A stretch of 63,057 nucleotides of DNA, the filler included, from Ferroacidibacillus organovorans (lineage in GTDB: Bacteria > Bacillota > Bacilli > Alicyclobacillales > SLC66), in assembly GCF_001642725.1 (NCBI RefSeq). It is 3 parts of 3 records of this genome, joined end to end, with 100 filler letters (N's around TTAATTAATTAA, not from the genome) between each part and the next. Parts side by side here need not be neighbours in the genome. Positions count along the whole stretch, not along the records: positions 51,236 to 63,057 come from NZ_LSUQ01000068.1; 2 more parts are not named here. One strand, given 5' to 3'. The position numbers and the translations under genes were made by a program. How positions within the stretch are numbered: position 1 is the first letter of the stretch; each line of letters opens with the position of its first letter. This document shows, piece after piece, positions 1 to 63,057 of this stretch. Below the pieces are notes generated by a model. It did not search any database, had not been told where the DNA came from, and was given only the letters and a program-made list of their open reading frames with translations.

Positions 1-155
1 CGATGAGCCAGCCATAACATCCTCCACAATGATCCCCCTTCCTCCCTGCTACGGATCACTGAGAGTATGCGCATCCTGAGCCACATCATGCGAAATTTAT
101 CCATGATTAGGCGATGTGTGGCATAATCGACACCTGCCATCGCCAAACTACACCT

Positions 156-668
156 ATGAAAAATCATCGATTCTTGGATTTCATTCAGTCGTCTGCAATG
201 ATCTGGAAACCCTCGCTTGGCTGCGCACTGGCGTGGGCAATCGCTCGATGGGCAGGATCGAATCACCCTTATCTCGCACCGCTTACGGTTGTGCTTTGTT
301 TACAAGCGACACCCGATCGATCAGTGCAATCATCTTGGCAACGCATGGTCGGCACAGTCATCGGTGTGGCAATCGCCACCGTAATCGTAAACTGGGTCGG
401 CGTCTCCGCGTGGACCGTCGGGATGATTGTCTTTCTCTCCATTCTTATCGGAAAGCAATTAAGATTAGATGATACGATCATTCATCAGGTTGGTGTCAGC
501 GCCATTCTCGTCCTCGTCTTTGAAAATCACAGTGTTTCCTATGCGTTTGACAGGATTGTCGATACGGCCATCGGCATCATCGTGGCCATTGTGCTTGATC
601 TCTTTATCTTTCCACCGCGCAAAAATCGCTCTCTCTTCACCTTTTTTGCACGCCATCTCTCACGATAA
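156..668 (+). CDS. FUSC / aromatic acid exporter family membrane protein
   Basis: Hydrophobic ORF with YLAPLTVVLCLQ...QRMVGTVIG and DRIVDTAIG motifs; start could be 114 or 156. Confidence 0.75.
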   Translation: MKNHRFLDFIQSSAMIWKPSLGCALAWAIARWAGSNHPYLAPLTVVLCLQATPDRSVQSSWQRMVGTVIGVAIATVIVNWVGVSAWTVGMIVFLSILIGKQLRLDDTIIHQVGVSAILVLVFENHSVSYAFDRIVDTAIGIIVAIVLDLFIFPPRKNRSLFTFFARHLSR

Positions 669-768
669 CAGCCCATTGAAGTGTCTTTTAGCAATAAAAT
701 AGCGGTCTTTGCAAGGACGATAAACGTACGCGTTACACAAAATCCCGCTCACCTTCATCTTCTTACGG

Positions 769-2037
769 TTACACATTTACTTTCGACAAGCCGATTAACA
801 GCATAAGATTTCGCATGATATGGTACGGATCTTTAACGGGTAGAGCGACAACCTTATCCAGTGGTAGCCCTTGGCGATTCCTTTTTTGTAGCCACTCTCC
901 CACAGTGTGATCCGGATTGGGAAACACAGAAAACGTATACTGATGGAGTTTCTCCGCTATATCCTTACATTCCTGATCGCGAGTCAATGTCCACCCCAAC
1001 CATGCAGCATATAGAAATTCTGTATGCACCCACCATAATTTCATATCCCACGTATCAAGGATTTGCTCTTCATACACTGAACCTGAGTTTCTGCCAAATG
1101 GGGCTCCCCCATTTAACCCGACAAAGCGGAATAGCCCGCCATACTGATCATCCCACGCAAGATTAAAGGTGTGCTTTAAAACGAGCAAACAGCGATCAAT
1201 CATGTTGCGGTCCGATAATTCGTGCGCAGTCTCCATGATCATCCACATGCTCTCAGCCGTATGACCAGGCGCGATATGTTCATAGAGAAGCGTTTTTTTC
1301 CACGCATCCTTGTATAATACATCTTTGACTACATGTTCTCGGAGAACATGAGCTTGCCCATCGCATTGATTCCAGATGGCGTCGATATGGCGGAGAGTAT
1401 GTTTCATCGCTGTTCCCACACGCGAGTCTCCAATTCTCTTAAAAGCCTTGTAACATTCAAAACTAAGGTTAAGCAGAATCATGGGGATTCCATGAACCGT
1501 CAATTCTTTGGGAACGATATACGGCTCAGTCACAATGTCGTCCGTTTTGACCCTCAGCAAAATGTCCTGATAAAGATTCCATGAAAAATGTAATAATTCT
1601 TTGTCACCTAACAAATCCGCATACTCAATAAGCCCGAGACACACAAAACAATCCCCATAGATACTTGCGTCCAAAGTTTTTTGTTCTCCAACATATTTAG
1701 GTGTTCCATCCTCCGAAAGTACAAACGCGCAATGACCATTGTCTAAAAATACGTGTTCAAGCAAAAAGGATGCTGTCTTTTTTGCCGCTTCCATAATTAA
1801 ATCTTCATTTATGAGAAGATCTCCAGTACTTGCAAGGCGGACAAGACGAGCTGCCAACCATAGAAAACGTCCCTGCGACCATGTGTATTTATCTCGATGG
1901 ATCAAGACAGTCCCATCCATGGCAAAACAAGTGTAGATGCCTCCTCTTTCTAAGTCCAAGGCGTTCTTTGTCCAAAATGGCAGGATGACATTTTCGAGAT
2001 GTTCCTTATAGAAATTTACAATGGAATCAAATTGCAT
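769..2037 (-). CDS. AGE-family epimerase/isomerase (N-acylglucosamine 2-epimerase-like)
   Basis: ILPFW, KYTWSQGR, PGHxxE, WDxxYGG, KLWWVHTE and KDPYH motifs. Confidence 0.88.
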   Translation of the reverse strand: MQFDSIVNFYKEHLENVILPFWTKNALDLERGGIYTCFAMDGTVLIHRDKYTWSQGRFLWLAARLVRLASTGDLLINEDLIMEAAKKTASFLLEHVFLDNGHCAFVLSEDGTPKYVGEQKTLDASIYGDCFVCLGLIEYADLLGDKELLHFSWNLYQDILLRVKTDDIVTEPYIVPKELTVHGIPMILLNLSFECYKAFKRIGDSRVGTAMKHTLRHIDAIWNQCDGQAHVLREHVVKDVLYKDAWKKTLLYEHIAPGHTAESMWMIMETAHELSDRNMIDRCLLVLKHTFNLAWDDQYGGLFRFVGLNGGAPFGRNSGSVYEEQILDTWDMKLWWVHTEFLYAAWLGWTLTRDQECKDIAEKLHQYTFSVFPNPDHTVGEWLQKRNRQGLPLDKVVALPVKDPYHIMRNLMLLIGLSKVNV

Positions 2038-2060
2038 ATGTATCTCTCCGCCCCTTTTAT

Positions 2061-3446
2061 TTACTCAAGTGCGGGGATATCAGGTTTTCTTTCTGAATAC
2101 GTAACACGCTGCGGAATGCCCCTTACATAAAAATCCTCCATCGTCTCTTTGCCATATAGATGTAGTCCGGGAGGCCCTTGATGTGCCGTGGACACCAGTG
2201 GATCGTATCCAAGCGTCGCACGATTTTGATATTCCCAATCGGCCAGATACCCATTAAGGATTTTCGCCATATCTTGATGCATCGTCCAGACATTGGTTTG
2301 TTCATAAACATCGCTCTCTCGATCAAATAGTTGCTGATCCGGATAATTCCATTCACCACTGTGCAGCGTTCGAATTAACTTCCAGCGGTCTGTGACGACG
2401 CCGCGCTGCGCAGTATACAAGCCGTGCCCAATCACAAGATGTGAACGTCCCTTCACGTTTTTCTCATCCAGATAAGGCCACAGCGATTCGCTGTCCCACT
2501 CGATCGGTTTAGCAATTTGAAATGCCTCACAGATTGTTGCAGCAATGTCAAATTGATACACCAATGCCTGACATGTGCGACCCGCCCCAGCACCTCGCGG
2601 AAACTTCACGATAAGGGGAATATGATTCACCGTATCCACAATACTCCAGTGTTCCACATAAACGCCGTGCTCCCCTAATCCTTCACCATGGTCAGCTGCA
2701 ATAATGATCATCGTTTCATCAAGGATTCCTTTGCGTTCAAGCAAATCGAGAATCTGCCCTACGTGAAAATCTACATAGCGAATCTCTGCATCATATTCAT
2801 TAACCATTGCCGCATACTTGTCGTAGGAATGAATACCCATCATACTGGCGGAGTGCCAAAACCGATCATTTTGATGGCGAGCAACTGCCTCATCATCAGG
2901 AAAAGCTGGAAGATCATGCTCACTCATGGCATTGACCAGCGCGTGTGGAGCATCATAGATTGCGTGAGGATCCCAATATTGTACATACAAAAAGAAATCG
3001 TCTTGCGCATTTTCCTCAATCCACGGCAATACTTGTTCATTCATTTTCCACGCCGGTGTCTGTTGAAAACGCCAGCCCCTAGGATCGTGAAATTCTTCCC
3101 ACTCCATATAAAACCATGGTGATGGATGTCGACCAAAAGTGGAAAAGGCAGCCGTCCGCACACCATGCTCTCTGAGAACGGCCGGTATTGTACGTGTGTG
3201 CAAAGGCATCGCTAATCCTGTTGTACCGTGCGTCACAATACCAGTCCTAATCCCAAACGTTCCACTGATCAATGCGGCTCGCGAAGGCATGCACGGGCTG
3301 TCCGAAGTGTAGCACTGTGCAAATCGCATACTCTGCATCGCCAATCGATCGATATTCGGCGATGTGGGTCGCTTATACCCATAGCAATGTAAATGATCTG
3401 GTCTGAGGCTGTCGATATCGATATAAATGACCTTCACTGAACCCAC
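2061..3446 (-). CDS. Formylglycine-dependent sulfatase (Cys-type)
   Basis: IDIDSLRPD, CMPSRA (CxPxR), WDPH and ADHGE motifs. Confidence 0.9.
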   Translation of the reverse strand: MGSVKVIYIDIDSLRPDHLHCYGYKRPTSPNIDRLAMQSMRFAQCYTSDSPCMPSRAALISGTFGIRTGIVTHGTTGLAMPLHTRTIPAVLREHGVRTAAFSTFGRHPSPWFYMEWEEFHDPRGWRFQQTPAWKMNEQVLPWIEENAQDDFFLYVQYWDPHAIYDAPHALVNAMSEHDLPAFPDDEAVARHQNDRFWHSASMMGIHSYDKYAAMVNEYDAEIRYVDFHVGQILDLLERKGILDETMIIIAADHGEGLGEHGVYVEHWSIVDTVNHIPLIVKFPRGAGAGRTCQALVYQFDIAATICEAFQIAKPIEWDSESLWPYLDEKNVKGRSHLVIGHGLYTAQRGVVTDRWKLIRTLHSGEWNYPDQQLFDRESDVYEQTNVWTMHQDMAKILNGYLADWEYQNRATLGYDPLVSTAHQGPPGLHLYGKETMEDFYVRGIPQRVTYSERKPDIPALE

Positions 3447-3470
3447 TCCTCTAAATGTGATCCGTGCGCA

Positions 3471-3496
3471 GATGGGCCGATAAAAATCGGCCCGTC
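3471..3496 (-). terminator. Intergenic stem-loop after the binding-protein gene (mRNA stabiliser or partial terminator)
   Basis: GATGGGCCGAT-AAAA-ATCGGCCCGTC inverted repeat; no U-tract. Confidence 0.45.
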
Positions 3497-3504
3497 ACAT
3501 CGCC

Positions 3505-4530
3505 CTACAGTTTGAGTTTACTTGCGCGTAAAACGAGATCTGGAAATGCATAGGATGCATATGCGGGGACTTTTTGCAACGCTTTCATCGCAACGAAGGT
3601 AGAACCAAGCGTGTTAAACCACTTCGAGACATTCCCTGATGTATAGTACTTGAGCAAGTTTGACTCTGTTGGGAAAATGGAATCTTTCACGGATTGAGAA
3701 AGTAATGGGCCAGGAACGCCGGTCATTTGGGAAGTCCATGAAACCGCTTGCGCCATATGCCCAGATTTATAATTCACAGCCTGTAACATGGCCCATGTGA
3801 ATTTTGTGAGTGCCGGAACATTACTTTTCGCAAAAGCATTTGACGCTGTCCAGATTCCAGGAAGAGAGACTTGAGGATAGAACATGCGGTCACTCGCTAG
3901 CAATTTCGAGCCCGGCGAACGATTTAACACCACCTGAAGATTCGGATCCCACCCTGCCATAATCGGAGCTCTTCCAGATAGGAAGGCCGGCGCTTCAGAG
4001 GATGGACTCGTATTCACCATGTGCACGTCATTCAGGCTTAAACCTGCTTTTTTCAACGCCTCATATAAAATGATCTCGGCCGTTGTCCCCATGGGCAACA
4101 AGACGCTTTTACCCTTTAATTGACGTAGCGTATGCACACCGGAGGATTTTGAGACGACGATTCCATCTCCAAGACCAATGCTATCAATAAAGAAGATCTT
4201 AGCCATGCCTTTCATTGGCAAAAAGGCAGCACCAGAACCAATGTAAGCGATGTTTACAGTACCTGACGCCATGGCGTCCAGTTCAGCTGGTCCGGTTTGG
4301 AATAGATCCAAATGCACGTTTAATCCAGCCTTCTTAAAGTATCCCATATGCTCGGCAACAGCCAGTGTACTGGCTCCGCCCATATTCGCCATGTACGCAA
4401 CGGTGATGGATGTTGGTGCGGTGAGTCGTGCAGCCATTGCATTTGGCATGCCAGTGCCCAACGCTAAAAGCGACAGAGCGCCTGCAGACAGAATCAGATT
4501 CTTTGATTTCCCATACAGATTCACAACCAT
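3505..4530 (-). CDS. ABC transporter substrate-binding protein, SsuA/TauA/NMT1-like
   Basis: Signal peptide, GYFKKAGL, LKGKSV and GWDP motifs; adjacent ATPase and permease. Confidence 0.85.
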   Translation of the reverse strand: MVVNLYGKSKNLILSAGALSLLALGTGMPNAMAARLTAPTSITVAYMANMGGASTLAVAEHMGYFKKAGLNVHLDLFQTGPAELDAMASGTVNIAYIGSGAAFLPMKGMAKIFFIDSIGLGDGIVVSKSSGVHTLRQLKGKSVLLPMGTTAEIILYEALKKAGLSLNDVHMVNTSPSSEAPAFLSGRAPIMAGWDPNLQVVLNRSPGSKLLASDRMFYPQVSLPGIWTASNAFAKSNVPALTKFTWAMLQAVNYKSGHMAQAVSWTSQMTGVPGPLLSQSVKDSIFPTESNLLKYYTSGNVSKWFNTLGSTFVAMKALQKVPAYASYAFPDLVLRASKLKL

Positions 4531-4586
4531 ACCCCCTTTTATTTTTACTTCCTGACAACAATAGAGTCAGATCACCTCCTTAATAT

Positions 4587-5378
4587 CTATATCAAATCAT
4601 CATCCGCACGCTGTGAATGCAAGCGATTCCAGATATCATTTTTGTAATGAAGCAACTCAGAACTGAATCTCACAGAATGATTCCGAATAAAAGGTAAATC
4701 AATCTTCACTTCAGCCGTGACTCTGCCGGGTTTTGCCGCCATGACGATCACACGTTGCGCGAGAAACACCGCCTCTTCGACATCGTGCGTTATAAAGATG
4801 ATGGTGGTCTTAAGCTGGCGCCAACTGGAAAGCAAATCTTCTTGCAACTGTGCCTTTGTATCTGCATCTAACGCCCCAAAGGGCTCATCCATCAAGAGAA
4901 CATCAGGCTGGGCCGCATATGCCCGGGCAAGCGCGACCCTTTGTTTCATACCGCCCGACAATTGTTTGGGAAACGCATTCTCAAACTCCTTAAGGTTAAC
5001 TAGGGAAAGAAATTCACCCGCCATCTCCGTGCGCTCTACTCCTTTGATCCCACGCATCGACAGGGCAAACTCCACATTCTTCCGCACGGTCAACCAGGGA
5101 AAGAGCGCGTACTGTTGGAACACTACGCCACGATCTCTTCCCGGTTTGTGTACCTCTTTTCCACTCACGACGATCTTCCCAGACGTAACCGACTCAAGAC
5201 CAGCGATCATGTTGAGGAGGGTCGTCTTCCCACATCCTGTTGGACCTACCAAGCAAATAAATTCTCCCTCCTTGACCTGAAGACTGGTTTCACGAAGCGC
5301 TAAAATCTGCCTGCCTCCCACCTGATAACGTTTTTCAACTCGATCGACATGAATTTTATCGTCTCGCGCTGACATCAT
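4587..5378 (-). CDS. ABC transporter ATP-binding protein, nitrate/sulfonate/taurine type
   Basis: GPTGCGKTT, LSGGMKQR, LLMDEPFGALD; ATGA overlap with the permease stop. Confidence 0.92.
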   Translation of the reverse strand: MMSARDDKIHVDRVEKRYQVGGRQILALRETSLQVKEGEFICLVGPTGCGKTTLLNMIAGLESVTSGKIVVSGKEVHKPGRDRGVVFQQYALFPWLTVRKNVEFALSMRGIKGVERTEMAGEFLSLVNLKEFENAFPKQLSGGMKQRVALARAYAAQPDVLLMDEPFGALDADTKAQLQEDLLSSWRQLKTTIIFITHDVEEAVFLAQRVIVMAAKPGRVTAEVKIDLPFIRNHSVRFSSELLHYKNDIWNRLHSQRADDDLI

Positions 5379-6154
5379 AGAATTTTCTCCTGCCATAAAG
5401 TGAATTTCCCCTCCAGCGCTAAAATCCCGCGATCCATCGCAATTCCCAGTGCACCTATAATCGTGATTCCGAGATAGACAACCGGCATTTCAAAGTAATT
5501 GCTCGCCTGTTCAATCATGAAGCCCAGACCATGTGATGCAGCGATGAGTTCTGCCGCAACCAACGTCGTCCATGCGGCCGCAATCCCAAGACGCATCGCC
5601 GTGAAGATATATGGAATAGAGGCAGGAAGAATAACTCGGAAAAACAGAATCCAGTCATTGCATCCCAGCACTCGCGCCGCACGAACCAACGTGACATCGA
5701 CCTGTCGAACGCCTTGATAAATCGTGACTAACATAACTAAGAACGCCGCAAAAAAAATGACAAATACTTTTGCCGGCTGTCCAACGCCAAGATAAACGAC
5801 AACAAGTGGAATCAGTGCTATAGGAGGAATCATTCGCAAAAACTGAAGCCATGGATTTAGAATCCAGCGAATGGGCTGATACCATCCGATAATAAATCCA
5901 AGAATCACAGCGCATAAAAGTGCCAGAATAAAGCCTTCCAGAACCCTTTCAAGACTAATAAAAACGTCAGGAATCAGTGTTCCATTCTGCAGACCGGCAA
6001 TCAATGCGTAACCAACTTGAATGGGCCCGGCAACAAGGGTCGGCAACTTCAATTCAGCAACCTGCCAAATCCCTAAACCAGCGATGATGGACAGCATTCC
6101 GAAAATACGTTGAGAATATTTGGTGATTTTTGTCACCCAATCGCCCCATTTCAC
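5375..6154 (-). CDS. ABC transporter permease, SsuC/TauC type
   Basis: IPPIALIPL, AARVLG loop, LVAAELIA motifs. Confidence 0.9.
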   Translation of the reverse strand: MKWGDWVTKITKYSQRIFGMLSIIAGLGIWQVAELKLPTLVAGPIQVGYALIAGLQNGTLIPDVFISLERVLEGFILALLCAVILGFIIGWYQPIRWILNPWLQFLRMIPPIALIPLVVVYLGVGQPAKVFVIFFAAFLVMLVTIYQGVRQVDVTLVRAARVLGCNDWILFFRVILPASIPYIFTAMRLGIAAAWTTLVAAELIAASHGLGFMIEQASNYFEMPVVYLGITIIGALGIAMDRGILALEGKFTLWQEKIL

Positions 6155-6171
6155 ACTTTATCACTGCTTGT

Positions 6172-7374
6172 TTAAGATTCTACTTTTAGCATATTAGAGG
6201 TCTTGCACCACAGCGCGTCATGAAACACCGTAGAAGCCGCACCGATCGCTCCAGCATGAATATCCATTTCAGAACATCTGACATCCACCACATATTCCCG
6301 TTCACGCATTTTATTTTTTAAGAGAATGAGCAAGTATGGAAATAACGTTTTAGCGTGTGGTCCTCCTATGACACACGTCGAAGTATCCAGTACGGCTAAA
6401 ACACTGACAATGCTTGCCGCCAGTGCCTCCATTCCCGCGTGAATAACAGCAAGTTGATGCTCACTTGCCCCGCTTAGAATATCTTGGAGTGACTTGTCAT
6501 CTTCTATGAAGAGATTTTTTCGTAAGGCGTTGATGCTACCGTATTGATCGAGGCACCCTCTGGCGCCACAATAGCAGGGCAGTCCATTAGGCATATACTG
6601 AATATGACCTAATTCCATTGATTTTCCACTAGCGCCCACATATTCCTCACCGTTGACAATCAGCCCACCTCCTACGTTGTCTCCGATATATACATAAAGA
6701 AAGGTAGAAGGCACCTTACCTCGTCCCATCCAATATTCTCCTACTGCTGCCAAATGGGCGTTGTTCCCGACAATTACTTCACAGTCAACTCTTCTTTTCA
6801 AATAATCCCTTATAAGCAATTGAGATGAATCACCTGGCACAGGAAACGTAGAAACAACTTTGCCATAAAGATTTGGAATACCTACTCCAATTCCTTGCAA
6901 GTCAGAAAGCGAATAAATTCCTTCAATACCCTTCACAAGCTCATTACTCATCCCTATGATTTCATCAGCGAAAGACTCAAGATCACTAGGCAAATCCCAG
7001 TGACACTCCATGCTTCTGATAATTCTTCCCCCCAGATTCACAAGGGCGGCAAAAATACGGCTGTACTGAACTTGTATTCCAATCGTAAAGTATGCGTTTT
7101 CATTAACGATGAGTTGAGTAGGATTTGCACCTCGCTTTCGTGTAACATTTGACTGTTTCAACTCTATGACAAGTCCTTCTTCAATCAAACCTCGAACAAG
7201 ATTAGATACGGTTTGCGGTACAAGCAACGTTTTTTCTGAGATATCTGCACGGGAAATCGCGCCAAACAACCGAATGTGTTCAAAAACCACAGACTTATTA
7301 TATTCTTGGCCATGCCTTTGATTGGTTCCTACCAATCCTGCATTTTTTATGTTCATGGATTTTATTATATCCAT
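6172..7374 (-). CDS. ROK-family transcriptional regulator
   Basis: N-terminal HTH (ISRADI...TVSNLV) plus ELGH...CYCGARGCL ROK motif. Confidence 0.9.
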   Translation of the reverse strand: MDIIKSMNIKNAGLVGTNQRHGQEYNKSVVFEHIRLFGAISRADISEKTLLVPQTVSNLVRGLIEEGLVIELKQSNVTRKRGANPTQLIVNENAYFTIGIQVQYSRIFAALVNLGGRIIRSMECHWDLPSDLESFADEIIGMSNELVKGIEGIYSLSDLQGIGVGIPNLYGKVVSTFPVPGDSSQLLIRDYLKRRVDCEVIVGNNAHLAAVGEYWMGRGKVPSTFLYVYIGDNVGGGLIVNGEEYVGASGKSMELGHIQYMPNGLPCYCGARGCLDQYGSINALRKNLFIEDDKSLQDILSGASEHQLAVIHAGMEALAASIVSVLAVLDTSTCVIGGPHAKTLFPYLLILLKNKMREREYVVDVRCSEMDIHAGAIGAASTVFHDALWCKTSNMLKVES

Positions 7375-7589
7375 TGGATTTAATAAATCAATACAATATT
7401 GAATTTTTTATATCAAATATTCGACAGATTCATGATAGGACAACTTCATAGCCATTCCCTCTTTCCCAAAACGGCTACCATGTGAGCTTGACCCGCAAAC
7501 ACAAGCACTCAGGCACGCAAAGTGTCCGTAACCTCAAACGGATCCCACTCGTCTATCGATCAAAACGGAACAGAAGGGTCTGGATCAAA

Positions 7590-8891
7590 TTGAAACGCTT
7601 TGTTCGAATGTCACTTTTTGGCGCCGCGCTCGCCAGTCTATTGAGCGGGATTAACGTGCACGCACAATCCCATTTCGTGCCGGCAAGCTTCTACCCGCGC
7701 AATTTTTCGGACATGGGAGACATTGCACTCATCGCCAATACCAACGGAATTTCTGGTGGGGAACTCTACACGATCATCAACACAAGGACTGCAAATAAAC
7801 ATATTGTCGCAGTGCACAACGTAATGGATCACGTACTTTCAGCAACGTTTTCTCCAGACGGTGCGTGGCTGTGGACTCGTGTGAGCAGCGGCAATTCCGC
7901 GACGCCTTGGATTGTATCTGCCAACGGACGCATCCGCTACAAGCTGGCTGGAGGAGCGGAAAACCTGACTTGACTTGCGCAAGGTCACACGCTGATTTTT
8001 AGTCGCGCGAACAAAATCTACAAGATGACACCAGGAAGTAGACCTGTGATATGGCCCATCCATTTGCCGCGGAATTCCGTGATCAACGGATTGGCGTTTA
8101 GCGCAGAAGATCAAAACGCAGCTGTGAGCATTACGCGCAATTATGGCAACATTTCCAAATGGTACGATCAGATCGGCGTCTGGAATCGATCATCCGGTGC
8201 GTGGCGGCCAATGGTTACCGCCAGTGTTCCAAACGGGCTCATGCTTGGACCGTTTGCAGGAAACGGTCAATCCCTGTTCTACTGGAATGACCCCATGCAT
8301 AGCGCTTCCATCTTGGCGGATGGCGTGCCTCTACACAACCTCAGCTTAAATGGAAAGAATCAGGTGGTTGGCCACACCTTCGCAACAAACCAGAGCGTGC
8401 AACCGTTTGGCGCAGACCGCGCCGTGGTATGGCAGTCTCACTCTCGTCATTTATTCGCGGGTCCAAAAACCATCGCCATTTGGCCAGACGCTACCATTCC
8501 CGTAAGCAAGGGGAGTGTCCAACTTGATCCTGCCCTGTCTTCAAGTGGAGTCTTAGCCTATGTGGTGGGAAAAGAAGAAAACAACATGATCCAATCAAAT
8601 CGCAATGTGATGCGCTGGATGCAAAGTTTAAAGCTCGCAACATACAACCCGAACACGCACAAAACAAACATCATTACCACCGCCGGAAACGGTGTGATGA
8701 CACCGTATTTTAACGACAACGGTTCGCGCATTGTATTCGTACGCCAAAATGCGGTGATGTGGGTCAGCGCTACAAACCGCGGTCCGACACACCTGATCGC
8801 AAAAACTGGCGCGATCAGCCCCAGTTTTCCACAATACGGGAGCCCCAATGCGTTCATGATTGCCGACGACCTGGCTGCGCCACAACACTGA
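7590..8891 (+). pseudogene. Secreted TolB-like beta-propeller protein interrupted by one in-frame TGA (7971-7973)
   Basis: ORFs 7482-7973 and 8025-8891 are in the same frame with only one stop between; signal peptide MKRFVRMSLFGAALASLLSGINVHA; FSPDG and FNDNGSRIVF repeats. Confidence 0.65.
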
Positions 8892-8971
8892 TGGACATCA
8901 GCTAAACACGCAGATGCCTTACTGCCGCATTTTCCACAGTGGCGCACCTCATCGGATCGTCGACCAATCCG

Positions 8972-9004
8972 AAAAAAAAAGCGTCCATTACGAGGACGCT
9001 TTTT
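8972..9004. terminator. Bidirectional intrinsic terminator
   Basis: A9-GCGTCC-N7-GGACGC-T5 between convergent genes. Confidence 0.8.
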
Positions 9005-9018
9005 GCAGTTTAAGCATA

Positions 9019-9234
9019 TTACGAATGTGCTTCATCCTTTATTTCGCTTCGAAACCCCTCGATTGCCTCTTGTCGACGATGATTTTTTGCATCAATATCC
9101 GCGATATCCTTTGCACTCATCTCATCGCGATGCGCTTGAACAAAATCTTCGGCCTCCCTGAAGTTTTCAACCGTGTTCGAGATTGCGTGTTGAATTTTTT
9201 CTACATTGTCTGATCGGTCATCCGGTTTCGCCAT
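9019..9234 (-). CDS. tlp: Small acid-soluble spore protein Tlp
   Basis: MAKPDDRSDNVEKIQ...KNHRRQEAIEGFRSEIKDEA family signature; AAGGGG RBS. Confidence 0.9.
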   Translation of the reverse strand: MAKPDDRSDNVEKIQHAISNTVENFREAEDFVQAHRDEMSAKDIADIDAKNHRRQEAIEGFRSEIKDEAHS

Positions 9235-9408
9235 TCTGTGAACACCCCTTACATAATCATCCTGCATCGATAGCGTGTGTTCGCAAGAACGTGTTTATGT
9301 ATTCCTCTGCAGCTTAAGTTCACATCCGTTTGGCAACTCGCACCATGCTACGTCCAAGCGAGCCTCGTCGCACATTGCATAGCGAGAACGATCTTGGATT
9401 GCAACGCG

Positions 9409-10185
9409 TCAGTTCCAAAATCCGCCGTCCGAATGAATCACCTGTCCCGTGATCCACTGCGCATCATCACTCGCCAAAAACGCCACCAAGCGCGCCGCAT
9501 CCTCGGGTTGACCGATTCGTCCCAGCGGAAAATTCGGTAACAAAGCAGTCTTTAGTTCCTGCGACATCCATCCAGAATCGGTCGGCCCAGGATCCACCGC
9601 GTTGACCGTGATGCCAAGCGAAGCAATTTCCGCCGCGAGAGACACCGTAAAAGCCGTAATCGCGCCCTTGGTCGCCACATAAGCAAGCTCACCGCGCATC
9701 GGCCCCTTGTCTTGGCCCGATACCATGTTGACAATCCTCCCGGCGTGCCGCTCATCAAAGCGGCGCGCAAACGCTACACATAGCAGGCAGGTTCCGCGCA
9801 CATTCACCGCATAGTGTGCGTCTAGCATCTCGGCACTCAACGTTTCAAATCCGCCCTCCGTAGAGTGCGTTGCATTGTTAACAAGAATTGAAGGATTGCC
9901 AAGCGTCCTGCACACCTCGTCAAGAAGTCTCGAAGGCGATTCGGGATTCGCCAAATCCACCGCAAGATGCCCCACGCGTACGCCAAGTGATCGAAGTTCG
10001 CGAGAGAGTGCATCCGGCCAACGGTCCTCTGCCCCCCACGCCATCGTCTCATCGTAACGGCCCCAATGCGTAAAAAAGATGTCTGCTCCATCTCTGGCAA
10101 GCGTTCGACAGATCGCGGTGCCAATTCCCCGTTCCCGACTCGCGCCTGTCACAACAGCAACTCGTCCTTGCAAGCGTTTCGTCAT
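9409..10185 (-). CDS. SDR-family oxidoreductase
   Basis: TGASRERGIG, NNA, YVATK and PGPTD motifs. Confidence 0.9.
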   Translation of the reverse strand: MTKRLQGRVAVVTGASRERGIGTAICRTLARDGADIFFTHWGRYDETMAWGAEDRWPDALSRELRSLGVRVGHLAVDLANPESPSRLLDEVCRTLGNPSILVNNATHSTEGGFETLSAEMLDAHYAVNVRGTCLLCVAFARRFDERHAGRIVNMVSGQDKGPMRGELAYVATKGAITAFTVSLAAEIASLGITVNAVDPGPTDSGWMSQELKTALLPNFPLGRIGQPEDAARLVAFLASDDAQWITGQVIHSDGGFWN

Positions 10186-10266
10186 CTCGCTCCTCCGTTC
10201 GATCCGATCGGGTATGGTAAACTAGTTCCATCATGCGACAAAATGGCCCAGCCTAAATGCAAGGGA

Positions 10267-11034
10267 ATGATCACGCTGAAACTGGCTTCGTGGAATGTAA
10301 ACGGATTGCGTTCGTGCGTCAATAAAGGCTTTCTCGAATATGTCAGTCAAACCACCCCCGATATCATTTGCCTTCAAGAGACAAAACTTCAAGAGGGGCA
10401 AATCAACCTCGAAGTAGGCGAGGACTATCTCCAGTATTTCAATTACGCCGAAAAGAAGGGGTATTCGGGAACCGCTGTACTTTCGAGAATGCCCCCCCGC
10501 TCGGTTTACTACGGCATGGAGGAGAATAGTGAACCTGAGGGCAGGATCATCACACTGGAGTTTGACGCTTTTTATCTTGTGACGGTGTACACGCCAAACG
10601 CCAAACGCGATTTGTCCCGACTCCCCTATCGACTCGAGTGGGAAGACCGTTTTCGACACTATCTCTTGCAATTGGACGCAAAGAAGCCGGTCATCGTCTG
10701 CGGAGATTTGAACGTGGCACACCAGGAGATTGACCTAAAGAATGCGAAAGCAAATCAAGGCAATTCCGGCTTCACGAATGAAGAGCGGGAAAAAATGACG
10801 GCGCTCTTGGCATCCGGTTTCACAGACACCTTTCGCTTCATGTATCCTGAGCGAACCGATGCCTACTCCTGGTGGTCGTATATGCCTAAGGTGCGGGAGC
10901 GAAACGTCGGGTGGCGCATCGATTATTTCCTCGTCTCCACAAGGCTTCGCACCGCCATCACGGATGCGCGCATCGACGCCCATGTCTTTGGAAGCGATCA
11001 CTGCCCAGTAACACTTGACATGGGCGTATTTTAA
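10267..11034 (+). CDS. xth: Exodeoxyribonuclease III / AP endonuclease
   Basis: SWNVNG, LQETK, GDLN, GWRIDY and SDHCP motifs. Confidence 0.95.
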   Translation: MITLKLASWNVNGLRSCVNKGFLEYVSQTTPDIICLQETKLQEGQINLEVGEDYLQYFNYAEKKGYSGTAVLSRMPPRSVYYGMEENSEPEGRIITLEFDAFYLVTVYTPNAKRDLSRLPYRLEWEDRFRHYLLQLDAKKPVIVCGDLNVAHQEIDLKNAKANQGNSGFTNEEREKMTALLASGFTDTFRFMYPERTDAYSWWSYMPKVRERNVGWRIDYFLVSTRLRTAITDARIDAHVFGSDHCPVTLDMGVF

Positions 11035-11101
11035 CGTACTTGTACGAAACATAGGGATCGATGGCGCATCGACAAAAGTTCTTCGATCATCACCATCAAG
11101 A

Positions 11102-11122
11102 TCCGGCCGCTCTGCGGCCGGA
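11102..11122. terminator. GC-rich stem-loop between convergent genes
   Basis: TCCGGCCGC-TCT-GCGGCCGGA; no U-tract. Confidence 0.45.
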
Positions 11123-11163
11123 CAGATCGTTGCTCCTACGATCAGACTTGATTCCAAAAATTT

Positions 11164-12486
11164 CTACAGACCATATTGTTCCCGCACATATCCCATGATC
11201 CCCAGTTTCTCAAGCCGATCGACAGGAACCAGAAATGTGGCCGTGACCACACCGGGATGGCGGCCGATTTGGATCGACCCCGTGATGGTGGAGCGGTTCA
11301 TGACTTCTGGGACTGACATTTCAAGCAACTCTGCCGCACGTTTTAGTGCATTTTCTGTGGCAACATTCAAGTTTTCTCCCGTTCCGACAAAAGCCACAGG
11401 TGCTGTCTCTTCGATCTCTGTGAGACCCCATTTTAAAGCCTCGGCCAGTGCCAGACGCTTTTCTTCGGCTGAGAGCGGCTTCGCGAGATAGGGCAGGTCT
11501 TCCTCATTTGGGAGCAAAATAGGCCCGTCCATCCTGAGTCCCTTCACAACATGCACCTGCAAGGTAACAATCCCTGACACATCACATGTGTGCCCAGCGA
11601 TCTCGCCGTCCCCTTGCAGTGCATGCATATCGCCAACGTAAACACCGCCGCCGGGAACTTTGACAGGACAAATTAGAATGGCGCCTTCCCGCACACGACT
11701 GATATCCATGTGTCCATCCGTCTTCGATTGATTCAATTCATCAACGCTCACCGAATATTCATGGGGAGCGCCAATAAGAAAGAATCCGAAATCACCTGCA
11801 TTGTGGGAGTCTGGCAATGGCCGTGACGGCGCAGTTCCGATTTGACCGAGAAATGGACGCAGCCTCGCCACTGCGCCAACAATGTCATGTGGCGCGAACG
11901 TAACGATCGGGTTTTGAATAGAGTTCGCAGGCGTTGCCATGTAATTCTTTCCATCACGCGCAATCTGCTCTGCCGCAGCCTTTGGGAGCGTAACGCCCAC
12001 GCTGCGATTCGCGTCAAACGCTATCGTATAACCGTTCGCAAACTTGAACGGCGTTGCATCAGCACCGCAATTTGCGCAGCGTATGGCCGACGGTCCGATT
12101 CCTTCGATCCGAGTCTCTGGGTACATCGTTCCGCACGCCGAGCACTTTCCGGCACAGTACGGGTCACCAAGGAAATTTCCCTCGACAGTTTCATCATTTC
12201 CCGACGACGTGGCCATGGATGTGACCCGAATCGACTTGATTCGAATCGCAATCGCGTCTCCGACTTCCGCCCCCTCAACGTACACAGGTTGCGTGACTTC
12301 ATGCCCTCCGCGAAGGGCTGGCGTGATCATCGGTCCCCAACACCCAGGCGCTGTGTTGGCAACAATATATCCTCCATCTTGCACGGGTCCAAGCATTGGC
12401 TTCGCCGGGTCGAGCACCCCGTTTGTAAAGTGATTGACAAACACCGTGCCACTGCATTTTTGTTCCGCCATGTTTTCTGCCTCCAT
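11164..12486 (-). CDS. Acetamidase/formamidase family protein
   Basis: HEVTQPVYVEGAEVGD, GHMDI and GDMHALQGDGEI motifs. Confidence 0.88.
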   Translation of the reverse strand: MEAENMAEQKCSGTVFVNHFTNGVLDPAKPMLGPVQDGGYIVANTAPGCWGPMITPALRGGHEVTQPVYVEGAEVGDAIAIRIKSIRVTSMATSSGNDETVEGNFLGDPYCAGKCSACGTMYPETRIEGIGPSAIRCANCGADATPFKFANGYTIAFDANRSVGVTLPKAAAEQIARDGKNYMATPANSIQNPIVTFAPHDIVGAVARLRPFLGQIGTAPSRPLPDSHNAGDFGFFLIGAPHEYSVSVDELNQSKTDGHMDISRVREGAILICPVKVPGGGVYVGDMHALQGDGEIAGHTCDVSGIVTLQVHVVKGLRMDGPILLPNEEDLPYLAKPLSAEEKRLALAEALKWGLTEIEETAPVAFVGTGENLNVATENALKRAAELLEMSVPEVMNRSTITGSIQIGRHPGVVTATFLVPVDRLEKLGIMGYVREQYGL

Positions 12487-12590
12487 AGAAATCGTCTCAT
12501 TTGATCATACTTGTCTCTCGATCAATTAAGAAGAGATATAGACTGTGTGGCCTTCCAACCGTTCCTGTCGCCGCTTCCTTTGGGAGCGGT

Positions 12591-13718
12591 TCAAGCGCGA
12601 TGAACCAGTTTGCCGCGGACAACGGTGTGTGTCACTTCCCAATCTGCGCTAACTGCGATGAGGTTGGCAGGTGCGCCAATGGAAATTCTCCCGTGTGGAA
12701 GATTCAGCAGTCTCGACTGATTCAAAGAGGTGACAAGGTTCACATCATCCGGCCGCAGCGCGTGAATGCCAAGCAAGTTCCTCACAGCCCTATCCAGCGT
12801 GAGCGTACTCCCGGCCAAAGTCCCATCCTCTAATCGAACGGCGCCATGTTTGACGAAAACCCTGCGTCCGCCAAACCCATACTCACCCTCAGGCATATCT
12901 GCCGCTTTCACTGCATCCGTGATCAGCATGGCTCGCTCAGGACCCTTGGCCCGAAGCGCAGTCTTTAGCATCAGTGGATGGACATGAATCAAATCGGCAA
13001 TGATCTCCACCATCAATCGATCCTCACCGAGTGCGGTGCCGGCGAGCCCCGGTTCACGATGTCCTGCAGGACTCATGGCATTAAACAGGTGTGTGACGCT
13101 CTTTGCTCCCCACGCAATCGCTTGCGAAACTTGAGAAGACGTGGCGTTGCAGTGCCCCATTGAAACGACGACCCCTTGATCGACAGCCAGTTTGATCAGC
13201 AGTTCCGCACCTTCCATCTCCGGCGCAAGTGTCACATAGCGAATTGCGCCTTCGGATCGTGACTGCCAACGTAGAAAAAGACTTTCACTCGGTGGAATGA
13301 TGAATTCTTTCGGTTGCGCTCCAGGCTTTGCGGGATTGATGAAGGGACCCTCAAGATGAAAGCCGAGAATCTCAGCCCCATTTCGAATTCGCTTGGGTTC
13401 GTATGCCGTGAAGACTTTATCCAAATCCTCAGGCGATGCCGTGACGGTCGTCAATAGGAGTCCCGTTGTACCATGTTTGGCGTGTGTCAGTGCCACCTGT
13501 TCAAACGCATCTTCCGTCCCTTCCATGACCTCGGCCCCCCCGCCGCCGTGGACATGAACGTCAATATAACCAGGCAGCAACTGACCGTCTGTCTGAATAT
13601 GCGTTGCACCAATATACTGATTGCTTGCAATGTCGCCAACGGCTGTAATGATGCCATCCTCCATCTTGATCTGTTGCACGCGTCCATTCCATTCTCCACT
13701 CATGATGGTCACACTCAT
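12591..13718 (-). CDS. nagA: N-acetylglucosamine-6-phosphate deacetylase
   Basis: PGYIDVHVHG, HLEGPF, THLFNAM, ITDA and LAGS motifs. Confidence 0.93.
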   Translation of the reverse strand: MSVTIMSGEWNGRVQQIKMEDGIITAVGDIASNQYIGATHIQTDGQLLPGYIDVHVHGGGGAEVMEGTEDAFEQVALTHAKHGTTGLLLTTVTASPEDLDKVFTAYEPKRIRNGAEILGFHLEGPFINPAKPGAQPKEFIIPPSESLFLRWQSRSEGAIRYVTLAPEMEGAELLIKLAVDQGVVVSMGHCNATSSQVSQAIAWGAKSVTHLFNAMSPAGHREPGLAGTALGEDRLMVEIIADLIHVHPLMLKTALRAKGPERAMLITDAVKAADMPEGEYGFGGRRVFVKHGAVRLEDGTLAGSTLTLDRAVRNLLGIHALRPDDVNLVTSLNQSRLLNLPHGRISIGAPANLIAVSADWEVTHTVVRGKLVHRA

Positions 13719-13754
13719 CGCCCTGCCTCCTGAAACATAGAATCACCTTGACAT

Positions 13755-14564
13755 TCATTCATCGCCATCCCTAACTGTGGAAGCCCCTTCGAGCGATGCA
13801 TAACCGTGTGACGAACTAAGCATACGCAATTCGCCAACCTGATCTCTATAAGAAGCAAATAACTTCTCGTTATATTCCTTGGATCCATCGAGATTGCCGC
13901 TCATGATGATCGGCGGCTGCACGCCCAGTTTTATAAAACCTGTCGCAACTTCCGCCACGATCGCCTGAACAATAAATGTTCCTATCACGCTTGAAGTGGC
14001 CGCTACCTTTACGGGGAGATCACTCAACGAAATCACTGCGTCACCGGATACACCGTGGTTGTCGATGACGAGATCCACGACATCATAGAGTTTCAAGTTT
14101 TCCGGATGACGAGAGTTCACGGCATTCGTGTGAGCCACTGAGGTAATGCCAATCACTTTTAGCCCCCGTTTTCGAGCTTCTAGTGCCATCTCAATCGATA
14201 CGGCGTTACGACCCGAATTCGAAAATATAAACATGATATCTTTTGCTTTTACTGGTTGTCCCTCAATCAGCACCTCAGCTAATCCCGTCAACCGTTCCAT
14301 GCGGCTGCTCTTAGGAGCGTCAATGTGAAGCATAAGAGAACTCTCCAGAATAGGGTTTACTGGCAACAGACCACCAGCGCGGAAAAACATTTCCTCAGCC
14401 AACATATGAGAGTGACCTGTCCCAAAAACGTGAAGGAGCCCGCCTTGAAGAATGCTTTCCACACACCACTGCCCGGATTGCTGAATCGATTCACCTTCCT
14501 CGTTTAACACACTCTCCAATATTTCCGTGACCGCTTCATAGTACTGACGGTAACTCATATGCAC
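13755..14564 (-). CDS. SIS-domain sugar isomerase (UPF0309-like)
   Basis: FGTGHSHMLAEE...RAGGL, SNSGRN and SGNLDG motifs. Confidence 0.85.
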   Translation of the reverse strand: MHMSYRQYYEAVTEILESVLNEEGESIQQSGQWCVESILQGGLLHVFGTGHSHMLAEEMFFRAGGLLPVNPILESSLMLHIDAPKSSRMERLTGLAEVLIEGQPVKAKDIMFIFSNSGRNAVSIEMALEARKRGLKVIGITSVAHTNAVNSRHPENLKLYDVVDLVIDNHGVSGDAVISLSDLPVKVAATSSVIGTFIVQAIVAEVATGFIKLGVQPPIIMSGNLDGSKEYNEKLFASYRDQVGELRMLSSSHGYASLEGASTVRDGDE

Positions 14565-14663
14565 ACCGCTTTCTTATCTAAGGGTACAATTCAGTAGATA
14601 CAGCAATCTATGAGCAATCAACAGATTACTCATTTCTATCAGGTTTTTGTCAGTCAAAACCAA

Positions 14664-15500
14664 TCATGATTTTACCGCGCCAGCCATTGCCCCTTCTATG
14701 AAGTAACGTTGGAAGAACAAGAAAGCTATGATGAGGGGGGCCGCTGCAATCAAGACTCCTGCGGCGAGTAAGGTCCATTGCCCCGCAGTAGTTCCATAGA
14801 GGGCGAACAATCCTCTTGAAAGAGGATACAATGAGGGTGACGCCAGAAATACAACCGGTCCAATCAAGTCGTTCCAAATTTGGATACCTGCATAGATTGC
14901 CATCGTCACCAAGGCAGGCTTAGCCAAAGGGGCAACGATGACCAGTAGGAATCGCAAATACCCACACCCATCAAGGACGGCACTCTCATCCAATTCCTTC
15001 GGAATCGTTCGAAAATATCCGACAAAGAGGAAAAAGCCAAACACCATCGCGTCTTCAATATGCAAAATCATATACCCAAGACGGTTGTTGTATAAGTTGA
15101 GCATCCGCGATTCAATAAAAAGCGGTATCAATGCTACCGGGAAAAACATTCCTGAAGTCAGCAATGCGTGAAGCTGTCGTGAACCCTTGATGTATCTTCG
15201 TGAAATGGGAAATGCGAGGGTGACACTGAATACCAGCGCAACCACAGTCGGAACTACGGTATAGACAATGGAGTTCATAAAATATGAACTCATCGAAGCC
15301 TCTTGCCAAGCCTGTGTGAAATTGCTCCAACTTATTGGAGAAGGCAAAGACATGGATTGGGTCAGGAACTGTTGCTGGCTCTGTAAAGAGATATTCACGA
15401 CATAAAAGAGAGGACCAAAGTAGAATATCATCACGACAAGCCCTGTCGTAATCGAAAGTCTCAACCAATTTCTTGAAAAATCAGAACCCAGGGAATTCAC
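14664..15500 (-). CDS. Carbohydrate ABC transporter permease
   Basis: IPKELDESAVLDG EAA loop; FQRYFIEG...GAVK C-terminus. Confidence 0.92.
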   Translation of the reverse strand: MNSLGSDFSRNWLRLSITTGLVVMIFYFGPLFYVVNISLQSQQQFLTQSMSLPSPISWSNFTQAWQEASMSSYFMNSIVYTVVPTVVALVFSVTLAFPISRRYIKGSRQLHALLTSGMFFPVALIPLFIESRMLNLYNNRLGYMILHIEDAMVFGFFLFVGYFRTIPKELDESAVLDGCGYLRFLLVIVAPLAKPALVTMAIYAGIQIWNDLIGPVVFLASPSLYPLSRGLFALYGTTAGQWTLLAAGVLIAAAPLIIAFLFFQRYFIEGAMAGAVKS

Positions 15501-16387
15501 GACATTGCTTCCTCCCTTCGCATAAGATATTTTTGCAGAATCAAAACAACGATGACGGTCAAGATGAACTGCAGTATTCCAATCCCGGCACCCAACCCAA
15601 GATTGCTTGAACCCTGAAAGGCTGTATTAAACATATACATGCCAAGCGTATTGGTGTTGTTAGTACCATCTGTCAATACATAAATCAGGTCATACGTCCG
15701 CAGCGATCCAGCAGCAGCAAGAATGACGTTGACAGTTACACTTGGAGCAATCATTGGAAATGTCACCTTCCAGAAATTCGTCCATCCCGTTGCGCCATCA
15801 ATCATCGCCGCCTCATGCAGTTCGCGCGGCACGGTATTCATACCTGCAATGAAGACTACTGTCGTAAAGCCCAGATTTGCCCAAATCTGAACAAAAATGA
15901 CGAGTGGCAAGGCCCAAGTCGTAGAACCAAAGAAAGCGGATGAGGTTCCAAAAAGGCTCAATAGCTCTGCCGCCGGGCCACCGGATGGGGCAAAGATCAA
16001 TGTCCACATCAACCCGATGACCGTGACACCAAGTACAGCTGGCATAAAAACAAGCGTACGAAAAAACGTTACGCCAGGGAATTTTTTGGTGAGCGTACTC
16101 GCCATCCATAAACCCAATACGTTTTGAAGAATGATCACTCCACCCGCAAACAATAACGTATCTTCTACAGACTGAATGAAACCCTGCGCGTTGTTAACGA
16201 AAATATACACATAGTTTGCCAAACCAATAAAATTTGTTGGCAATCCGGGGATTGCCGTAAAGTTTGTAAACGAGATGATCAACGTCGATATTGAGGGAAC
16301 GATCCCGAACAACAGGAACACAAGCAAACCAGGGATCATTGTGAGATAGATGACGATTCTTTGACGGCCTTTAAATACGTTACTCAA
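15497..16387 (-). CDS. Carbohydrate ABC transporter permease
   Basis: FIGLANY and ELHEAAMIDGA motifs; TTG start after AAGGAG. Confidence 0.9.
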   Translation of the reverse strand: MSNVFKGRQRIVIYLTMIPGLLVFLLFGIVPSISTLIISFTNFTAIPGLPTNFIGLANYVYIFVNNAQGFIQSVEDTLLFAGGVIILQNVLGLWMASTLTKKFPGVTFFRTLVFMPAVLGVTVIGLMWTLIFAPSGGPAAELLSLFGTSSAFFGSTTWALPLVIFVQIWANLGFTTVVFIAGMNTVPRELHEAAMIDGATGWTNFWKVTFPMIAPSVTVNVILAAAGSLRTYDLIYVLTDGTNNTNTLGMYMFNTAFQGSSNLGLGAGIGILQFILTVIVVLILQKYLMRREEAMS

Positions 16388-16437
16388 AAAGGATTTCTCC
16401 TTACAGTTGAGATCATAATGATATTGTGAAGCCGGAC

Positions 16438-16461
16438 GGAGCCCCATCGTATAGGGGCTCC
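16438..16461 (-). terminator. Stem-loop after the sugar-binding protein gene
   Basis: GGAGCCCC-N8-GGGGCTCC. Confidence 0.5.
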
Positions 16462-16482
16462 TCAAGTGCCCTTTGCTTCAGC

Positions 16483-17835
16483 CTATTTCGATGCCTGGTT
16501 TTGCGATTGCTGATATTCCTGTGCGAGCTTGGCAGGAGTGATTCCACCCTGCAACATCTTTAACTGTTCAGACCAGAAGTTGTTTGGTTGCAAATAATAC
16601 GGCCCGCTTGGGATCAACCAATCTGATGTCTGGTTGATCACCCTGCCCGTTCCAAACCACGTACCCATAATCGCAGCCGTTTTGCTTGTGAAGTTCCCAT
16701 TTTCGCTCGGCGAAATCCCTGTCATTTGTACATATTGATTGTAGATGTTCTTAGAGGCAAAGAACGCCAACCATTTTTCAGCCAAAGATTTGTGTTTACT
16801 ATTGTTTAGAACGACCCAAGTCAAGTCTGGATTCGCAACAGACTGGTTATTCGAAGCTGTATTGGATCCAGGAATCGGAAAGTACCCAATCTGCATCTTT
16901 GGATTTGCTTGAAGGACTGAAGCAAGATCCCATGACCCATCGAGCAACATTGCCGCTTTTCCAGCAGCGAATTCTCCAGGCATCTGCTGCCAGTTTTCAC
17001 CCGCATAGTTACTTTCGAGATCGTTCGCAGCAAAGCTTTGTTCCCTCTTGAAGGTCTCAATCATTTTCGGGTCTGTCCACTTTACCTTACCTGAGGCAAG
17101 GGCTTGACTTGCGCTTGCCGAACCGAGGCTCGGAGCTAAAAGATCCTGCATAAAAGGATACATCATGAATTGCACATACCCAGTAGCACCGCCAGCGAGA
17201 CCTGTCCACACTGGAGTCACACCGTGCGATTTCAACACATTGCAAACATTGAGAAATTCGCTGTATGTTGCAGGTGCTTGAAGGTGATATTTAGCAAAGA
17301 TGGCCTTGTTATAGAACAACCCTGTTTGATACACGCCCGTGACAAGACCGTAGTACTTTCCTTTGTACGCTGCCGCATTGAGATCACTCGCCTTAAAGCT
17401 TGAAACCCAAGGTTCATGATTGAGCTGCATGAAAATATGGTTTATGGCCCACTGCTGAACGTTAGTCAAGTTATTGCTGGTCATTTTTTGCGGCATTGGA
17501 TCGAATGGCTGAATGGCCATAATATCCGCAGTTCCGGCTTGCACCGCTGTCTGCTGCAAGGTTTGATAACCGGCGGTATCATTCGCCGTTGTTTGGAGCT
17601 GTACTTTCACTCCGTACTTATGTTCGAATTCAGAATCTATTTTTTGAACGGCCGCTACAGCAGGGGGATTCACCCACATGATGATTTTGAGCGGACCTTT
17701 ATCACTACTGACGTTGGATTGTGCAGGTGGATTGCTGGTAGCCTGTGTCGTTGTTCCACAGCCAGCAAGAACTACACCTGATAGAGCTGCTAACAAAATA
17801 GGTGAAAGCGTTTTTCTGAATTTTTTTACCTCCAC
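16483..17835 (-). CDS. Sugar ABC transporter substrate-binding lipoprotein
   Basis: LAGC lipobox, FYNKAIF and GKAAMLLDGSW motifs. Confidence 0.92.
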   Translation of the reverse strand: MEVKKFRKTLSPILLAALSGVVLAGCGTTTQATSNPPAQSNVSSDKGPLKIIMWVNPPAVAAVQKIDSEFEHKYGVKVQLQTTANDTAGYQTLQQTAVQAGTADIMAIQPFDPMPQKMTSNNLTNVQQWAINHIFMQLNHEPWVSSFKASDLNAAAYKGKYYGLVTGVYQTGLFYNKAIFAKYHLQAPATYSEFLNVCNVLKSHGVTPVWTGLAGGATGYVQFMMYPFMQDLLAPSLGSASASQALASGKVKWTDPKMIETFKREQSFAANDLESNYAGENWQQMPGEFAAGKAAMLLDGSWDLASVLQANPKMQIGYFPIPGSNTASNNQSVANPDLTWVVLNNSKHKSLAEKWLAFFASKNIYNQYVQMTGISPSENGNFTSKTAAIMGTWFGTGRVINQTSDWLIPSGPYYLQPNNFWSEQLKMLQGGITPAKLAQEYQQSQNQASK

Positions 17836-17898
17836 AATTTATCTCCCCTTTATGAGCTGAAAAACATCCAATTTCTCTTTGTACTCACTCAAGCTGAT

Positions 17899-18840
17899 TT
17901 ACATGGACCTTTCGTCGAGGAGAATATCTCTGACGAGCAGACTGGCACCGATGACCCCCGATCGATCTCCCAGTACAGCTGGGACAATTTCAATCGATTG
18001 ACGAGCCAAAGGTGATGCATAGACTGAAAAAAAGGCGCGCAATGGTTCGAACAAGACAGAACCCGCAAGGGACACGCCACCGCCAATCACAACAATGGCT
18101 GGATCAAGAATCGTGCAATAGTTGGCAATCGCTATGGCGAGAGACCTTGCAGCATCCGTGTACACCGCTTTGGCATTCGTTTCTCCACATGCCGCTAGTT
18201 CAGCAAGCGTTTTTGCAGTCACGTCGACCTTTTTGCCAATGCGTCTTTGGTAAGCCCGAATAAGCATGGGACCCGAAACCATCGTTTCTAGACATCCCTG
18301 TCTACCGCAAGCGCAAATCTCACCTCCTGGTTCGAGTATGGTGTGACCAATCTCACCGGCCACAGAATGCGCACCCTCATAAATTTTGCCGTCGAGAATC
18401 ATGCCAGAACCAACACCTGTTCCTATGACGATAAACAATAAGGAAGAAAAACCTTTTGCGGCACCGAATTCACGCTCCGCAAGCGCTCCGACTCGAGCAT
18501 CACCTTGAACGACACACAGAACGCCAAAGTGCTCTTCAACCCATTGTTTAAGATTTACGTTGTGAAGTCTGAGGTTTGAAGCGTAAAGGACAAATCCCTC
18601 GCTCGATTTCACGAAACCTGGAATGCCAATACCGATTGCCACAAGATTCCCTATCTCTAGATGACTCGCTTCATCCATAAGGTACTGAACAGCTTCTGAT
18701 ATACTCGCCAAAATCTCTTCAAGCGTATTTTCGTTTGAATACGTTTTCATATGAATGTCAATCATAGACTGTGAAGTTCCTGCAAAGACTCCCCCTTTAA
18801 TTGTTGTGCCACCAACGTCTAGACCAATTACGTATGACAT
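17899..18840 (-). CDS. ROK-family sugar kinase
   Basis: GLDVGGT, GTGVG and GEIGH...CACGRQGCLE; no HTH. Confidence 0.9.
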   Translation of the reverse strand: MSYVIGLDVGGTTIKGGVFAGTSQSMIDIHMKTYSNENTLEEILASISEAVQYLMDEASHLEIGNLVAIGIGIPGFVKSSEGFVLYASNLRLHNVNLKQWVEEHFGVLCVVQGDARVGALAEREFGAAKGFSSLLFIVIGTGVGSGMILDGKIYEGAHSVAGEIGHTILEPGGEICACGRQGCLETMVSGPMLIRAYQRRIGKKVDVTAKTLAELAACGETNAKAVYTDAARSLAIAIANYCTILDPAIVVIGGGVSLAGSVLFEPLRAFFSVYASPLARQSIEIVPAVLGDRSGVIGASLLVRDILLDERSM

Positions 18841-18916
18841 CCTAGCATCGAACCTCTCTCTTGCTGTCAAACCAAAAGGATGTTTCAAATTGTTAGATGT
18901 TCACTTACTGCGTTTT

Positions 18917-20119
18917 TTATATCTTCGCGGGTACTTGAAACCCATATTTGTTGAGCACACTTGTCAAACTTGAATAAGCGACACCCACGTACCCAGCCGT
19001 CAAAGGAAGCGAAGACACGCGAATCTTTAAATTTTTCTCGAATCCAGGAAGCAATACTTCATGTAACCCTTCTATGATCGCCGCAAACATTACATGTCCG
19101 CGTGTAATGGCATCCCCACCAAATACCACACTGTCGACATTTAAAACGTTGACGTGATTCCCGGCAACAACTCCAAGTATGTGGCCGGCATTAAACAACA
19201 CATCCCGCGCAAGTACATCTCCTGCTTCTGATTGCTCCACCAAATTCTGTATACTGCCTATGCTTGAGGCATTCATTTTACGATTGTATTCCATAAGCAA
19301 CGCCGGTTCCGACACAACCGTCTCCAAACAACCTCTTTTTCCACATGTACACATGTGCCCACTCTCATGAATGACAATGTGCCCAATCTCTCCTGCCATT
19401 CCAAGCGATCCCTTATAAAGTTCACGCTCAATGATCATGCCAGCCCCAACACCAGTTCCAACAGCAATGTAAAGCATATTTCTCGCATGATCAGTGTGCT
19501 CAGACCCGTAAAGAAATTCACCATAGGCAGCAGCGTTCGTGTCATTTTCCACAGTGACAGAGAGATGAAACTCTTGCTCCAAAAGTTTGCCAAGATCTAA
19601 GTCACGCCAGCCTAAGTTACTTGCCTCGACAATTTTTCCTGTCCCCAAATCCATTAATCCTGGTGTTGCAACACCAATGCCTAGCGTTTTAAAACTATTT
19701 TGTTCGCACCAACTGTGGGCACTAGAAAGAGCTTTAATCAACTCACGATAAAGATCTTCTCCGCTAACCCTCGTTTTTTCGAAAGACCATTCCCGCAACA
19801 CCTGAAACGATAAGTCAAGTACACCAACTGTAATCTGTGAACCCGTCAGATCAGCGCAGATAAAGTGCCCCCCCTCCGGATTGACCTCCAAAAGAATAGG
19901 TCTCCTTCCACCAGTTGACGTTGCGTATCCAGATTCGCGGATAAATCCACTTCCCTGCAACTCGCTTGTTAGGACAGATACTGTGCTTGCTGCAAGCCCC
20001 GTCTGTTCCGAGATCTCTACTCGGGAAATTGGGCCACGATGCTGGATTGTCTGAAATATAGAGTTCATGTTCAAATCACGTAAAACCATGTTATTGGCGG
20101 CTTCCACGGCATCCCCCAC
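18917..20119 (-). CDS. ROK-family transcriptional regulator (XylR/NagC-like)
   Basis: HTH ISRVEI...STVS, GGRRP, GEIGH...CTCGKRGCLE; start may be the GTG at 20107. Confidence 0.92.
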   Translation of the reverse strand: MGDAVEAANNMVLRDLNMNSIFQTIQHRGPISRVEISEQTGLAASTVSVLTSELQGSGFIRESGYATSTGGRRPILLEVNPEGGHFICADLTGSQITVGVLDLSFQVLREWSFEKTRVSGEDLYRELIKALSSAHSWCEQNSFKTLGIGVATPGLMDLGTGKIVEASNLGWRDLDLGKLLEQEFHLSVTVENDTNAAAYGEFLYGSEHTDHARNMLYIAVGTGVGAGMIIERELYKGSLGMAGEIGHIVIHESGHMCTCGKRGCLETVVSEPALLMEYNRKMNASSIGSIQNLVEQSEAGDVLARDVLFNAGHILGVVAGNHVNVLNVDSVVFGGDAITRGHVMFAAIIEGLHEVLLPGFEKNLKIRVSSLPLTAGYVGVAYSSLTSVLNKYGFQVPAKI

Positions 20120-20121
20120 TT

Positions 20122-20184
20122 ACTTCATTCGGCGACAGAAGTTAATTACAATCAGAATATAGCCTACAAAGGGGTTTTCGTCAA
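20122..20184 (-). promoter_or_regulatory. Sigma-A promoter with a downstream candidate ROK operator
   Basis: TTGACG-17-TATATT (20184 to 20156); ACTTC-N11-GAAGT at 20122-20142. Confidence 0.55.
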
Positions 20185-20399
20185 TAGAGCGTTGATAATA
20201 TTCTGAACAAATCATAGTTTTGATGTATTATCATTAATCACCTTTAACACCTGCCATCAAAAGTGAGACTTCAAGATGATAGATGAGAAATTCGCATGAT
20301 GATGATTACAATTATTCGTTTTACTCATTTCAACATAGCATCTATCATAATAATTACACGCAATTCTAAATTTTATCTATACCATAGGAGTGAATCGCA

Positions 20400-21434
20400 A
20401 TGAATCTAGCTCAATTCCCTCGTCGTCGCTATACCGCCGGCCCTACACCCATCGAACACCTTCCGCGGTTATCGCAGGTACTCGATGGTCCACAGCTCTT
20501 TATGAAGCGCGACGACCTCCTCGGTCTCGCATCGGGTGGAAACAAGACCCGAAAATTAGAATTTCTCATCGCGGACGCGCTCAAGGAAGGCAGCGATACG
20601 GTCATCACCTGCGGAGCCGTACAGTCTAACCATTGTCGTTTGACGCTCGCTGCAGCCGTAAAGGAAGGCATGAAGTGTCACCTTGTTTTAGAAGAACGCG
20701 TCCCAAACAGTTACAATCCGCAAAACAGCGGGAATAACTTCCTTTATCATTTGCTCGGTGTGGAAGGAATCCGAGTTGTACCAGGCGGTTCAGACATGAT
20801 GCTCGAGATGCAACAGGTCGCGGAAGAACTCATTGCAAAAGGCCGCAAACCGTATATGATTCCCGGCGGTGGATCCAATGAAATTGGTTCACTCGGGTAT
20901 GTTGCCTGTGCGGAAGAAGTGCTCGCTCAAGCCTTCGATCAAGGTCTAAACATCAGCACAGTCGTGTGCGCCAGCGGCAGCGGTGGCACCCATGCAGGCC
21001 TTGTTGTTGGATTCTACGGAAACAGTTCTGGAATTCCTGTCGTAGGCATGAATGTCAGTCGTCCAAAAGATGTACAGGAAACACTCATTCACGACCTCGC
21101 TGTTCGCGTCGGCAACCACATTGGCATGAAAGGCTCGATTCCCCGTGATGCAGTCACCTGCTTTGACGACTATGTAGGACCAGGGTACTCATTACCCACC
21201 GCTGCAATGACATCAGCCGTTAACCTTTTGGCTAAAACGGAAGGCATTCTACTCGATCCGGTCTACACGGGCAAAGCGATGGCCGGCCTCATCGGTCTCA
21301 TCCGAAAGGGGTATTTCAAAAAGAGCGACAACGTGCTGTTTATTCATACGGGCGGCTCTCCGGCACTATACGCGTATACGTCTCTGTTTTTCGAAACAGC
21401 AGATGCGGTAGTAAGCAATTCGTTAAAGATCTAA
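20400..21434 (+). CDS. dcyD: D-cysteine desulfhydrase / cysteate sulfo-lyase family PLP enzyme
   Basis: GGNKTRKLEF, QSNH; DPVYTGK and HTGG rather than the YEGK/HLGG of ACC deaminase. Confidence 0.85.
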   Translation: MNLAQFPRRRYTAGPTPIEHLPRLSQVLDGPQLFMKRDDLLGLASGGNKTRKLEFLIADALKEGSDTVITCGAVQSNHCRLTLAAAVKEGMKCHLVLEERVPNSYNPQNSGNNFLYHLLGVEGIRVVPGGSDMMLEMQQVAEELIAKGRKPYMIPGGGSNEIGSLGYVACAEEVLAQAFDQGLNISTVVCASGSGGTHAGLVVGFYGNSSGIPVVGMNVSRPKDVQETLIHDLAVRVGNHIGMKGSIPRDAVTCFDDYVGPGYSLPTAAMTSAVNLLAKTEGILLDPVYTGKAMAGLIGLIRKGYFKKSDNVLFIHTGGSPALYAYTSLFFETADAVVSNSLKI

Positions 21435-21446
21435 GGGGGCGGCGTT

Positions 21447-22964
21447 ATGCAACCAAATCACTTGAATCGAGCCCTCGGACTGCTTGCGGTCATCGCGTTT
21501 GGGCTCACGAACGAGATTGCAGCTGGACTGTTTTTCGTATCAACCCAGATCCAACAGAGTTCACCGGGCGTCGGCAACCTTGTACCGTTGCTCATGTTGG
21601 TAGGTGGTGTCATTACATTCATCACCGTCGTTGCGTATCGCTATTTCTTTGCCTCAGGTTTAGTCGGCGCAGGTGGAGAATACGTAATTATCTCAAGAGC
21701 ACTCAGCCCTGGAGTCGCATTCGTCGTGACGTTCCTCGCGTGGTTCGGTTTCACTGGTGCGCTCGGGACGCTCGCTTATTCAGCACCAAAATTCCTGTCT
21801 ACAGCGGCATTATCCCTGGGAGCTACGGGAGTAGGTAATTTTTTCGCATCCAATGCAGGTATATTAATTGTAGGACTCATCATTCTGTGGGGTTTCTGGT
21901 TTATTCACGTTCTCGGTGTTCGCCTGGCAGGAACCTTGACCACAATTGCGATGTTCCTTGTCTTTGCTGTTGCACTCGTCATGATTGTCATCGGATTTGC
22001 TACCAGTCAGAGCACTTTTGTGACCGCTTTAACACAACACCTGCACATTTCGGTGGCCTCCATCACCGCCGCATCACCAGTCCACAATGTAAGCTACGGA
22101 GTGGCCTTTGGTTCGGCATTACCTGTTCTTTTCTTCGGCTATCTTGGTCTCTCAACCGCAACGCAGACGGGCGGTGAGGCGAAAAATGCTGTCAAATCAC
22201 TGTCGAAAGCGGTCGTTATCACCGTAACGATGGTTACGGTGATTTATACCCTGTTCGCATGGGCAGTCTACCATGTCGTGCCGTGGCAGATCATCTCCGG
22301 TTTGGCCAAGATGAAAATGTCGTCCTACACAACTTCGTCCGGTTTGTTGCAGTTCCTCATGCCCCCCTGGATGTCTTCACTCCTGAATCTATGTGTTGCG
22401 CTGATTGTTGCCAAAACATTTCTGCCTATTTTTCTTGCACAATCGCGCTGGGTGTACGCTTGGGGAGAAGACGGACTGATACCGGCCGTCTTTGCAAAGA
22501 CACACACCAAGTATAAAACACCTGTATTCGCCCTGACACTCAGTGCCATTTTTGGGTCACTCAGTCTCATCGAATCCATCAATCTCGGTTTCGTATTCGG
22601 CGTTAACATCCGGGTTTTATCCGTCATGCTCGTGTTTTTCTTTATGGGACTCGGGATGATCACTTTCCCACACCACGCACCAGGCCTCTCTTCCGCCAAT
22701 ACATCATCATTAGCAAAAAACCGCTTCATGCAGATTTTCATCGGGGTGTTACTGATGGCTATCTCTGTTTGGTTTTCCATCTCTATCACGCTATCATCAG
22801 TATCAAATCCATTATTCCTGCAACCAGCATTTCAATCTGCGATTGTCATCGTTTTAGGGATTGTCATCTACAGGATTTATCTCGCGCGACTCCGAAAGCA
22901 GGGTTCATCATCAGATGTGTTCATTCGGGAACGTGAACGGTTCACAAAACCGCCAGCACAATAA
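21447..22964 (+). CDS. APC-family amino acid permease
   Basis: Multi-pass hydrophobic protein with AGGEY, GEAKN and SRW...DGLIP...TP motifs. Confidence 0.85.
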   Translation: MQPNHLNRALGLLAVIAFGLTNEIAAGLFFVSTQIQQSSPGVGNLVPLLMLVGGVITFITVVAYRYFFASGLVGAGGEYVIISRALSPGVAFVVTFLAWFGFTGALGTLAYSAPKFLSTAALSLGATGVGNFFASNAGILIVGLIILWGFWFIHVLGVRLAGTLTTIAMFLVFAVALVMIVIGFATSQSTFVTALTQHLHISVASITAASPVHNVSYGVAFGSALPVLFFGYLGLSTATQTGGEAKNAVKSLSKAVVITVTMVTVIYTLFAWAVYHVVPWQIISGLAKMKMSSYTTSSGLLQFLMPPWMSSLLNLCVALIVAKTFLPIFLAQSRWVYAWGEDGLIPAVFAKTHTKYKTPVFALTLSAIFGSLSLIESINLGFVFGVNIRVLSVMLVFFFMGLGMITFPHHAPGLSSANTSSLAKNRFMQIFIGVLLMAISVWFSISITLSSVSNPLFLQPAFQSAIVIVLGIVIYRIYLARLRKQGSSSDVFIRERERFTKPPAQ

Positions 22965-22978
22965 GATCGGGAGGCATC

Positions 22979-23728
22979 ATGATGAAAACACTTGGAGTGA
23001 TCGCTGGGCTCGGTCCACTTGCGGGTGCACACTTCTATCGTCGATTGATTGAGATGTCTCCCGCAGCCATGGATTCAGAACACATCCCAATCATTCTGAT
23101 GGCCGACCCGACGGTACCGAGTCGCATTGAACACCTTTCGGGAACTGGGGAGTCCCCCGTTCCAAAGCTGGTGGAAATTGCGCAGAAATTGGTTCGAGCT
23201 GGTGCGGAACTGATTGCGATACCATCGACTACGACGAGCATCTATCAGGAACAAATCGCGCAACAGATGAGCGTTCCCATGATCTCGTTAATCGAAGAGG
23301 TTACTGCTGCGATTGTGAAGTCGCAGTACAGAAAAATCGGCATCATGGGTACGACACCAACGCGAACCTTCCGAGTTTATGAAGCGTCGTTTCGAAAAGC
23401 GGGACTTGAAGCGGTTTATCCGGATGAAGAAACACAATTGGAAATAACAGAAATCATCTCAGCGGTTAAAGAGGCAAGCGCCCGTCATTCAGCGTTTGAC
23501 GGACGCGTTCATATTGGAATTGAGACGCTGGGTGAACGGGCGATTCAGTTGGCGCAAGGGCCGTGGAGCCGGGACGTTGACGGTATTCTCCTCGCCTGTA
23601 CGGAGTTACCTGTCATCGTTCCTTCCGAAGTCTCCATTTTATCACGCCCCCCTGAAGCACTGTTTCGCTCGACCGACATCCTTGCGGCGGCAATTATTCG
23701 TGATGTTTATCCAAAGGGTGGGGTCTGA
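22979..23728 (+). CDS. Aspartate/glutamate racemase family protein
   Basis: LGVIAGLGPLA, AGAELIAIP and LACTELP motifs. Confidence 0.85.
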   Translation: MMKTLGVIAGLGPLAGAHFYRRLIEMSPAAMDSEHIPIILMADPTVPSRIEHLSGTGESPVPKLVEIAQKLVRAGAELIAIPSTTTSIYQEQIAQQMSVPMISLIEEVTAAIVKSQYRKIGIMGTTPTRTFRVYEASFRKAGLEAVYPDEETQLEITEIISAVKEASARHSAFDGRVHIGIETLGERAIQLAQGPWSRDVDGILLACTELPVIVPSEVSILSRPPEALFRSTDILAAAIIRDVYPKGGV

Positions 23729-23825
23729 TACGGTGGACTTAATGCGGCGGGGACAATCACGCGATAAACAAAAAGTCCCTCTCTCCGCAGAACAATCCTA
23801 CGAATCAAGGGATCTTTTCTAATGC

Positions 23826-24779
23826 TTAGAGATACTGAATGCGCGGGTCAATCAACCCGTATAGTATATCGGAGATCAAGTTACCTATCACTGTGACCAA
23901 CCCGATAAAAACGGTAATCCCCATGATGATCGGATAGTCTCGCGAATTCACCGCATCCCAATACAAGAGACCCATGCCAGGATAGTTAAAAACCTCCTCG
24001 ACGAACAGTGCGCCGCTCAAAAGGATCGGAAGGGATAAGCCAAACAGCGTGATGAGCGGCAATATGGAGTTTCTTAGTGCGTGGACAAAGATGACGCGAA
24101 ACTCACTGGCGCCCTTCATCCGTGCGGTGCGAACATAATCCTGGAGCAGCGCTTCGCGCATGGACGATCGCATGTAGCGCGCCCAACCTGCCACAGACAC
24201 CAAAAACAGCGCAGAGGTTGGGAGAATCAAATGCTTAAGCCAGTCGCCAAAACCTGGGTTAGAAAGTTGCGTGTTGACGATGCCACCGGATGGAAACCAG
24301 TTCAAATCGATGGAGAAAAAGATGACCAAGAGAACCGCGAGCCAAAATGTTGGCATTGAGTAGAAAAAATAATTGATAAACGTCACGATCTGGTCGAACT
24401 TGGTGTTCTCAAAGTAGGCTTGTACGGAGCCCAAAAAGACGGCAAAAACATGCGCGGCGAGAACGGCGAACACGACAATGACGATCGTGTGCGGCAGCGC
24501 CTGTAACAGCAATTGAACGACTGGTTTGTCATACGTGTACGAGTAACCAAAGTTCCCGTGCAACAAATTTCCCATCCAGATCAGATATTGTCCGACAAGT
24601 GGTTTGTTAAGCCCAAGGGACCGCGTCAACTCTGCCGCTCTCAAAGGGGTATAGTGATTCCCCAAGAGGATGCGGACAGGGCTTCCCGGTACAATATGGA
24701 TCAAAACGAAGGACAGAATGGTAACCCCCAGCACCGTGGGGATGGCCTCCAGAATCCGTCGTACCAAAAACTTCATCAT
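23826..24779 (-). CDS. Peptide ABC transporter permease (OppB/DppB type)
   Basis: DYVRTARMKG, HALRN and DPRI motifs; AAGGAGG RBS. Confidence 0.92.
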   Translation of the reverse strand: MMKFLVRRILEAIPTVLGVTILSFVLIHIVPGSPVRILLGNHYTPLRAAELTRSLGLNKPLVGQYLIWMGNLLHGNFGYSYTYDKPVVQLLLQALPHTIVIVVFAVLAAHVFAVFLGSVQAYFENTKFDQIVTFINYFFYSMPTFWLAVLLVIFFSIDLNWFPSGGIVNTQLSNPGFGDWLKHLILPTSALFLVSVAGWARYMRSSMREALLQDYVRTARMKGASEFRVIFVHALRNSILPLITLFGLSLPILLSGALFVEEVFNYPGMGLLYWDAVNSRDYPIIMGITVFIGLVTVIGNLISDILYGLIDPRIQYL

Positions 24780-24839
24780 GCCGCATTTCCTCCTTAGCAT
24801 ACACGGCCATCGCCAACTGCTGCCCCTGTGTGAAGAAGG

Positions 24840-25727
24840 TTAACGTTCGCGTGTTTCGATCGCACTGCGGAGTCCGTCTCCGATCAAGTTGATCGACACT
24901 TGCGCAATAAGAATGCACAGCCCCGGTGGATAAATGAGCCACCATGAATTTTGGAACATATAGTTCATGCCGTCCGAAAGCATTCCACCCCAATTGGGTG
25001 TCGGTGGCGGGAGCCCTAACCCGAGAAAACTGAGCGCGGCCATCGCTAAAATGGCATCTGCAACCTGAAAGGTCGCGGCCACGAGCACCGTGCCTAGAAA
25101 GTTCGGGAATAAATAGCGCGACATGATGCGCCAATTGCCTGTCCCAACGGCGCGCGCAGCCTCGATATACAACTGATTTTTGATCGACAGGCCTTCCGCG
25201 CGAACCAATCGGCTGACGCCAAGCCATGATGTGGACGCCAACACAAAAATCATGATCAGTACGCTCGGCTGAAACACCACATTTAAAAACAAGAGAATAA
25301 AGATCGCCGGAATCGATAAAAGAATATCGACGATTCTCATCATGATCGTATCGACGATGCCACCGATCATTCCGCTGATCATGCCGTACAGCGTGCCAAA
25401 GACCATGGCCACAACGGCGGCGGCAAATCCGACTTCAAGCGACGATTGACCACCCATCATTAATTGTGCGAGCACATTATGCCCCACGCTGTCCGTTCCT
25501 AGCGGGAAGCTCGAAGATGGCGGCGCGTCTGTTGCCAGCAGGTGCGACGTTATGGCGCTACGCCGATAAATCATAGGGCCGACGAATGAAAACAACACCA
25601 AAAGTAAAAGCATGACGACTCCGAGTACCGTCATCCGCGAGCGCCAAAATCGCTGTATAAATTTTGGTCGCTCGTCTTTGAGGTTTTGGATCAATGGTTC
25701 ATCCATGGTCTGCGGTTGCTGAATCAT
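24840..25727 (-). CDS. Peptide ABC transporter permease (OppC/DppC type)
   Basis: PLGTD, YIEAARAVG, LSFLGLG...WG and GDGLR motifs. Confidence 0.92.
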   Translation of the reverse strand: MIQQPQTMDEPLIQNLKDERPKFIQRFWRSRMTVLGVVMLLLLVLFSFVGPMIYRRSAITSHLLATDAPPSSSFPLGTDSVGHNVLAQLMMGGQSSLEVGFAAAVVAMVFGTLYGMISGMIGGIVDTIMMRIVDILLSIPAIFILLFLNVVFQPSVLIMIFVLASTSWLGVSRLVRAEGLSIKNQLYIEAARAVGTGNWRIMSRYLFPNFLGTVLVAATFQVADAILAMAALSFLGLGLPPPTPNWGGMLSDGMNYMFQNSWWLIYPPGLCILIAQVSINLIGDGLRSAIETRER

Positions 25728-25739
25728 GAGGTCTCCTTT

Positions 25740-25839
25740 NNNNNNNNNNNNNNNNNNNNNNNNNNNNNNNNNNNNNNNNNNNNTTAATTAATTAANNNNN
25801 NNNNNNNNNNNNNNNNNNNNNNNNNNNNNNNNNNNNNNN
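25740..25839. other. Artificial contig linker
   Basis: N44-TTAATTAATTAA-N44, a spacer with stops in all frames. Confidence 0.97.
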
Positions 25840-25842
25840 GCA

Positions 25843-26034
25843 TCAGAGTGCGCGTTGAACTTTGCCGCCTTTGAGACAGCGAGTGCAAACACGCATGCGA
25901 CGAACGGTACCGTTCGTATTTACACGCACGGATTGGAGATTCGGTAGCCAGCGTCGTTTCGTGAGAATGTGGGAGTGGCTGACTGCGTTACCCACTTGTG
26001 GGCCTTTGCCGCAAACTTCGCACCTTTTGGCCAT
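25843..26034 (-). CDS. rpmB: 50S ribosomal protein L28
   Basis: [10 protein letters not shown]...GNAVSHS...RRWLPNL. Confidence 0.97.
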
Positions 26035-26213
26035 ACCCCAACACCTCCTTTTCTTTTCATGATCGAAGTGTTCAGTAACTTATAGAGAATAGCATAAACG
26101 GATGCAGTGTGCAATCATGTCTGTGTTGTGCGTGGCTTCGTTTTTCTTTGCGATCTTTGCAAATGGTATAGGGTGTTGTACACTGTGGAAAAGCTTGTGA
26201 GCGGAGGGATACG

Positions 26214-26579
26214 ATGGCGACCACGATGACGACGGAGTTTGGCAAGATTACGATTGCAGATGATGTGATAGCGACAGCGGCAGGAATGGCGGCGCTTGAT
26301 TGTTACGGACTCGCCGGTATGGCTCCACGCAGGGCAATGCGGGATGGGATCTCAACGCTTCTCAATCGCGAGAATCCCGGGCGTGGCGTTGATGTTCGCT
26401 CGACGGGTGAAGGGCTCGCAGTTGATCTATCCATTGTCGTCAGTTACGGAACGAGGATTCCCGAAGTGGCGGCTAACCTGCGCGAAAAGGTCAGCTATAC
26501 TTTGCGGGAGATCTTTGGCATTGAAACGGAGCGCATCAACATTAGCGTTCAGGGCGTCAAAGTGCTCGGAGATCGATAA
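26214..26579 (+). CDS. Asp23/Gls24 family protein (YloU-like)
   Basis: GKITIADDVIA...CYGLAGM; position between rpmB and the DAK2 gene. Confidence 0.9.
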   Translation: MATTMTTEFGKITIADDVIATAAGMAALDCYGLAGMAPRRAMRDGISTLLNRENPGRGVDVRSTGEGLAVDLSIVVSYGTRIPEVAANLREKVSYTLREIFGIETERINISVQGVKVLGDR

Positions 26580-26591
26580 GGAGGCTCGTGA

Positions 26592-28277
26592 GTGCTGCAA
26601 CAAGAAGATATGGACGGCGCGCTCTTTCTTCATCTTTTGAAGGCGGGGCACGATGAACTTGAAAAAAGAAAAGATGAAGTCAATGCATTAAATGTTTTTC
26701 CTGTTCCGGATGGCGACACGGGAACAAACATGTTTCTCACGTTGCATTCGGGGCTCGAACACGTCCTTCAATGCGGGGATAAAGATGATCTGCAAAAGCT
26801 GGCGCAAGCGCTTTCTTCAGGACTTCTCATGGGTGCGCGCGGCAATTCCGGGGTGATTCTGTCCCAGTTGTTTCGCGGATTTCAGTCCGTTTTTTTGGGG
26901 CGCGGACGAAGTGATGCACGGCAGCTGGCGCAGGCGCTGACACAGGGTGTGCAGATTGCGTATAAGGCGGTTGCACGGCCAGTGGAAGGCACAATCCTTA
27001 CGGTTGCACGCGAGGCGGCGCTGGGTGCGGAGGCGGCGAGTCGCAAAAAGGATGTGACGCTGCTCCACGTCATGGAGGCAGCCGTCCATCGCGGAGAGCA
27101 GGCGCTTCTCCACACGCCAGATCTCCTGCCGATTTTACGTCAAGCGGGGGTTGTCGATTCTGGTGGTCAGGGACTCCTCTACATCTACAAGGGCTTCTTG
27201 CAGGCGCTGATGAGTGAACCGTTGCTCGATCGCTCGTGGGATGATCTCGGATTTCGCCCGGCGGTCGTAAGGCGGACTGAAGCATTGCCACAGCCTGCTC
27301 TTGAAGAGCTCGCGCACGGAGAAGGAGAATTCGGTTACTGTACGGAATTTCTTATTCGGCGCAGTGATTCAGATCAGAATGTGGAAGAATCGTTGCGCGA
27401 ATCCCTCATGCAACTAGGGGACTCGCTGCTCGTCGTGCAAACGGATGAATGGATTAAGGTGCACGTTCACACGCTTCACCCAGGCACCGCACTTGAGGCG
27501 GGACTCGCGTTTGGGGCGCTAAACGGGATCAAAATTGACAATATGACAGAACAGTATGCGAAACGCGTAGGTACACAGCGCGACATGGTATTGGGGCAGG
27601 CAAGCGCATCGCCACTACGCGCGAAACTCGCGCTCGCTGCAGTCGTAACAGGTGACGGAATCGAAGCGTTGTATCGTGGAATCGGAGTTCAGGCCATTGT
27701 ACAAGGTGGTTCGACGATGAATCCTTCGACAGAAGAATTGCTGACCGCCATAAAGCGCATCCATGCTGATCAGATCATCCTTTTGCCAAATCATAAAAAT
27801 GTGATCATGGCGGCTGAACAAGCGTGTGCTGTCATGGCAGGCAAGGTGCATGTCATTCCTGCGCTAAACATGGGGAGTGGATTGGGGGCGGCACTCGCGT
27901 TTGACGCAGAGAGACCGCTTTCCGAGAACATCGAGCGCATGACAGAGGCGGCGCAGCGCGTACAATTTGTTGCGATCACCGCATCCGTTCGCGACGCGAG
28001 TTATCAGGGTCACGCGATTGAGGAAGGCGATTACTTGGCGCTGTACGAAGGGGAAATAGCAGGAGCGAATCCTTCGCGCAGCACGCTTTATCGGGAGGTG
28101 TTGACCACCTTGTGTGAACGTAGCGTCGAGATCTGCACCGTATTTTATGCAGATGAATCGCTGCGCGAGGAAGCGTTATGCGAAGCGGATGCACTTGCGC
28201 AAGACTATCCGGAAGTAACCTTTGAAGTGCACTGCGGTGGGCAGCCGATCTACGATTACCTCATCGCGGCAGAGTGA
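26592..28277 (+). CDS. fakA: DAK2-domain fatty acid kinase subunit (YloV/FakA)
   Basis: LNVFPVPDGDTGTNM, GARGNSGVILSQ and GGQPIY motifs. Confidence 0.9.
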   Translation: MLQQEDMDGALFLHLLKAGHDELEKRKDEVNALNVFPVPDGDTGTNMFLTLHSGLEHVLQCGDKDDLQKLAQALSSGLLMGARGNSGVILSQLFRGFQSVFLGRGRSDARQLAQALTQGVQIAYKAVARPVEGTILTVAREAALGAEAASRKKDVTLLHVMEAAVHRGEQALLHTPDLLPILRQAGVVDSGGQGLLYIYKGFLQALMSEPLLDRSWDDLGFRPAVVRRTEALPQPALEELAHGEGEFGYCTEFLIRRSDSDQNVEESLRESLMQLGDSLLVVQTDEWIKVHVHTLHPGTALEAGLAFGALNGIKIDNMTEQYAKRVGTQRDMVLGQASASPLRAKLALAAVVTGDGIEALYRGIGVQAIVQGGSTMNPSTEELLTAIKRIHADQIILLPNHKNVIMAAEQACAVMAGKVHVIPALNMGSGLGAALAFDAERPLSENIERMTEAAQRVQFVAITASVRDASYQGHAIEEGDYLALYEGEIAGANPSRSTLYREVLTTLCERSVEICTVFYADESLREEALCEADALAQDYPEVTFEVHCGGQPIYDYLIAAE

Positions 28278-28287
28278 GGGATGCCGT

Positions 28288-30333
28288 GTGGATAAAACGC
28301 CTTGGCAGTCGCAACCCCTAACGATGATTCCGGGGGTGGGACCGGCGCGAAGAGCGGCGCTTCACCATCTCGGAATCGATTGTGTGGCTGACCTTCTTCA
28401 CTATTTTCCATTTCGCTACGATGAAGATACAAAAGAACACGAGTTTTCGGCCGAGACAGGTACCGTGGTTGTAGTCGCCTCTGTGGCAGGAGAGGCACGC
28501 GTGCGTTTCGTGCGAGGTAAGTCGCTGCTATCCCTGCCTGTTGTTATTCACGATACGCCAATGCAGGCGATTTTTTTCAATCAATCGTATCTGCGAAATC
28601 AATTTTCTGTCGGAATGACCCTGCGCTTATACGGACGCTACGACGCGACACATAAAACGCTTACGGTTACGCGCCACGAGCGACCTTCAAAACACGGCGC
28701 CTTGCGCTCCATGACACCCGTTTATGCAGTGTCATCCTCAATCTCCGTCATCACACTGAGACAAATCATGAACGCGGCGCTGCGCCGCGTTGAACCGCAA
28801 CTGCGCGATGCTTTGCCGGGAGAACTCGTCGCGCGATTTCGACTGCCATCTTATTGCGCAGCGCTGCGTATGATTCACTTCCCGGATACGCTCGAAGATG
28901 TTCATCAGGCGCGACGTCGCCTTGTTTTTGAGGAGTTTTTACGCTATCAGTTCCATCTTCAGCTTTTACGTGAAACGGCCGCAAGCGAGCGTGCCGCTCC
29001 GCTTGACCCTGTTCGTTTTTATGAAGGGAGCGAATCCTTTGTTCGCGCTCTGCCGTTCCAGTTGACGGACGGGCAGCGTTCTGCACTCGCGGCGTTATCC
29101 GAAGAACTCATCGGAACGGTTCCCATGAGACGGTTGTTGCAGGGGGACGTCGGATCAGGAAAAACAGCTGTCGCCTTTGCGCTCGCGGCAGGTCTTGCGC
29201 ACACAGGCCAGCAAACGGTGTTGATGGCGCCGACGGCCATTCTCGCAGAGCAGCATTATCGCGATGCGGTGCGCATGCTAAAACCCCTTGGTGTCACGGT
29301 TGCGTTAAAGACATCCGAGTCGTCAGAGTCGACCGTCAGCGTAAACCCTTTGAAGCGAGGCGAATGCACGGAGGATTTGATCATCGGGACGCACACCCTT
29401 GCCAGCCCAACGCTATCCTATCGTCGTCTGCGCCTTGCCGTGATTGATGAACAGCATCGGTTTGGCGTTGGAATTCGCCGCGCCCTGCGCGAGAAGGGGG
29501 AGGGGACGAGCGTTCTTCACTTGTCGGCGACGCCAATTCCGCGCAGCCTCGCCCTCACGCTCTATGGCGATCTCGCTGTAACGACGCTTCGCGAGCGCCC
29601 TAAAGACCGCTTGCCGATCAAGACAATGCATGTTTCAACACGTGATCAGACGCCTGTTTTTCGACTCCTGCGAACCGAGTTGATGAAGGGGCATCAGGCA
29701 TACATCGTGGCACCGCGCATTCGTCCTGACGATGTGGATGAAGAGATGAAGAGTGCGGAAGAACTCTACGAGGTAATGGTCACAGAACTTGGCGCCGCGC
29801 GCATCGCGCTTGTTCATGGGCAGATGAATGACAAAGATCGGCAACAAGTGATGCGTGAATTTGTGGCAGGACATACCCAGGTTCTCGTTGCGACATCGAT
29901 GATCGAAGTGGGTGTCAGCGTTTTGAATGCGACCGTGATGATCGTATACGGCGCCGAGCGCTTTGGACTCGCCACACTGCACCAATTGCGCGGACGCGTG
30001 GGCCGATCGATCTATCCGTCTTACTGCATGCTTGTCACAGATCCAGTCGGCAACAAGGCATTGGAGAGAATCGATGCGCTTCTGTCTTCGCAAGACGGAT
30101 TCGCATTGGCGGAACGCGATCTGTCGCTGCGCGGTCCAGGGGAATTGCTTGGCGCGAGGCAATCAGGTCTCCCCACGTTCTCAATCGGTGATCCACTGGC
30201 TGATTTGCGCATCATGGAAGCCGCGCGCGACACCGCAGAATCGGCCCTTCGCGACCGCTCGTTTTGGCTGCTCCCAAGTTATCAAGATCTGCGCGAGTCT
30301 GTGCTTCGCGATCTTTTGCAGAAGATGGAGTAA
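28288..30333 (+). CDS. recG: ATP-dependent DNA helicase RecG
   Basis: LQGDVGSGKT, DEQHRFG, SATPIPR, LHQLRGRVGR and RGPGE motifs. Confidence 0.96.
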   Translation: MDKTPWQSQPLTMIPGVGPARRAALHHLGIDCVADLLHYFPFRYDEDTKEHEFSAETGTVVVVASVAGEARVRFVRGKSLLSLPVVIHDTPMQAIFFNQSYLRNQFSVGMTLRLYGRYDATHKTLTVTRHERPSKHGALRSMTPVYAVSSSISVITLRQIMNAALRRVEPQLRDALPGELVARFRLPSYCAALRMIHFPDTLEDVHQARRRLVFEEFLRYQFHLQLLRETAASERAAPLDPVRFYEGSESFVRALPFQLTDGQRSALAALSEELIGTVPMRRLLQGDVGSGKTAVAFALAAGLAHTGQQTVLMAPTAILAEQHYRDAVRMLKPLGVTVALKTSESSESTVSVNPLKRGECTEDLIIGTHTLASPTLSYRRLRLAVIDEQHRFGVGIRRALREKGEGTSVLHLSATPIPRSLALTLYGDLAVTTLRERPKDRLPIKTMHVSTRDQTPVFRLLRTELMKGHQAYIVAPRIRPDDVDEEMKSAEELYEVMVTELGAARIALVHGQMNDKDRQQVMREFVAGHTQVLVATSMIEVGVSVLNATVMIVYGAERFGLATLHQLRGRVGRSIYPSYCMLVTDPVGNKALERIDALLSSQDGFALAERDLSLRGPGELLGARQSGLPTFSIGDPLADLRIMEAARDTAESALRDRSFWLLPSYQDLRESVLRDLLQKME

Positions 30334-30348
30334 AGAGGAGCGAGGAAT

Positions 30349-30377
30349 GTATGAAATGGGAGGGGGCGGACATCCTA
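30349..30377 (+). promoter_or_regulatory. Candidate sigma-G promoter for the SASP gene
   Basis: GTATG-17-CATCCTA. Confidence 0.55.
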
Positions 30378-30397
30378 GCGCGTAGGAGGCGATGAAC

Positions 30398-30616
30398 ATG
30401 GCAGCAGGACAACATTCAAACACGTACGTCGCGAAAGGCGTGAATCGCGCAATGGAGCAATTCAAGTATGAAGTTGCGCAAGAACTCGGCATTCAAACGC
30501 CTGCCGACGGTTATTGGGGCACGATGTTGACGCGCGATACGGGGGCAATCGGAGGACATATGACACGAAAACTCGTCGCGCTTGCAGAGCAGCAGCTTGC
30601 AGGAAAACCGTTTTAA
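30398..30616 (+). CDS. Alpha/beta-type small acid-soluble spore protein
   Basis: KYEVAQELG and GAIGGHMTRKLVALAEQQL motifs; AGGAGG RBS. Confidence 0.93.
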   Translation: MAAGQHSNTYVAKGVNRAMEQFKYEVAQELGIQTPADGYWGTMLTRDTGAIGGHMTRKLVALAEQQLAGKPF

Positions 30617-30660
30617 TGTCGTTTTTTCTCAATCTCTTTTGAACTGATCAAAGAAACAAT

Positions 30661-30688
30661 GAGGGGCGCTTAAAGCCCCTCTTTTTTT
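30661..30688 (+). terminator. Intrinsic terminator
   Basis: GAGGGGC-N7-GCCCCTC-T7. Confidence 0.8.
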
Positions 30689-30738
30689 GTGCTATAGTAA
30701 TGAACGTTCTGATCTTTTTTTGCACCCATCCATAGGCG

Positions 30739-31632
30739 ATGATTGGTCGTTTTTGGATTCGCGTGAGGAGGCGATTCAAGGCTGTGCGCAGAGCCTTCTT
30801 CTTTGCGTTTTTTCTAACACTCCCTAAGCGAACGCTGTCATCTCTGTTGGGACGCCTCATGAGTGTCTCCGCGAGTCGCCACCTTATCCCATACTTTATT
30901 CGCTTTTATCGTGTAAACGTGTCCGAAATTGAAGGAGAGACTTCTGGCTACGCAAATCTATCCCATTTTTTTTCGCGCAAATTGGCCCCTGGCGCGCGTT
31001 CATTTTGCGGTGATGAAAACACGGTGCACAGCCCAGTTGATGCGCGTGTCGCGTCGTGTGGTGAAATTACAAACGATCAAGCGATTCAGGTAAAAGGACA
31101 ATGGTATTCCGTGTCTGCACTCACAGGAATACCGTCCGCTCGCATCGAGGGCGGGGTTTATCTCACGCTCTATCTGAGTCCGCGCGACTATCATCGCATT
31201 CATGCCCCGCTTCCCGGAAAAGTCCTTGCCATCACGCACGTGGCAGGAACCCTATACCCAGTCAATCGCTGCGGAGTTCGATCGGTTCACAAGCTCTTTC
31301 TTAGGAATGAGCGAACGATCACAACGTGCCAATTTGCGAATTCTACGTATCATCTGGTGTGTGTGGGCGCGTTTGGCGTAGGTTCAATTCGCGTGACGGC
31401 ACCTTTCATTGCGCACGCGTATCCGCGAAGACGTCGCGCGAAATTTCACACGCTTTTTTGCGGCTCACACGAAATTGAGCGCGGTGAAGAACTCGGTTAT
31501 TTCTCTTTAGGAAGTACGGTTGTTCTCATTTTTGAAAAAAACCAGTTTGAACGAACGGTCGTCGAAGGCGATGACGTCAAAGCGGGGGATTCCATCGGTC
31601 GATTTCTCACGCTGTCAAAATCATCTCGATGA
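30739..31632 (+). CDS. psd: Phosphatidylserine decarboxylase proenzyme
   Basis: YLSPRDYHRIH, RNER and LGST self-cleavage motif. Confidence 0.92.
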   Translation: MIGRFWIRVRRRFKAVRRAFFFAFFLTLPKRTLSSLLGRLMSVSASRHLIPYFIRFYRVNVSEIEGETSGYANLSHFFSRKLAPGARSFCGDENTVHSPVDARVASCGEITNDQAIQVKGQWYSVSALTGIPSARIEGGVYLTLYLSPRDYHRIHAPLPGKVLAITHVAGTLYPVNRCGVRSVHKLFLRNERTITTCQFANSTYHLVCVGAFGVGSIRVTAPFIAHAYPRRRRAKFHTLFCGSHEIERGEELGYFSLGSTVVLIFEKNQFERTVVEGDDVKAGDSIGRFLTLSKSSR

Positions 31633-31634
31633 TA

Positions 31635-31669
31635 CTCACAGGGACCGCACCATGAGCGGCCCCTGTGAG
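31635..31669. terminator. Stem-loop between convergent psd and small ORFs
   Basis: CTCACAGGGACCGC-N7-GCGGCCCCTGTGAG. Confidence 0.6.
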
Positions 31670-31687
31670 TTAAATGCAAGCAAGGAA

Positions 31688-31792
31688 TTAGCAGGCGTTG
31701 CTCGTTCCAATGCCTGGTACGAGCAGGAAGAATAAAACGAAGATGATCAAGAAAACAACCGCCCAACGCGTATATCCACCGAATGTGCCCAC
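31688..31792 (-). CDS. 34-aa single-pass membrane peptide, copy 2 (not on the ORF track)
   Basis: GAGGAG RBS, GTG start, MGTFGGYTRWAVVFLIIFVLFFLLVPGIGTSNAC; paralogue of the adjacent ORF. Confidence 0.75.
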   Translation of the reverse strand: MGTFGGYTRWAVVFLIIFVLFFLLVPGIGTSNAC

Positions 31793-31841
31793 GTTTTTCA
31801 GCTCCTCACTCTTGATGCCTGCTGTGTAAAATCAACGTGCA

Positions 31842-31961
31842 TCAATACACGGGAACCGTTGTGCATTGCTGCGTGTAGCCTGGGATGAGCAAGAAGAAGA
31901 GCACAAAGATGATCAGAAATACAACCGCCCAACGCGTGTATCCTCCGAATGTACCTTCCAT
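31842..31961 (-). CDS. 39-aa single-pass membrane peptide, copy 1
   Basis: AAAGGAGG RBS, MEGTFGGYTRWAVVFLIIFVLFFLLIPGYTQQCTTVPVY. Confidence 0.78.
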   Translation of the reverse strand: MEGTFGGYTRWAVVFLIIFVLFFLLIPGYTQQCTTVPVY

Positions 31962-32052
31962 GAGGTGACTCCTCCTTTGTTGTAGGGTGATTACATAGGT
32001 AATGGATGCATAAAAAAGGCTCATTGAAAGGTACATTCGCCCGCTTCAACAC

Positions 32053-32216
32053 AAAAAACCCTCCTCGCCCGGGTACGCGAGGAGGGAGCTCTGTGCAACA
32101 ACTTCATCTGGATTGGATGGTCCTATGTAGTGACGCACAGAGCGACTGGGAGAGGAGAAACCGGAAGAACATGTCAATCTGACACGCTCTCTGGTTGCCT
32201 TGCGGCATCGCTGCCA
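32053..32216 (-). ncRNA. csfG: CsfG-like forespore sRNA (antisense to the so-called ylbH leader)
   Basis: Divergent from rsmD/ylbH; pyrimidine motif UUCCGGUUUCUCCUCUCCCAG; sigma-F promoter upstream; CCCTCCTCGC...GCGAGGAGGG-T6 terminator; 5' end approximate. Confidence 0.75.
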
Positions 32217-32222
32217 CATCGT

Positions 32223-32252
32223 TAGTTTGGCCAATGGAAGTTTGTGCTATAC
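32223..32252 (-). promoter_or_regulatory. Sigma-F promoter
   Basis: GTATA-15-GGCCAAACTA matches the GYATA-N15-GGnnAnAHTA consensus. Confidence 0.75.
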
Positions 32253-32344
32253 CTTTAGGCGTGGTTTAACGCTGTGATTTTCATTGTGGTAAAGTGAGCA
32301 GAGAGAAATGTATCTTTGGATTTGAAACCTAAGGAAGTGTCACG

Positions 32345-32938
32345 ATGCGCGTCATTGCGGGGACAAAACGGGGCAGAACGCTCATTGCTCCCAAAGGAGA
32401 TGAGACGCGCCCTACCCTTAATCGAGTGAAGGAGGCACTTTTTTCGCGAATCGGTCCCTACTTTGACGGTGGAATGGGCCTCGACTTGTTTGCCGGATCA
32501 GGCGCACTTGGCATCGAAGGGATCAGTCGCGGCCTTGAAAAGGTGATTTTTGTTGACGCGCGGACGGGAAGTGTTATACGTGACAACCTCGCGCGACTGG
32601 ACTGTGATTCACAGGCGGATGTGTGGACGATGGATTATCTTCGCGCACTGCATCGGCTTACTCGGGAATGTGTAAAAATTGATGTGGCATTTCTCGATCC
32701 GCCTTATGCACTTTGGCATCGCGCGCCTCTGCTCGATCAACTGTCTGACGCGTCGATTCTTCGTGAAGAGGCGACTGTGGTGGCCGAGATGGGGCGAGAT
32801 AAAGACACGCCAATGGCGCACGGGTATGAATTGCTGCGCGAGTCGCTGTATGGTGAAACGAAGCTTTGCGTGTACCGCTATTGCGGAACTGCCGATTTTT
32901 TCGTGGAAGACACAATCGATTCTCAATTGGAAAGGTGA
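32345..32938 (+). CDS. rsmD: 16S rRNA m2G966 methyltransferase
   Basis: MRVIAG, TRPT, LDLFAGSG and DPPY motifs. Confidence 0.95.
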   Translation: MRVIAGTKRGRTLIAPKGDETRPTLNRVKEALFSRIGPYFDGGMGLDLFAGSGALGIEGISRGLEKVIFVDARTGSVIRDNLARLDCDSQADVWTMDYLRALHRLTRECVKIDVAFLDPPYALWHRAPLLDQLSDASILREEATVVAEMGRDKDTPMAHGYELLRESLYGETKLCVYRYCGTADFFVEDTIDSQLER

Positions 32939-32946
32939 TCGATCTC

Positions 32947-33435
32947 GTGCGCATTGCCGTATACCCTGGAAGTTTTGACCCGCTCACGCTCGGGCACCTT
33001 GATGTCGTGACGCGCGGGGCGAAGATGTTTGATCACGTCGTGGTGGCTGTCCTTGTCAATCTGAAGAAGACGCCGCTTTTCACATCCGAAGAACGCACCG
33101 CGCTGATTCGCGAGAGTGTAAAAGATCTTCCCAACGTGAGTGTCGATTCCTTTTCGGGTCTTCTCGTAAATTACTTACAAGAAAAACAGGCGACGGTGAT
33201 CATCCGCGGCTTGCGCTTTATCAGCGACCTTGAAACGGAGCTTCAAATGGCATCCATGAATCGCGAGTTAATGCCAGAGTCAGAAACCATCTTCATTCCA
33301 ACAAACCATGAGTTTTCTTATTTGAGTTCCAGTCTTATTAAAGAGATTGCGCGTCACCGCGGTGATGTTTCACGCTTTGTGCCGGGCAATGTTCTGCACG
33401 CGCTTCGCGAAAAACAGGAAGAGCGGTTTGGCTGA
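32947..33435 (+). CDS. coaD: Phosphopantetheine adenylyltransferase
   Basis: YPGSFDPLTLGHLD, IRGLR and LSSSLIKE motifs. Confidence 0.96.
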   Translation: MRIAVYPGSFDPLTLGHLDVVTRGAKMFDHVVVAVLVNLKKTPLFTSEERTALIRESVKDLPNVSVDSFSGLLVNYLQEKQATVIIRGLRFISDLETELQMASMNRELMPESETIFIPTNHEFSYLSSSLIKEIARHRGDVSRFVPGNVLHALREKQEERFG

Positions 33436-33448
33436 ATCGGGGTGGACG

Positions 33449-34249
33449 ATGGTGAGTAAGATGAAACTTGGCGTCGCTCTTGGCAGCGGAGGAACGCGCG
33501 GGTTTGCGCATGTCGGCGTGTTGCAAGTTTTGGAAGAAGCCGGATTTGAACTTCACGCGATTGCAGGCTCGAGCATGGGCGCGCTGATCGCCTCCCTCTA
33601 TGCGACAGGAGCTCCTGTTCACCATATGGAACAACTCGCGACACATTTGCCAATCGCTCGTTGGATGGATGTCACGTTTCCGAAGATGGGCTTGGTGACA
33701 GGCGTAAAACTTCACGAGTTGATCAAAATATTGACAAAGCGAAAAACATTTGATCAGTGCAAAATTCCGCTCGCCGTTGTTGCGACTGATCTTGAACTCG
33801 GAGAACGCGTCGTACTCACGGAAGGTTTTGTTCACGACGCAGTGCGTGCGAGTATTGCCATTCCTGGGATTTTCGTTCCTCATCGGATCAATCAGCGCCT
33901 TTTGATCGATGGCGGGGTCATCGATCGCGTGCCGATTCACGCGACGCGCAGTCTCGGGGCAGACTTCGTGCTCGCGGTAGATGTGGGACTGTTCGATCGG
34001 TTACCACCGGTCAGGCATGTGTTTGACGTCATCGTTCAATCGATTGACATCATGGAGCGCGAAATTTTCCGTCATCGCATTCTCGATGCAGATTTTGTGA
34101 TTCGTCCGGAACTCGCTTTGATGAGTTCCACGACGTTTCACGGCATCGCCGGGGCGATCGAGGCGGGGCGTGACGCAGCGCGCAAGGCCATTCCTGAGCT
34201 TAGGGAGAAACTGGCGAGTGTTGAAGAAGCGGCGCGCGGTCGCTCGTGA
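33449..34249 (+). CDS. Patatin-like phospholipase (YlbK-like)
   Basis: GSGGTRG, GSSMG and DGG motifs. Confidence 0.92.
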   Translation: MVSKMKLGVALGSGGTRGFAHVGVLQVLEEAGFELHAIAGSSMGALIASLYATGAPVHHMEQLATHLPIARWMDVTFPKMGLVTGVKLHELIKILTKRKTFDQCKIPLAVVATDLELGERVVLTEGFVHDAVRASIAIPGIFVPHRINQRLLIDGGVIDRVPIHATRSLGADFVLAVDVGLFDRLPPVRHVFDVIVQSIDIMEREIFRHRILDADFVIRPELALMSSTTFHGIAGAIEAGRDAARKAIPELREKLASVEEAARGRS

Positions 34250-34280
34250 TGAACGCAGCGCTTGAACGAAAGATAAGAGG

Positions 34281-35366
34281 TTGTGTCTCATGAACGATGT
34301 CTTTGATAAAACGAAGCGTTCGCGAAGGCGAGTAAAGATATTCCAGTTCTCGCTCCTCGCGCTTCTCGTACTAGCGGTAGTTGCACTCTACATACCGCTT
34401 CCATACTATGTTTTTTCGCCCGGACTCGCAGAAGCGGTCGCCCCGATCGTTCGGGTGCAGGGCGGCCATCGCGATGAGCGAGGAAAGTTTATGCTCACGT
34501 CGGTGTACGTCACCTACGCGGATAATATCTACGACTTTATCGGCGCGCTGATGATTCCTCACCACCAAGTGTTGAGCGTAAAGCAAGTGTCTGGTGGATT
34601 GCCAAATTCCCTCTACAATCAGATCGAGGAGTACATGATGTCGCAAGCCAAAATTGACGCGGAGGTCGCCGCTTTTCGCTATCTCCACAAACCGTATCGC
34701 CTCGCGAATCAAGGTGTCACTGTGATTGCGCTTGACGAAAAAGAGAATCCCGCGTCGCCACTCTTGCCAGGTGATGTCCTCCTGAGTGTCAACCGTGTGC
34801 GCATTCGAACAGTTGTGGGGTTGTTGGATGTCCTCGCGCGACTGCGTCCAGGTGTCTCCATTTCGGTGGATGTCTTGCGAAGTGGCAAGGTAAGGCATCT
34901 TCAAATGCACACGGTTTCACTGTCAGAAGGCGCGGCAAAACCGCACACAGGTCTTGGCATCTACCCGGCTCAAGAGACAAACTTGATCACGGCAAACCCT
35001 GTATCCATAAAGACTGGACAGCTTGATGGGCCCTCAGCTGGTCTTATGTTCTCGCTTGAAATTATCAATCAGCTCGCACCAACGGATCTTACGCGCGGTT
35101 ATAAAATTGCGGGTACAGGAACCATTAATTCAAATGGAGTGGTCGGACAGATCGGCGGTGTTACCCATAAAGTCATCGCGGCGGTTAACGCAGGCGCATC
35201 GTACATGTTTGTGCCAGCTGATCGCGCGCCGGGAGATACGAATGAGGCGCATGCATTGGCGGAAGTGAAAAAGGACCATCTCAATATTACGATTGTCCCT
35301 GTCAGCACACTTGCTCAGGCAGTTTCCTTTTTAGAAAAATTGCCGCCGAAAAAGGCGACATCGTAA
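34281..35366 (+). CDS. PDZ/Lon-domain membrane serine protease (YlbL-like)
   Basis: N-terminal TM, PDZ segment, GPSAG, GTGTI and GQIGGVTHK motifs. Confidence 0.9.
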   Translation: MCLMNDVFDKTKRSRRRVKIFQFSLLALLVLAVVALYIPLPYYVFSPGLAEAVAPIVRVQGGHRDERGKFMLTSVYVTYADNIYDFIGALMIPHHQVLSVKQVSGGLPNSLYNQIEEYMMSQAKIDAEVAAFRYLHKPYRLANQGVTVIALDEKENPASPLLPGDVLLSVNRVRIRTVVGLLDVLARLRPGVSISVDVLRSGKVRHLQMHTVSLSEGAAKPHTGLGIYPAQETNLITANPVSIKTGQLDGPSAGLMFSLEIINQLAPTDLTRGYKIAGTGTINSNGVVGQIGGVTHKVIAAVNAGASYMFVPADRAPGDTNEAHALAEVKKDHLNITIVPVSTLAQAVSFLEKLPPKKATS

Positions 35367-35406
35367 ACGGGCGGGTCACGGGGAGGCTGTCGTTAGAAAT
35401 GGCGCA

Positions 35407-35435
35407 TTGACAGCGCACAGCGTTACCCGTATACT
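35407..35435 (+). promoter_or_regulatory. Sigma-A promoter for the yceD-rpmF-fap operon
   Basis: TTGACA-17-TATACT. Confidence 0.8.
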
Positions 35436-35466
35436 ACTTTCTGTCGTGAATGGAGTGAAAGATCTT

Positions 35467-35997
35467 TTGAAAATCGCATGGTCTGATGCGGAGAGACCTG
35501 ACGGAGTGCATCTCTGCGACAAGGTAGAGATGACGGAGGAATTTGACGAGGCGAGTGGTGTCGCGTCAATGGAACCACTCCTCGTGGATGTCAAAGCGGT
35601 TGCAGACGCGACTGAACTGACGCTTGCGGGTCACGTGGAAGCGCGCGTCAATTTTCGCTGTGTGCGCTGTCTTGAACCGTTTTCTTCACGCATTCTAGCA
35701 TCGTTTCAAGAGGTGTTTTGCCGAACGAAATTGACCGCAGAGCAAGAAGAAGCCGAAGTGATCCACTGGGTTGATCGCGATGTAACGATCGATGCTTATG
35801 CGATTCAGGCTGTTTTGCTTGCGTTGCCGATGAACCCGCTTTGTAAACCGGATTGTCTAGGCTTATGTCCAGAGTGCGGTGTAAATCGCAATGAGGTGCG
35901 TTGCTCGTGTAACGTAGAACCGATCGATCCGCGTTGGGATGAATTGGCAAATCTATTTCAATCCGATAGGTCATCCGAAATTTCGGATAAGAAGTGA
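35467..35997 (+). CDS. YceD/DUF177 family protein (YlbN-like)
   Basis: [18 protein letters not shown] and DPRW motifs; start placed downstream of the promoter. Confidence 0.9.
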
Positions 35998-36007
35998 GGT
36001 GGATTCA

Positions 36008-36190
36008 GTGGCAGTACCACAGCATAGAACGTCCAAAACTCGGAAACGCCTTCGCCGCACCCACTTTAAATTGTCTGTGCCGGGAATGGTTGAATGCCCC
36101 GAGTGTCACGAAATGAAATTGTCTCACCGCGTATGTCCAAACTGCGGCACCTACAAGCGTAAAGCAGTTGTCGCGACGGAGCGCGCGTAG
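36008..36190 (+). CDS. rpmF: 50S ribosomal protein L32
   Basis: (M)[18 protein letters not shown]...CPEC...CPNCG. Confidence 0.97.
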
Positions 36191-36265
36191 TAAGCAGAGA
36201 GGGTCTTGGCGTTTACGCGTCCATGGCACTCTTTTTTTATGATGAGCATACGGGGTGGTCTGCGC

Positions 36266-36859
36266 ATGTCAACTCAAAAAAAGACGCGACACGAACGGCT
36301 TTTGCACATCATTGAGAGTGAACCCCTTTTAAAAGATGAAGAACTCGCAGAGCGGCTCGCAGTCAGTGTTCAGACGATTCGCCTCGATCGCTCGCAGTTG
36401 GGGATTCCTGAGGTGCGCGAACGAATGCGGCGCGCCGCGACAACTCATTTTGGGTCTCCGCGAGCGCTTGAAGTCGGTGAGGTTGTCGGTGAAATTATTG
36501 ATCTTGAAATTGGACGTCACGGATTGTCCGTCTTTGACGCGGGCGCAGAGCACGCATTGTCGCGTTCGCACATTGTGCGCGGGCATCACCTGTTTGCGCA
36601 GGCAAACACGCTTGCCGCTGCGATTGTCGATGCAAAGCAGGCGCTTACGGCAAGGGTGACGGTGCGTTTTTTTCGCGTGGCGCACGTCGGTGATCGCCTG
36701 ATTGCAAAGGCGACAGTCACTGGCACGCGCGCCGATTTTGTTCGCGTCGCGGTGCGAACGCGCGTTGGCAATCAAGAAGTCTTACAGGCCGATTTTCTTT
36801 TAATGCAGGGATCGGGAGAAGCGGAACGGGGGGGAGAACTTCGTGAGACTCGCCATTGA
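36266..36859 (+). CDS. fapR: Fatty acid biosynthesis regulator FapR
   Basis: VSVQTIRLDR...GIPE.RER and RGHHLFAQAN motifs. Confidence 0.93.
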   Translation: MSTQKKTRHERLLHIIESEPLLKDEELAERLAVSVQTIRLDRSQLGIPEVRERMRRAATTHFGSPRALEVGEVVGEIIDLEIGRHGLSVFDAGAEHALSRSHIVRGHHLFAQANTLAAAIVDAKQALTARVTVRFFRVAHVGDRLIAKATVTGTRADFVRVAVRTRVGNQEVLQADFLLMQGSGEAERGGELRETRH

Positions 36860-37847
36860 TGTGATGGGCGGCGATCATGCTCCCATGGCGCCAATTGAAG
36901 GCGCTATACGGGCTGCGCTTGAACATAAGCAGGTTGAATTTATCCTGGTGGGGCGCGAAGAAGCGATTGAACAACACCGCTCGAATTTTCCATCGAACAT
37001 ACGCGTGAGGCATGCCCCCGATGTGATCGCGTCGGACGCGGAACCGGTGCGCTCTGTACGCCGACAGCCTGATTCTTCAATGGTCGTCGCCGCGACACTC
37101 GTTCGCGATAACGTTGTCGATGGCATGGTGTCGGCAGGAAACACAGGCGCTTTTATGGTAGCCGGATTGCTGTTTGTTGGCCGTATGCAGGGGATTGATC
37201 GTCCAGCCTTAGCAGGACTCCTGCCATCCTTTCAAGGCAATGGCGTCCTTCTGCTCGACGCGGGCGCAAACACGGATTGTACGGACGCTCACTTGTTGTC
37301 ATTTGCCAAGATGGGACAGGCGTATGCGCAGGTAGCTATGAAAATTGAGCGCCCGCGGATAGGGCTTATCAATATCGGGGCTGAGCCGAACAAAGGCAAT
37401 GAGGTAGTCAAGTCAGCCTATCGCTTGTTAAAACGTGAGATGGAAGGGTTCGTCGGAAACGTCGAATCGCGAGAAATGCTGCGTGATGTGTGCGATGTCG
37501 CGGTGTGCGATGGTTTTGTCGGCAATACACTCGTTAAATTTTATGAGGGCGCAGGCGCCGGTCTTTTTGATGAATTGCGCGCCATGTTTATGCAGACGCG
37601 CTTGACGCGCTTGACGGCACTTTTCTTGCGCCAAGGGCTGAAGCGGTTTAAGATGCGCTTTGACTATGCGGAGTATGGCGGTGGCCCGTTTTTAGGCGTG
37701 AACGGCATTCTTGTGAAGGCACACGGCTCATCGAGTCCGCGCGCGTTTCAAGTGACGATCAACCAGGCGATAAAAATGCATCAGAATGGTCTGATTCACG
37801 CTCTGCAAGAGGCCATCGCCAATCGACCTGAGACGGGGGAGACCTGA
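36843..37847 (+). CDS. plsX: Phosphate acyltransferase PlsX
   Basis: DVMGGDHAP, SAGNTGA, DGFVGN and KAHGSS motifs. Confidence 0.96.
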   Translation: MRLAIDVMGGDHAPMAPIEGAIRAALEHKQVEFILVGREEAIEQHRSNFPSNIRVRHAPDVIASDAEPVRSVRRQPDSSMVVAATLVRDNVVDGMVSAGNTGAFMVAGLLFVGRMQGIDRPALAGLLPSFQGNGVLLLDAGANTDCTDAHLLSFAKMGQAYAQVAMKIERPRIGLINIGAEPNKGNEVVKSAYRLLKREMEGFVGNVESREMLRDVCDVAVCDGFVGNTLVKFYEGAGAGLFDELRAMFMQTRLTRLTALFLRQGLKRFKMRFDYAEYGGGPFLGVNGILVKAHGSSSPRAFQVTINQAIKMHQNGLIHALQEAIANRPETGET

Positions 37848-38794
37848 TGAAAACGGCCTATGTCTTTCCTGGCCAAGGATCGCAATATGTTGGCATGGGT
37901 GCGGCGTTGGCAGAAATGGACCCGCTCGCTTGCGAACTGTTTGACGAGGCAGACGCGGCGCTTGGTTTTTCGCTGCGCGCGATTTTTCTTGAAGGCACGA
38001 GTGACCAGCTGCGTTTAACGTATTATACCCAGCCAGCCATTCTGACCGTTAGCGTGATCGCGTATCGCCTTGCGGTCAAACATGGATTCCCCATACCTGA
38101 CTACGCGCTCGGCCACAGCCTCGGTGAATACAGCGCCTTGGTGGCGGCGGGTGTGCTCACCTTTTCTGACGCGGTTCGCCTTGTTCATAAACGCGGTCAT
38201 TTCATGGATGAAGCGGTGCCGGCAGGAATTGGCGCGATGGCGGCGGTCTTGGGCGCCGACCTTCTAGCGCTTGCGTCTTTGTGTCGGGAGATTGCGAATG
38301 AACTCTCAGAAGTGGTGGAGATCGCGAATGAAAACTGCCCTGGACAGGTTGTCGTGTCTGGCCATAAGGCGGCGGTTTCTCGCCTTGTTGAACGCGCGAA
38401 AGAGGCAGGTGCGAAGCGGGCAATTCCGCTTGATGTGAGTGGTCCCTTTCACTCTTCGCTGATGGCGCCGGCGGGCGCGCGACTGGCGGCGGAGCTTGCC
38501 GGTGTCGAACTGCGCAAAGCGGCGTTTCCGATTGTGGCAAACGTTTCTGCCGAGCCGCTTACCGAGCCGGATGATATTCGCCTCGCACTGGTACAGCAAA
38601 TTTCAAAACCAGTTTTATTTGAGGCGGGGATCAGGCAGCTGCTCGGACAAAGTGTTCAGACATTTGTCGAGATGGGGCCAGGCAGTGTGCTGTCGGGGCT
38701 TATAAAGAAAATTGATCGGCAAGCGACAACGCAGCGCATTGAAGATGATGGAACGTTTACGCAAGCAAAGGCGGCTATTTTGGGGGTGTCGTGA
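37847..38794 (+). CDS. fabD: Malonyl-CoA:ACP transacylase
   Basis: FPGQGSQ, GHSLGE and SGPFHS motifs. Confidence 0.96.
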   Translation: MKTAYVFPGQGSQYVGMGAALAEMDPLACELFDEADAALGFSLRAIFLEGTSDQLRLTYYTQPAILTVSVIAYRLAVKHGFPIPDYALGHSLGEYSALVAAGVLTFSDAVRLVHKRGHFMDEAVPAGIGAMAAVLGADLLALASLCREIANELSEVVEIANENCPGQVVVSGHKAAVSRLVERAKEAGAKRAIPLDVSGPFHSSLMAPAGARLAAELAGVELRKAAFPIVANVSAEPLTEPDDIRLALVQQISKPVLFEAGIRQLLGQSVQTFVEMGPGSVLSGLIKKIDRQATTQRIEDDGTFTQAKAAILGVS

Positions 38795-39537
38795 TGGAGC
38801 TTCAGAACCGCGTCGCGATTGTCACAGGTGCGTCAGGTGGAATTGGTTCAGCGACCGCCAGAGAGCTTGCTGAGGCCGGAACGCGCTTAGTTTTAGCGTA
38901 TCATCACGGTGGTGAGCGCGCCGAGGCGCTCGCCGCAGAGATTCGTGCGCGCGGGGGCGAATGCACCGTCGCGCAGGCGGATGTCTCGACAAAAGAAGGT
39001 GCGGGCATCCTCGCGAAAACGGCTGTTGAGGCGTATGGCGGGATCGACATCCTGGTGAATAATGCGGGTGTGACGCGTGACGGACTGTTTTTGCGAATGA
39101 AAGAAGAGGATTGGGATCAGGTCATTGACACGAATTTGAAGTCTGTCTTTCTCTGTTCCCAGGCAGCCTCAAAATATCTCATGCGCAGTGCGTACGGGCG
39201 CATCATCAACATCGGATCGGTTGTCGGTTTGACGGGCAATGCCGGGCAGGCTAACTACGTTGCGGCAAAGGCGGGGCTCGTTGGCCTGACAAAAACGCTT
39301 GCGCGTGAACTCGCGGCGCGCAAGGTTACGGTCAACGTCATCGCTCCCGGGTATATCACAACTCGCATGACCGAAAGCATTGCGCCAGAGCTGAGCGAAA
39401 AGATGGCAGAACAAATCCCGCTCGGACGTCTGGGGCAACCGGGGGATGTTGCGGCGCTTATTCGCTTTCTGGCCGGGGATCGCGCGTCGTATATAACCGG
39501 ACAAGTATTGCAAGTCGACGGCGGGTTAGTCATGTAG
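38791..39537 (+). CDS. fabG: 3-oxoacyl-ACP reductase
   Basis: [20 protein letters not shown]; operon context. Confidence 0.95.
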
Positions 39538-39562
39538 TATACTCTGGCAAGGAGGTGACAGT

Positions 39563-39796
39563 ATGTCCGATGTATTCGAGCGCGTAAAGCGTATTGTTGT
39601 GGACCGCCTCGGCGTGGAAGAGTCGCAGGTTGCGTTAAATGCGTCCTTTAAAGATGATTTGGGGGCCGACTCGCTGGATGTTGTGGAGTTGGTAATGGAA
39701 CTGGAAGATGAGTTCGATCTTGAAATCTCAGATGAAGATGCGGAAAAGATCACAACAGTTGGCGATGTTGTACAGTACATTCAGTCTCGCGAGTAA
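39563..39796 (+). CDS. acpP: Acyl carrier protein
   Basis: [17 protein letters not shown]. Confidence 0.98.
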
Positions 39797-39814
39797 TCTT
39801 TTATTTATACGAGT

Positions 39815-39836
39815 CCCCGCCCCGTGCGGGGCTTTT
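39815..39836 (+). terminator. Intrinsic terminator after acpP
   Basis: CCCCGC-N5-GCGGGG-CTTTT. Confidence 0.6.
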
Positions 39837-39925
39837 CTGGTCATGGACGAGAATCGCGATTGCGTGAGGAATTTTGATTCGCGAAGGTATCTATGAATCA
39901 CGGTGTACTGAAGGAGGAGTGACAT

Positions 39926-41170
39926 ATGTCGATGCGCCGCGTAGTCGTAACAGGAATGGGTGCAGTCACACCTGTTGGTATAGGCGTTTCCTCTTTTTGG
40001 GAATCGCTAAAAACAGGGAAGTCGGGTGTTCGCCGCATTGAATCGTTTGATGTGACGGATTATCCGACAAAAATTGCCGCAAGTATCCCTGGGTTTTCGC
40101 CAGAGGATTACATCGATCGAAAAGAAGCGCGCAGGATGGATCGCTTTGTCCAGTTTGCCGTGGCTGCGGCGAAAATGGCAATGGATCAAGCGGGTCTTGT
40201 GATTACGGAAGAAGTGGCTCCGCGTGTCGGCGTATATATTGGTTCGGGCATTGGCGGTCTCGCAACGCTTGAAGACCAACATCGGACGCTTCTGGAACGC
40301 GGACCAAAACGGGTGAGTCCTTTTTTTATTCCGATGATGATCGGTGACATGGCGTCTGGCCAAGTATCGATTCTCTTTGGGGCACAGGGGCCAAACAGCG
40401 CGCCCGTTTCGGCCTGCGCTACGGGTTCGAATTCGATTGGCGACGCTTATCAAATGATTGCGCGCGGTGCCGCAGACGCGATGATTTGCGGAGGTGCAGA
40501 AGCGACCATTACCCCTCTGGCGTTGGCAGGGTTTTGTTCTGCCAAAGCACTGTCTGAGCGAAATGAGGAACCAGAGCGCGCGAGCCGCCCTTATGATCGC
40601 GCGCGCGACGGATTTGTCATGGGCGAAGGTGCGGGGATTCTGGTCATTGAAGAGTATGCGTTTGCCAAGGCACGCGGGGCTGAAATTCTCGCCGAAGTTG
40701 TCGGATACGGCATGAGTGGGGATGCGTATCACCTCGTGCAACCGGCGCCAGAAGGAGCTGGCGCGGCGCGCGCGATGCGTGCGGCGCTTACTGACGCACG
40801 CCTCAATCCAGAGCAGATCGGGTATATCAACGCGCACGGCACATCGACGCAAATAGGCGATGTGGCGGAGTCGCAAGCGGTTGAATCGATTTTTAAGGAA
40901 GCTGCCAAACATACGCCTGTGAGTTCCACAAAATCGATGACAGGACACTTGCTCGGTGCGGCAGGTGGCATCGAGGCGATTGCGGCGGTCATGGCGCTGC
41001 GCGAAGGGATCCTCCCTCCTACGATCAACCTTGATGAAAAGGATCCTGAGTGTCGCTTGGACTACATTCCAAATGTTGCCCGCGAGGCTACAGTGCACTA
41101 TGCGATGTCAAATTCGTTTGGGTTTGGCGGTCATAATGCAACCTTGATTTTTGCGAAGACGAATGCGTGA
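39926..41170 (+). CDS. fabF: Beta-ketoacyl-ACP synthase II
   Basis: [21 protein letters not shown] and NSFGFGGHN motifs. Confidence 0.96.
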
Positions 41171-41916
41171 CAAGCTATGCAATCGCAGAACCGGGGAGTG
41201 TGAGAATACCGGTGGGGGCGCAACCGATCCATCGCTTGATGCAACACATAGGCATTCAATTTCAGGATGTGACGCTGCTTCAATCAGCGTTTACGCACTC
41301 TTCCTATCGCAATGAGCATCGCAAACCTGGTGCAAAAGACAATGAACGCCTTGAGTTTTTGGGTGACGCGGTGCTTGAACTGAGTGTCAGCCAATACTTG
41401 TATCGCACCTATCCTGATTCACTTGAAGGCGAACTGACTCGCATGAGGGCGGCGATTGTCTGTGAGCCAAGCCTTGTCATGTTTGCGCGAAGACTTCACT
41501 TTTCACGCTATTTGCGTCTAGGCAAAGGTGAAGAAATGTCGGGCGGAAGAGAGCGGTCAAGCCTTTTGGCGGATGCGTTTGAAGCGTTTGTGGGCGCGCT
41601 TTATCTCGATCAAGGGCATCACGGCGTAGAGCGATTTCTGACAGAGCACTTCTATCCGTTTATCCCCACACTTGAAGACGCGTGGAAAAAAGACTACAAA
41701 ACAATGCTCCAGGAAGTTGTTCAACGCTTGCAAATGGGCGAACTCAGTTATGAGATCCTTGAAGAGCGTGGACCGGCGCACGATCGTGAATTTGTTATTC
41801 AGGTGAATGTGGGACAAACGGTTTTTGGGCACGGCGTTGGGCGTTCTAAAAAAGAGGCAGAACAGCGGGCGGCAGAGTCTGCCTTGATGCAGGATGTATT
41901 TCGGGAGCGCGAGTGA
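41167..41916 (+). CDS. rnc: Ribonuclease III
   Basis: [17 protein letters not shown] and C-terminal dsRBD; start uncertain. Confidence 0.96.
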
Positions 41917-41988
41917 GCGGATGAATGTTGCCCAAGGGATGATCGGAATATCTGGATATAGCGAAGTGAACTACCTCGATAGGAGGCG

Positions 41989-44900
41989 TTGGGATTGTTT
42001 TTAAAGCGGCTTGATGTGCTTGGCTTCAAGTCGTTTGCAGATCGCACCGAAGTGACGGTCGTTCCCGGAGTGACGGCGGTTGTCGGTCCGAATGGGAGTG
42101 GCAAGAGCAACATTGCGGATGCGATTCGGTGGGTGCTTGGGGAACAAAGTGCCCGTTCGCTGCGCGGCGCAAAAATGGAAGATGTCATCTTTGCGGGAAG
42201 CCAAAATCGACGCGCGTTAAATTTTTGTGAAGTGAGCCTGACGCTTGACAATGCGGAAGGCAAGCTTCCTGTATCCTATGCCGAAGTGACAGTGACGCGT
42301 CGCGTCTACCGAAATGGAGACAGCGAGTATTTATTGAACCGACAAGTCTGTCGACTGCGCGATATCAGTGAACTTTTTATGGATACGGGCGTGGGTCGAG
42401 AGGCTTATTCCATTATCGGTCAAGGGCGCATCGAGGAGATCCTCTCGACGCGCAGCGAAGATCGTCGGGGTATCTTTGAAGAGGCTGCCGGGATTGTAAA
42501 ATTTAAAACACGGCGCAAAGAGGCGGAGCGAAAACTCTCCGATGCGTCGCAGAATGTCACCCGCGTAAAAGATATTCTCGCGGAGCTTGAAGATCAGTTG
42601 GAGCCACTGCGAGAGCGAGCGGAGCGAGCGATTGCGTATCAGTCGCTATCGGAATCCTACCGAAGATTGCATATTGGCGTATTGACGGCAGAGGCGGCCC
42701 ATTTGCAGTCGCGCAGTCACGATCTACAGTTGGCTGTTGATGAACAACAAACGGCGCTACAAAATGACCATGCTCATCTTAATGAGATAGAACAGCAAGT
42801 CAACGAAAAGCGTTCGGTGCTTGAACAGGTTGAACAGGCACTAGAGCAGGCTAATCGAGAACTCCTCGCTGTCACCGAAACGTATGAACAGGCTGAAGCG
42901 GAACGGCGTGTCGCTATGGTGAAGCAGGATGCCGCGCTCACAGCGCTTGAAGATTTAAAAAAACGTCACGAAGAAGTTGAGCAGCAACTGGAGCAATTGG
43001 AGCATGCGATCGCGGCGGCTGACGATAAACGATCTGCGAGTGAGTTGCGCGTCGCGAAGCGTCGCGTGGCACTAGAGCAAGCGCTTATGAATTCGGATGA
43101 ACAAGGTGTTATGAGAGCGCTCAAGGAGCGAACGCAGGAGGCGCGCTCAACGCTAATTGAGCGGATGCGCGAGCAGGCGAATTTGAATAACGCGAAACGC
43201 GCCCTTGAAGGTGAGCGAACAGCGCTTGAGCGGCGACGAGTGCGATTGCGTGAAGAGGCAGAGGTGCTCTTGACGCAGTGGGAAGAAGCGCAGCGACACC
43301 ATGTGCGCCTTCAAGAAGAGGCGCGTCAAGATGAACAGACGTATGCGCTCTATCACGAAGAATTGATGAAATGTCGCGAGAAACAGTGTGAGGAAGCGGA
43401 AAAAAGGCGAATCGTGCAGTCGCGGATGACGGAGCTTGAACAAGAGCGCGTGAGTGTTCGCTCGCGGCTCGGGGTTCTTGAGGATTTGCAAAATGATCTT
43501 GAAGGTTTTTCCGCAGGGGCAAAAGCGGCGCTCGTCGCGGCGCGCACTCAAAAGCTCGAAGGAATTCACGGCGCCATCGCAGACCTCGTGGAGGTCCCAG
43601 AAGCGTATCAACTCGCCATCGAGACGGCGCTTGGCGCCTCGGTTCAACACATCGTAACAGAGCGTGAGCGAGATGCTCGAAATGCAATCGATTATTTGAA
43701 ACGAAGACAGTTAGGGCGCGCAACGTTTCTTCCGGTCGAAGTCATCAAGGCGCGGCGCATTCCGCCACAAGAATTGCAAAGGGTTCAGTCTTCATCCGGA
43801 TTCGTTGGCATCGCCTCAGATTTGCTGAGTGTGAAGCCATCCTTTAAATCGGTCATCGATTCTCTGCTGGGCAATGTGATCGTCGTATGGACGTTACCTG
43901 AGGCAAACGCGATCGCACGCGTTTTAAGCTATCGGTATCGAATTGTGACGGAACAGGGTGACATTGTCAATGCGGGCGGTTCCATGACTGGGGGAAGCGT
44001 TGGTCGTCGCGGCACACCCATCTTAGGTCGAACGCGTGAGATTGAAACGCTGCGCGCGCGTGCGCAAGAGAATAAATCTGCTTTGGATGAACTTGTGCGC
44101 ACGCTTAAGGACCATGATGAATCAATCGAGGTCTTGCTAAGTGATGAAAAACGCGCGACAGAACAACTTGGCGAATTTACACAGCACGCAGCGAACCGTC
44201 AAAGAGACATAGAGCGGGCTAAAAACACCTGCGGCTTTCTTGAAGAAAGGCGAACTGCACAGAGCAATGAAGAGCTTCAACTCGAGCGTGAGTCAGAAGA
44301 AATTGAAATCAAGCATAACGCGCTTGCTGACAAACTGCGCTTGCTCGATGAGCAAGTTGTACTCGCTGAGAGCGTGGTGACGGCGGTCGAGGCAGAAGCC
44401 GAAACCATCCAAGCGGAATTTGCGGGACGAAATGAAGAACTCACTGCGCAGCGCGTCTCGCTTGCAGAAGAAGAGCAAACCTTTCTTTACGATCAGTCTG
44501 AGTGTTTGCGATTGATGGAAGAACGCTCTCGCTATGTGACAAATAAGGACCGCATGTTTCAAGAGATCAGCAGGGCGATCGCGCTTCTTTCAGAGTTGCA
44601 ATCCACACTGAAGAATCTGGAAAAAGACAGTGGCGGTATTGCATCTGCAAGAGAACAGCGGCAGTCGACTTTAACGGAACTACGCGAAAATCGGGTGCAG
44701 CGTTTTGAGGAACTAAGTTTACTTGAGAGTGAGATGGATCGAATTCGCGAACAGCGCGCCCGCGCAGAACAACGTTTGCACGCGTCTGAATTATCTCGCT
44801 CACGCGTCGATACAGAGCTTGAAGCTCGTCTCGGGACACTTCGAGATGATTATGGATTAGGTTATGAACTTGCGAGTGAGCGTTATCCATTGGATGAACC

Positions 44901-45579
44901 GCTTGCGCAAGCGAAGGCCCGTCACGGTGAATTGAAGCGAACGCTTGATACGTTTGGGGAAGTCAGTCTTGGGGCGGCTGAAGAGTATGAGCGGGTTTTA
45001 GAGCGGTATACGTTTTTGCGCGATCAGGAAGGCGATTTGGAGAGCGCGCGGATGCAACTTGGAACGCTCATTGCAGAAATTGATGACGAGATGGCCAAGC
45101 GGTTTAAGGAGACGTTTGACGAAGTTCGTCGACACTTTCAAGGGGTTTTTCAATCGCTCTTTGGAGGGGGGCAGGCTGATCTCTTCCTCGTGGACGAGAA
45201 TACGCCACTCACCTGTGGAATCGAAGTGATTGCAGAGCCGCCAGGGAAGAAAATGCAGACGCTCTCCCTTCTCTCCGGAGGTGAGCGGGCGCTTACGGCG
45301 CTTGCCCTCATGTTTGCGATCCTTCGTGTAAAACCGGTCCCTTTTTGTGTATTGGATGAGGTTGAAGCAGCGCTCGATGAGGCGAATGTTTCACGTTTTG
45401 CATCCTATTTAAGGGAATTCTCTACCCATACGCAGTTCGTCGTGATCACGCACCGTCGAGGAACCATGGAATCGGCTGACGTGCTCTATGGTGTCACGAT
45501 GCAGGATTCAGGCGTTTCGAAGCTAGTTTCTGTACGTGTGCTCGAAGAAGAACCAATCGAGGCGACAAATGAAGCGTGA
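41989..45579 (+). CDS. smc: Chromosome segregation protein SMC
   Basis: GPNGSGKSN, coiled coils, hinge GRATFLP, LSGGE and LDEVEAALD. Confidence 0.97.
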   Translation: MGLFLKRLDVLGFKSFADRTEVTVVPGVTAVVGPNGSGKSNIADAIRWVLGEQSARSLRGAKMEDVIFAGSQNRRALNFCEVSLTLDNAEGKLPVSYAEVTVTRRVYRNGDSEYLLNRQVCRLRDISELFMDTGVGREAYSIIGQGRIEEILSTRSEDRRGIFEEAAGIVKFKTRRKEAERKLSDASQNVTRVKDILAELEDQLEPLRERAERAIAYQSLSESYRRLHIGVLTAEAAHLQSRSHDLQLAVDEQQTALQNDHAHLNEIEQQVNEKRSVLEQVEQALEQANRELLAVTETYEQAEAERRVAMVKQDAALTALEDLKKRHEEVEQQLEQLEHAIAAADDKRSASELRVAKRRVALEQALMNSDEQGVMRALKERTQEARSTLIERMREQANLNNAKRALEGERTALERRRVRLREEAEVLLTQWEEAQRHHVRLQEEARQDEQTYALYHEELMKCREKQCEEAEKRRIVQSRMTELEQERVSVRSRLGVLEDLQNDLEGFSAGAKAALVAARTQKLEGIHGAIADLVEVPEAYQLAIETALGASVQHIVTERERDARNAIDYLKRRQLGRATFLPVEVIKARRIPPQELQRVQSSSGFVGIASDLLSVKPSFKSVIDSLLGNVIVVWTLPEANAIARVLSYRYRIVTEQGDIVNAGGSMTGGSVGRRGTPILGRTREIETLRARAQENKSALDELVRTLKDHDESIEVLLSDEKRATEQLGEFTQHAANRQRDIERAKNTCGFLEERRTAQSNEELQLERESEEIEIKHNALADKLRLLDEQVVLAESVVTAVEAEAETIQAEFAGRNEELTAQRVSLAEEEQTFLYDQSECLRLMEERSRYVTNKDRMFQEISRAIALLSELQSTLKNLEKDSGGIASAREQRQSTLTELRENRVQRFEELSLLESEMDRIREQRARAEQRLHASELSRSRVDTELEARLGTLRDDYGLGYELASERYPLDEPLAQAKARHGELKRTLDTFGEVSLGAAEEYERVLERYTFLRDQEGDLESARMQLGTLIAEIDDEMAKRFKETFDEVRRHFQGVFQSLFGGGQADLFLVDENTPLTCGIEVIAEPPGKKMQTLSLLSGGERALTALALMFAILRVKPVPFCVLDEVEAALDEANVSRFASYLREFSTHTQFVVITHRRGTMESADVLYGVTMQDSGVSKLVSVRVLEEEPIEATNEA

Positions 45580-45613
45580 TGGACGCGTTTGTGCACGAAT
45601 AGGGGATGAATGA

Positions 45614-46534
45614 ATGGGGATTTTTGATCGCTTAAAGCAGGGTTTGACGAAAACGCGAAAAACGTTTCAAGATACGGTTGCTACACTGGTGCACAGGCGC
45701 TCCATTGATGCAGAGCTATACGATGAACTGGAAGAAAAACTGCTGGCGGCCGATATCGGATTTGATACTACTACGGCATTGCTTGAGCGGATGAAAAAAG
45801 AAGCGCGACGTCAATCCTTCCAAACCGCGGATCAGTTGATTCCAGTTTTAAAAGAAGCGATGGATGAAATTCTCACGGCGCAAGATCACGCGATGCATAC
45901 GGCAGCGCAGGGTCCAACGGTCATTCTCGTGGTCGGCGTAAACGGCGTTGGCAAAACGACGACAATCGGGAAACTTGCCCACCGCTACACCCTTGAAGGC
46001 AAGCGCGTTATGATCGCGGCGGGGGATACGTTTCGCGCAGCGGCGATCGAACAATTGGCGGTGTGGGCGGAGCGGGCGAATGTCCCGCTGGTTCGACAGG
46101 CGATCGGGTCGGATGCGGCAGCCGTCATCTTTGACGCGGTGCAGTCGGCGCGCGCGCGGCAGGTTGATGTCTTGTTGTGCGACACGGCCGGCAGATTGCA
46201 AAATAAATCGCATTTAATGGATGAACTTCGCAAAATCGTGCGTATTATGAAACGTGAGATTCCGGATGCGCCGCATGAAGTGCTGTTGGTCGTCGATGCG
46301 ACAACAGGGCAAAATGCGCTCTCGCAGGCGGCGATGTTTAAAGAGGTTGCTGATGTGACGGGTGTTATTTTAACAAAGCTTGACGGCACAGCGAAGGGCG
46401 GGGTTATACTTCCGATTTCTCGGGAATTGAATTTGCCGATAAAATGGATTGGCATTGGCGAGCAGATCGATGATTTGCAACCTTTTATGGCAAGTTCGTT
46501 TTCGGAAGCGCTCTTTTCGCCTCAAGAATCGTAA
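45614..46534 (+). CDS. ftsY: SRP receptor FtsY
   Basis: GVNGVGKTT, DTAGRL and TKLDGTAKGG motifs. Confidence 0.97.
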   Translation: MGIFDRLKQGLTKTRKTFQDTVATLVHRRSIDAELYDELEEKLLAADIGFDTTTALLERMKKEARRQSFQTADQLIPVLKEAMDEILTAQDHAMHTAAQGPTVILVVGVNGVGKTTTIGKLAHRYTLEGKRVMIAAGDTFRAAAIEQLAVWAERANVPLVRQAIGSDAAAVIFDAVQSARARQVDVLLCDTAGRLQNKSHLMDELRKIVRIMKREIPDAPHEVLLVVDATTGQNALSQAAMFKEVADVTGVILTKLDGTAKGGVILPISRELNLPIKWIGIGEQIDDLQPFMASSFSEALFSPQES

Positions 46535-46564
46535 GAGCAAAATCGGCGTGACAAGTAAAAACAC

Positions 46565-46593
46565 TTGACATGCCTGAAGCGTTTTTTTATACT
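46565..46593 (+). promoter_or_regulatory. Sigma-A promoter of ylxM-ffh
   Basis: TTGACA-17-TATACT. Confidence 0.8.
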
Positions 46594-46607
46594 CGTAGAC
46601 GAGTGAG

Positions 46608-46961
46608 GTGTTCGTCTTGGACGAAATCACCACGCAACACCTGCTATACGATTTATATGGAACGTTGCTCACAGAGCGGCAACGGCAGGTACTGGAAGAT
46701 CGTTTGTTCGAAGATCACTCCTTACAGGAGATTGCCGAACATCTAGGGATTTCAAGACAAGGGGTTCACGATCTCTTTTCACGCTCTATGCTTCAACTTG
46801 AAGACTATGAGAAAAAATTGGGTCTTGTACAAGAGTATATAAAAAGGCGAACGCTGCTGGTGACATTACAAAAGCGATTACTTGAGAAAAACGCGATGGA
46901 TGAAGAGATGGAGCGAGTCATCCACGAACTGATGGACGAGGAGGTGGAACCGGATGTTTGA
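46608..46961 (+). CDS. ylxM: YlxM/p13-like protein
   Basis: LYDLYGTLLTERQ...SLQEIAE...SRQGVHD; lies between ftsY and ffh. Confidence 0.92.
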   Translation: MFVLDEITTQHLLYDLYGTLLTERQRQVLEDRLFEDHSLQEIAEHLGISRQGVHDLFSRSMLQLEDYEKKLGLVQEYIKRRTLLVTLQKRLLEKNAMDEEMERVIHELMDEEVEPDV

Positions 46962-48354
46962 GTCGCTGAGCGGACGCTTGCAGACTGCCTTTTCCAAGTT
47001 GCGAGGCAAGGGTCGTCTGAGTGAAACGGATGTCAATGACGCCATGCGGGAAATTCGACGTGCTCTTCTAGAGGCGGACGTCAATCACGTCGTCGCGAAG
47101 AAGTTTGTGGATGCTGTAAAAGAGCGCGCAATTGGACAAGACATTCTGCAGAGTTTGACGGCCGGGCAGCAAGTGGTGTCGATCGTCAATGATGAATTGA
47201 CAAGGCTACTTGGCGAAACGCAGGCGAAACTCGAACGTTCCGCGAAACCTCCTACAGTTGTGATGATGGTTGGCCTTCAAGGTGCCGGCAAAACAACCGC
47301 TACGGCAAAACTCGGACGCTTTTTGGCGACCAGTGAGCATCGCCGTCCGCTTTTGGTAGCGGCTGATATTTATCGGCCTGCGGCGATTGACCAGCTTGTC
47401 GCGTTGGGGCAACAAATCGGCGTGAGCGTTTGGGCTCCAGGCGCGACGTTGGCACCGGTCGAGATTGTTCGAACAGCGCTTGATGAAGCGCGGCGCGGTG
47501 GCTATGATTATGTGCTTATCGACACGGCTGGACGCCTTCATATTGATGATGTACTCATGAATGAACTTGAACAGCTTCAGCAACTCAGCGATCCTGAAGA
47601 AATTCTTCTGGTCGTTGATGCGATGACCGGTCAAGATGCGGTGACGGTTGCTCAATCCTTTCATGAGGCGCTAGGAATTACAGGTGTTGTTTTGACGAAG
47701 ATGGATGGCGACACGCGAGGAGGCGCCGCGCTCTCTGTACGCCATGTAACGGGATGCCCAATCAAATTTGTGGGCACAGGTGAGAGACCGGACGCATTGG
47801 AACCTTTTTACCCTGATCGAATGGCATCGCGCATCCTCGGCATGGGTGATGTTCTGACGCTTATTGAAAAAGCGCAAGCTCACTTTGACGAGGATCAAGC
47901 TAAGATTTTAGAACAGAAAATGCGAAATAACGATTTTACGCTTGAAGATTTTCTATCTCAATTGCAGCAAGTAAAAAAAATGGGACCGCTTGATCAACTG
48001 ATGGGAATGATTCCAGGACTTGGCGGCGCGCTGAAGCATCTCCCTCAAGGTGGGGTGGACGAAAAACCGCTTAAGCGTATTGAAGCGATTATTCTCTCCA
48101 TGTCCCCCGAAGAGAGAGTGAAGCCAGAGCTCGTGGAAAAGAGTTCAAGTCGCCGCGTTCGAATTGCAAAAGGCAGTGGGACGCAAGTCAAGGATGTAAA
48201 CCAGTTATTGCGACAGTTTGGTGAAATGCGCAAAATGATGAAGCAATTCTCCGCCATGGGGAAAGGCGGTAAACGAAGTATGGCAGGATTAAAAAATCGC
48301 TTGGGCGCTCCGAGGATGCCGTTTGGTGGAGGTCGCGGTAAAAGAAGTCGATAA
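46954..48354 (+). CDS. ffh: Signal recognition particle protein
   Basis: GLQGAGKTT, DTAGRL, RILGMGD and M-domain. Confidence 0.97.
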   Translation: MFESLSGRLQTAFSKLRGKGRLSETDVNDAMREIRRALLEADVNHVVAKKFVDAVKERAIGQDILQSLTAGQQVVSIVNDELTRLLGETQAKLERSAKPPTVVMMVGLQGAGKTTATAKLGRFLATSEHRRPLLVAADIYRPAAIDQLVALGQQIGVSVWAPGATLAPVEIVRTALDEARRGGYDYVLIDTAGRLHIDDVLMNELEQLQQLSDPEEILLVVDAMTGQDAVTVAQSFHEALGITGVVLTKMDGDTRGGAALSVRHVTGCPIKFVGTGERPDALEPFYPDRMASRILGMGDVLTLIEKAQAHFDEDQAKILEQKMRNNDFTLEDFLSQLQQVKKMGPLDQLMGMIPGLGGALKHLPQGGVDEKPLKRIEAIILSMSPEERVKPELVEKSSSRRVRIAKGSGTQVKDVNQLLRQFGEMRKMMKQFSAMGKGGKRSMAGLKNRLGAPRMPFGGGRGKRSR

Positions 48355-48429
48355 TATGCGTTTGTCGCGCATCTCGATGCGCTGCTTAAGAATGTTTCGT
48401 TCGTTAATTCTAATAAGGAGGTGAAAATC

Positions 48430-48702
48430 ATGGCTGTTAAAATTCGACTGAAACGAATAGGTGCAAAAAAGGCTCCTTTCTATCGCGTTGTTGTTGCTGA
48501 CTCGCGTTATCCTCGCGATGGACGCTTTATTGAGGAGATTGGAACATACAACCCTCTAACGGAACCTGCTCAAATTCATATCGAAGAAGAGCGCGCACTT
48601 TATTGGCTACAAACCGGAGCACAACCTTCTGACTCCGCCCGTAATTTGCTGAGCAAATTAGGGATCATGAAACAAATGCACGAACGCCGTCAGGGCAAGT
48701 AA
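48430..48702 (+). CDS. rpsP: 30S ribosomal protein S16
   Basis: [26 protein letters not shown]. Confidence 0.98.
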
Positions 48703-48713
48703 ACTGTACAAGG

Positions 48714-48953
48714 ATGTGGGTTTCCTTGAAAGAACTCGTAGAATGGATTGCGCGTAATCTTGTAGATCACCCGGACGAAGTTCGTGTATCGCAAAAAGAA
48801 ACAGATCGCACGATCGTTTATGAGCTTTCGGTACACCCCTCTGATACAGGTAAAATTATCGGCAAACAAGGTCGTATGATTAGAGCGATACGCTTAGTGA
48901 CGGCTGCGGGGCACCTGCCCGAAACGAGAAGGATCCACATTGAGTTGGTTTAG
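48714..48953 (+). CDS. khpA: KH-domain RNA-binding protein (YlqC)
   Basis: LVDHPD...GKIIGKQGR; start uncertain. Confidence 0.92.
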   Translation: MWVSLKELVEWIARNLVDHPDEVRVSQKETDRTIVYELSVHPSDTGKIIGKQGRMIRAIRLVTAAGHLPETRRIHIELV

Positions 48954-49037
48954 TGTGGCCGTTTCGATTCGGGTGTTGTGTCCTATTTTTCTTGGACAGG
49001 CCAAACTTCGTGGGATGAAAAGAGAGGATGATGAGCA

Positions 49038-49463
49038 GTGATTACGATTCGACAACCGGTTGCAGTGAAAGTTATTTTGACAGAAGAAACAAAACAACAA
49101 TGGCTGGCAGAACTGCGGAGATTGATCAATGCTACAATCGCCGAGTTAGAGGAACTCGAGTTTCGCGGTAAGCAGTGGTTGCGTGAGGCGAAAGAACAGG
49201 GCGAAGCGGCAATCGCGGCCACTGAAGAGCGAATTGAGTCGGAGCGAAGCCAACGCATTGAGCGTCGCGAACAGATGATTGCGCAACTAAGTCAGATTCA
49301 GCAAATGGACATTGGCGAAGAAGTCCCCAACGGGAATGTAGAAACCACTGTCGATGTAAAGGTTGGCGATTCGTGGGATACGGTTTTACTCGGCAGTGAG
49401 ATTATCCTGAAGGACAATATTGTAGTAGAAATTCGCCAAAATGGACAATCGATTACTTCCTGA
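49038..49463 (+). CDS. ylqD: YlqD family protein
   Basis: V.VKVILTE...VKVGD.W...EIILKD; synteny. Confidence 0.85.
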   Translation: MITIRQPVAVKVILTEETKQQWLAELRRLINATIAELEELEFRGKQWLREAKEQGEAAIAATEERIESERSQRIERREQMIAQLSQIQQMDIGEEVPNGNVETTVDVKVGDSWDTVLLGSEIILKDNIVVEIRQNGQSITS

Positions 49464-49524
49464 TTCGATTGTTTCCATTTGATCGGATCAGTTCAATTTA
49501 GGCGGGACGGAAACAGGTGAGAAG

Positions 49525-50049
49525 ATGATTGCTGTTGGGTTGATTCATGGCACTCACGGATTGAATGGCGAGTTAAAGGTAGAATCGAGAACAGATTTTC
49601 CTGATCTTCGATTTGTACCTGGTTCTCGCTTGTTTTTGCTTAAAAAAAATATTCAAGATGAAGGTTTAGCGATTCCGGTTGTCGTTGAAGCGGCGAGTGT
49701 ATATAAACGTGGGTATCTGCTGTCCTTCGTTGGGTATCGTTCAATTACTGCGGTTGAAACATGGCAAGGCGGAACCTTGAAGGTTCCCGAATCGGAAATG
49801 CCGAAGTTACCTGAGGGAGAGTATTACATTCGGGATTTGCTCGAGTGTCATGTCTATGATGAGATGGATAACCGAATTGGCGTCGTAACCAATGTGCTAA
49901 CTCCTGGCGCGAATGATGTTTATGAAGTGAAAGCAGATGACGGAAAGCTGCTGCTCATTCCGGCGATAAAGGAATGCATTTTGAGTGTGGAACCAGATAA
50001 AAAACGTATGACGATTCATGTTATGCCAGGGTTATTTGATGAATCGTAA
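49525..50049 (+). CDS. rimM: Ribosome maturation factor RimM
   Basis: [21 protein letters not shown] and LIP motifs. Confidence 0.95.
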
Positions 50050-50812
50050 GGAGTCGCACGTACTACATTTGGATATCTTGTCGCTCTTCCCAGAGGCGAT
50101 TGAACCGTATCTCTCATCGAGTGTGCTTGCGCGAGCAAAGCGAACGGGCACCGTAGACATCTGCGTGACCAATTTTCGGGATTTTTCTGAGGATCGACAC
50201 AAGACGGTTGATGACTACCCGTTTGGTGGAGGGGCAGGCATGCTTTTAAAGGCTCCACCGCTCTTTGCAGCGGTCGACCATGTGCGAGCACTGCGCAATT
50301 TAGAATACGCGCCACGCGTGATCATGATGACCCCGCAGGGACGCACGTTTAATCAAGCGGTTGCGCGTGAATTGAAGAAGGAACGCCATTTAATTTTCCT
50401 GTGTGGGCACTACGAAGGATTTGATGATCGCGTGCGTCAACATTTGGCGACGGATGAACTTTCAATCGGTGATTTTGTGCTGACGGGTGGCGAACTCGCA
50501 GCTCTTGTTGTCGTTGACGCAGTGGTGCGATTGATGCCGGGCGTTCTTGGTAATGAAGAAAGTCCGAAACAGGATTCACATGAAAACGGAATGCTCGAAT
50601 ACCCTCAATATACAAGACCACGAAAGTTTAGAGAATGGGAAGTCCCGGAAGTTTTACTCTCTGGACATCACGAAAACATCGAGGCGTGGCGGAGGCGAGA
50701 AGCGTTGGCCAACACGTGTAGAAACCGACCTGACCTTTTTATGAAACTCCCGCTTGACGAGAGGGAGCGGAGTGAGATTGTTCGCTACGTAAACGGATAT
50801 GTAGAAAATTGA
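50039..50812 (+). CDS. trmD: tRNA (guanine37-N1) methyltransferase
   Basis: [28 protein letters not shown] and YTRP motifs; start uncertain. Confidence 0.96.
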
Positions 50813-50985
50813 GTTCGTCGAAAGTACAGGGTGACTGTATCCCTGGCCCTGTCATTCAACGAACTCCCTTCATGGTATGTTGAACAGTAACCGACGGTGC
50901 AGATGGTAATGCGTGTTTTCATGTTTGATACCCGGGCTGTTTAGAATCGCTGTGATGTACGGTATAAAAATGTGGGATAAAAGGT

Positions 50986-51135
50986 TTGACATGATGCGCG
51001 AGGGGTGATATATTACTCCTTGTCGCCGCGAGGCTGACACGAAGAAACGAAGCAAAACGCAGTACCATGGATCCTTGAAAACTAAACACGGATACGTAAC
51101 AACGTCAGCAAGATTCGGCTTTAAACGGCCAATAT
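50986..51135 (+). promoter_or_regulatory. rRNA operon promoter and leader (16S gene expected beyond the contig end)
   Basis: TTGACA-17-TATATT with extended TG; TCCTTGAAAACTAAAC boxA/processing-stem motif at 51072-51087; contig breaks right after. Confidence 0.75.
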
Positions 51136-51235
51136 NNNNNNNNNNNNNNNNNNNNNNNNNNNNNNNNNNNNNNNNNNNNTTAATTAATTAANNNNNNNNN
51201 NNNNNNNNNNNNNNNNNNNNNNNNNNNNNNNNNNN
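51136..51235. other. Artificial contig linker
   Basis: N44-TTAATTAATTAA-N44. Confidence 0.97.
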
Positions 51236-52234
51236 TACGTGTATAACTCAGAAGCCCACAGCCTGGATGTAGATCCCGAGAAACTGGATGTCTACAACTT
51301 CATAAAGCACCGGATTTTGAGCGGTACCACGTGTAGCGGCGTCTGCTGGGAACTCAACCGCCAGGGCATCCAGTCACCGAAAGGAAAACTGTGGTCTGAA
51401 AGCGTGCTCTACCGGCTCATCCTGAACGAAGTGCATCTTGGTCGCGTCGTGTACGGCAAGACCAGCGGTGGGCTGCACAAGAAACGCAAAGCTGCGCCAT
51501 TCAAAGTGATCCCGCGCGAAAATTGGATCGTCGTCGAGAACGCGCACCCGGCAATCAAAACGCCGGAGGAACATGCGGAAATCGTCACCCTACTCGAAAG
51601 CCGCCGGATTCAGCCCAAGCACGCCCGTCGTGGCACCTATCTGCTCTCTGGCCTACTCCACTGCGGCAAATGCGGCTACTCCCTACAGTTTCAGCCGAAA
51701 CCAAACGGTCGCACACTCGTGAAGAAGTGCCAAAAGACGGATGCCTTCGGGAATTGTTGTGGCAATCGCGGGATCGAACTCGAACACGTGGAAAAAGCGG
51801 TGATGGAGAGTTTGCGTGAACACGAGGCGGAACTACTGAAAACGCCGGTTGAGACCAACGAATCGGACTTCCCAACGGAGCATCTGCTGCACACCAAAGA
51901 ACGAGAACTCGAATCGTTACGGGACGGAGTCAATCGGCTCAAGGACTTATTCGTGATGGGCGATGTGAATAAAGCGGAGTACAAAACGCGGCTGGAACGC
52001 CTGAAGGATCTGATTGTGAAAAAAGAGAACGAGTACGAGCAATTGAAGGAGAGCCTTGACGGCTGCTCGCCCCTTATCCACGCCGAACGGCTGCAGTTGA
52101 TTGATGAGCTCAAAGCGTCCTGGACAACCGCCATCGACGTAAAAGAGCGCAACCGGCTTATGAAGTTGATTATTGAGCGGATCGAATACAGGCGAAACTG
52201 GGATGACATCGATATTCACGTGAAGTTTCGATGA
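51236..52234 (+). CDS. Large serine recombinase, 5'-truncated by the contig edge
   Basis: Recombinase domain (LNRQG...W...LILNEVHLG...HPAI), Zn ribbon LLSGLLHCGKCG, coiled coil and IERIEY tail. Confidence 0.9.
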   Translation, partial: YVYNSEAHSLDVDPEKLDVYNFIKHRILSGTTCSGVCWELNRQGIQSPKGKLWSESVLYRLILNEVHLGRVVYGKTSGGLHKKRKAAPFKVIPRENWIVVENAHPAIKTPEEHAEIVTLLESRRIQPKHARRGTYLLSGLLHCGKCGYSLQFQPKPNGRTLVKKCQKTDAFGNCCGNRGIELEHVEKAVMESLREHEAELLKTPVETNESDFPTEHLLHTKERELESLRDGVNRLKDLFVMGDVNKAEYKTRLERLKDLIVKKENEYEQLKESLDGCSPLIHAERLQLIDELKASWTTAIDVKERNRLMKLIIERIEYRRNWDDIDIHVKFR

Positions 52235-52250
52235 TTCGCGCGTTTTGCGC

Positions 52251-52805
52251 CTACTGAAGTCCTTTCAAACTCTTATAGCTCTCGATGGTACGCAACTTCG
52301 CCGATTGAATTTCCATGATGATTTCTTCCACCGAAACGCCGCGCTCAGAGGCTTCGCGGTCAGCAACACGAAGCCGGTCATCATTTTCCGCGATTTCATG
52401 TAAGCAATCGGAAAACGGTTGAGCGGGCAAGATTCGGGTTTTATGGTGATGTTGCAGCGCTTGAAGTCGCTTATCGCCCGTAATCAAAAAATCTGCCAAT
52501 GCCTCCTTCGCCGTTGCCAAAATAAAATCGTCCTCCCGATGACTTGCGACTCGGGGTACAAACAGTGGGATCGGATGAACGACTGAAGTGGCTCTCAAAC
52601 TCATGACAAACAAGCCAACCTGTTCACGACTCAGCCGCGACGAGAAATAAGGGTTCGCCAAGGTCCGCTCCAATTCATCCAGAATAGGCTTCGATATATG
52701 CAGATGAAATAGCCCCGATAGCCACGCTTCCCGAATGTCCGCAATCGGTCCACGTCCGGCTCGAATGGCTGAAGCCAAGATATTCGTGTCCAATACGACC
52801 CGCAT
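52251..52805 (-). CDS. PIN-family toxin
   Basis: MRVVLDTNIL, DDFILATA and LITGDK motifs; coupled to the antitoxin gene. Confidence 0.9.
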   Translation of the reverse strand: MRVVLDTNILASAIRAGRGPIADIREAWLSGLFHLHISKPILDELERTLANPYFSSRLSREQVGLFVMSLRATSVVHPIPLFVPRVASHREDDFILATAKEALADFLITGDKRLQALQHHHKTRILPAQPFSDCLHEIAENDDRLRVADREASERGVSVEEIIMEIQSAKLRTIESYKSLKGLQ

Positions 52806-53119
52806 TATGCCTCTCCCTCAGTACCTTGCTCGGCTGATCCTGAGCGTACGCTCGATAGAGCGCGTTCCACTTCTTTGTTGAACTCATCCTCCGGAAAGTC
52901 AACGAAAGCATCCCGCATTTGATCCATCACACGGCGCAGGTCCACCAGACGACTGTCACGCTGCTTCAACCATTCCAAATCATCCGGACTCACCAGACCA
53001 GCAACTGGGACACCGCTCTTTTCTACAACCACTCGCGCCTGATCCCGCGACACCAAATTGATGACTTCGCTCCAATGTTCCCTTACATCTGAGGATTTCA
53101 TAACCTGTTGCTCTTTCAT
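52805..53119 (-). CDS. Phd/YefM-family antitoxin
   Basis: SSDVREHWSEVINLV...VVVEKSGVPVAGLVS. Confidence 0.88.
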   Translation of the reverse strand: MKEQQVMKSSDVREHWSEVINLVSRDQARVVVEKSGVPVAGLVSPDDLEWLKQRDSRLVDLRRVMDQMRDAFVDFPEDEFNKEVERALSSVRSGSAEQGTEGEA

Positions 53120-53135
53120 GCCCCCACTCCATCCC

Positions 53136-53172
53136 GTACGTCATCGTACCCTTTTGTACGCCAATTATAACA
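53136..53172 (-). promoter_or_regulatory. Toxin-antitoxin promoter and operator
   Basis: Extended -10 TGtTATAAT, then GTAC at 53156, 53146 and 53136 (10-bp period). Confidence 0.6.
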
Positions 53173-53282
53173 TGACAGATTGTGCTATGCGAGTAGGAAA
53201 TCGCGGAGAGAGGTATCTCAAAGTGAAGGGAAGTAGTACAAAGTAATCAAATGCAAATAAATATCTCTACTTCTTGAAACTA

Positions 53283-53301
53283 TCTCATCTGGAGTAGTTT
53301 A
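53283..53301. repeat. 19-bp direct repeat, copy 1 (candidate att arm)
   Basis: TCTCATCTGGAGTAGTTTA, identical to 62328-62346. Confidence 0.85.
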
Positions 53302-53312
53302 TGGACCCGCTA

Positions 53313-53532
53313 TCAGTGACAAGTCGGCATAGGAAACTCTATCTGTAGGTTTACTATTCATAGCTCCGAAGGGCTACGAATAGCCGATTGAGAGAAACAC
53401 AGCCTTAGATTCCCTCTTGGCTTTCTGGAACGCCTCATCGCCCCATGGAAACCAATCGACCGGATTGTGCACGTGTTGGAGAAGATACGGAGATTTTTCA
53501 TGTATCAAACGATTCGGTCTGTTATCTGACAT
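53313..53532 (-). pseudogene. yyaL: 5' fragment of yyaL (DUF255 thioredoxin-domain protein) with a 52-nt insert
   Basis: [62 protein letters not shown] (53532-53374); T-C-H codons resume at 53324-53316. Confidence 0.85.
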
Positions 53533-53588
53533 CGGAATCAAACTCCCTTGCTTATGACTTTCATTAATTCATTATACCCCCACCACAG

Positions 53589-53617
53589 AAAAAACATCGG
53601 CTCATAGCAAGCCGATG
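53589..53617 (-). terminator. Intrinsic terminator downstream of the helicase operon
   Basis: CATCGGCT-N7-AGCCGATG-T6. Confidence 0.75.
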
Positions 53618-53762
53618 CCTATACGTCTGGTTATGTGGTTCCTTACCGATTTCATCTTGTCATTGAATTCGCGGTTGCAAACCCTTACAAACAGCCTTCT
53701 CTGAGATTCCTCAATCTACTTCAAAAGTTTTGTTGGCACCCGGGTGTTCACCGCATCTCTTG

Positions 53763-54038
53763 TTAAAGTTTAGGTGCCCTTTTAATCTCTCTATGATGTT
53801 CATCAACAAATCGACAACTTATCTCATCTTGTAACCCAAACTGAGAAGCAACAAATTCCCTTACTATATTTGGATTTTCCCTCTGTGCACTATCCCACAG
53901 CTTCGTTGCCATTTCATGCGTCACGGATACACTCAGAACGTCTCTGTCTAATAAGACCCCTTCAGGATCGTGGGCGATTGTAAATTGGTATCCGTCTTGA
54001 GTCTTCAAACTCTGAATTACCACCACAATGCTCATCAC
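53763..54038 (-). CDS. Hypothetical protein
   Basis: 91-aa ORF with an AAAGGTGA RBS-like sequence; no family recognised. Confidence 0.5.
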   Translation of the reverse strand: MMSIVVVIQSLKTQDGYQFTIAHDPEGVLLDRDVLSVSVTHEMATKLWDSAQRENPNIVREFVASQFGLQDEISCRFVDEHHREIKRAPKL

Positions 54039-54246
54039 CTTTCGCTACATACTTTTCAAACCATGTGCGCCGTTTTGAAGATATCTTGACACATCCGACT
54101 TTTCTGGATAATCGGCCCAAATATAATCCTCGCAGCCATGTCTCTTCTTTTGTGGATAGAGACCATTCTATACGTAAAATTCGAAGCAAGAACCAACAAG
54201 AACCAGAAATGCTTCTGATTGCTTAACAATGTCTACAAAATAGTAT

Positions 54247-57200
54247 TCACTCGACTCCACTAGTAACAATAATCCGCGCATTGCGCAATAGCATTTCCTC
54301 ACCCCATCCACCACTAAGCCATTCCCTCCGGGATTGCCTGACCCACATGGAGCGTAACTCCTCACTTGCCATATCTGCGGGTACTGGTGCCTTGGATTGA
54401 AGCGCATGGGCACACGTCCTTTGTCTAAAACCAAATCGAAACCACGAGAGAGTTCCAAGTGAGTCACACCCGCAGCGAATACACAAAGGTAGTGCTTGTA
54501 ATTCATCCGTTACCCTCCCAGATTGTTCGCTCGAAAAGACAAGATGTTCATTCAGCGCAACGAAACACCCTGCGTCGAGAGCCAAAGGTTCAAACACAGT
54601 CCTAACAAGTTTAAACACCGCAGGTATTGGATTTGCTCCTGAACTGCGGCCATTTGAAACCGAGTCCTTGCTATTGGACAAGTACTTTTTCGCTATATCT
54701 GCATATGTTGCTCCTACCATGTACAACTTGAGGAGATCGCGCAATTCATGCCATAGAGACATCCAACCTTGCGGCAAATTCCAGTCTGGCTCGTCGATAT
54801 ATCGTCCTTCTCCAATTTCATCACGCATTTTCCTGAGCACCGTCTGTCCTTTGTACGATTCGTCCGGAAGAATATGATTGAATCGGTTGGGAGGCATATG
54901 AGCCAAAACTTCGACGAAAATGTCCAGCCAATCGAGCAAAGAAAATTGGGCAGATTCGATTGGATTCGGTATTCCTCTACGGAGATAGGCACTGAGCATT
55001 CGACTAGCACGGAAAAAATCCATACTGGAAACCGCCGCCACCGAATTTAGCCATTCCGGATATTCCGGCTTCATGAAAAAGTTGTCACGAAGTTCTTTGA
55101 TTCGCTCGCGCGCACTATCTAGCCAGAGTTCTTGATGACCTCGATAAACCTGAAAGGCCCCTAGTGTCTTTGAGAGTGTCTTACCAGTATCAATTTCCCC
55201 ACCTTCTACGAGTAACGAAGTCAGTGCAAGTTCCGAGTTAGATGCTGTCTGCGGATTAAAGCTACCCGAGGCTACCGTAGATATAAACCGTTCGAGTGGG
55301 CTGTGAACTTGAACAGATGCATCCTGCTCTCCCATGACAGGATAGTCATCCAATGCACGCCCCCCATTTACTTCCTGTCCAACAGGTGCCCCAAATGGAT
55401 GATCAGATACTAAGAGTCCTATTCCCTGATTTGAAAATCCAGGGCGACCAGCACGCCCAAATCCATTCAGAATTAACGAATTAATCCTTGACAGGCCATA
55501 TACATTGTCAACTTCGTCTCTGGAGTCTCCAAGGGACGTTCCGGAAATCACCACCGCGACGGCCGGTAAATTAAGCCCTTGCGCAAGAGTTCCTGTTGCG
55601 AACATCAATTTTGACCGTTGATTCACAAACATCCTCTCGCTAGTAGCCTGCTCTACCTGTAACATCGCGCTGCTATGTACCGCAATGCCTTTTCCAAACA
55701 AATCCCAAAGAACCGTCGGTACGCCAAGTTCCGCATCCGCAATATTAAGCCAAGCTTGTACAACGGGCTCAAATTCTTCAACTCTGTTTATTAAAGGCAA
55801 ATTTTCTGCCGACCGAACTGCACTACTGAAAGCATGATGCCTGCTCGAGAGAATGAAGTTGATAACTGGTATTTGAGCTTGGGCAAACCGTTCGGCAACC
55901 AATCGTGATACGGTGTTTTTCCAACTCTCGAATTCTGGTCTCGACTTTCCCTTAGTCGCTTTTACCGGGAACTTTGCTGGAAAACCACGCAACAAGTAGT
56001 CTTCAGGACCGTCATGTGTCCAAGCACCCGAAAGGCCTACTAATAAAGCTAGGGGGATCTCGAAATTAACATTTTTTCGATTTCCTTTAAGTTGGTTCGC
56101 CTGCTGCCTAGCCTCATTGAATAAGTCGTTGAGCGTCTCGGTATTCAAAATGACCAATCCTCGTAAGGTTCGTGACGGTCTCCATTTGATCGGTGTCTCC
56201 ACCGCACCAGGATCGTGAACTGACCTCAGCCATTCAGCCAGCTCTTCTGGATTACTTATCATGGCTGACATCAAAAGAAACTTAATATTAGGTGCGACAT
56301 TCATCAGTTCGGCCAAGACAATGTCTGCCGCCAAACCTCTTCCCTCATCATTTAGAAGATGACATTCATCAAAAACACACAATGCACAGTTTTCGAAACC
56401 TTCCGGTTGTAGTCTTAGGACTAGAGCACATTTTTCCGGTGTCATGACAACAACGTCCGAACCTATAATCAATTCGTCGGCATCTTGAAGCTGCGAATAT
56501 TCACCTCCACCAACAAATGCACGGACTTCAACGTCCTTCATGGCATGCAGTGCCGCTTTCAGATCACGGCGAATCTGGTGAGCTAATGCATTGGTGGGAG
56601 CAAGATACAGGACCCATCCCTTGGATAAAGCATGTGTGATAGCCAATTCGGCTACAAAACTCTTACCACTTCCCGTTGGCATAGCAATCACAGCATCTAC
56701 TTGTGGCCCAGGCAGACATTTTTCTATGTATTCCAATGCAGTTGGCCACAAGTATGGACGCCCTCTTTGGTCGTCTGTTCCACGAGCCCGTGCACGTAAA
56801 TAACTCCGAAAATCATCAAGAAACTCCCCGTCGTCCGACACCGGTTCGGGTACAGCGTGAACTACAGCCCGCTCGCTTAGAAGACGAACTGTTGCATTGA
56901 GGATGCTAGAAAAGTGATAGATGTCTGCAAATTCCGTATTCCTACTGGTTTCCTGTGATCCCACAGAGCGATGTACTCTTTCCAGAATTGAGAATGCTGT
57001 GTCTAAGCTGACATTTTCAATGCCCGCTAGCCAATTCAAGAACAACGAAATTCCGCGGGTTAACTCGGAGTATAAATGGTAACGAATATCGTCAATTAAT
57101 TGCCCGTAGGTCATTCGTGCATCGGGATCGATTAGATTTACATCATCGACCTCAGGAAAAGATGAGTGATATACATCCCCGCGACATAGACGTAGAAGAT

Positions 57201-57702
57201 AGGTAATTAATTGGTTGGCGCTCTCTTCAACAGGTGAGCTACCTGCTCCAATATATTCAAGATCCGCAATTACGCTAACGGCGTTGACATCATACCCACC
57301 AAACATATAGAGAAGAGCGGATTCAAGTGATACATAGTTGCTTTCCAGCCTGAAGGAATCGGTCTCTTCTCCAATTGCCCGGCCACTGATCATGAACTTT
57401 AATAGCGACAATGCCTCTGCCGCCACGAACGCACATGACCTCTTCACACCCCATGGTACATCAACACCGTTTAAAGAATCGAATATTGCGATGGTTTCAA
57501 GCGTATTTGCCAGGTTCCTAAGGTAGTTAACCACTTCAGAAAAAGAATTTAAATCCTCTTCAGCACTGACCTCCCCCAGTTGGATTTTCTGTCTGAGTAT
57601 ATAAAAGTACGCTTTAGACAAGTATCGTCGGCACTCATTTGAATCCAGTCCAGGCAAGTCTGGCAATTGCCGAAGCAGTTGTTGAGCATAGCTGTCAAAC
57701 AT
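54247..57702 (-). CDS. Ski2-like DEAD/DEAH helicase, Hachiman HamB-like
   Basis: MPTGSGKS, TPEK, DECH, MSA, ATGTLAQGLNLP and GRAGR motifs; 1-nt overlap with the upstream gene. Confidence 0.85.
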   Translation of the reverse strand: MFDSYAQQLLRQLPDLPGLDSNECRRYLSKAYFYILRQKIQLGEVSAEEDLNSFSEVVNYLRNLANTLETIAIFDSLNGVDVPWGVKRSCAFVAAEALSLLKFMISGRAIGEETDSFRLESNYVSLESALLYMFGGYDVNAVSVIADLEYIGAGSSPVEESANQLITYLLRLCRGDVYHSSFPEVDDVNLIDPDARMTYGQLIDDIRYHLYSELTRGISLFLNWLAGIENVSLDTAFSILERVHRSVGSQETSRNTEFADIYHFSSILNATVRLLSERAVVHAVPEPVSDDGEFLDDFRSYLRARARGTDDQRGRPYLWPTALEYIEKCLPGPQVDAVIAMPTGSGKSFVAELAITHALSKGWVLYLAPTNALAHQIRRDLKAALHAMKDVEVRAFVGGGEYSQLQDADELIIGSDVVVMTPEKCALVLRLQPEGFENCALCVFDECHLLNDEGRGLAADIVLAELMNVAPNIKFLLMSAMISNPEELAEWLRSVHDPGAVETPIKWRPSRTLRGLVILNTETLNDLFNEARQQANQLKGNRKNVNFEIPLALLVGLSGAWTHDGPEDYLLRGFPAKFPVKATKGKSRPEFESWKNTVSRLVAERFAQAQIPVINFILSSRHHAFSSAVRSAENLPLINRVEEFEPVVQAWLNIADAELGVPTVLWDLFGKGIAVHSSAMLQVEQATSERMFVNQRSKLMFATGTLAQGLNLPAVAVVISGTSLGDSRDEVDNVYGLSRINSLILNGFGRAGRPGFSNQGIGLLVSDHPFGAPVGQEVNGGRALDDYPVMGEQDASVQVHSPLERFISTVASGSFNPQTASNSELALTSLLVEGGEIDTGKTLSKTLGAFQVYRGHQELWLDSARERIKELRDNFFMKPEYPEWLNSVAAVSSMDFFRASRMLSAYLRRGIPNPIESAQFSLLDWLDIFVEVLAHMPPNRFNHILPDESYKGQTVLRKMRDEIGEGRYIDEPDWNLPQGWMSLWHELRDLLKLYMVGATYADIAKKYLSNSKDSVSNGRSSGANPIPAVFKLVRTVFEPLALDAGCFVALNEHLVFSSEQSGRVTDELQALPLCIRCGCDSLGTLSWFRFGFRQRTCAHALQSKAPVPADMASEELRSMWVRQSRREWLSGGWGEEMLLRNARIIVTSGVE

Positions 57703-58592
57703 TACAATCCCTCCACAAATTCCCTCATCAAGTCTGATATCTCTTCAAAAAATCTATCGAAGTCCCGAATTATATGTGGCATGACAATAATAGATTCCTT
57801 GTCTACGGACAAATGGCGGGAGAATACATTATGAGGCTGGGTCCAATCCATAATGGTTGCAGCATCGTAGTGAGGGTTAGGCATATATGTGCGGAGTTTA
57901 TTCCAAAAGAGTCCCCTTACTTGCTCCTGGACATCTCGCGGCAAACCAATCCGCATTGCGTTGACATCCTGGCGAATTCTCGTGGTGTGCTTATCCCCAT
58001 CAATTTCCTTGAAATATTTGATTGCTTTCTCAATTGCCCGGCTAGGGTCATTTTTGTACGCTTTTGATTCAATCACAGATAAACCGATACCTTGATCATT
58101 CACATACAACGCAAGCCCGTCTAGCCCATGGTCCTTAGCTTTAACGTGGACATCCTTTACCGCAATCACCCTTCCGGGCGGATGAATTTCAGGCTTCTTG
58201 TTCGCAAGAACTAAACAAAGATGCCAAATTGCTTCAGCCAACCAGGGGTTTCGCTCATCTCTTTTTTGAACTTTAGTTAAAGAGTCATTCGATGCTCCAA
58301 CTATTTCTGATACGCTCCCACGCAGATCAACTTTGCCCACGTCGGAGTCCTCCAGCAAATACGCTTTTATATTCAGTGCACAGTCGATTGCTGACGCCCT
58401 TAGGCCAACGAGATACTGTGCGATCAAGTGTTTGGAGTCACGATCATTGTCCCACCCCGTTACGATTACGGTATGGTGGGTTGAAGATTCGTACTTCTCA
58501 ATCCGTAATAAGCTTTGAAGAGCTAGAATTGACTCGTTCATTGCTGATTCTATTTTTTCTGTTAAATTCAGTATGGATTTTTCTGCAGTCAC
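57702..58592 (-). CDS. PD-(D/E)XK nuclease-like protein, Hachiman HamA-like
   Basis: AE...HGLDGL...IESKAY catalytic pattern; about 300 aa and coupled to the helicase. Confidence 0.65.
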   Translation of the reverse strand: MTAEKSILNLTEKIESAMNESILALQSLLRIEKYESSTHHTVIVTGWDNDRDSKHLIAQYLVGLRASAIDCALNIKAYLLEDSDVGKVDLRGSVSEIVGASNDSLTKVQKRDERNPWLAEAIWHLCLVLANKKPEIHPPGRVIAVKDVHVKAKDHGLDGLALYVNDQGIGLSVIESKAYKNDPSRAIEKAIKYFKEIDGDKHTTRIRQDVNAMRIGLPRDVQEQVRGLFWNKLRTYMPNPHYDAATIMDWTQPHNVFSRHLSVDKESIIVMPHIIRDFDRFFEEISDLMREFVEGL

Positions 58593-58782
58593 GTTTTGTG
58601 CCCCTTTTTTCCTCTTTAGGGATAAATTATAAAAAGTATTGGGAACACATTCCGGCTTGGGACGATATGCGGAAGTTAAATTATGTAACTAGGGTTTAAA
58701 CGACTGAGAGGGTTATTTGCCTAACCCAAGTGTATTATAGCGCAAAGGGAACTGCTACTTGCTATGCCACAGTGGATTTATT

Positions 58783-59322
58783 TCAAAGGTCTTGTGGCCG
58801 CAAAATAAGTCTGCGAGAACACTCATAACAAATGGTATACCTGTACTGTCCCCAGATTATTTTCTTCGCCGTTTCACTGGCTACGTCAACAAGAATGTCT
58901 CGAATCGACTCTCCAAACGTAGTTCCGACTTTAGTAAGGATTTTCTTTATCCGAGCAGCGGCAACCTTCGTTTGTGGAGAGTCCGTAACCAACTCACCAA
59001 CGTTCTGTTCAAACACTTCCTTGTCGGCTTCCTCCAACTCAGATTCGGCGAGGTCAATAGCCGCCTTAATACGTCTCGAAGTCCATGGGAAGGGTTCACC
59101 ACAAGACTGGCAAAATGCTGTTGGATCATATACATAGCTAAGATCGACGACTCCCTCTACTTTGTATTCTCCCTGAATTGCATGATTACACGCAGAACAC
59201 GCATTTATCGTTTTCGCACCGCATACTGGACAGAAGCTTTTATTAAACTCTGGTGACTCAATCATTGTGCTGTTTGTCGGATGTCCATTCAAGCAAACCT
59301 GTGCAACATCGAATTTGCCCAT
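58783..59322 (-). CDS. DUF2321-like zinc-binding protein
   Basis: AQVCLNGH, FCPVCG, CSAC and FCQSCGEPFPWT motifs; AAGGAGG RBS. Confidence 0.8.
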   Translation of the reverse strand: MGKFDVAQVCLNGHPTNSTMIESPEFNKSFCPVCGAKTINACSACNHAIQGEYKVEGVVDLSYVYDPTAFCQSCGEPFPWTSRRIKAAIDLAESELEEADKEVFEQNVGELVTDSPQTKVAAARIKKILTKVGTTFGESIRDILVDVASETAKKIIWGQYRYTICYECSRRLILRPQDL

Positions 59323-59770
59323 GATTCAGTATCCTCCTTAGAACGCCTACTTCTAAATGTAAGTCACTTCAAACTCACATCCGAAGATACGGCGGCGGTC
59401 TCACACTTAATTGTAAATCTTTCGATTACTGGTGATTCTGTGTTCTGTGGATACTATTCGTGGCCTTGCAGATATTCCGTGACTTTCTCATTCACTTTTT
59501 CTATCTCGTCCTTAAATGAGGATTTGCCGAACTCTTCGGTAAGATTACCCCCGAACCGCACTACCTATCATACCCAATTATCTGATAACATGTACAGAAG
59601 TACATCGGAGTAACTCATCGGAAGAATAGCAATAGATTCTCCTAAACACTGCGTAATGTAGACATTTTGAAATATTGCGTCATGGAAAACCGGATGGTGA
59701 TGATGACGACCAAAGACGGACTTGTCCCACAATTGACATCAAAGTGAATTGGAAAGGTGAATCGGACGCC

Positions 59771-60247
59771 ATGCCTGTATCATTCCGACACTCGGCTGGA
59801 TTCGGTAAGCGTGTTGAATACTATATTATCGGTCTGATGTTGAAAGAAGGATTAGACGTTTATGTACCGCTCGTTGACGATAATGCGGTGGATGCAGTCG
59901 TCCGCAAATCCGACGGAACATTCATTGAAATTCAGATAAAGGCTCGAGGCTATGATATAACAATGGGAGACGGAGCGCTATTTGCGGCGATATCTCACCA
60001 GCCTAGGGAAAACTATTATTTCATCTTCTACTTAGAAAGACTTCAATGGATGTGGATGATGTCCTCAGAGGAATATTTGCTGGAGTGCGTCACCAACAAG
60101 AAGGGGAAAAATGCGGGCAAAACATCAATCTGGTTCAACGGAACCAAGACAGACCAGTAAACAAAGGAAAAATATGAGTATCCCAAGGAGAGATACAACA
60201 AATATCTTGCCGAGGACATGAAAGTGAAGTCTCGCTTGCCTGTTTGA
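59771..60247 (+). pseudogene. Small PD-(D/E)XK nuclease-like protein, probably with a premature TAA at 60158-60160
   Basis: E...DVYVPLVDDNAVD...EIQIKAR; the frame stays open for 28 codons after the stop. Confidence 0.55.
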
Positions 60248-60807
60248 ACTGAAATTTACCAATCTCCTGACGGTGATTTCGCGTTTGAAAAATATTCACT
60301 GGCCCCAACATAGGGAAGTGTTAGCCCATCTTGTATAGGGTGTCCCTTACTTTATTCTTCACTGTTTATGTCGCATGCTGTAATAGATATGGAGATGCTT
60401 CATGTGTGAACCGATTCAATTTTCAAATCTCGAAATCCTACTTTCAAAAATCACCGAAATAAGATATGATCCCGAATCCATTTTACTAAAAGCACGAAAA
60501 AAGCACCGACATGAGGATTCACATGATCAGTTTGATGCTCAACACGTAAATTGAACATTTGTGTTTAATTCAAATTATAGTTGGCTTGAATTGCTGAAGA
60601 GTCGGAGTCGCACTGGTCCTGGGCTATTCAGCTTGTCCCGAGCGCCGTATAATGTTGGAAGACAGTTAGGGTTCGAAATTCCTAACGCCAGAAAGTATCG
60701 TATAAGACCACCAAACATGGTTAATTGAGCGAAAGTCTAGATTGGGTAGGCTGATTTTATAAAGGGATGCATTTCATACAAGAGGGCTAAAATGAGGAGC
60801 GAGGAGA

Positions 60808-62037
60808 TTGGAACAGCTGTCAACCAAAATCCAAAAAAACGTAACGATAATCACAACATTAGTAAGTGAAGACGTATGGAGTGTTGCACGGGACAATTAT
60901 GAAAGGGGTAGCTACACAAATTCGATAACTAACTCACTGCAGTACGTTAATGAGATTGTGCGAGAAAAAAGCGGTCTAAGTCTGGACAACACCAAACTGA
61001 TGGATGAAGCGTTTCTGGGCCAGAGTCCTAAATTGAAAATCAATAAATTACAAACGCAGACCGAAAAGGATATTCAAGCAGGGGTCGGCTATCTGTTAAA
61101 AGGACTATGTCTAGCTGTACGTAATCCCCGAGCACACGAAAGGTACAATGATAACAAGGAAGTCGCCGATACGATTATACAATTTGTCAGCTATGTTCTC
61201 GATTTTGTTCGTAATTCGAAACAACCATCACTAGTAGAAGACTGGCTAGAGTTTGTCTTTGATGAGAATTTCAACAATTCCAAGGAGTACTCCAAAATTG
61301 TTCTTCAGGAAATCCCTGAAAAGAAGAAATATGAATTGCTGGTGAATATCTTTAGATTCAGGGAGAGGGCTAGAGAGAACCAATTGAACAATCTCATCAA
61401 TGAACTTATGGAAAGTATCACATCGGATGAATGCGATGAATTTATTTACAACTTGAATAAAGAGTTGCTTCAGTGTGCCGACAACACTGAATTAAGGATG
61501 TTTCTAAGTATCTATCCACCCGAGAAGTGGAGTTTGCTAGTGCCAATTACGAGGTTGAAAATCGAACACATGGTCAAAAAGTCGCTTGAACAAGCGAAAA
61601 TGGTTGGTCAATATGCTGATCCGTTTGATAATGACTCATGGGAATATCACTGTAATCAGCAAGGTGTTTTATCGACTTTCGGCACAAATTCTGTTACCTA
61701 CTTTGAAACAAAGGAAGAAATATTAACAATACTTGGACACAAATTGTCCGACGAAGATCCTGACATCCGAAGTTTCGTTATTGAACATTATCAACGTGTT
61801 GTATTCGGTAGTGAATCAACAAAAAACTTGGCGTTGATATACGGAATAAAGAGGTCTCTTTCCTACCACGACCGAAATACATTTGAACATTTTAAATTTT
61901 TAATTGATGCGATTGGTGATCACGAGACAAGAGCTGTATTCGGCAATGAAGTTGCATCCACCCAACAATATTTTGACAACCAAGAAACAGAAAGTGAGAA
62001 GCCTCACAAGGATTCGGAGGATGAATTGCCCTTCTGA
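60808..62037 (+). CDS. TIGR02391 (Ymh) domain protein
   Basis: VREKSGL...LMDEAF...TEKDIQAG...RNPRAHE; GAGGAG RBS and TTG start. Confidence 0.82.
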   Translation: MEQLSTKIQKNVTIITTLVSEDVWSVARDNYERGSYTNSITNSLQYVNEIVREKSGLSLDNTKLMDEAFLGQSPKLKINKLQTQTEKDIQAGVGYLLKGLCLAVRNPRAHERYNDNKEVADTIIQFVSYVLDFVRNSKQPSLVEDWLEFVFDENFNNSKEYSKIVLQEIPEKKKYELLVNIFRFRERARENQLNNLINELMESITSDECDEFIYNLNKELLQCADNTELRMFLSIYPPEKWSLLVPITRLKIEHMVKKSLEQAKMVGQYADPFDNDSWEYHCNQQGVLSTFGTNSVTYFETKEEILTILGHKLSDEDPDIRSFVIEHYQRVVFGSESTKNLALIYGIKRSLSYHDRNTFEHFKFLIDAIGDHETRAVFGNEVASTQQYFDNQETESEKPHKDSEDELPF

Positions 62038-62327
62038 TATCCCTGCGCACTCCTTCTTTCGCAACTGAAAGCGGCTTAACCGGTCTACTTAGCCAATATT
62101 GATGCTCAAAGAAATTCACCGTGGCTAATTGTCACGATTCAAATCCATTTGTGCATTCGAAGGCATCGCTTTACCCGAGTCATATGCACTGCAAATAGTC
62201 GTTTTACAGATTTCCCTTCTATTTTGATTGAATTTCGCATGCAAGCTTTAAATGTTTGTAGAGAAGATACTTTTTAAGCTGAAGGATGTGAACAAAAGTA
62301 AATATATTGAATTAATCTTTGCTAATC

Positions 62328-62346
62328 TCTCATCTGGAGTAGTTTA
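62328..62346. repeat. 19-bp direct repeat, copy 2
   Basis: TCTCATCTGGAGTAGTTTA, identical to 53283-53301. Confidence 0.85.
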
Positions 62347-62988
62347 CCTCATCTTTGACAGTACCCCAGTCACGACGCGGGTTTGTAGGCCCTATTTTGC
62401 CCTACAACACAAAAAGCCCCGTTCTCACAGGGCTACGTTCGCTTGATCGGATCTTATTTTGCTTCGGCTTTGATATCGCGAAGATGGATCGTCTTTGCGG
62501 GGAGTGGGATTTGCAGCATCTTGAGAACTTCGGCCAATCGTTCTGACGCCGGGGGAACGCTCAGGAATTCTTTCCCCAGAAACTCCGCCCTCAGCACATG
62601 CCATCGCCTTAGTTCCTTGACGATCCATTCCCCGGTGTAGTGACGATCCTCTAGATCCTTTTGTCGGATCGCGCGTTCCTCTTCATCGGATACCCGTTGC
62701 ACCTCTTGTACTTGTTGATCCCACGCACGTCGGTACATTACTTGCATCTCTTGCTCAAACAGATAGGCCAGCACGCAAATGAAAATGTGACCGCGTACCC
62801 GTTTCTCATTCCAGTGGTACATTGGCCCGACATCCAGAAAATTCTTGATCTCCCGAAACGCCCGCTCAACGTTCATGAGCGTCTTGTACGAGGTGACCAC
62901 CTCTCCTGCAGGAAGCGTCGTGTTGGTCTTGATCACGAACTTACCGTCACGAAGCGATTCTTTCAACAGCGCGACTTCGTTTCGCGTA
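62347..62988 (-). mobile_element. IS1634-family element, 3' part (transposase C-terminus 62454 to about 62988)
   Basis: DGKFVIKTN, YKTLMNVERAFREIK (YREK) and YHW...RVRGHIFICVLAY; candidate terminus CTGTCAAAGATGAGG. Confidence 0.8.
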
Positions 62989-63057
62989 TGTGTTTGATAA
63001 CTTAATAGTTGACCACGTGGGCGTTCTTTGACAACTGAAAAGTTGACCACCCCAAAA
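62989..63057. mobile_element. Probable IS21-family terminus inserted in the IS1634 transposase
   Basis: Begins with TG; two 26-bp tandem repeats (62991-63016, 63025-63050; 22/26 identical); the sequence ends here. Confidence 0.55.

Follow-up and report, generated by a model that had tools for sequence, protein, structure and literature searches.

Does the ribosome pass over a stretch of messenger within a chromosomal gene of bacteria, or is the gene interrupted by an insertion that is spliced out, excised, read through or simply fatal? The question is raised by a locus of Ferroacidibacillus organovorans (assembly GCF_001642725.1) at which the start of yyaL runs into a UAG codon and the coding sequence of the family resumes 52 nt further on. 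The layout recalls gene 60 of phage T4; according to a preprint (bioRxiv 10.1101/2022.08.31.505936), this gene and its phage homologues, as well as the mitochondrial genes of a single yeast lineage, are the established cases in which ribosomes bypass tens of nucleotides in a programmed manner. A preliminary description of the locus had accordingly proposed either a chromosomal bypass element controlling yyaL or a tiny intervening element. By the window we mean the whole stretch of DNA that was analysed (63,057 nt, filler included); it consists of three contigs linked by runs of N, and its positions 51236-63057 constitute one whole contig (C68) of a genome that is assembled in 98 contigs.

The window copy and its relatives within the genome

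A yyaL start of 52 codons, read on the minus strand, is followed by UAG, a gap of exactly 52 nt and ACT TGT CAC TG, the layout between 53532 and 53314 being the one given in the preliminary description (Table 1). The peptide of this exon 1 begins with MSDNRPNRL, ends with AVFLSIGYS and matches, up to the stop, positions 1-48 of the Pfam profile PF03190 (E 7.5e-19), which represents the thioredoxin-like domain of YyaL. Once the gap is removed, SIGYS is joined to TCH in the window copy and the family motif is restored as claimed, the full junction SIGYS-TCHWCH being that of the uninterrupted orthologues L009-L013. Within the gap, a GAG lies 9 nt before the final CCG and an in-frame AUG directly precedes this triplet, while this gap's 3' portion (GGAGTTTCCTATGCCG) also ends the gaps of two intact yyaL genes (L033 and L079). 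The UUCG-capped stem is found where it had been placed, and 13 of its 14 positions are paired (11 Watson-Crick and two G-U pairs, with one C-A mismatch). RNAfold applied to 86 nt of the window copy gives -22.4 kcal/mol (z = -2.57), 4 of 200 shuffles being as stable. Both caveats raised earlier also hold, since the landing triplet CCG differs from UCG and the copy ends just downstream, with TGA and TAG directly 3' of ACT TGT CAC TG. The take-off hairpin was also considered as an intrinsic terminator and was not flagged as such; the only terminator-like site is the upstream one listed in Table 1.

Table 1. Positions and properties of the features around the yyaL start in the window
Feature	Positions	Strand	Remarks
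Terminator-like hairpin of upstream gene	53592..53620	-	marks off the displaced yyaL start as a separate unit
Displaced yyaL exon 1	53377..53532	-	52 codons, from ATG at 53532 to take-off UCG (53379-53377)
Take-off hairpin	53353..53384	-	5' arm with UAU UCG UAG; loop UUCG
52-nt coding gap	53325..53376	-	UAG first (53376-53374), CCG last (53327-53325)
Core ACTTGTCACTG	53314..53324	-	Thr-Cys-His + TG; common to all copies
P' arm of inserted element	53289..53313	-	reverse complement recurs at the 3' gap end of type-i copies (C72, C86)
Phd/YefM antitoxin gene	52805..53119	-	first cargo gene past attL; PF02604, E 1.6e-7
PIN-domain toxin gene	52251..52805	-	PF13470, E 8.9e-15
Large serine recombinase (LSR), C-terminal 332 residues	51236..52234	+	Pfam Recombinase and Zn_ribbon_recom

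A Pfam search of the whole genome returned seven matches to positions 1-48 of PF03190, each with one TAG, and a single match to positions 48-162. The latter belongs to contig C54, in which an exon-1-like part is followed by a 54-nt gap containing TAG and TGA and then by a frame (ACC TGT CAC TGG TGT CAC GTC ATG...) that is open through the rest of yyaL. The profile positions 1-48 and 48-162 therefore abut across the gap of this intact gene, in which the landing triplet is again CCG against a take-off UCG. Exon 1 of the window and that of the intact gene show 79% identity. The seven copies of exon 1 plus gap are 77-90% identical with each other, differ mostly at third codon positions and possess their own start codons and upstream regions; in all of them similarity is lost right past ...TGTCACTG. 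A pattern scan for the hairpin found none elsewhere in the genome besides these seven copies. The tRNA-Ser anticodons encoded in the genome are CGA, UGA, GGA and GCU. Recurring seven times in one genome, and in the yyaL gene of most relatives (see below), the architecture is more than a product of chance.

Spread and anatomy of the gap in intact yyaL genes

We sampled 863 genomes, 61 from the order, 401 from the class and 401 from the phylum, the relatives among them not being independent. PF03190 matched in 55 of the 61 genomes of the order, which represent 24 genera. Among the 51 loci of the order that were examined, 48 had both gene parts and three were cut by contig ends; 43 of the 48 complete genes are gapped at the same codon boundary and five are uninterrupted. 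Together with the intact gene on C54, these genes supply the presence of the insert in intact yyaL that the preliminary description had named as a test. Forty of the 43 gaps combine TAG with the hairpin (33-61 nt), while the other three measure 19-20 nt and have no hairpin. No genome of the order sample with an interrupted gene contains a second, uninterrupted yyaL match. In the class sample the family was found in 153 genomes, 119 of them outside the order, and in at least 20 of these 119 the match is either split or carries, in frame, a stop-containing insert. The 19 genes fetched from other orders of Bacilli are without exception gapped at the same boundary, by 17-59 nt. The phylum sample contains the family in 199 genomes. 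All eight of its full-length matches with internal stops are gapped at this boundary by 12, 15 or 21 nt, and about 13 more genomes look split by profile scores alone. A loose pattern scan of contigs, most rows of which are due to chance, included at least 28 loci with yyaL context among the matches listed. The organisms represented include Alicyclobacillus species, Sulfoacidibacillus thermotolerans and MAGs of Alicyclobacillaceae and, outside the order, a Syntrophomonadaceae MAG as well as Aneurinibacillus thermoaerophilus. When compared by eye, gapped and uninterrupted genes encode similar exon 1 peptides.

The intact genes provide 59 distinct combinations of take-off codon and gap, to which eight from other classes were added for a total of 67 distinct gaps. 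The comparison of gap lengths that had been suggested gives a range of 12-61 nt, often not a multiple of three: the lengths of the 59 gaps fall into the three residue classes modulo 3 as 31, 15 and 13, 28 thus not being multiples of three. The first triplet is a stop in all 67 gaps (TAG in 52, TGA in six and TAA in one of the 59). Readthrough of this stop, which would add 4-19 residues before the CXXC motif, could be invoked for the 14 of 59 gaps that are in frame without a further stop and for all eight gaps from other classes, which measure 12, 15 or 21 nt. It is nevertheless very improbable as a general explanation, because 45 of the 59 gaps either shift the frame or contain further in-frame stops; the window gap itself is 52 nt long, and that of the intact C54 gene contains an in-frame TGA.

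Near its 3' end the gap frequently contains a motif resembling a Shine-Dalgarno (SD) sequence. In 38 of the 59 gaps, one of the tetramers GGAG, GAGG and AGGA has its end 3-12 nt ahead of the last triplet, as compared with 6.5 +/- 2.2 in 200 shuffles (maximum 14). Such a motif would equally suit a split gene, in which the stop ends a first chain and the C-terminal part is restarted from within the gap to give a two-chain YyaL. Indeed, 11 of the 59 gaps have an AUG, GUG or UUG in frame past their last in-frame stop, among them those of the window type (GGAG/GAG ... AUG CCG ACU). However, the remaining 48 gaps lack an in-frame start, among them that of the intact C54 gene and the 33-, 51- and 54-nt classes, and a restart has no call for a matched landing triplet or for a stop placed inside a hairpin. 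We therefore regard the split gene as unlikely.

The last triplet of the gap is identical to the take-off codon in 31 of the 67 gaps, can be read by the same tRNA in 35 and shares at least two of three bases with the take-off codon in 60; on the latter two measures, the internal triplets of the gaps reach only 0.7% (tRNA fit) and 9.9% (at least two of three bases). Matched Ser landing codons, which the preliminary description had proposed to look for, are thus the commonest state, with seven types of pairs: UCG/UCG (27 gaps), UCC/UCC and UCC/UCU (two each), and UCA/UCA, UCU/UCU, UCU/UCC and AGC/AGU (one each). In the other 32 gaps the landing triplet does not fit the take-off tRNA. These misfits comprise CCG (nine), UGG (six), UUU after UCC (four), GCG (three), UGC after AGC (two), CCA after UCA (two) and six others found once each, the intact C54 gene and the window copy being of the CCG kind.

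The stem-loop around the take-off codon is present in the window and in the 40 genes of the order with TAG and hairpin, and is absent from the short gaps of 12-21 nt. We scored a 14-pair helix over 47 distinct sequences in an ungapped alignment: 83.6% of its cells are paired, a level reached by none of 500 shuffles, as against 35-44% when the partner is slid. Most unpaired cells derive from nine rows with a CCCC/GGGG tip, which lie one register off in the ungapped alignment. The covariation that had been suggested as a check is seen at pair 12-35, where 29 sequences have U-A and 10 have C-G (one compensatory pair). Four pairs show G-U variants (in 6, 15, 7 and 4 sequences), all arising from changes in the non-coding 3' arm; since G-U pairs exist in sense RNA only, these variant pairs can form only in the sense strand. 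Independent events of covariation are few because the aligned hairpin sequences are related. The fold of the C54 copy reaches -38.9 kcal/mol (z = -4.6) and the hairpin of another intact gene, L038, has z = -3.5, while the short hairpin of the 33-nt class is no better than its shuffles (z = -0.9).

Selection, transcription and decoding across the gap

The last 45 codons of exon 1, compared over 902 pairs of interrupted genes, show a median pN of 0.133 and pS of 0.771, values similar to those of the same codons in uninterrupted genes (0.148 and 0.918). For the 450 codons past the gap, a protein-guided alignment gives pN 0.339 and pS 0.776 in interrupted genes and 0.304 and 0.837 in uninterrupted ones; synonymous sites are saturated here, so that the pN/pS ratios of the C-terminal exon understate constraint. 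None of 48 genes has a stop within these 450 codons, and the codons for TCHWCH vary synonymously among genes. Both exons are under purifying selection and are kept as coding sequence. It follows that translation must have reached the second frame no later than at the Thr codon.

These results weigh heavily on the possibility that the gap is a mere scar, or arm, left by the insertion of a mobile element into a yyaL gene that is dead or dying, with no decoding across it. Several features would agree with a scar: the 3' half of the gap is a recombinase arm (discussed later), many landing triplets are mismatched, and there is no doubt that displaced fragments, the window copy being one of them, do not function. 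Yet the absence of stops past the gap in all 48 genes, pN values like those of uninterrupted genes with pS saturated, and the synonymous variation of the TCHWCH codons all argue against decay. Moreover, a genome with an interrupted gene has no other full-length match, gaps without the LSR arm exist (the 33-nt class and those from other classes of the phylum), and the gapped gene is transcribed in the sense direction in the one species for which RNA data were analysed. A dead gene is, on these grounds, quite unlikely.

The RNA data concern L038, an intact gene on the minus strand of its stretch with exon 1 at 1901-2062, a 55-nt gap at 1846-1900 and a matched UCG/UCG pair. The stretch was found in 20 RNA runs from five studies, of which four runs, all of this one species, were examined. 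Two stranded runs of raw reads cover the gap continuously, the sense depth being about 90-100 and 240-350 and that of the opposite strand 1-5. At a threshold of 2% and a sense depth of 90-350, neither a joint nor a deletion is listed in the gap, and RNA contigs (3019 and 5745 nt) extend across it unbroken. The mRNA of L038 thus keeps the gap, and splicing is not supported in that species.

Removal of the gap at the RNA level, as a mini-intron, or at the DNA level, by an excision that restores a gap-free gene, had some initial appeal. The end of the gap had been likened at first reading to the 3' terminus of a group II intron, and LSR elements known from other Firmicutes, such as skin in sigK and SPbeta in spsM, insert into coding genes and restore them by excision. 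The intron comparison did not survive: a group II or other self-splicing intron was rejected, there being no Rfam match at E<=1 in 52900-53900 and the insert having only 52 nt, and the retention of the gap in the RNA of a relative speaks equally against the tiny intervening element that had been considered as an alternative. Excision fares no better, because the outermost displaced fragments are gapped too and so cannot give back a gap-free gene; besides, the genomes of the order sample with 33-nt gaps have one yyaL match and no displaced fragments. Removal in either form is hardly credible.

We consider it probable that intact gapped yyaL genes are decoded by bypassing. It is the only mechanism able to serve all classes of gaps, since readthrough fails for 45 and restart for 48 of the 59 gaps, RNA contradicts splicing, selection contradicts decay, and excision never leaves a gap-free gene. 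The ribosome would translate about 52-58 codons until a Ser codon, mostly UCG, occupies the P site and a stop codon, mostly UAG, enters the A site, both lying in the 5' arm of the UNCG-capped hairpin. The peptidyl-tRNA-Ser would then let go and the mRNA would slide by 12-61 nt, with the ribosome presumably held by the SD-like GGAG or GAGG, which mostly ends 5-10 nt before the end of the gap. The product would be one full YyaL. We infer the hop itself, its efficiency and the roles of the hairpin and of the SD-like motif in this scheme. The earlier proposal of a bypass element controlling yyaL is thus partly supported by the comparison of intact genes, gap lengths, hairpins and codons, though not for the copy on which it was based; the window copy is a displaced 5' exon that controls nothing and is certainly non-functional.

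The recombinase layer and comparison with known systems

What displaced the window copy can be deduced from its flank. Past CACTG, the window continues with a 25-nt stretch, the reverse complement of which recurs at the 3' gap ends of other copies. Such a P' arm, of the GGAGTA/GGATTA type, follows 19 of 20 displaced copies from eight genomes, the exception being L219. The two arms, the left one within the gap and the right one within the element, are inverted repeats 17-19 nt long, separated by a 16-nt spacer that is centred on the TG of CAC-TGG. Because yyaL similarity ends past the core in all copies, this TG is the likely point of crossover, a position deduced from the centre of the spacer. 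The attL sites are hybrids, every combination of left and right arm types being represented; at the window site, for instance, the left arm is of type iii, like that of the intact genes L033 and L079, while the right arm is of type i. This mixture is what serial integration into an already gapped gene would give, and the outermost displaced fragments are gapped as well.

A recombinase gene regularly accompanies these sites. The genome has six LSR paralogues with 66-74% identity. The one on C72 is complete (497 aa, with Resolvase, Recombinase and Zn_ribbon_recom domains) and lies just upstream of an exon-1 copy. The LSR gene of the window, which is cut by the contig end and reads towards attL, is 66% identical with it. 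In three more genomes an LSR homologue is found 1-11 kb downstream of every displaced fragment and on the opposite strand (3/3, 2/2 and 1/1, the last one broken). A free form of the element was sought by blastn with 53270-53545, without a match among 72,556 plasmids and 50,697 phages. We conclude that the window copy is, very probably, a yyaL fragment displaced to the attL of an LSR element. The best explanation of its structure is an old exon 1 with its old gap of type iii, then the core, followed by the P' arm of a type-i element with its Phd and PIN genes and its LSR.

In Alicyclobacillales, the 3' half of the gap would thus double as an arm of an LSR attachment site, namely the left one of its two inverted repeats. 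The LSR elements would bring along, at their right end, a promoter together with exon 1 and gap; with every integration the 5' exon of yyaL would consequently be swapped and the old one left at attL. This second layer bears on how gap anatomy is to be read. In gaps of the LSR type, the GGAG and the triplet before ACC lie within the recombinase arm, so that their conservation needs no ribosome, and the match between take-off and landing triplets could have another source in homology between the attP and attB cores. On balance, we favour a combination of both layers, namely a programmed bypass cassette resembling that of gene 60 joined with an LSR recombination arm.

If this is true, LSR elements dock inside an open reading frame, hide an attachment arm in the stretch that is skipped and leave the host gene working, a bacterial counterpart of the gene 60/MobA arrangement achieved via another kind of mobile element. 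Bypass cassettes would then have a second, independent link to mobile DNA. In a search of largely open literature, we found no published bypassing in yyaL or a similar bacterial chromosomal gene family, and nothing relevant that links yyaL to a recombinase. As a tentative proposal, yyaL might be the first cellular gene family, belonging neither to phages nor to organelles, with long-range bypassing across much of Bacillota, its cassette in Alicyclobacillales being a portable LSR module. The 67 natural gaps at one site of one conserved gene would offer a test series for the rules of take-off, sliding and landing, with natural variants that have or lack the hairpin, present cognate or near-cognate landing triplets and span 12-61 nt. 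Their hosts are culturable and genetically distant, and include thermo-acidophiles. For annotation, it should be considered that gene callers will take gapped yyaL genes for pseudogenes or split genes; the LSR layer, in turn, explains the repeated yyaL starts that mark islands of defence genes in these genomes.

The closest parallels are gene 60 of T4 and its MobA-associated homologues. Like yyaL, these have a take-off site after about 46-58 codons followed by UAG, sometimes UGA; a stem-loop, tipped CC-UNCG-GG, whose 5' arm includes the take-off codon and this stop; take-off and landing codons that are matched or wobble-matched, as they are in 35 of the 67 yyaL gaps, with a mini-SD a few nucleotides before landing; gaps from about 20 to 50 nt, the short variants having reduced hairpins; and a cassette that moves with a mobile element, at the target site of that element (10.1101/2022.08.31.505936; PMC5462505). 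The gap of T4 (AF158101) coincides with the yyaL gap of L187 over its first 14 nt and with that of L168 in having a tail of the TAAGAG type. When it is aligned globally with the 59 yyaL gaps, similarity remains at the level of architecture and is weak beyond the hairpin; the best tail score was 14 against 7.2 +/- 1.4 in shuffles (2/2000), being the best of 46 comparisons. We thus do not claim homology to the T4 cassette, the likeness being no greater than shared design could give.

The differences are equally clear. The host gene is cellular yyaL (PF03190) instead of a phage topoisomerase, the take-off residue is Ser and not Gly or Asp, and the carrier is an LSR element with Phd and PIN neighbours rather than an HNH homing endonuclease as in the case of MobA. 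Membership of the MobA cassette family was rejected, given the different host gene and carrier and the absence of any match among the 50,697 phages. About half of the yyaL landing triplets are non-cognate, whereas the take-off and landing pairs reported so far for the gene 60 family are all matched (Manning & Atkins, bioRxiv 10.1101/2022.08.31.505936; PMC5462505).

A further parallel is provided by the byps of Magnusiomyces capitatus mitochondria, which are described as inserts of 27-55 nt in essential reading frames of a cellular genetic system, presumed to be bypassed and spread by mobility as in yyaL (10.1101/2022.08.31.505936). As described there, byps are numerous and are distributed over many genes of a single organelle, whereas yyaL presents one site of one gene across a bacterial phylum, equipped with a stop and an SD-like motif.

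With regard to mobility, the yyaL elements resemble SPbeta in spsM and skin in sigK in having an LSR gene near one end and a target inside a reading frame. They differ from these elements in bringing a replacement 5' exon, in never restoring the gene to a gap-free state and in placing an att arm within the stretch that must be skipped in translation. Some integrative elements target tRNA genes or the ends of other genes and carry a replacement for the end that they displace. The yyaL elements share with them the exchange of the target end for the copy of the element, as well as a tandem accretion that leaves old ends behind; unlike in those cases, it is the 5' end of yyaL, with its promoter, that is replaced, and the resulting junction is not a colinear coding sequence.

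Surroundings of the yyaL starts

Defence-type genes are abundant in the DNA that separates the yyaL starts (copies of exon 1 plus gap), both within the window and on contigs C8, C54 and C72 of the same genome (table below). The KAP NTPase, QueC-like gene and TatD on C8 resemble the Qat system. A defence island seems to have been built up at the yyaL site by accretion. Since the window consists of three contigs (C36, C37 and C68) joined by runs of N, the genes lying to the left of position 51236 are not neighbours of its yyaL gap copy.

The domain matches of a reverse transcriptase/maturase gene on contig C86 indicate that group II introns are present in this genome, but this gene has no relation to the yyaL gap. 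It is separated by approximately 5 kb from another yyaL start.

Features in the DNA around the yyaL starts and in the make-up of the window
Feature	Location	Coordinates
Run of N joining contigs	window	25740-25839
Run of N joining contigs	window	51136-51235
DEAD/ResIII helicase (1151 aa) and 296-aa partner	window	54247-62037 region
DUF2321 and Hypoth_Ymh genes	window	54247-62037 region
KAP NTPase, QueC-like gene, TatD and DrmE	L157 (C8)	
NACHT/STAND NTPase (1485 aa)	L159 (C54)	
Caspase-domain protein	L160 (C72)	
Group II intron reverse transcriptase/maturase (RVT_1, RVT_N, GIIM)	L162 (C86)	5302-7332

Sequence and predicted fold of the gap

Comparison of the strain sequenced in RNA-seq run X21 with the reference yyaL locus of a relative (L038, positions 1200-2400) reveals about 25 differences in the 500 nt that follow the gap (1245-1750) and none from 1751 to 2134, the stretch in which exon 1 and the gap itself lie. 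This pattern is as would be expected of a 5' module that had been recently exchanged or is strongly constrained.

In the intact yyaL of this genome (contig C54; L007 1625-1715), the take-off hairpin is extended in the predicted fold by an outer helix, in which CUCCA of exon 1, spanning the Leu-Ser-Ile codons, pairs with UGGAG of the gap. According to this model, the helix would mask the SD-like motif until opened by the ribosome.

Many gaps of 19-21 nt, which belong to different families and classes (L186, L198, L224, L229 and L230), share a stop codon followed by CGTTGGTTA. Because this stretch repeats the (I/V)GY coding sequence directly upstream, these short gaps look as if they had originated by partial duplication. 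In L224 and L229 base pairing is possible between the repeated stretch and the last nucleotides of the gap (GUUGGUU ... AACCAAC).

Landing triplets and internal start codons

The take-off codon UCC is combined with UUU as the last triplet of the gap in four gaps of different families (L023, L192, L194 and L199). One A-U pair and two G-U pairs would be possible between UUU and the anticodon GGA, and UUU may therefore be a tolerated landing codon. An in-frame AUG lies two codons ahead of the Thr codon in eight gap types, seen in the window copy (53325-53342) and at loci that include L026, L033, L035, L079, L112, L187 and L190, and each type has the SD-like motif 6-10 nt upstream. It is possible that in these lineages the C-terminal part of YyaL is also started independently, alongside bypassing.

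Likeness to the bypass gap of T4 gene 60

The first 14 nt of the T4 gene 60 gap (L222, AF158101 2803-2852), comprising UAG, CC, UUCG, GG and CUA, are identical to those of the yyaL gap in L187, while its TAAGAG(A/G)TTAT stretch before the landing site is shared with the yyaL gap in L168. The tail score between T4 and yyaL gaps is 14 versus 7.2 +/- 1.4 for shuffled sequences, but this is the top value among 46 comparisons. Such a likeness could reflect either convergence or common origin.
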